Of a stretch of 12,847 nt of DNA, positions 1 through 12,847 are shown piece by piece. Under the pieces are notes generated by a model. The model saw only the letters and a program-made list of their open reading frames with translations, was not told the origin of the DNA and searched no databases. The DNA is taken from assembly GCA_004524535.1 (NCBI GenBank), contig SDNY01000103.1:1-12847 (forward strand). Reading direction: 5' to 3'. A program made the position numbers and the translations under genes. The DNA comes from Promethearchaeota archaeon. Its GTDB lineage: Archaea > Asgardarchaeota > Lokiarchaeia > Sigyniarchaeales > SOKP01. How positions within the stretch are numbered: the first letter of the stretch is position 1; each line of letters starts with the position of its first letter.

Positions 1-2
1 GT

Positions 3-266
3 TTTGAGAAAACATTGAGAATTCTTCATGATAACCCTGAAATCAAGACAGAAAAGGAACTCTTTACGGAATTAAAGAAAGAATCTTACCATAACGCTTA
101 TTATCGGGTAAAACCACAGATGATTGAACATGGTTTGATTAAGGTAAAGAATAAATCAATTGAGCTTACCGAAAAAGGAGAAACCGCGTATTTATTATTA
201 AAGGCTTTAATTGATGAAACAGACGGAATAAATGAAGAAAAGGAAAGTAATGGAATTTATACTTAA
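3..266 (+). CDS. Winged helix-turn-helix DNA-binding protein (probably 5'-truncated by the window edge)
   Basis: C-terminal 'MIEHGLIKVKNKSIELTEKG' matches the (L)xxxGLI...LTxKG wing motif of MarR/ArsR-like wHTH proteins. The frame is open from nt 3 (FEKT-LRIL), so the TTG at 15 may not be the true start. Confidence 0.7.
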   Translation, partial: FEKTLRILHDNPEIKTEKELFTELKKESYHNAYYRVKPQMIEHGLIKVKNKSIELTEKGETAYLLLKALIDETDGINEEKESNGIYT

Positions 267-302
267 ATTGAATAAAATTCAAATTAGACAAGTGATAATA
301 AA

Positions 303-1484
303 ATGGTTGAAGCAGAAAAAAATTATGATTGGGCAGGGTTAGCGAAAAAAGGAGAGCAAGATAAAGAACTTAAGGAAAAGCTCAACACCCTACTTTTTTC
401 CTATGATGATAAATCATCCTCCTCAATTTTCGTAAGTAAGACCAACACCTTCCAGAAAAAGTTCTCAAGCGAAATAAATTCCAAATTAGACACCATTTTC
501 GCAGAACATCCATCTATTAAGCCAAAGGAAATTGCTCAGAGAAAGAAAAGTTTTTTAAAAAGACTAAATGAGAAATTGAATTTACTGATAAATAAGAAAG
601 CATTTTGCAAAATCACCCTACCTTCTTATCCTATCCATAAATTCTTTGAAGCCTTTAGCTCAATAATTGATGAGATAGAGTTTCTTCCTACAAAAGACTA
701 CATTAAAATAAGGGCAATGGATCCAAGTAGAATATGCTTGATCCATGTTTCAATTAAAAGCGAGAATTATCAATTTTTCAGAGAGGGTAAATTAGGCATA
801 AACCTTGACGACTTACAAAAGCTTATTAAATGTAATAGCACCGATAATTCTCAAACAACCTTGATTTTTGCGGAAGATCGCCTTTATATAACTATTAACT
901 CCAGAAAATATAATTCTAATATCAACAGAACTTTAATCTCCTTAGATACGGATATGGAAGAAATACCCTTAGAAACCCTTTTGGAAATAAATTATCCTTC
1001 TGAATTTTCGATCTCTCCTTCCAAATTAGATTATGTTTTAAGGAATATGGATTTATATAGCGAGATTATAACGATTAAGGTAAAACCGAATGAAATTAGT
1101 TTCACGGAGGAAGGGCAGTTGGGGACGGGAAGCATTAAATGGGAGAAAAACAAAATCAAACGCCTTCATTTTAATTTAAGTCATATTAAAGAAGAACTTA
1201 AAAATGAAAATTTATCCAATAGCAATAAAACCTTATTGGAGAATATTTTAGAGAAAAAAGAAATCTCTAGTGCGTATTCTTACACTTTTATAAAACAAGT
1301 AAGTAATATGTCTAAAATATTGGGTAAAGGCGAGACCGTGGATTTTAGTTTGAAGACCGACCACCCCTTAAAAGCTTATATGAGGTTTAAGGATTTAGAT
1401 AACAGCGAAATGATGTTTTTCCTTGCGTGTCGCCCCGAAGAAGCTGAGTATGACGGAGATGATGACGATATAGATGATTTTTAA
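303..1484 (+). CDS. pcn: PCNA (DNA sliding clamp) homolog with N-terminal extension, internal insertion and acidic tail
   Basis: From about aa 101 the PCNA motifs appear in order: IKIRAMDPSRICLI, KLGINLDDLQKLIK, SAYSYTFI, DHPL, FFLACR (canonically LAPR/LAPK). An SD-like GTGAT (292-296) lies 6 nt before ATG 303. Confidence 0.9.
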   Translation: MVEAEKNYDWAGLAKKGEQDKELKEKLNTLLFSYDDKSSSSIFVSKTNTFQKKFSSEINSKLDTIFAEHPSIKPKEIAQRKKSFLKRLNEKLNLLINKKAFCKITLPSYPIHKFFEAFSSIIDEIEFLPTKDYIKIRAMDPSRICLIHVSIKSENYQFFREGKLGINLDDLQKLIKCNSTDNSQTTLIFAEDRLYITINSRKYNSNINRTLISLDTDMEEIPLETLLEINYPSEFSISPSKLDYVLRNMDLYSEIITIKVKPNEISFTEEGQLGTGSIKWEKNKIKRLHFNLSHIKEELKNENLSNSNKTLLENILEKKEISSAYSYTFIKQVSNMSKILGKGETVDFSLKTDHPLKAYMRFKDLDNSEMMFFLACRPEEAEYDGDDDDIDDF

Positions 1485-1485
1485 C

Positions 1486-1514
1486 CTTTTTTTTTATTTC
1501 TATTTTTCTATTTT
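1486..1514 (+). terminator. Oligo-T archaeal-type terminator after the PCNA gene
   Basis: A T10 run followed by TATTTTTCTATTTT begins directly after the stop codon. Confidence 0.6.
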
Positions 1515-1648
1515 AATTGGTAATCCTTGCTTATTCTTTTTTTTTCTGTGGGCTTTAAATATTTTTGTCTAAAATAAGGGTTAGCAGTCATTCTAACAAA
1601 ATGGTTCAAAAAAACCAACTTGACATAATGATTGCTTATTTTTTTTAT

Positions 1649-1810
1649 CTAATTAGAATGTTTAGAACCTATCAACATTTTTTTACACTCTTTTTTTACT
1701 CTGATCTCCCCATAAGGATAATTCAGAGCATTCCAGATTTTCCCTCTAAGGAAAGCTCTGATTAGGTTTAACGAATTGTCGAGTAATTGAAACCTAACAA
1801 AAGCAACCAT
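1649..1810 (-). CDS. Putative 53-aa basic hypothetical protein (not in the ORF track)
   Basis: The ATG at 1810 directly abuts the TGA of the 1811..2020 ORF. Translation: MVAFVRFQLLDNSLNLIRAFLRGKIWNALNYPYGEIRVKKECKKMLIGSKHSN. No recognisable motif. Confidence 0.35.
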   Translation of the reverse strand: MVAFVRFQLLDNSLNLIRAFLRGKIWNALNYPYGEIRVKKECKKMLIGSKHSN

Positions 1811-2020
1811 TCATTCTATCGACAAATAAATAATATACCCTTGTTGTATTCCTTTTATTTCTATGATTTTATCTAGGGTATCGTGTTCGTCTTGGGTAAA
1901 ATCAACAAACTCCTCAAGAGTTTTAATTCCCGAAACAAAGGATTCTTTATTTTTATACACAAAGGTTATACTTGTGTTTTTACCTTGTAGTTTAATTCCC
2001 ATAGTATCATTAACTGGCAT
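1811..2020 (-). CDS. Hypothetical protein, 69 aa
   Basis: ATG start, globular-protein composition, no competing long ORF. A TATA-like TATTTATT lies about 25-30 nt upstream on the minus strand, so it may be leaderless. Confidence 0.6.
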   Translation of the reverse strand: MPVNDTMGIKLQGKNTSITFVYKNKESFVSGIKTLEEFVDFTQDEHDTLDKIIEIKGIQQGYIIYLSIE

Positions 2021-2049
2021 ACTACTAAGGAATTAACTCACAAATAAAT

Positions 2050-2122
2050 AGATTTACCGACTGGTGATTTAGTGATTTTTCCTATTCCCACACCAGAAGA
2101 GATTTATCCTATATAGATTTAG
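2050..2122. repeat. Two copies of AGATTTA-N9-GATTTAG (candidate operator or iteron array)
   Basis: GATTTA occurs at 2051, 2066, 2101 and 2116: 15 bp apart within each pair and 50 bp between pairs. It lies between divergent genes. Confidence 0.55.
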
Positions 2123-2266
2123 ATTGCTTAAATTTTATATGTAAAAAGATACACCACAAATAACAAATCCTTTACTCTCTTTGATTATAAATTAGCGTAT
2201 TTCCTTTATTATTTCAATCAACAAGAATCTTAAATCAAAAAAAACCAAAACAAGAGTGATAAAAGA

Positions 2267-2725
2267 ATGGTTAACACCCCCAAGAGATGTGACAATAGAT
2301 ATTGCAATCTCAAACCAGAATATAGGATTTCCTATCCAAACGGAGAGATTTTTTTTCGTTGTGCCCATCATATAGCACCTTACCAAATTGAGAGAGATAA
2401 TGATAATTGCATGATCGAATCTCTTATATTTGATGAAAGCTGGATAACCGAGTTTGAGGAATCCTCAGAAATAATTAGTTGGTTAAACCGATTCATCGAA
2501 GAGAAGAGACTGGAGGATAAAATCATAGAGTTTTTTGACGACAACCACATGCATCACCTTATGCCCATTAAAGTAATCACTGAAATGTTTGAGAGCTTAA
2601 GTCTTGCCAACCAAAAGAAGATTAAAGATAAACTGGTAGTTATCGACTATCATAACGGGAATGTAACGCATTTCTTTGGGTATATCGGGAAATGCTTAAT
2701 AAAGTCAATCCAAGAGGGAGAGTGA
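2267..2725 (+). CDS. Hypothetical protein with N-terminal Zn-finger (C-x4-C-x18-C-x2-H)
   Basis: CDNRYC...FFRCAHH at the N terminus. An SD-like GTGAT (2256-2260) lies 6 nt before the ATG. The helical C-terminal part (WLNRFIEEK...QKKIKDKLVVIDYHNGNVTHFF) recalls small phage/MGE hypothetical proteins (recollection, unverified). Confidence 0.8.
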   Translation: MVNTPKRCDNRYCNLKPEYRISYPNGEIFFRCAHHIAPYQIERDNDNCMIESLIFDESWITEFEESSEIISWLNRFIEEKRLEDKIIEFFDDNHMHHLMPIKVITEMFESLSLANQKKIKDKLVVIDYHNGNVTHFFGYIGKCLIKSIQEGE

Positions 2726-2902
2726 ATGAAACAAATGGAATCCAAGCCTAAAGCAAAAGTGAAAGACTTACAGCATTTTTTAAAGGAAGCTTACAAGCAT
2801 GGAACGATCACCTGCCCCGAATGTTTTAACCGAATAGAACCCGACGCTAAGAAATGTTCATGCGACTGGAAGAATCCTTTAAGGCAATTCGGACTAATAT
2901 AA
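2726..2902 (+). CDS. 58-aa Zn-ribbon protein (not in the ORF track)
   Basis: The ATG abuts the upstream TGA and is preceded by purine-rich GAGGGAG. Translation MKQMESKPKAKVKDLQHFLKEAYKHGTITCPECFNRIEPDAKKCSCDWKNPLRQFGLI contains CPEC-x10-CxC. A T-tract follows the stop. Confidence 0.8.
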   Translation: MKQMESKPKAKVKDLQHFLKEAYKHGTITCPECFNRIEPDAKKCSCDWKNPLRQFGLI

Positions 2903-2903
2903 T

Positions 2904-2945
2904 CCTATTTTATATTTTTTCTTTTTTTTTTACTTTTTATTTATT
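2904..2945 (+). terminator. Oligo-T terminator after the Zn-finger gene pair
   Basis: Several T runs (T6, T10, T5) directly after the stop at 2902. Confidence 0.6.
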
Positions 2946-3095
2946 AATTCTTCCCAAAATCAAAAATTTGTCAATCTATTTTCATTTTTAACCAAAGAAA
3001 AACACTCAATCCATGTAAAGATTAAAAAACAATAAAAATATAAACCACAAAAATATAACTTCAATGAAAGATATAAAGATTTAGGTGATATTCAC

Positions 3096-3758
3096 ATTCT
3101 AACCGATCAAGAAATTGACGATATAAGTAAGAAAATGGTTCGGTATTTTGTTCCCATTGACGCCACCGACCTTTATAAAATCATGGTGAAAGACGACCAT
3201 CCAATTTTATGCAGTCTTATATGTCGTGCAGAGTATAAGGAGAATAAAGATAATCAATTTCTACTTACGCATGTTCTTTTAGCTATGGATGGAATCGCAT
3301 TCCAAAAGCTTGGTAAAAATCAGTTTTATTATTGGTATTCACGCCCTGAGAACGAAATCATTTTTGGGAAACAAAAGATAACCGTTGACGGAGTTCAAAT
3401 ATTAGTAGATGATGCTTTAAACAAGCCGTTTAGATTTGAGAAAATACAAGATGTTATTTCTCCGATTTATTCTGATGAGGATTTCAAGACAATTCAAAAC
3501 AATTTTTCCGCATTCTGTAAAATAATTTCTAATACATTTAAAACTTTAAATCAAGAAACATTTAAATACGCTAGAGATGTTGAATATCTAAGGAGTGGCA
3601 TTACTGAAATCGGTATTAACGATTTTATCGATGTGATTCGCACAAGTTATAACGCTGGTTTTAAAAAAGAAGTGCGATTAATTGTTGAGAAAGCCTTAGA
3701 ACTAACAACTAAAGAAGAGAAGAAAAGTCTTTTAAAATTTAGTTCTAAAATATCATAA
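3096..3758 (+). CDS. Hypothetical protein, possibly PH-like N-terminal domain (start ATT 3096 or ATG 3135)
   Basis: 207-aa ORF from ATG 3135, with the frame open upstream to 3036. A strong SD AGGTGAT (3083-3089) sits 6 nt before ATT 3096. The beta-rich ILCSLICRAEY...THVLLAMDGIAF...YYWY segment followed by a helix suggests a PH-like fold (inference). Confidence 0.75.
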   Translation: MLTDQEIDDISKKMVRYFVPIDATDLYKIMVKDDHPILCSLICRAEYKENKDNQFLLTHVLLAMDGIAFQKLGKNQFYYWYSRPENEIIFGKQKITVDGVQILVDDALNKPFRFEKIQDVISPIYSDEDFKTIQNNFSAFCKIISNTFKTLNQETFKYARDVEYLRSGITEIGINDFIDVIRTSYNAGFKKEVRLIVEKALELTTKEEKKSLLKFSSKIS

Positions 3759-3763
3759 TTTTT

Positions 3764-3901
3764 TTAGTTAAAACCGTATTCTCTCGTAATAATTCCTTCA
3801 TAGTCTTCACTGAGAATAATTCTTGCCGATACGGCTTTTTCCTGACTAAATAAGAATGGAGGAATTTCTATCTTTCCCGCAATTGTGTAAAGCTTGAATA
3901 T
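3764..3901 (-). CDS. Putative 45-aa protein with ATA start (not in the ORF track)
   Basis: The minus strand reads GAGGTTGATTAATT-ATA TTC AAG..., giving (M)FKLYTIAGKIEIPPFLFSQEKAVSARIILSEDYEGIITREYGFN*. It has an SD-like GAGGT and converges tightly on the stop at 3758. Confidence 0.45.
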   Translation of the reverse strand: MFKLYTIAGKIEIPPFLFSQEKAVSARIILSEDYEGIITREYGFN

Positions 3902-4099
3902 AATTAATCAACCTCTTAATCTGAGCGCTCTCCTCAGAGCCTATTGGTATAGATTCTAAAAATTAATATAAACACTGAAAATTAATAGTCCTTTAAACTG
4001 ATTTATTTATATAAATTGTTAAATATATGATAGAATTAATATTTTGTGATTTATCTTGATTATTTTATGCCCCAAATTATAAATTAAATCAATCTGATG

Positions 4100-4471
4100 C
4101 TAAATTATCTTAGCTATCTTGTCGCAAGTTCGCTTACAATCAAGAAATATTAAACCTAAACGCACATCCTTAGTTGTGGACACGGTAAGCACCGCGTTCT
4201 GACCAGCAGCCAAAACTAAAAGGTACCCGTCAGTTCCCTTGACATAAACTTGTTCAAAATCACCTTTACGCATTTCTTGTATCGCTCGCTCAGCTAATGA
4301 TAAAAGTGCTGCTGTCATAGCCGCTATCCTCGTCTCATCGATCCCTTGAGGCAATGCTGAAGCGATTGGCAAGCCTTCGACTGAGACTATCGCCGCAGCC
4401 TTTACTTCTGGAATTGCCGATAGGAGTCTTTTTAAGATAATGTCAAGGGTTTCAGGTACTTGTTCGTCCAT
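4100..4471 (-). CDS. Roadblock/LC7 (MglB-like) domain protein
   Basis: AAAIVSVEGLPIAS...RIAAMTAALLSLAER...QVYVKGTDGYLLV...AVLTV...RLGLIFLD is a typical Roadblock/LAMTOR2 signature; 123 aa. Confidence 0.95.
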   Translation of the reverse strand: MDEQVPETLDIILKRLLSAIPEVKAAAIVSVEGLPIASALPQGIDETRIAAMTAALLSLAERAIQEMRKGDFEQVYVKGTDGYLLVLAAGQNAVLTVSTTKDVRLGLIFLDCKRTCDKIAKII

Positions 4472-4519
4472 AGAATGATTTTCTCCAAAATTATAATCTT
4501 AATTTAAATTAGATTTTAA

Positions 4520-4535
4520 TAAAGTTATAACTTTA
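4520..4535. promoter_or_regulatory. Perfect 16-bp palindrome TAAAGTTATAACTTTA overlapping a TATA-like element
   Basis: It is its own reverse complement and lies about 50 nt upstream of the Roadblock ATG, in the divergent intergenic region. Confidence 0.5.
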
Positions 4536-4810
4536 CTTATATTTAACTTAGTTTAATAGTATTTATTTTTTTTTATTTCAAAGTTATTTAATTTAAAAAA
4601 TTGTTGATAATAAAATTTAATTCTCAACAAGAAAACATACTAAAAGTCTCTTCTCGAAGCACCTCTAAATCGTGAATTTAGCTTAAAAACCATCTTAACC
4701 TAAATAAGTTCAAATTTTTTTATTAATATTTGAATTAAGGTTATTATTTGGAAAAAATTTAATATAAACCAAAATTTATTGAATGGAAAGGATATAATAC
4801 TATAATTGGT

Positions 4811-5965
4811 TTGTTAATCATTACAATTACAAATTTAGACATATTAGCTATTATATACAATACAATATTTTCACTATTTTTATTTCTTCTAGCTAGTCTT
4901 ATGTTTTATATAGCTAAAAGAGGTTATAAGGCAAATAATCACTATGGAGGGAGTTCAACATTAGTGTGTGGAATTTTATTTTTAGTTTTTGGACTTTATA
5001 ATATATTTTTCGGATTTTTTCCTTTTCCTTATATGGGATTCATGATTTGGTGGATCGGGATGATTTTTATCGTTTATATTGGATTTGCTTTAATAATTAA
5101 GAATATAGTAAAAAAATTGGAGAAAGAAAAATTAAATTCTGAGAATTCAAAGAATTCGAGATTAAAAAAATTTGTTATTCTAATGACTAAAGAAAATCCA
5201 TATAAAAAAGAAATTTCTATTAAGATGGAAATAGTTAGAAAAAGTTTTCATCTGGCAGGAATTTTATTTATTTTAGCATACTTTGGATCTTTCTTTCTTT
5301 TTCCTATAACTCGAATAGTTAATGATACAATTATTATATTCATTAAAGAAACTGAATGGTTTTATGGTCTTTTATGGGGTAGCATTCACGATTACCCTTA
5401 TTCTAAAGGGGATTTTCAAGCTGTTGTGGATCTTACTTTGTTTGGTCTAATTGGAGCTTTGGTATTTGCTATAATTTCTGAATTCATTAGAATTTTTTGG
5501 GGTCCCGAATACTCAATATTTAATTTTTTAACAAAAGCTATTCTTAGAGATAAGGAATATAATGCTTTTGGTGCACATATATATTTAATAACGGGGATTA
5601 TCTTTTCTTATATGCTTTATTTTATTGGAGTGGTTCATATATTAATTGTGACAGCTGCGGTGCTCATATCATGCTTTTCAGATGCTCTTGCTGCCTTAAT
5701 CGGACGGAAATGTGGCAATCATAAAGTTAAATGTATCGGTGGCGATATAAAATCAATTGAGGGATTTATAGCAGGAACCGGAAGCGCATTTTTAATTGGT
5801 TTGATTATCCTTGGTCCAATCTACGCATTAATAGCTGCTTTAATTTTTTTCATATTAGATTTTTTTCCAACGATTATTGCAGATAATCTTCTAAACCCAA
5901 TATTAATTACAATAGGCATTTTACTAAGTGTAATATTGTTAGGATTCCCAATTGGATGGTTTTAA
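4811..5965 (+). CDS. CTP-dependent diacylglycerol/polyprenol (dolichol/phytol) kinase family membrane protein
   Basis: RKSFH, LRDKE and SDALAALIGRKCG...KSIEGFIAG...DNLLNP motifs of the Dgk1/Sec59/Vte5 (CTP_transf_1-like) family; many TM helices. Exact start uncertain. Confidence 0.85.
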   Translation: MLIITITNLDILAIIYNTIFSLFLFLLASLMFYIAKRGYKANNHYGGSSTLVCGILFLVFGLYNIFFGFFPFPYMGFMIWWIGMIFIVYIGFALIIKNIVKKLEKEKLNSENSKNSRLKKFVILMTKENPYKKEISIKMEIVRKSFHLAGILFILAYFGSFFLFPITRIVNDTIIIFIKETEWFYGLLWGSIHDYPYSKGDFQAVVDLTLFGLIGALVFAIISEFIRIFWGPEYSIFNFLTKAILRDKEYNAFGAHIYLITGIIFSYMLYFIGVVHILIVTAAVLISCFSDALAALIGRKCGNHKVKCIGGDIKSIEGFIAGTGSAFLIGLIILGPIYALIAALIFFILDFFPTIIADNLLNPILITIGILLSVILLGFPIGWF

Positions 5966-5993
5966 ATATATTATAAATGTTGTTAAAATAATA

Positions 5994-6836
5994 ATGAAAG
6001 AATTAATTGATGAATTAAAAAATATTAAGTTAGCGATTTTTGACTTGGATGGTGTAGTTTACAGAGGAAATACCTTAATCCCGAACGCTGATAAAGTTAT
6101 TCAAGATTTAAAAGATCTATCTATTAAAGTTGTATATAATTCTAATAACTCAACAAATACGAGACTTAAATATGTTGAGAGATTGAAAGGCTTTAACATT
6201 CCAAGTGAACTTTCAGACTTTTATACAAGCGCTTCAATCACTTCGGCTGAGATATCAAAAATAAAAAAAAATGCCAACATTTTTATAATCGGAGAGAGTG
6301 GTTTGCGAGAGGAATTAAAATCATTAGGCCATAATATTATAAAGGATCCCCCTAAATACGAAGATATAGATTTTGTAATAGTAGGGCTTGATAGAAATTT
6401 TAATTATCAAAATTTATCTATTGCTCAAAAATGTATTTTGGAGGGGAACGCACAATTCTATGCAACTAATGCAGATTCGACTTTACCAGTTGCCCGAGGT
6501 TTAAAACCAGGGGCTGGTGTTATGGTCAATGCCGTAGAGACTTGTACAGGGAGAAAACCAGTTAAAATCTTTGGAAAACCAGAACCTTATGGAATAAATC
6601 TTATTTTAAAAGATTTCAATATCCTTCCTAACCAAGTTTGCATTATTGGAGATAGACTTAATACAGATATACTAGCAGGAAACCGCGCAGGAATAATAAC
6701 TATTGCTGTTTTAACAGGGATTACTTCAAATGTAGAAATTGAAGAAATGATAAAAAAGTCAAAAGAGAATCAAATTGAGGATCAAAATCTCCTGCCTAAT
6801 ATTGTGTTAAATACTTTAGAAGAGATTTTCATTTAA
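5994..6836 (+). CDS. HAD-superfamily subfamily IIA hydrolase (NagD-like)
   Basis: Motif I FDLDGVVY, motif II SNNS, GKP and motif IV IGDRLNTDI. ATG 5994 is preferred over TTG 5952, which overlaps the upstream gene. Confidence 0.93.
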   Translation: MKELIDELKNIKLAIFDLDGVVYRGNTLIPNADKVIQDLKDLSIKVVYNSNNSTNTRLKYVERLKGFNIPSELSDFYTSASITSAEISKIKKNANIFIIGESGLREELKSLGHNIIKDPPKYEDIDFVIVGLDRNFNYQNLSIAQKCILEGNAQFYATNADSTLPVARGLKPGAGVMVNAVETCTGRKPVKIFGKPEPYGINLILKDFNILPNQVCIIGDRLNTDILAGNRAGIITIAVLTGITSNVEIEEMIKKSKENQIEDQNLLPNIVLNTLEEIFI

Positions 6837-8067
6837 TTTGTATTTTATTTCTAGTTTCTAAAGATAGTTCATTTTCCTCTGAATTCTCAATCTTAAAATC
6901 CTTGAATATCAAATAGACTAGGATTAGCATTAAAGATATAGGAAATAAACTTATTAAAAGCACATAAAAAATGTAACTTCTAATATCAGATATAAGGTTA
7001 GGTACTATAAAGTTAAATTGACTTTCGAAATAAAAGGGCCCAATTATTTGAAATATGAGTAAAATTAATGTAATTATCAGGATCAAAATTAAATAATTTC
7101 TTTGAAGCGGATTTTTGAGTAAATATAAGCTTATTGGGATAATTATAGGAAACCCTATAAAAAAAATACGGGAATAATTTACTGATAAAAAACCCAGTAG
7201 AAATATAAATGGTAGAAGGATTATTGAATTCTTCAAAAAACGATTTTCGATTTTTTTTAAATATAAATATAAAAAACTAATTAGCCATAAGACTCCAAAT
7301 GTTCGATAAAACATATAGGGATGATAGAAAAGCTTCCTATTAAAAAAGAACAAATTCAATCGTAAGACAAATACAATTCTAGAAAATGAAAAATAGATAT
7401 AATTAAAACCCATAATAAAACGAATTATTAGAAATACACTTATGGGAGGTATTGATATTAACAATGTAGATAGAATACTTGACCTTAGATCTTTTTCTTT
7501 AAGTTCCAAGAAAAAGAATAAAACTAAAGTAATTAAAAGAATTTCCTTATTTGCCGTTCCAATAGTTACACTAATAAGAAACAGTTTTTTATTTGAATCT
7601 AATAATGCATATAAAGCTAATAAAAAGAAGAAGAAGGTTAAGAAATCAACAAAACAGATATTTTGGAGAAGGTAAATATTTATTGGACTTATGATAAATA
7701 AAAATACACCACTCAAACTAATTGGAAAGCTAAATCCGATTTTTCTAAGAAAATAATAAAATAAAAGAGATGTAGCGTAAAATCCAGTTAAATTTACAAT
7801 AATAAATCCTATAAGGGTCTCAACTGGCAAAATTGCAACTAATAAGGGCGTTAATATTCTATACATGAAAATGGGTCTTCTATCTCTAAAATTAGAATCT
7901 ACCATAACATAATATATATGAGCATCACCTTCCGTACTTACCGTTAAGAATGGATGTATAAAAATCACGCCAATTATTATTATAGATAAAATTGTTAGGA
8001 AACACATTAGATTAAGTATAAAAAATTGAAATCTAGGTGAATCTTTGTTTATAATTCTAATGCTCAT
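6829..8067 (-). CDS. Polytopic membrane protein, GT-C-fold glycosyltransferase-like (paralog A)
   Basis: About 10-11 hydrophobic segments, D-xxx-Y in the first loop, YRILTP, NKE and a late-loop Arg (NYSR). This layout resembles PMT/ArnT-type GT-C enzymes; the function is inferred. Confidence 0.6.
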   Translation of the reverse strand: MSIRIINKDSPRFQFFILNLMCFLTILSIIIIGVIFIHPFLTVSTEGDAHIYYVMVDSNFRDRRPIFMYRILTPLLVAILPVETLIGFIIVNLTGFYATSLLFYYFLRKIGFSFPISLSGVFLFIISPINIYLLQNICFVDFLTFFFFLLALYALLDSNKKLFLISVTIGTANKEILLITLVLFFFLELKEKDLRSSILSTLLISIPPISVFLIIRFIMGFNYIYFSFSRIVFVLRLNLFFFNRKLFYHPYMFYRTFGVLWLISFLYLYLKKIENRFLKNSIILLPFIFLLGFLSVNYSRIFFIGFPIIIPISLYLLKNPLQRNYLILILIITLILLIFQIIGPFYFESQFNFIVPNLISDIRSYIFYVLLISLFPISLMLILVYLIFKDFKIENSEENELSLETRNKIQIK

Positions 8068-8068
8068 T

Positions 8069-9304
8069 TTAAGTAATGGAATTTTTATTTCTATTCTCTA
8101 AATTTATTTCATTTTCCTCAGAATTCCTAATCTTTAAATCTTTGAATAGCAAATAGACTAGGATTAACATCAAATATATAGTGAATAAAGATGATAATAG
8201 CACATAATAAACATAACTTTCAAATTCAATTATAATTTTAGGTGTAGATCTGAAAAAATAAAGAGGACCAATTATTTGACTTATGAGTAAAATTAATGTA
8301 ATTATCAGGATCAAAATTAAATATTTTCTTTGAAGCGGATTTTTGAGTAAATATAAGCTTATTGGGATAATTATAGGAAAAGCTATAAAAATAGGACGGG
8401 TATAATCTATTGCAAAAAAACCCTGTAGAAATATGAATGGTAGAAGGATTATTGATTTCTTTAAAAAAGGATTTTCGATTTTTTTTGAATAGAAATATAA
8501 AAAACTAATCAGCCATAAGACTCCAAATGTTAGATAGAACATATACGGATGAAAGAAAATATTTATGTTGATAACATTCAAATGCCTTTGTAGAGTAATT
8601 ATGATTGTAATATGTGAATAATAGACCGCAATAAAATGCATAGTATAACGAATTATTAGGAATACACTTATAGGAGGTATTGATATTAACAATGTAGATA
8701 GAATACTTGACCTTAGATCTTTTTCTTTAAGTTCCAAGTAAAAAAATAAGACTAAAGTAATTAAAAGAGTTTCCTTATTTGCCGTTCCAATAGTTACACT
8801 AATAAGAAACAGTTTTTTATTTGAATCTAATAACGCATATAAAGCTAATAAAAAGAAGAAGAATGTTAAGAATTCAACAAAACAGATATGTTGGAGAAGG
8901 AAAATATTTACTGGACTTATAATAAATAAAAATACACCACTCAAACTAATTGTGAAGCTAAATCCGATTTTTCTAAGAAAATAATAAAATAAAAGGGATG
9001 TAGCGTAAAATCCAGTTAAATTTACAATTATAAATCCTATAAGAGTCTCAACTGGTAGAATTGCAACTAATAAGGGCGTTAATATTCTATACCTGAAAGG
9101 GATCCCTCCTTGCATAAGATTAATTTCTGCCATAAAATAATATTTATGCCCATCGTTTATTGGAACTACCGATAAGAATGGATGTATAAAAATTACGCCA
9201 ATTACTATTATAGATAGAATTGTTAGGAAACACATTAGATTAAGTATAAAAAATTGAAATCTCGGCGAATCCTTGTTTATATTCATTGTTCTAATACGTT
9301 TCAT
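8069..9304 (-). CDS. Polytopic membrane protein, GT-C-fold glycosyltransferase-like (paralog B)
   Basis: Tandem paralog of 6829..8067, separated by 1 nt. Motifs NDGHKY, PFRYRILTP, NKE and DYTR. Confidence 0.6.
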   Translation of the reverse strand: MKRIRTMNINKDSPRFQFFILNLMCFLTILSIIVIGVIFIHPFLSVVPINDGHKYYFMAEINLMQGGIPFRYRILTPLLVAILPVETLIGFIIVNLTGFYATSLLFYYFLRKIGFSFTISLSGVFLFIISPVNIFLLQHICFVEFLTFFFFLLALYALLDSNKKLFLISVTIGTANKETLLITLVLFFYLELKEKDLRSSILSTLLISIPPISVFLIIRYTMHFIAVYYSHITIIITLQRHLNVININIFFHPYMFYLTFGVLWLISFLYFYSKKIENPFLKKSIILLPFIFLQGFFAIDYTRPIFIAFPIIIPISLYLLKNPLQRKYLILILIITLILLISQIIGPLYFFRSTPKIIIEFESYVYYVLLSSLFTIYLMLILVYLLFKDLKIRNSEENEINLENRNKNSIT

Positions 9305-10245
9305 AAAAATTCTAAAATTTGGTTATGTTTAATAATTATAGATTTTTAAAAAAATAAATTTTTTTATAACGATATTATATGTTCGGTACAATCCCTTTTA
9401 TTGATAATGTTGCTGAAAAGAGCTCCAAATATTTTTATTAACGTCACTAACTCATTTATTTCGATAAAAAGATATTTTAGAGCAATCTTTATTAAAAAAG
9501 GGATTTATTGAATGAATAATTATCTTTAGTGAATTATAATATATGTTTTGGCTATATTTATATCAGCTATTAAAACGGATATCTTACTTTTCCTTTTTTT
9601 GTCTCTAAATTTGAATATAAAGCTCTAGATATTCTGTTTGGAAAAAAGAGTCATCAAAAAATCTATTGGGTTTTTTTAATATATCTATTAATCTCAATTT
9701 TTAATAAATTTTATCAAATTAGTCAATAAAGTAAGGAAAAAAAGAGATCTTTAATGCAAAAAATGGGTATGAACCCCCATTATTAAGGAGTTGATATATT
9801 TTATTAATCACTTATTAAACATAGCATATTAATCTGCAAATATTGTTATCTCGTTAATAAAATTCTTTAAATAATGATTTTTCTTATAGCTTAATCTTTA
9901 GAAGATATTTTATGAAAATACTTAATTATTTGCGGATTCGGTTCATTCGTAATTAAATTAAGAGATTTTATAGAATTGGTTAAAAATACTATCGCCGACG
10001 AATATACGAAAATCCTTCTATTTCGTTTTTTTCAACTAATTTTTACTGAAGCCGTAGTTCAATTTTTAGAATCAATTTTAATGATTATATTATTTTAAGA
10101 ATATAGTTTTATTTAAAAGTCGATTATAGCTTTAGAATATTGAAATATTCTTTAATATTTTAAGAAAAAACTTTTTCAGAAAGAACTAGAATTTCTTTAA
10201 TGCTTATATTAATAGTTCAAAAATGTTATTTTAATAGAGTGTATT

Positions 10246-10326
10246 TTAAGTTAGCTCTGATTCATAGATCATCATTCGAGCGATTTTAATAAATATTTCT
10301 TCAATATTTTCACCAATTTTAGAAGA
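10246..10326 (-). pseudogene. 3' relic of a second small GTPase gene
   Basis: Translates to SSKIGENIEEIFIKIARMMIYESELT*, which aligns ungapped with SAKTGENVELIFYKIARNLVKIAGLI* of the adjacent GTPase (13/26 identical, same stop position). An in-frame TAA lies four codons upstream. Confidence 0.8.
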
Positions 10327-10433
10327 TTTATTAATTTAATTCAAATTTTAAAAAAACAATTTTTAATCATAATTTCTGTTAATTTCTTTAGATTAAGATA
10401 ATCCTATTTTTTTTAGAAGTTAAATGAATTTAA

Positions 10434-10976
10434 TTAAATCAATCCTGCTATTTTTACCAAGTTTCGAGCTATTTTATAGAAAATTAATTCCACATTTTCG
10501 CCAGTTTTTGCAGAACATTCAACATAATCTTGGAGGTCGTATTTCTTTGCCATGGCAACCGCATCACTACTAATAACAGATCGTCTATCGTGGAGGTCTA
10601 ACTTACCTCCAACCAGGGTAATAGGAACTTTCTGATCACTATCCTTAGTCCCTTCATAAAAAACTTCAAGCCATTTAGGTAAGTTTTTTAAACTAGAAAC
10701 CCTTGTTATATCGAACATAAAAATACCAATTGAGGCTCCTATAACATAACTTGGTAAAAGGAAACGAAATCGTTCCTCACCAGCAAAATCCCAGATTTGG
10801 AGTGCTATTTTTTTATCCTCTATTTCTAAAGTTTTAAGTAAAAAATCTACACCTAAGGTCATAATTGAATTACTTTTAAAGAGTCCCGTTAAATACCTAT
10901 TGGCAAGACATGTTTTTCCTACGCCACCATCTCCAAATAAACACACCTTAAATATAGCATCTTGCACAAGACTCAC
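10434..10976 (-). CDS. Rab-like small GTPase (Ras superfamily)
   Basis: G1 GDGGVGKT, G2 TLGVDF, G3 WDFAGEERF, G4 GGKLD, G5 SAK. No C-terminal cysteine prenylation motif. Confidence 0.95.
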   Translation of the reverse strand: MSLVQDAIFKVCLFGDGGVGKTCLANRYLTGLFKSNSIMTLGVDFLLKTLEIEDKKIALQIWDFAGEERFRFLLPSYVIGASIGIFMFDITRVSSLKNLPKWLEVFYEGTKDSDQKVPITLVGGKLDLHDRRSVISSDAVAMAKKYDLQDYVECSAKTGENVELIFYKIARNLVKIAGLI

Positions 10977-11119
10977 CCGTAAATCTCATCTTATTTAAAT
11001 AAATAATTAATATACAAATTGTATTGTTCTTTTTTAAATTTTTATTTATGAAACATTGATTTTAATTCATTCCTCAAAAAGATAATAAAAATAATACTAA
11101 AAAGTTTAATCGTTTATAA

Positions 11120-12544
11120 TTAAATTTCCTTATTTTTATAGAAATCAGAGTAGATTTTTAAGAAATAATAATTTGACAACCTTGTATTTATAATTGAATC
11201 TATTTGAATAAATTCATTAGGGGCGTGAGCGAATCCACCAATGCCCAGACCTCCACTGATAAAATTTAATCCCAAAATTTTTTTTATTTCGCTTAGTGGA
11301 GCAGCATCAGCGCTTATTGGCCATAATTCAGTAGAAACTCCTAAAACATCTGCACTTTTTATCAGACTTTTAACTAACGCAAAATCTTTTTTGACTCGAG
11401 ATCCTTCATACCCCGCATTCCTAATTAAATCAATTTTGGATTTAGTACCTTTAGAAAAATTTTCAACTTTTTCTTTAATTTCTTTGAAAATTTGTTCTAC
11501 AGAAATATTATGTGCAAATCTAATGTCTATTTTGCATATTGCTTCATTTGGGACATAATTTTTCGTTCCTTCTTCTAAATAGCCGGATTTTAATGTAGAA
11601 ATATTAAAAGTTGGATTAAATAAGTAATTGGTAAATGTCAATTTAGGATCGCTTTCAATTGTTTGCACTATTCCAGCTTTCTTTATTATTTTATTTATAT
11701 TGAATTTATTGATTAAAACGTCGATAAGTGTTTGTTCTTCTTCTGAAAGCACGTAAGGTTCTTTCAAGCAATCAATATGAAACTCATTATTAGAATAGAT
11801 GGTATTAATTAAAGAGATCAAATCAACCGCAGGATTTGGGATCATTGCACTAAATGCTGAGTGTGGCTCTTTATTTTCTGATGAAACTTTTATGGTTAAA
11901 GATATAATTCCCTTATAACCTAACTTTAAAACTGAAATTCCGTTAAGATCTTGCTTTGTTGATGGATAATAGGCGCCAATACAATTGTTAAAAATCTTAT
12001 TGTTACGTTCATTTTCAAGAAATTTCAATAAAGTTGGCGAACCTTTCTCCTCCTCACCGTCGAATAGAAGCACCAATGATATCGGTAATTCATTCTTCTC
12101 TTTCAATAATTTTATAACACTTAAGAAGCATAATAAAGGGGTTTTTGAATTATAAGCACCTCTAGCGATTATACATTTACCTAAAGTATTTAATGGTGGG
12201 GAAAGAATTCTTATTTCTGAACCAAAAGGGTCACATATCCATTGTTCTTTTTTATTTATTGGTTGAGTATCATACATCATATAAACAAGCAATTTTTTTT
12301 TTAATTTACCTTCAACTTTCACAATAATTAAAGGGTTAATTTCACCAGAACTTTCAATGATCTCCTTAGAAAAGCTTGAAATATAAGAGATTAAAAATTC
12401 TTTTGCTTTTTTAATGCCTTTTTCATTTAGAGTATTACTAGGGATCTTCAAAAAGGGAATTAGTTCACTTTTAATAAATTCATCATTGCTTTCCTTTAAG
12501 AGTTTTTCAATTATTGGGATTTCATTCTCATTCTCATTTTTCAT
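11120..12544 (-). CDS. M20/M25/M40 family metallo-hydrolase (ArgE/DapE/Dug1-like) with atypical metal site
   Basis: YDTQP...W..DPF, ARGA, DGEEEKGS, LGYKG, HS, PTFNI, DIRF and AHAPNE motifs. Confidence 0.9.
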   Translation of the reverse strand: MKNENENEIPIIEKLLKESNDEFIKSELIPFLKIPSNTLNEKGIKKAKEFLISYISSFSKEIIESSGEINPLIIVKVEGKLKKKLLVYMMYDTQPINKKEQWICDPFGSEIRILSPPLNTLGKCIIARGAYNSKTPLLCFLSVIKLLKEKNELPISLVLLFDGEEEKGSPTLLKFLENERNNKIFNNCIGAYYPSTKQDLNGISVLKLGYKGIISLTIKVSSENKEPHSAFSAMIPNPAVDLISLINTIYSNNEFHIDCLKEPYVLSEEEQTLIDVLINKFNINKIIKKAGIVQTIESDPKLTFTNYLFNPTFNISTLKSGYLEEGTKNYVPNEAICKIDIRFAHNISVEQIFKEIKEKVENFSKGTKSKIDLIRNAGYEGSRVKKDFALVKSLIKSADVLGVSTELWPISADAAPLSEIKKILGLNFISGGLGIGGFAHAPNEFIQIDSIINTRLSNYYFLKIYSDFYKNKEI

Positions 12545-12611
12545 ATATAATAAAATAGTTAAATTAATAATTAATTTAATTAATCATTGGAATTTGAAGC
12601 AATCAATTATA

Positions 12612-12847
12612 ATGAGTAAATACTCTTCGTCATATTCTATGAAATTCGAAGCTATAAACTTAATATTAGATGAAATGAAAGAAATAGGCAAGTTTAAGGG
12701 AATTTTATTTTCTAAGCGTGATGGAGGATTAATTGCTGAAAATATTGGTAAAGATATTGATTATAATGAGTTTGCGGCGATGTGTGCTTCTGTTTTTGAA
12801 AGTGCTGAAGGATTAGGAAAGACCTTTGGAGTTAATAAAATTGGCAA
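12612..12847 (+). CDS. Roadblock/LC7 domain protein (3'-truncated by the window edge; not in the ORF track)
   Basis: MSKYSSSYSMKFEAINLILDEMKEIGKFKGILFSKRDGGLIAENIGKDIDYNEFAAMCASVFESAEGLGKTFG... shows the GxxxxxxDGxxIA and AAMxAS Roadblock motifs. The frame is open to the window end. Confidence 0.85.
   Translation, partial: MSKYSSSYSMKFEAINLILDEMKEIGKFKGILFSKRDGGLIAENIGKDIDYNEFAAMCASVFESAEGLGKTFGVNKIG

Follow-up and report, generated by a model that had tools for sequence, protein, structure and literature searches.

A long PCNA with a family-specific N-terminal domain and a variable insertion: a candidate accessory clamp in strain-specific DNA of an Asgard archaeon

Does an archaeal gene for a sliding clamp that is far longer than the usual PCNA encode the replication clamp of the cell, the clamp of a mobile element, or a clamp with some other task? 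The gene in question (303-1484, + strand) encodes 393 amino acids plus a stop codon, and it was identified by its translation, Pfam profiles, alignment with solved PCNAs, an AlphaFold2 model and Foldseek. The window analysed here is the whole 12,847-bp contig C45 (SDNY01000103.1) of a 3.66-Mb genome assembled in 198 contigs. ATG 303 is the first start codon after an in-frame stop at 285-287, and a Shine-Dalgarno-like GTGAT, read from the sequence at 292-296 (+) and six nucleotides before the ATG, may serve as its ribosome-binding site. Likewise, a run of nine T at 1487-1495 (+), three bases 3' of the stop codon, could act as an archaeal terminator. In the best-holding run, independent contigs cover 306-1742 with no mismatch and resume from 3809 onward; because they leave the repeats in 1742-3809 unbridged, only the original assembly connects the PCNA gene with the chromosomal part of the contig. 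The two independent contigs that flank this interval have similar word depths (48.4 and 51.2).

The clamp fold occupies the protein from about residue 101 onward, as an earlier note made from the sequence had claimed. Pfam's PCNA_N matched aa 112-219 with 41 bits, above the gathering cut-off of 20.3, and PCNA_C matched aa 228-284 with 25.8 bits (cut-off 23), covering only positions 4-60 of the 128 in that profile. The second match is partial because an insertion splits off the remainder of the domain, which was recovered at aa 315-380 by phmmer; the solved PCNAs align to aa 113/114-276/279 and then again to 315-380. In the AlphaFold2 model of the whole protein (mean pLDDT 86.3, pTM 0.78), the first PCNA strand lies at aa 100-107, and the model together with Foldseek gives two similar beta-alpha-beta domains with a connector loop. 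The Foldseek matches are archaeal and eukaryotic PCNAs, the best being PCNA of Thermococcus gammatolerans (7n5i_A; target-normalised TM 0.88, rmsd 2.4 Å, 284 columns). Canonical archaeal PCNAs (7n5i; P. furiosus 1ge8/1iz4) thus share with the long protein the two-domain fold (target-normalised TM 0.86-0.88, rmsd 2.4-2.8 Å), the interdomain connector and a C-terminal end with a 'PR' motif and acidic residues, both connector and motif being kept. However, they are only about 21-23% identical to it, lack its additional N-terminal helical domain of about 100 residues and the 27 additional residues in domain 2, and, unlike them, the long PCNA is not the housekeeping copy of its genome.

The gene can be divided as follows, all on the + strand. 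The N-terminal domain (aa 1-100; 303-602) consists of three helices according to the AlphaFold2 model and the family alignment. It is followed by PCNA domain 1, the interdomain connector and the first half of domain 2 (aa 101-280; 603-1142), delimited by Pfam, alignment and model. The insertion region in domain 2 (aa 281-320; 1143-1262) is charged and helical as judged from alignment, model and composition; in the alignment it lies in the stretch bounded by residues 175 and 189 of Pyrococcus furiosus PCNA, and it was modelled as a strand (287-290) and two helices (293-299 and 306-318). We take this site to be the back-face loop of the ring that follows the interface strand of domain 2. Between the anchor columns there are 45 residues in the long PCNA and 18-20 in canonical ones, a net gain of about 27, in good agreement with the roughly 28 extra residues proposed earlier. 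The rest of domain 2 (aa 321-380; 1263-1442; alignment and model) leads to a disordered acidic tail ending in F (1443-1481; pLDDT below 50 for aa 381-393), and the same kind of tail is present on the canonical PCNAs of the host family. In every measurable point, the description in the earlier note was correct.

The first of the two additions deserves closer attention. The earlier note had described it as a charged, helical-looking extension of about 100 residues that lacks internal Met and begins at ATG 303, and the model agrees, with helices at aa 10-32, 52-67 and 74-97; no Met occurs in aa 2-100, and a TTG is found at codon 92. Translation from a TTG near codon 93, which the note had named as fatal to its reading, is not supported: all 29 full-length members of the family (see below) carry the extension, and between the two copies in this genome its Ka/Ks is 0.38, compared with 0.07-0.10 for the core. 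For these reasons we regard the extension as translated sequence rather than the product of a mis-called start. Its block pLDDT (aa 1-99) is 78-91 within the full protein and 57-80 when the domain is modelled alone, and this higher confidence in the full protein suggests that the domain packs on the PCNA core. A separate fold search of aa 1-100 matched no specific known fold: Foldseek returned nothing at E<=0.001, the best VIA-align hits (Z 7.3) were unrelated helical proteins within that tool's stated background, and the protein atlas gave no usable match. No canonical PIP-box or APIM motif was seen in the domain on reading by eye. Among the structural matches, added segments also occur in PCNAs of giant viruses (Terrestrivirus, 402 aa; Medusavirus, 431 aa) and in E301R of ASFV (301 aa), but the query-normalised TM of about 0.5-0.57 corresponds to a match of the core only and gives no sign of homology between the additions.

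Is this protein the replication clamp of the cell? Three PCNA-type genes were found in the genome, namely a canonical one on contig C72, the long form of the window, and a second long form on contig C65 that is 72% identical to the window copy. The canonical PCNA has 267 amino acids and is followed by PriL and PriS; its flanks, judged from translations rather than profile tests, read as RNA polymerase and ribosomal protein genes. The earlier note had recommended a search for such a separate gene, and had accepted that its reading would fall if the long form were the only PCNA or if chromosomal PCNAs of relatives shared the additions. Neither is the case, since all 19 chromosomal canonical PCNAs compared from the same archaeal family lack the extension, the 18 from relatives being 265-279 aa long. 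The window copy and the canonical PCNA of its genome are 39-41% identical over the core, share a '...D(E/D)F' tail and fall in the same clade when compared with sister families. In contrast, the canonical gene is conserved beside primase, evolves slowly and lacks both additions, whereas the long form is patchy and fast. The conserved PCNA-PriL-PriS locus is that of C72, and the N-terminal domain is encoded in just 10 of 134 genomes of the family, so that the long form does not behave as the housekeeping ortholog and is probably an accessory clamp rather than the cell's replication clamp. Nor do the long forms resemble a 9-1-1 set of three distinct co-occurring paralogs: there are two copies of one long type here (72% identical), and each of the other five genomes has one full-length match to the N-terminal domain. 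The genome also contains three Rep_fac_C genes of small-subunit type.

We further searched for relatives of the long form. A word-indexed search of 5.8 billion proteins retrieved only four long forms. A profile of the N-terminal domain (N-terminal 110 residues), searched against 1.84 billion cluster representatives, matched 49 proteins at E<=1e-3, including 22 of 357-640 aa, 25 shorter pieces of 61-314 aa and two very long, repeat-like proteins (902 and 4395 aa, with several short matching stretches each), which were not counted as members. The 29 full-length members analysed comprise the window protein, 24 database proteins and four translated from genomes. Frames of about 325 and 760 aa that also appeared as candidate relatives (profile E 1e-3 to 1e-2) were rejected, since the hits lay in the helical tails of a membrane protein and of an unrelated protein that reads as NTPase-like by its P-loop motif.

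The N-terminal domain is present in 29 of 29 long forms, with 94-125 residues, and the domain-2 segment that bears the insertion varies from 19 to 282 residues (n=29), compared with 18-20 in canonical PCNAs. Where the insertion is long, it has many charged residues and little Pro or Gly, a composition that suggests a helical arm. W10 and G17 hardly vary across the family; other conserved positions of the N-terminal domain are mostly hydrophobic. The acidic tail is retained in most members and lost in about nine of the 29. Among 71 positions conserved in the long family, only 31 have the canonical consensus residue, and some PCNA surfaces may therefore be lost; R209 and L211, which lie in the presumed interface strand of domain 1, show almost no variation in long and canonical forms alike.

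The distribution of the N-terminal domain was examined with its profile over 399 genomes of the phylum (E<=1e-6). It was found in 10 of them, all from the window's own family (10/134), and in none of the 265 genomes from 32 other families. Six genomes contain full-length genes, which are the window's own genome (G000, with two copies), G008, G012, G067, G111 and G127, and four others (G046, G059, G103 and G105) contain only truncated remnants without the PCNA part.

Where did the long forms come from? A maximum-likelihood tree (quick search; 69 rows, 259 columns) was computed from the PCNA core, without the extension, insertion and tail columns and without database fragments. The 29 long forms made up one clade (SH-aLRT 100) on a long stem, within a group of support 100 that also contains the family's canonical PCNAs and related ones from metagenomes, but not the PCNAs of three sister families. 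The tree places the long clade among the other PCNAs of this type without fixing its order of branching relative to them. A '...DEF' tail is common to the long forms and the canonical PCNAs of the family. On the basis of the tree placement and this shared tail, the long forms derive from the lineage's own PCNA type, whether via the host gene or via an element-borne copy. The earlier note had suggested a phylogeny with Asgard and viral PCNAs; here the PCNA of the Asgard plasmid 10H_0, when added, paired with two PCNAs from metagenomes outside the long clade and left the result unchanged. Terminal branches measure 0.11-1.6 substitutions per column in the long clade and 0.004-0.58 in canonical PCNAs. 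Between the two copies in the genome, Ka/Ks is 0.17 overall and 0.36 in the insertion; together with the values for the N-terminal domain and core given above, these ratios place both copies under purifying selection.

The DNA around the gene also had to be considered. Positions 1-3768 of the window are strain-specific by congener comparison and hold a winged-helix ORF, the long PCNA gene and small multi-copy ORFs. This stretch has no DNA match in the congeners G008, G005, G002 and G001 except 118 nt at 72% in G008, while a control comparison against its own genome did match. Synteny with the four congeners begins at 3769 (4005 in G001) with Roadblock, membrane and HAD genes. Left of that point the congeners carry a block that is found here on contig C157 and ends in an Rpb7/RpoE'-like gene, and in all four this gene directly joins the Roadblock gene. 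The complete gene lies on C157 (L080:5166-5744; SHS2_Rpb7-N and S1), and the C157 DNA beyond it has no DNA match in the four congeners. By alignment, positions 3769-3903 (-) of the window are a partial duplicate comprising the first 135 nt of this gene; they are 88-90% identical to C157:14611-14745 and 93% identical to the single copy of G008, and the adjoining 56 nt match G008 at 98%. The simplest interpretation of this arrangement is an insertion that separates the Rpb7-like gene from the Roadblock gene and is bounded by a 135-bp direct repeat of which 3769-3903 is the right-hand copy. With its two ends on different contigs, it would comprise at least 6.3 kb of C157 together with 3.8 kb of C45. 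The long PCNA gene lies 2.3 kb inside the right end of the insertion, positions 1-3768 being the right-hand part. On C65, too, synteny with the congeners ends before the second long form is reached.

Between 21 and 3903 the window forms a mosaic whose pieces share 74-95% identity with 15 other contigs of the genome, which, like the synteny break, points to non-core DNA; the rest of the window is unique except for a tandem gene pair and weak GTPase-paralog matches on four other contigs. Directly upstream of the long PCNA gene is the winged-helix ORF (3-266, +), whose 5' end is cut by the contig start; its matches are weak (HTH_45, E 0.0057; the transcriptional regulator phrog_11046, E 5.4e-5), and a 96% identical copy lies on C186. 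Four loci (window, C65, G012 and G103) have a winged-helix ORF directly upstream, but a conserved pair with PCNA was rejected, as BLASTP found no similarity among these ORFs. Downstream, a 152-aa ORF (2267-2725, +) belongs to a small multi-copy family (phrog_6004, function unknown, E 3.7e-14) with copies on C188, C65, C191, C187 and C105, and its C-terminal part is also present downstream of the second long PCNA on C65. A 207-aa ORF (3135-3758, +) had no family match, and copies of it occur on C73 (88%) and C19 (41%). Among the window ORFs that were scanned with Pfam, PHROG and PADLOC there was no integrase, replication or capsid gene; the assembled C157 part of the insertion gave no integrase, replication initiator or capsid gene, and a tRNA scan of the window found no tRNA gene.

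Taken together, we favour, with about an even chance of being right, an accessory sliding clamp that belongs to a lineage-specific, fast-evolving long PCNA family, has arisen from the PCNA type of one Promethearchaeia-labelled Asgard family and resides in strain-specific inserted DNA. Such a clamp would form a PCNA-type ring on DNA, be loaded by the host RFC and keep PIP-type partner binding, while its N-terminal domain and helical arm would recruit a lineage- or element-specific partner. It would then serve DNA transactions of the island or element, or a conflict between host and element, and not bulk replication.

The earlier note had proposed an element-borne clamp. In a more specific form, in which an integrated virus or plasmid replicates with this clamp as its own, captures host polymerases through it and has the extra domains bind an element-encoded replication protein, that reading appears rather unlikely to us. 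Several observations are consistent with it: the insertion is strain-specific and has a direct repeat, dispersed multi-copy ORFs (one of them matching a phage protein family) lie beside the gene, and the distribution is patchy with decayed copies. Asgard viruses and plasmids are moreover reported to encode PCNA (PMC11529989 and bioRxiv 10.1101/2021.07.29.453957), with Skoll, Nidhogg and Opia viruses named as carriers in the former, and like the long forms these PCNAs are extra copies in non-core DNA that derive from the same PCNA type. However, no integrase, Orc/Cdc6, primase, MCM, capsid or terminase gene was detected at the window, in the C157 part or at the other six loci, and the homolog of G111 is beside a ribosomal protein operon. 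No relative was found among 50,697 phage records or, with close patterns, in IMG/VR, and matches in the plasmid collection cover the PCNA core only, these collections holding few Asgard elements. The 10H_0 plasmid PCNA (LC711081.1) has 280 aa, lacks the N-terminal domain, is located beside Orc/Cdc6 and TFB genes and belongs to a separate clade. Nor does the base composition set the region apart, with GC of 20-37% in window bins against 30.4% for the genome. Thus, of the mobile-element-like context proposed earlier, the strain-specific DNA with its direct repeat stands and hallmark genes were not found in the window or the assembled part of the insertion; an element-borne clamp with viral or plasmid relatives is not what the collections returned.

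A second possibility, which we also hold to be doubtful, is that the long PCNAs are a new class of conflict-associated clamps in Asgard archaea: a DNA-loaded ring whose N-terminal adaptor and helical arm (0 to about 264 extra residues) would either mark or sense foreign DNA during its replication, on behalf of a defence effector, or allow an integrated element to capture the host replisome. Comparing the neighbourhoods of homologs, as the earlier note had advised, revealed no neighbour gene shared by BLASTP among the seven full-length loci outside the window genome, although it did place the G008 copy in a defence island, between McrBC and GmrSD and adjoining a DISARM-type helicase. That is the one recognisable defence island at the seven loci; the homolog of G127 is near an ArdC-N-like gene. 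PADLOC gave only a 15-bit match to PtuB (E 0.0035), too little to class the protein as a defence component. If the conflict reading is true, then the rapid turnover, the length variation, the decayed copies and the location in islands, including a defence island, would be marks of an arms race.

Decidedly unlikely, in our judgement, is a domesticated host clamp for repair or checkpoint functions, comparable to 9-1-1 or to archaeal second PCNAs, whose new domains recruit repair factors. The derivation from the host family's own PCNA type and the purifying selection on every part would fit it, as would the acidic tail kept in most members and the G012 copy, which is near ORFs reading as NAD-type DNA ligase and RadA (from translations rather than profile tests). 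On the other hand, just 10 of the family's 134 genomes have the long form, in several cases as remnants, both copies here are in strain-specific DNA, and no repair gene is a conserved neighbour. An extra, lineage-specific archaeal clamp is known among the structural matches, the second PCNA of Thermococcus kodakarensis, TK0582 (3lx2), which presumably came with an integrated element. Unlike the long PCNA, TK0582 is of canonical length, and so are PCNA1-3 of Sulfolobales, mentioned as heterotrimeric in PMC12680538.

Finally, it is very improbable that the long PCNA makes no ring of its own and instead enters mixed rings with canonical PCNA or acts as a non-ring scaffold that modulates or poisons host clamps: its roughly 40% identity to host PCNA over the core, an insertion that starts right after what we take to be a subunit interface strand of domain 2 (strand position from the model), and the N-terminal domain that was modelled better in the full protein than alone, suggesting packing on the core, would be compatible with this, but R209 and L211 remain nearly invariant in long and canonical forms.

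In the literature searched we found no description of the family, although such paralogs might be listed in the supplements to PMC12680538 and to the papers on Asgard mobile elements. A patchy, fast-evolving family of PCNA paralogs that has a new N-terminal domain and a variable helical arm would change the picture of Asgard PCNA as a mostly single-copy core replisome gene, which is how it is treated in PMC12680538. The family is also a naturally occurring set of remodelled clamps for which partners can be sought. Two of its members are labelled "hypothetical protein" at their sources, P0016 from a Promethearchaeia MAG at NCBI and P0032 at JGI/IMG.

The long PCNAs differ in the extent of their domain-2 insertion, and in the family members P0040 (638 aa) and P0054 (640 aa) it comprises about 280 residues, at the same domain-2 site and abundant in charged residues. 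The long PCNA of the congener G008 has 365 aa, is without an acidic tail and sits in a defence island (L032, G008:C1:6500-23500). The gene order there is an N6-methyltransferase fragment, a DISARM DrmD-type SNF2 helicase, a McrB-like AAA+ protein, McrC, the long PCNA and GmrSD. On C65, the contig with the second copy in the source genome G000, about 2.3 kb (L010 3702-6001) are absent from the syntenic loci in the congeners G008 and G002. Judged by sequence alone, ORFs in this stretch may form two toxin-antitoxin pairs, each combining a PIN-like protein with an RHH- or AbrB-like partner.

The canonical PCNA of G000 (L011 7396-8199) was considered together with the canonical PCNAs of relatives for the C-terminal tail. 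An acidic tail with a DEF end was found in 14 of the 18 proteins from relatives, and the remaining four terminate in EEF, DVY or EEY. PCNAs of sister families have C-terminal ends unlike those of canonical PCNAs from the family. By analogy, the acidic tail of these canonical PCNAs may be comparable to the tail of a protein-binding hub. Divergent PCNA paralogues of canonical length are also present in the relatives G012 (L061 on C121, 273 aa) and G003 (L030 on C137, 282 aa), and G012 therefore possesses three PCNA-type genes.

The small ORF families of window 1657-3903, among them one of 152-aa ORFs that matches phrog_6004 and one of 207-aa ORFs, have 2-6 copies each, scattered through G000 on contigs C188, C191, C73, C19, C52, C20, C165, C189, C137, C187, C90, C105 and C157. 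The copies are frequently located at contig ends, and at some loci LRR or Ras-type GTPase genes are present within a few kb; one copy on C188 interrupts a ribosomal protein operon. Two very large ORFs in the same genome contain a prenyltransferase-type alpha-alpha toroid domain. The first (L080 7551-11000, at least 1149 aa) lies on C157 within strain-specific DNA, adjoining the insertion boundary, and the second (L069 3-4346, at least 1448 aa) lies on C73, which also bears a copy of the 207-aa ORF.

At the conserved side of the window, two multi-pass membrane protein genes are arranged as tandem paralogues on the minus strand (6829-8067 and 8069-9304; 412 and 411 aa). They share 86% DNA identity, and neither protein has a Pfam match. 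The gap between the Roadblock gene and the membrane genes is only about 70 bp in the window, whereas it is about 2.5 kb in the closest relative (L096 7883-10352, G008:C6).

Follow-up and report, generated by a model that had tools for sequence, protein, structure and literature searches.

A tandem pair of predicted GT-C-fold glycosyltransferase genes in a Promethearchaeota archaeon combines paralogue-specific loops with a core homogenised by gene conversion

Introduction

GT-C glycosyltransferases are polytopic membrane proteins with 7-13 (or 12/14) transmembrane (TM) helices, in which TM1 is followed by a loop or domain on the extracytoplasmic side (PMC11127046 and PMC6801728, both in excerpt). 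The available part of PMC6801728 describes four conserved luminal patterns for these enzymes: an acidic motif of DxD, ExD or DD type close behind TM1 in the first outer loop, a D/E/R pattern in outer loop 2, a K/R in the short TM5-TM6 outer turn, and R/K-x(4-14)-P in an outer loop of the C-terminal helix cluster. It assigns ALG3 and PIGM 12 TM helices and a C-terminus in the cytoplasm. Among serotype-converting Gtr-type GT-C enzymes and bacterial three-component systems for outer-face glycosylation, related enzymes that attach a sugar at different sites of a surface glycan produce different surface types (PMC11127046, in excerpt). A different kind of precedent is offered by mtrA-1 and mtrA-2, tandem archaeal paralogues with partial and long-lasting gene conversion, in which the unconverted part is function-specific (PMC4632066, in excerpt).

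Here we compare with these systems a tandem gene pair from a Promethearchaeota archaeon (GCA_004524535.1). The whole stretch of DNA analysed, hereafter the window, is 12,847 nt long (SDNY01000103.1:1-12847) and contains the following two genes.

Copy A, downstream gene: 6829-8067, minus strand; ORF of 412 aa, predicted 12-TM GT-C-fold glycosyltransferase
Copy B, upstream gene: 8069-9304, minus strand; ORF of 411 aa, predicted 12-TM GT-C-fold glycosyltransferase

Both ORFs are intact and co-oriented, with the start codon of A 1 nt past the stop codon of B, and they are probably co-transcribed. They are tandem paralogues, probably from an old duplication in an archaeal family of predicted GT-C fold without a characterised function. 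The predicted proteins resemble the GT-C(A) enzymes (ArnT, PimE, PIG-M/GPI-MT-I, ALG3/9/12, Pmt and STT3/AglB/PglB) in fold (TMq 0.43-0.54), in a predicted inside N-terminus and large first outer loop (EL1) with an invariant Asp, in a conserved Lys/Arg in the short outer turn between TM5 and TM6, in R-x6-P in the C-terminal helix cluster and, like ALG3 and PIGM, in 12 predicted TM helices with the C-terminus inside. They differ in that neither has a significant match to the Pfam families of those enzymes and in that B has a single EL1 acid, not a DxD-like pair. The archaeal AglS-type Dol-P-mannose transferase is presumably a further analogue. Gtr-type enzymes may serve as a model for A versus B; however, no other glycosylation gene, including a partner GT2 polyprenol-phosphate glycosyltransferase or flippase, was found in the window, and the pair is chromosomal and stable, not phage-borne. 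As in mtrA, one part of the gene is homogenised and another kept distinct, but the unconverted parts of A and B are short loops interleaved with the core instead of a separate domain, and the time depth shown is that of strains only. Remote similarity over the N-terminal half extends to NF046093 (the AZOBR_p60025 family; 10/19 family members) and to EpsG (6/19); AZOBR_p60025 is not mentioned in the literature searched.

Results

The proteins encoded by A and B are 77% identical, with 92 differences over 407 aligned residues, and the clustering of these differences (variance of 20-residue windows) was matched by 0 of 10,000 permutations. A first-pass annotation of this DNA had described tandem membrane paralogues diverging in four patches. 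The non-random clustering bears this out; the patch coordinates given there match our re-derived boundaries to within a few codons, the quoted peptides are correct, and the D-xxx-Y motif and late Arg said to survive inside the patches are present in both copies, as Asp48...Tyr52 (D-x-x-x-Y) and Arg300.

VR1: A 7864-7944, B 9092-9172, minus strand; EL1, first predicted outer loop, after TM1
VR2: A 7303-7419, B 8531-8647, minus strand; EL4, long predicted outer loop after TM7
VR3: A 7153-7197, B 8381-8425, minus strand; EL5, predicted outer turn between TM9 and TM10
VR4: A 6967-7035, B 8207-8263, minus strand; EL6, last predicted outer loop, with a 4-codon indel
TM12 and charged cytoplasmic tail: A 6832-6966, B 8072-8206, minus strand; fifth divergent part

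The first few codons of A and B are divergent as well; these and the C-terminal 45 codons were absent from the earlier list of four. Across the scaffold the copies differ at 37 of 771 nt, with a dN/dS of 0.17. Scaffold dS is 0.14, whereas the patches reach 0.39 (Fisher p=0.005), and the longest run shared without a mismatch by A and B is 66 nt. The near-identity of the scaffold at silent sites described earlier holds only relative to the patches. The patches share ~65% nucleotide identity. A dN/dS analysis, which the first-pass annotation had proposed, gave 1.3 for the patches, with a non-significant excess over 1 (p=0.37), and a McDonald-Kreitman-like contrast gave p=0.053.

A 17-kb syntenic locus (L001) of the Promethearchaeota MAG LW60_4, with ~94.6% nucleotide identity to the window, carries an equivalent pair in the same context, A2 (8001-9239) and B2 (6764-7999). 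The recurrence of the pair in an independent MAG excludes that the two copies are an assembly chimera. Patch dN is ~0.49 between paralogues versus 0.032 for A-A2 (scaffold 0.020) and 0.053 for B-B2 (scaffold 0.027). Being nearly unchanged between orthologues, the patches are stable and paralogue-specific. The terms "hypervariable" and "being diversified" are not borne out, since from one genome to the other these segments are conserved almost to the same degree as the scaffold.

The patches differ in how they behave in the wider family. VR1, which in A carries the family-invariant Asp48, has a dN of 0.59 for A-B, 0.047 for A-A2 and 0.016 for B-B2. VR3 holds Arg300 of the R-x6-P motif, a residue present in both window copies, both L001 copies and P0002 (a third close relative), at an A-B dN of 0.37. 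The loops that contain these two patches, EL1 and EL5, are among the best-conserved parts in sister clades (identity 0.71 and 0.49 for EL1, 0.77 and 0.68 for EL5) and the least conserved among A, B and P0002 (only 0.37 and 0.36, respectively); VR1 and VR3 are therefore not relaxed loops. VR2, in which the AF2 model of A has two short helices (residues 228-244 and 248-257), has an A-B dN of 0.445 and dS of 0.60 and is variable in every family clade (identity 0.38-0.46). VR4 (dN 0.57 for A-B, 0.0 for A-A2, 0.021 for B-B2) is likewise variable across the family, with indels. In TM12 and the tail (last 45 codons), A and B differ at 28/135 nt (dS 0.40, dN 0.21) and the orthologues by 1 and 3 nt.

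Gene conversion is directly visible in one block of the scaffold.

Scaffold block C2: A 7420-7863, B 8648-9091, minus strand; end of EL1 through TM2-TM7, conversion tract

Over these 444 nt, A and B differ at 20 positions (dS 0.142) and A2 and B2 at 5 (dS 0.03). In L001, positions 7025-7429 and 8253-8657 (TM2-TM7) are identical over 405 nt, a tract in which A and B have 19/405 mismatches in the window. Orthologues differ at 18-19/444 nt of C2 (~4%; dS 0.095-0.119). The 131 informative sites comprise 125 of orthology type and 6 of concerted type; C2 contains all 6 of the latter and 0/125 of the former (p=1.6e-10), and in the C2 tree A2 and B2 form a clade (support 97/92). Over a delimited tract, paralogues within a genome are thus closer than orthologues and trees are incongruent, as in concerted evolution. 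In C2 the A-B dS matches that seen between strains for the flanking genes (0.09-0.17, one 0.32), the unconverted parts have an A-B dS of 0.25-0.60, and blocks C1 and C3 retain paralogue-specific silent differences. The scaffold has been homogenised by gene conversion in C2, one of two origins that the first-pass annotation had offered for its similarity. DNA of the pair comes from two genomes only, so that conversion can be dated and its direction read no more than coarsely.

Structure prediction supports the assignment of A and B to the GT-C fold, which the first-pass annotation had made. The AF2 models (A, pLDDT 85.7 and pTM 0.86; B, 85.5 and 0.87) have the same helix order and contain 12 long hydrophobic helices; the loop that follows TM1 is 47 residues long and includes two short helices. 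This is in keeping with the helix count and post-TM1 outer loop of GT-C enzymes, and neither model has an extra soluble outer domain. Each of the best 30 ranks of a Foldseek search of the PDB is a GT-C enzyme or a subunit with that fold; ArnT (5ezm, E 5.6e-3, TMq 0.54), PIGU, STT3, AglB, ALG9, PglB, PimE, PIG-M and GPI-MT-I (TM 0.51/0.51) are among the matches, and none reaches E <= 0.001. Structure neighbours in the Atlas are DUF2079, GT87, PMT_2, PMT, ALG10, PIG-V and YfhO, with TM 0.60-0.76 to the DUF2079, PMT_2, GT87 and YfhO clusters. Scans of A and B against Pfam and NCBIfam and a sequence search of the PDB gave no match, and the family has no Pfam model.

We read the topology from the model helices and the positive-inside rule, with both ends placed in the cytoplasm. 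In the 12-TM model, K+R density is 0.216 in inner and 0.054 in outer loops (19 homologues). Each of the four patches lies in a predicted outer loop (EL1, EL4, EL5 and EL6), consistent with the earlier suggestion of an outward face. A-B differences amount to 57/109 in outer loops, 13/60 in inner loops and 27/243 in TM segments (outer versus inner, p=1.5e-4). Divergence extends beyond the outer face to the cytoplasmic tail (8/24 residues) and the N-terminus.

An alignment of 19 family sequences was compared with the four GT-C patterns (PMC6801728, in excerpt). Those of EL2, EL3 and R-x6-P show little or no variation: at least 90% of the sequences have D141 in EL2, N173 and E175 in the short TM5/6 outer turn (EL3) are invariant with K or R at position 174 in 19/19, and R300 and P307 are invariant in 19/19. 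The EL1 Asp (D48 in A) is found in all aligned sequences that span the loop. At this site the residues of a sister clade are S-D-D; within the pair only A has two acids (E46-G-D48), and B (N-D-G), like P0002 (G-D-G), has the single invariant Asp.

The window also contains two genes on the opposite strand.

Polytopic membrane ORF: 4811-5965, plus strand; possibly, as a tentative lead, polyprenol/dolichol-kinase-like (CTP_transf_1 type)
HAD-IIA phosphatase: 5952-6836, plus strand; Pfam Hydrolase_6, 5.4e-23

The membrane ORF has no match in Pfam or NCBIfam; the Atlas clusters nearest to it are a "putative phosphatidate cytidylyltransferase" cluster (score 0.97; CTP_transf_1 in 18% of members) and DOLK (0.83). 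The phosphatase gene (TIGR01460 HAD-SF-IIA, 131.6 bits, cut-off 100.15) runs convergently towards A and extends 8 nt into its 3' end. Homologues of A and B adjoin AglB/STT3 in 3/7 other loci (L002, L005 and, as a fragment, L007), which also carry GT2 and GT4 genes. This neighbourhood and the possibly kinase-like ORF offer limited, indirect hints of a sugar donor linked to a lipid phosphate.

Discussion

These observations are probably best explained by an old duplication, divergence of specificity in the outer loops and recurrent conversion that homogenised the core. The active site would be built from outer-face loops, with Asp48 in EL1, Asp141 in EL2, Asn173-Lys174-Glu175 in EL3 and Arg300...Pro307 in EL5 as its predicted residues. 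If A and B act as every characterised GT-C enzyme does, they would take the sugar from a polyprenol (dolichol)-phosphate-linked donor and, outside the cell, pass it to an acceptor that may be a glycan, a protein or a lipid. Recurrent conversion between the direct repeats would keep the membrane core alike, TM2-TM7 above all, with tracts ending where the diverged loops begin. Apart from EL1, EL4, EL5, EL6 and the C-terminal tail, A and B hardly differ. Since the loop differences are stable between strains, A and B most likely differ in specificity, be it for donor, acceptor or linkage, as a result of sub- or neo-functionalisation.

An alternative history has a young duplication, close to the strain split, after which patches, tail and N-terminus were imported piecemeal by recombination with divergent alleles or paralogues of other lineages; the pair would then be a genuine mosaic, or the outcome of cassette exchange, instead of having a homogenised scaffold. 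The strain-level dS of C2 (0.142) is as expected from such a history, and P0002 is a mosaic, resembling B in the N-terminus and VR1 (9 versus 2 diagnostic residues) and A in VR2, VR4 and the end of the tail (28 versus 4; Fisher p=5.6e-5 for the split). Segment trees agree, placing P0002 with A over residues 217-290 (84/85) and 291-412 (88/99) and outside the A clade over residues 1-68 (91/89). However, P0002 fits a simple B-5'/A-3' hybrid with one crossover in C2, or could be a metagenome assembly chimera. At least five precise imports would be needed, all before the strain split, where one or two conversion tracts suffice; the unconverted parts have similarly old dS values, as a single old duplication predicts; and conversion of the scaffold is directly visible in L001. 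We consider a young duplication unlikely.

Pmt1-Pmt2 and EmbA-EmbB are paralogous GT-C pairs that work as heterodimers. Both (6p25 and 7bvc) are among the Foldseek matches, and genes A and B are separated by a single nucleotide. By analogy, A and B might form an obligate heterodimer in which the loop differences reflect a division of labour, an arrangement that would be compatible with old duplication and core conversion. It appears improbable given the 8 loci found, at which homologues outside this lineage are single-copy; members of the family can therefore, as a rule, do without a second paralogue.

A and B could also be Wzy/EpsG-like polymerases acting on diphosphate-linked oligosaccharides and not GT-C(A) single-sugar transferases. 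Weak Pfam EpsG matches occur in 6/19 family members at E <= 10 (best 0.001), a distant relative matches EpsG at 6.3e-7 (29.3 bits versus a cut-off of 30.1), and the NCBIfam model NF046093, "cell surface glycopolymer formation protein", matches 10/19 members (best 2.3e-10), although single-member scores of 27-47 bits are far under its 150-bit cut-off. A and B themselves match neither model. Among the Foldseek matches listed there is no polymerase, ligase or SEDS protein, ArnT, STT3, ALG9, PimE and PIG-M taking the lead, and the four-motif layout largely fits, with EL2, EL3 and R-x6-P present and EL1 in part (PMC6801728, in excerpt). This makes a polymerase identity quite unlikely.

A simpler view dispenses with conversion: strong purifying selection keeps the scaffold alike, and the patches are relaxed loops. 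The low scaffold dN/dS, the variability of VR2 and VR4 in all family clades and the paralogue-specific silent differences kept in C1 and C3 speak for it, and for C1 and C3 purifying selection is a fair description. For C2 it is refuted by L001, where orthologue dS is normal and yet the paralogues are identical over 405 nt. Concerted-type sites and the A2/B2 clade are restricted to C2, and VR1 and VR3 are conserved in sister clades. As an account of the whole pair, purifying selection without conversion is very improbable.

The first-pass annotation had raised a cassette-like system and proposed a search for the adenine-biased changes of a DGR. Adenine bias was absent from the A-B mismatches (adenine at 24/106 in A and 36/106 in B), and all 12 substitution types are present. 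No reverse transcriptase was found among 12 ORFs scanned in the window, and no further gene copies, fragments, cassettes or template repeat were found by tblastn (E < 0.3) in the window and the 17-kb L001. A DGR target was rejected for lack of a reverse transcriptase, template repeat and adenine bias, and cassette antigenic or phase variation for lack of silent donors and because patch dN between strains is only 0.03-0.05. Active diversification of the surface loops within the population, by either route, is scarcely credible: differences are concentrated in outer loops and the P0002 mosaic means that loop combinations can differ among relatives, but the patches are almost unchanged between genomes ~5% apart in DNA and their ~65% nucleotide identity is far below that of a template-variable repeat pair.

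In conclusion, the pair follows an ordinary pattern of duplicated enzymes and is not an active variation system. A more speculative, and on balance doubtful, extension is that tandem GT-C genes in Asgard archaea act as a modular kit, in which crossovers in the core reshuffle loop sets between paralogues. If so, conversion would keep the core recombination-proficient, P0002 would be a natural B-5'/A-3' hybrid, and new surface-glycan types could arise across the population, possibly under pressure from recognition by viruses or partners.

Divergence and topology of the two paralogues

The two predicted GT-C-fold glycosyltransferase paralogues, A and B, lie in tandem in an AT-rich window (GC 0.20–0.37) whose gene content includes Roadblock/LC7, Ras-like GTPase and PCNA-like genes. 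No RNA gene was detected anywhere in the window by Rfam or tRNA scanning. From 4709 to 12847, the window corresponds to a contig of the Promethearchaeota MAG LW60_4 (locus L001) with about 94–95% nucleotide identity and the same gene order. The features concerned are:

303–1484, + strand: PCNA-like protein, 393 aa
4100–4471, − strand: Roadblock/LC7-domain ORF
4811–5965, + strand: polytopic membrane ORF, 384 aa, convergent neighbour of A, no Pfam or NCBIfam match
5952–6836, + strand: HAD-IIA phosphatase gene, convergent neighbour of A
6829–8067, − strand: A, ORF of 412 aa, after B
8069–9304, − strand: B, ORF of 411 aa, first of the co-oriented pair
10434–10976, − strand: Ras-like GTPase gene
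12414–12845, + strand: Roadblock/LC7-domain ORF
L001 6764–7999: B2, orthologue of B
L001 8001–9239: A2, orthologue of A

The stop codon of B is followed, after a single nucleotide, by the start of A. P0001 (392 aa), the database version of A, begins at Met21, 20 codons later than the ORF; the longer ORF, with its start at 8067, is probably the real one because these codons (8007–8067) are conserved with B and carry silent changes only.

A and B are 77% identical as proteins, and their differences are gathered in four patches (VR1–VR4) separated by conserved scaffold blocks (C1–C3). The patches lie essentially where the first-pass annotation had placed them, and such clustering was reached by none of 10,000 permutations; the peptides quoted there, the D-x-x-x-Y motif and the late Arg are all correct. 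The scaffold had further been described as near-identical even at silent sites. It does diverge less at these sites than the patches do (p = 0.005; see table), but it is not literally identical. Two more divergent parts, absent from the earlier list, are a few codons at the very start of the genes and the 45 codons at their end.

Divergence between A and B (Nei–Gojobori estimates)
Scaffold: 37/771 nt differ; dS 0.14; dN 0.025
Four patches: 106/303 nt differ; dS 0.39; dN 0.49

A topology built from model helices and hydropathy has 12 TM segments with the N and C ends inside. Among 19 homologues, the loops assigned to the inside have a K+R density of 0.216 and the outer loops (EL) one of 0.054, so that the model agrees with the positive-inside rule and the GT-C layout. 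VR1 falls in EL1, VR2 in the long loop after TM7 (EL4), VR3 in the TM9/10 turn containing R300 (EL5) and VR4 in the last outer loop (EL6), which places all four patches on the predicted outer face, as the first pass had supposed. A and B differ at 57/109 positions in outer loops and 13/60 in inner loops (p = 1.5e-4), and at 27/243 in TM segments. Divergence is not exclusive to the outer face, since the cytoplasmic tail differs at 8 of its 24 residues.

Concerted evolution of the scaffold

Comparison with L001 identifies gene conversion between the paralogues as the process that homogenises block C2 (A 7420–7863 / B 8648–9091; TM2–TM7). In L001, positions 7025–7429 and 8253–8657 are identical over 405 nt (TM2–TM7), in a tract that stops no more than two codons from where VR2 begins; its window counterpart has 19/405 mismatches between A and B. 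All six concerted-type sites (A = B, A2 = B2) lie in C2, as opposed to 0/125 orthology-type sites (A = A2, B = B2; p = 1.6e-10). The C2 protein tree places A2 and B2 together (support 97/92), whereas the trees of other segments group orthologues. Within the window, A–B dS in C2 (0.142) is the same as the flanking genes show between strains (0.09–0.17; one gene 0.32), and the unconverted parts of A and B have a dS of 0.25–0.60. Conversion of the scaffold, as proposed in the first pass, is thus borne out by the identical tract, the concerted sites and the A2–B2 clade, all of them in C2.

Between orthologues, which differ at 18–19 of 444 nt in C2, silent change in this block is as fast as normal, so that constraint cannot explain its likeness between the paralogues. 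C1 and C3 retain paralogue-specific silent differences, and purifying selection is the better explanation of their likeness. That the pair is an assembly chimera of strain variants is dismissed by the presence of the same pair in a second assembly, L001. A and B are a clean but unsurprising example of segmental concerted evolution, and evolve in a manner like that of other partially converted archaeal tandem paralogues (PMC4632066). A literature search found no study joining gene conversion, tandem paralogues, archaea and glycosyltransferase.

Stable patches and a possible hybrid

The patches had been taken for a hypervariable, cassette-like system, a reading that comparison of orthologues does not support. 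Patch dN is 0.032 for A–A2 and 0.053 for B–B2 (scaffold dN 0.020 and 0.027), and about 0.49 between paralogues. Since the patches are nearly unchanged in orthologues and all 125 orthology-type sites lie outside C2, mostly in patches and tail, the patches are old, stable and paralogue-specific, not hypervariable. There is no DGR signature, no reverse transcriptase among the 12 window ORFs scanned and no spare cassette in the window or L001. The pair is not a new variation mechanism.

In VR2 and VR4, identity is low in every family clade (0.38–0.46 and 0.12–0.41, respectively). VR1 and VR3, where the putative catalytic Asp and Arg reside, rank with the most conserved segments of the sister clades (identity 0.71/0.49 and 0.77/0.68) and are the least conserved ones among A, B and a third close relative, P0002 (0.37 and 0.36). 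This reversal suggests that specificity changed once the gene had been duplicated, rather than that the loops merely relaxed. Tests for positive selection in the patches were not significant (dN/dS 1.3, p = 0.37; McDonald–Kreitman-like test, p = 0.053).

P0002 is encoded on a 4.4-kb metagenome contig and was compared at the protein level. Its N-terminus and VR1 are B-like (9 vs 2 diagnostic residues), and its VR2, VR4 and tail end are A-like (28 vs 4; Fisher p = 5.6e-5 for the split, with moderate tree support). This is exactly the hybrid (5´-B/3´-A) expected of a single crossover within the core that the two genes share, as B lies upstream of A. The same pattern would arise if metagenome assembly had joined two copies across this near-identical core into a chimera.

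A predicted GT-C family without a Pfam model

Pfam and NCBIfam gave nothing usable for A or B, and the sole match in a PDB sequence-profile search was at chance level (E 1.9). A word-indexed search returned only A, B and P0002 (78%), with the next relatives at 49% or less. The family is nonetheless sizeable, since an exhaustive HMMER search gave 612 cluster representatives at E <= 0.001. AF2 models of A and B, from a 19-sequence alignment, are both confident and alike in helix order. In Foldseek searches against the PDB, ranks 1–30 are all GT-C proteins (ArnT, PIGU, STT3, AglB, ALG9, PglB, PimE, GPI-MT-I, Pmt), with TM-scores of 0.43–0.54 and none with E < 0.001; in the Atlas, too, the nearest families are of the GT-C kind, whether features or structures are compared. 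Four conserved luminal patterns are described for GT-C enzymes (PMC6801728), and all four positions are present in the family alignment in the expected order (see table), although the acidic pair of EL1 is not found in all members: B and P0002 have one acid only.

Luminal GT-C patterns and corresponding residues
EL1, acidic residue soon after TM1: D48
EL2, acid in outer loop 2: D141
EL3, K/R in the short TM5/6 turn: N173-K174-E175
R-x(4-14)-P, close to the cluster of C-terminal helices: R300-x6-P307

Among the relatives, remote similarity to EpsG (6/19) and NCBIfam NF046093 (10/19) is below the cut-off wherever a score is shown; neither matches A or B, and a literature search found no paper on AZOBR_p60025, the namesake of NF046093. 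On the modelled fold, A and B are predicted members of an uncharacterised GT-C family without a Pfam model.

Genomic context

Of eight homologue loci, only L001 has two copies; the homologue is single-copy in the other seven. Its neighbour is AglB/STT3 at L002 and L005 and a fragment of STT3 at L007. GT2, GT4, PMT_2 and sugar-nucleotide genes lie near the homologues at AglB/STT3 loci. In methanogens, members of the family sit beside AglB. At L007 (7934–8893, Methanobacteriaceae MAG), tblastn matches the homologue only as a series of separate segments, and the STT3 ORF beside it is a fragment of 123 aa; both may be pseudogenes broken by frameshifts, or the sequence may contain errors.

The window holds no glycosylation gene other than A and B, a dispersed arrangement like that of Promethearchaeum syntrophicum, where a glycoproteomic study describes agl genes as dispersed, not clustered near aglB (PMC11284389). 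The HAD-IIA gene overlaps the 3´ end of A by 8 nt and the membrane ORF by 14 nt. The nearest Atlas clusters to this ORF (4811–5965) are Promethearchaeota phosphatidate cytidylyltransferase-like, with dolichol kinase weaker (0.83); from Atlas features alone, dolichol kinase is a lead, and if the ORF does encode a polyprenol kinase, A and B might obtain their lipid carrier from it.

Upstream of B, 1.1 kb (9305–10433) is very AT-rich (GC about 0.20–0.23), contains no ORF as long as 60 aa, matches nothing in the Rfam and tRNA scans, and aligns to L001 inside a block of about 94.6% identity. It presumably holds the promoter of the B–A unit. The window has one Ras-like GTPase gene and L001 two in tandem (4650–5183, 5292–5822), and about 455 nt between the two aligned blocks of L001 is absent from the window. 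The window protein is not a hybrid of the two L001 paralogues: it aligns as the orthologue of the first (85% identity, vs 56% to the second). Between-strain dS of the shared GTPase (0.32) is the highest of the flanking genes. At L006 (928–3508; labelled only 'uncultured archaeon') and L008 (7857–10289; Helarchaeota Asgard MAG), the gene directly after the GT-C homologue encodes a Ras-family protein of 370–390 aa, and an MFS transporter is close by; in the window, the Ras-like gene is 1.1 kb upstream of B. This adjacency may be coincidental, in genomes so rich in GTPases, or may mark a real association.

Roadblock/LC7 genes beside small GTPases are typical Asgard signature genes. One of the two Roadblock/LC7 ORFs is complete; the other runs off the window end and gives a weak match, below the cut-off (E 2.7e-4). 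In the PCNA-like protein, the PCNA N and C domains begin only near residue 112, and the roughly 110 residues that extend its N-terminus match no family.

By analogy with bacterial three-component systems (PMC11127046), A and B may work by GT-C glycosylation at the outer face.

In conclusion, A and B are uncharacterised additions to known kinds. Surface glycobiology of Asgard archaea (Promethearchaeota) is, to our knowledge, almost unexplored, and the pair points to an uncharacterised GT-C family that has no Pfam model. It also offers a natural experiment, in which a near-identical membrane core carries differing outer loops, including the normally conserved catalytic EL1 and EL5, and these loops are thus obvious candidates for determining specificity.
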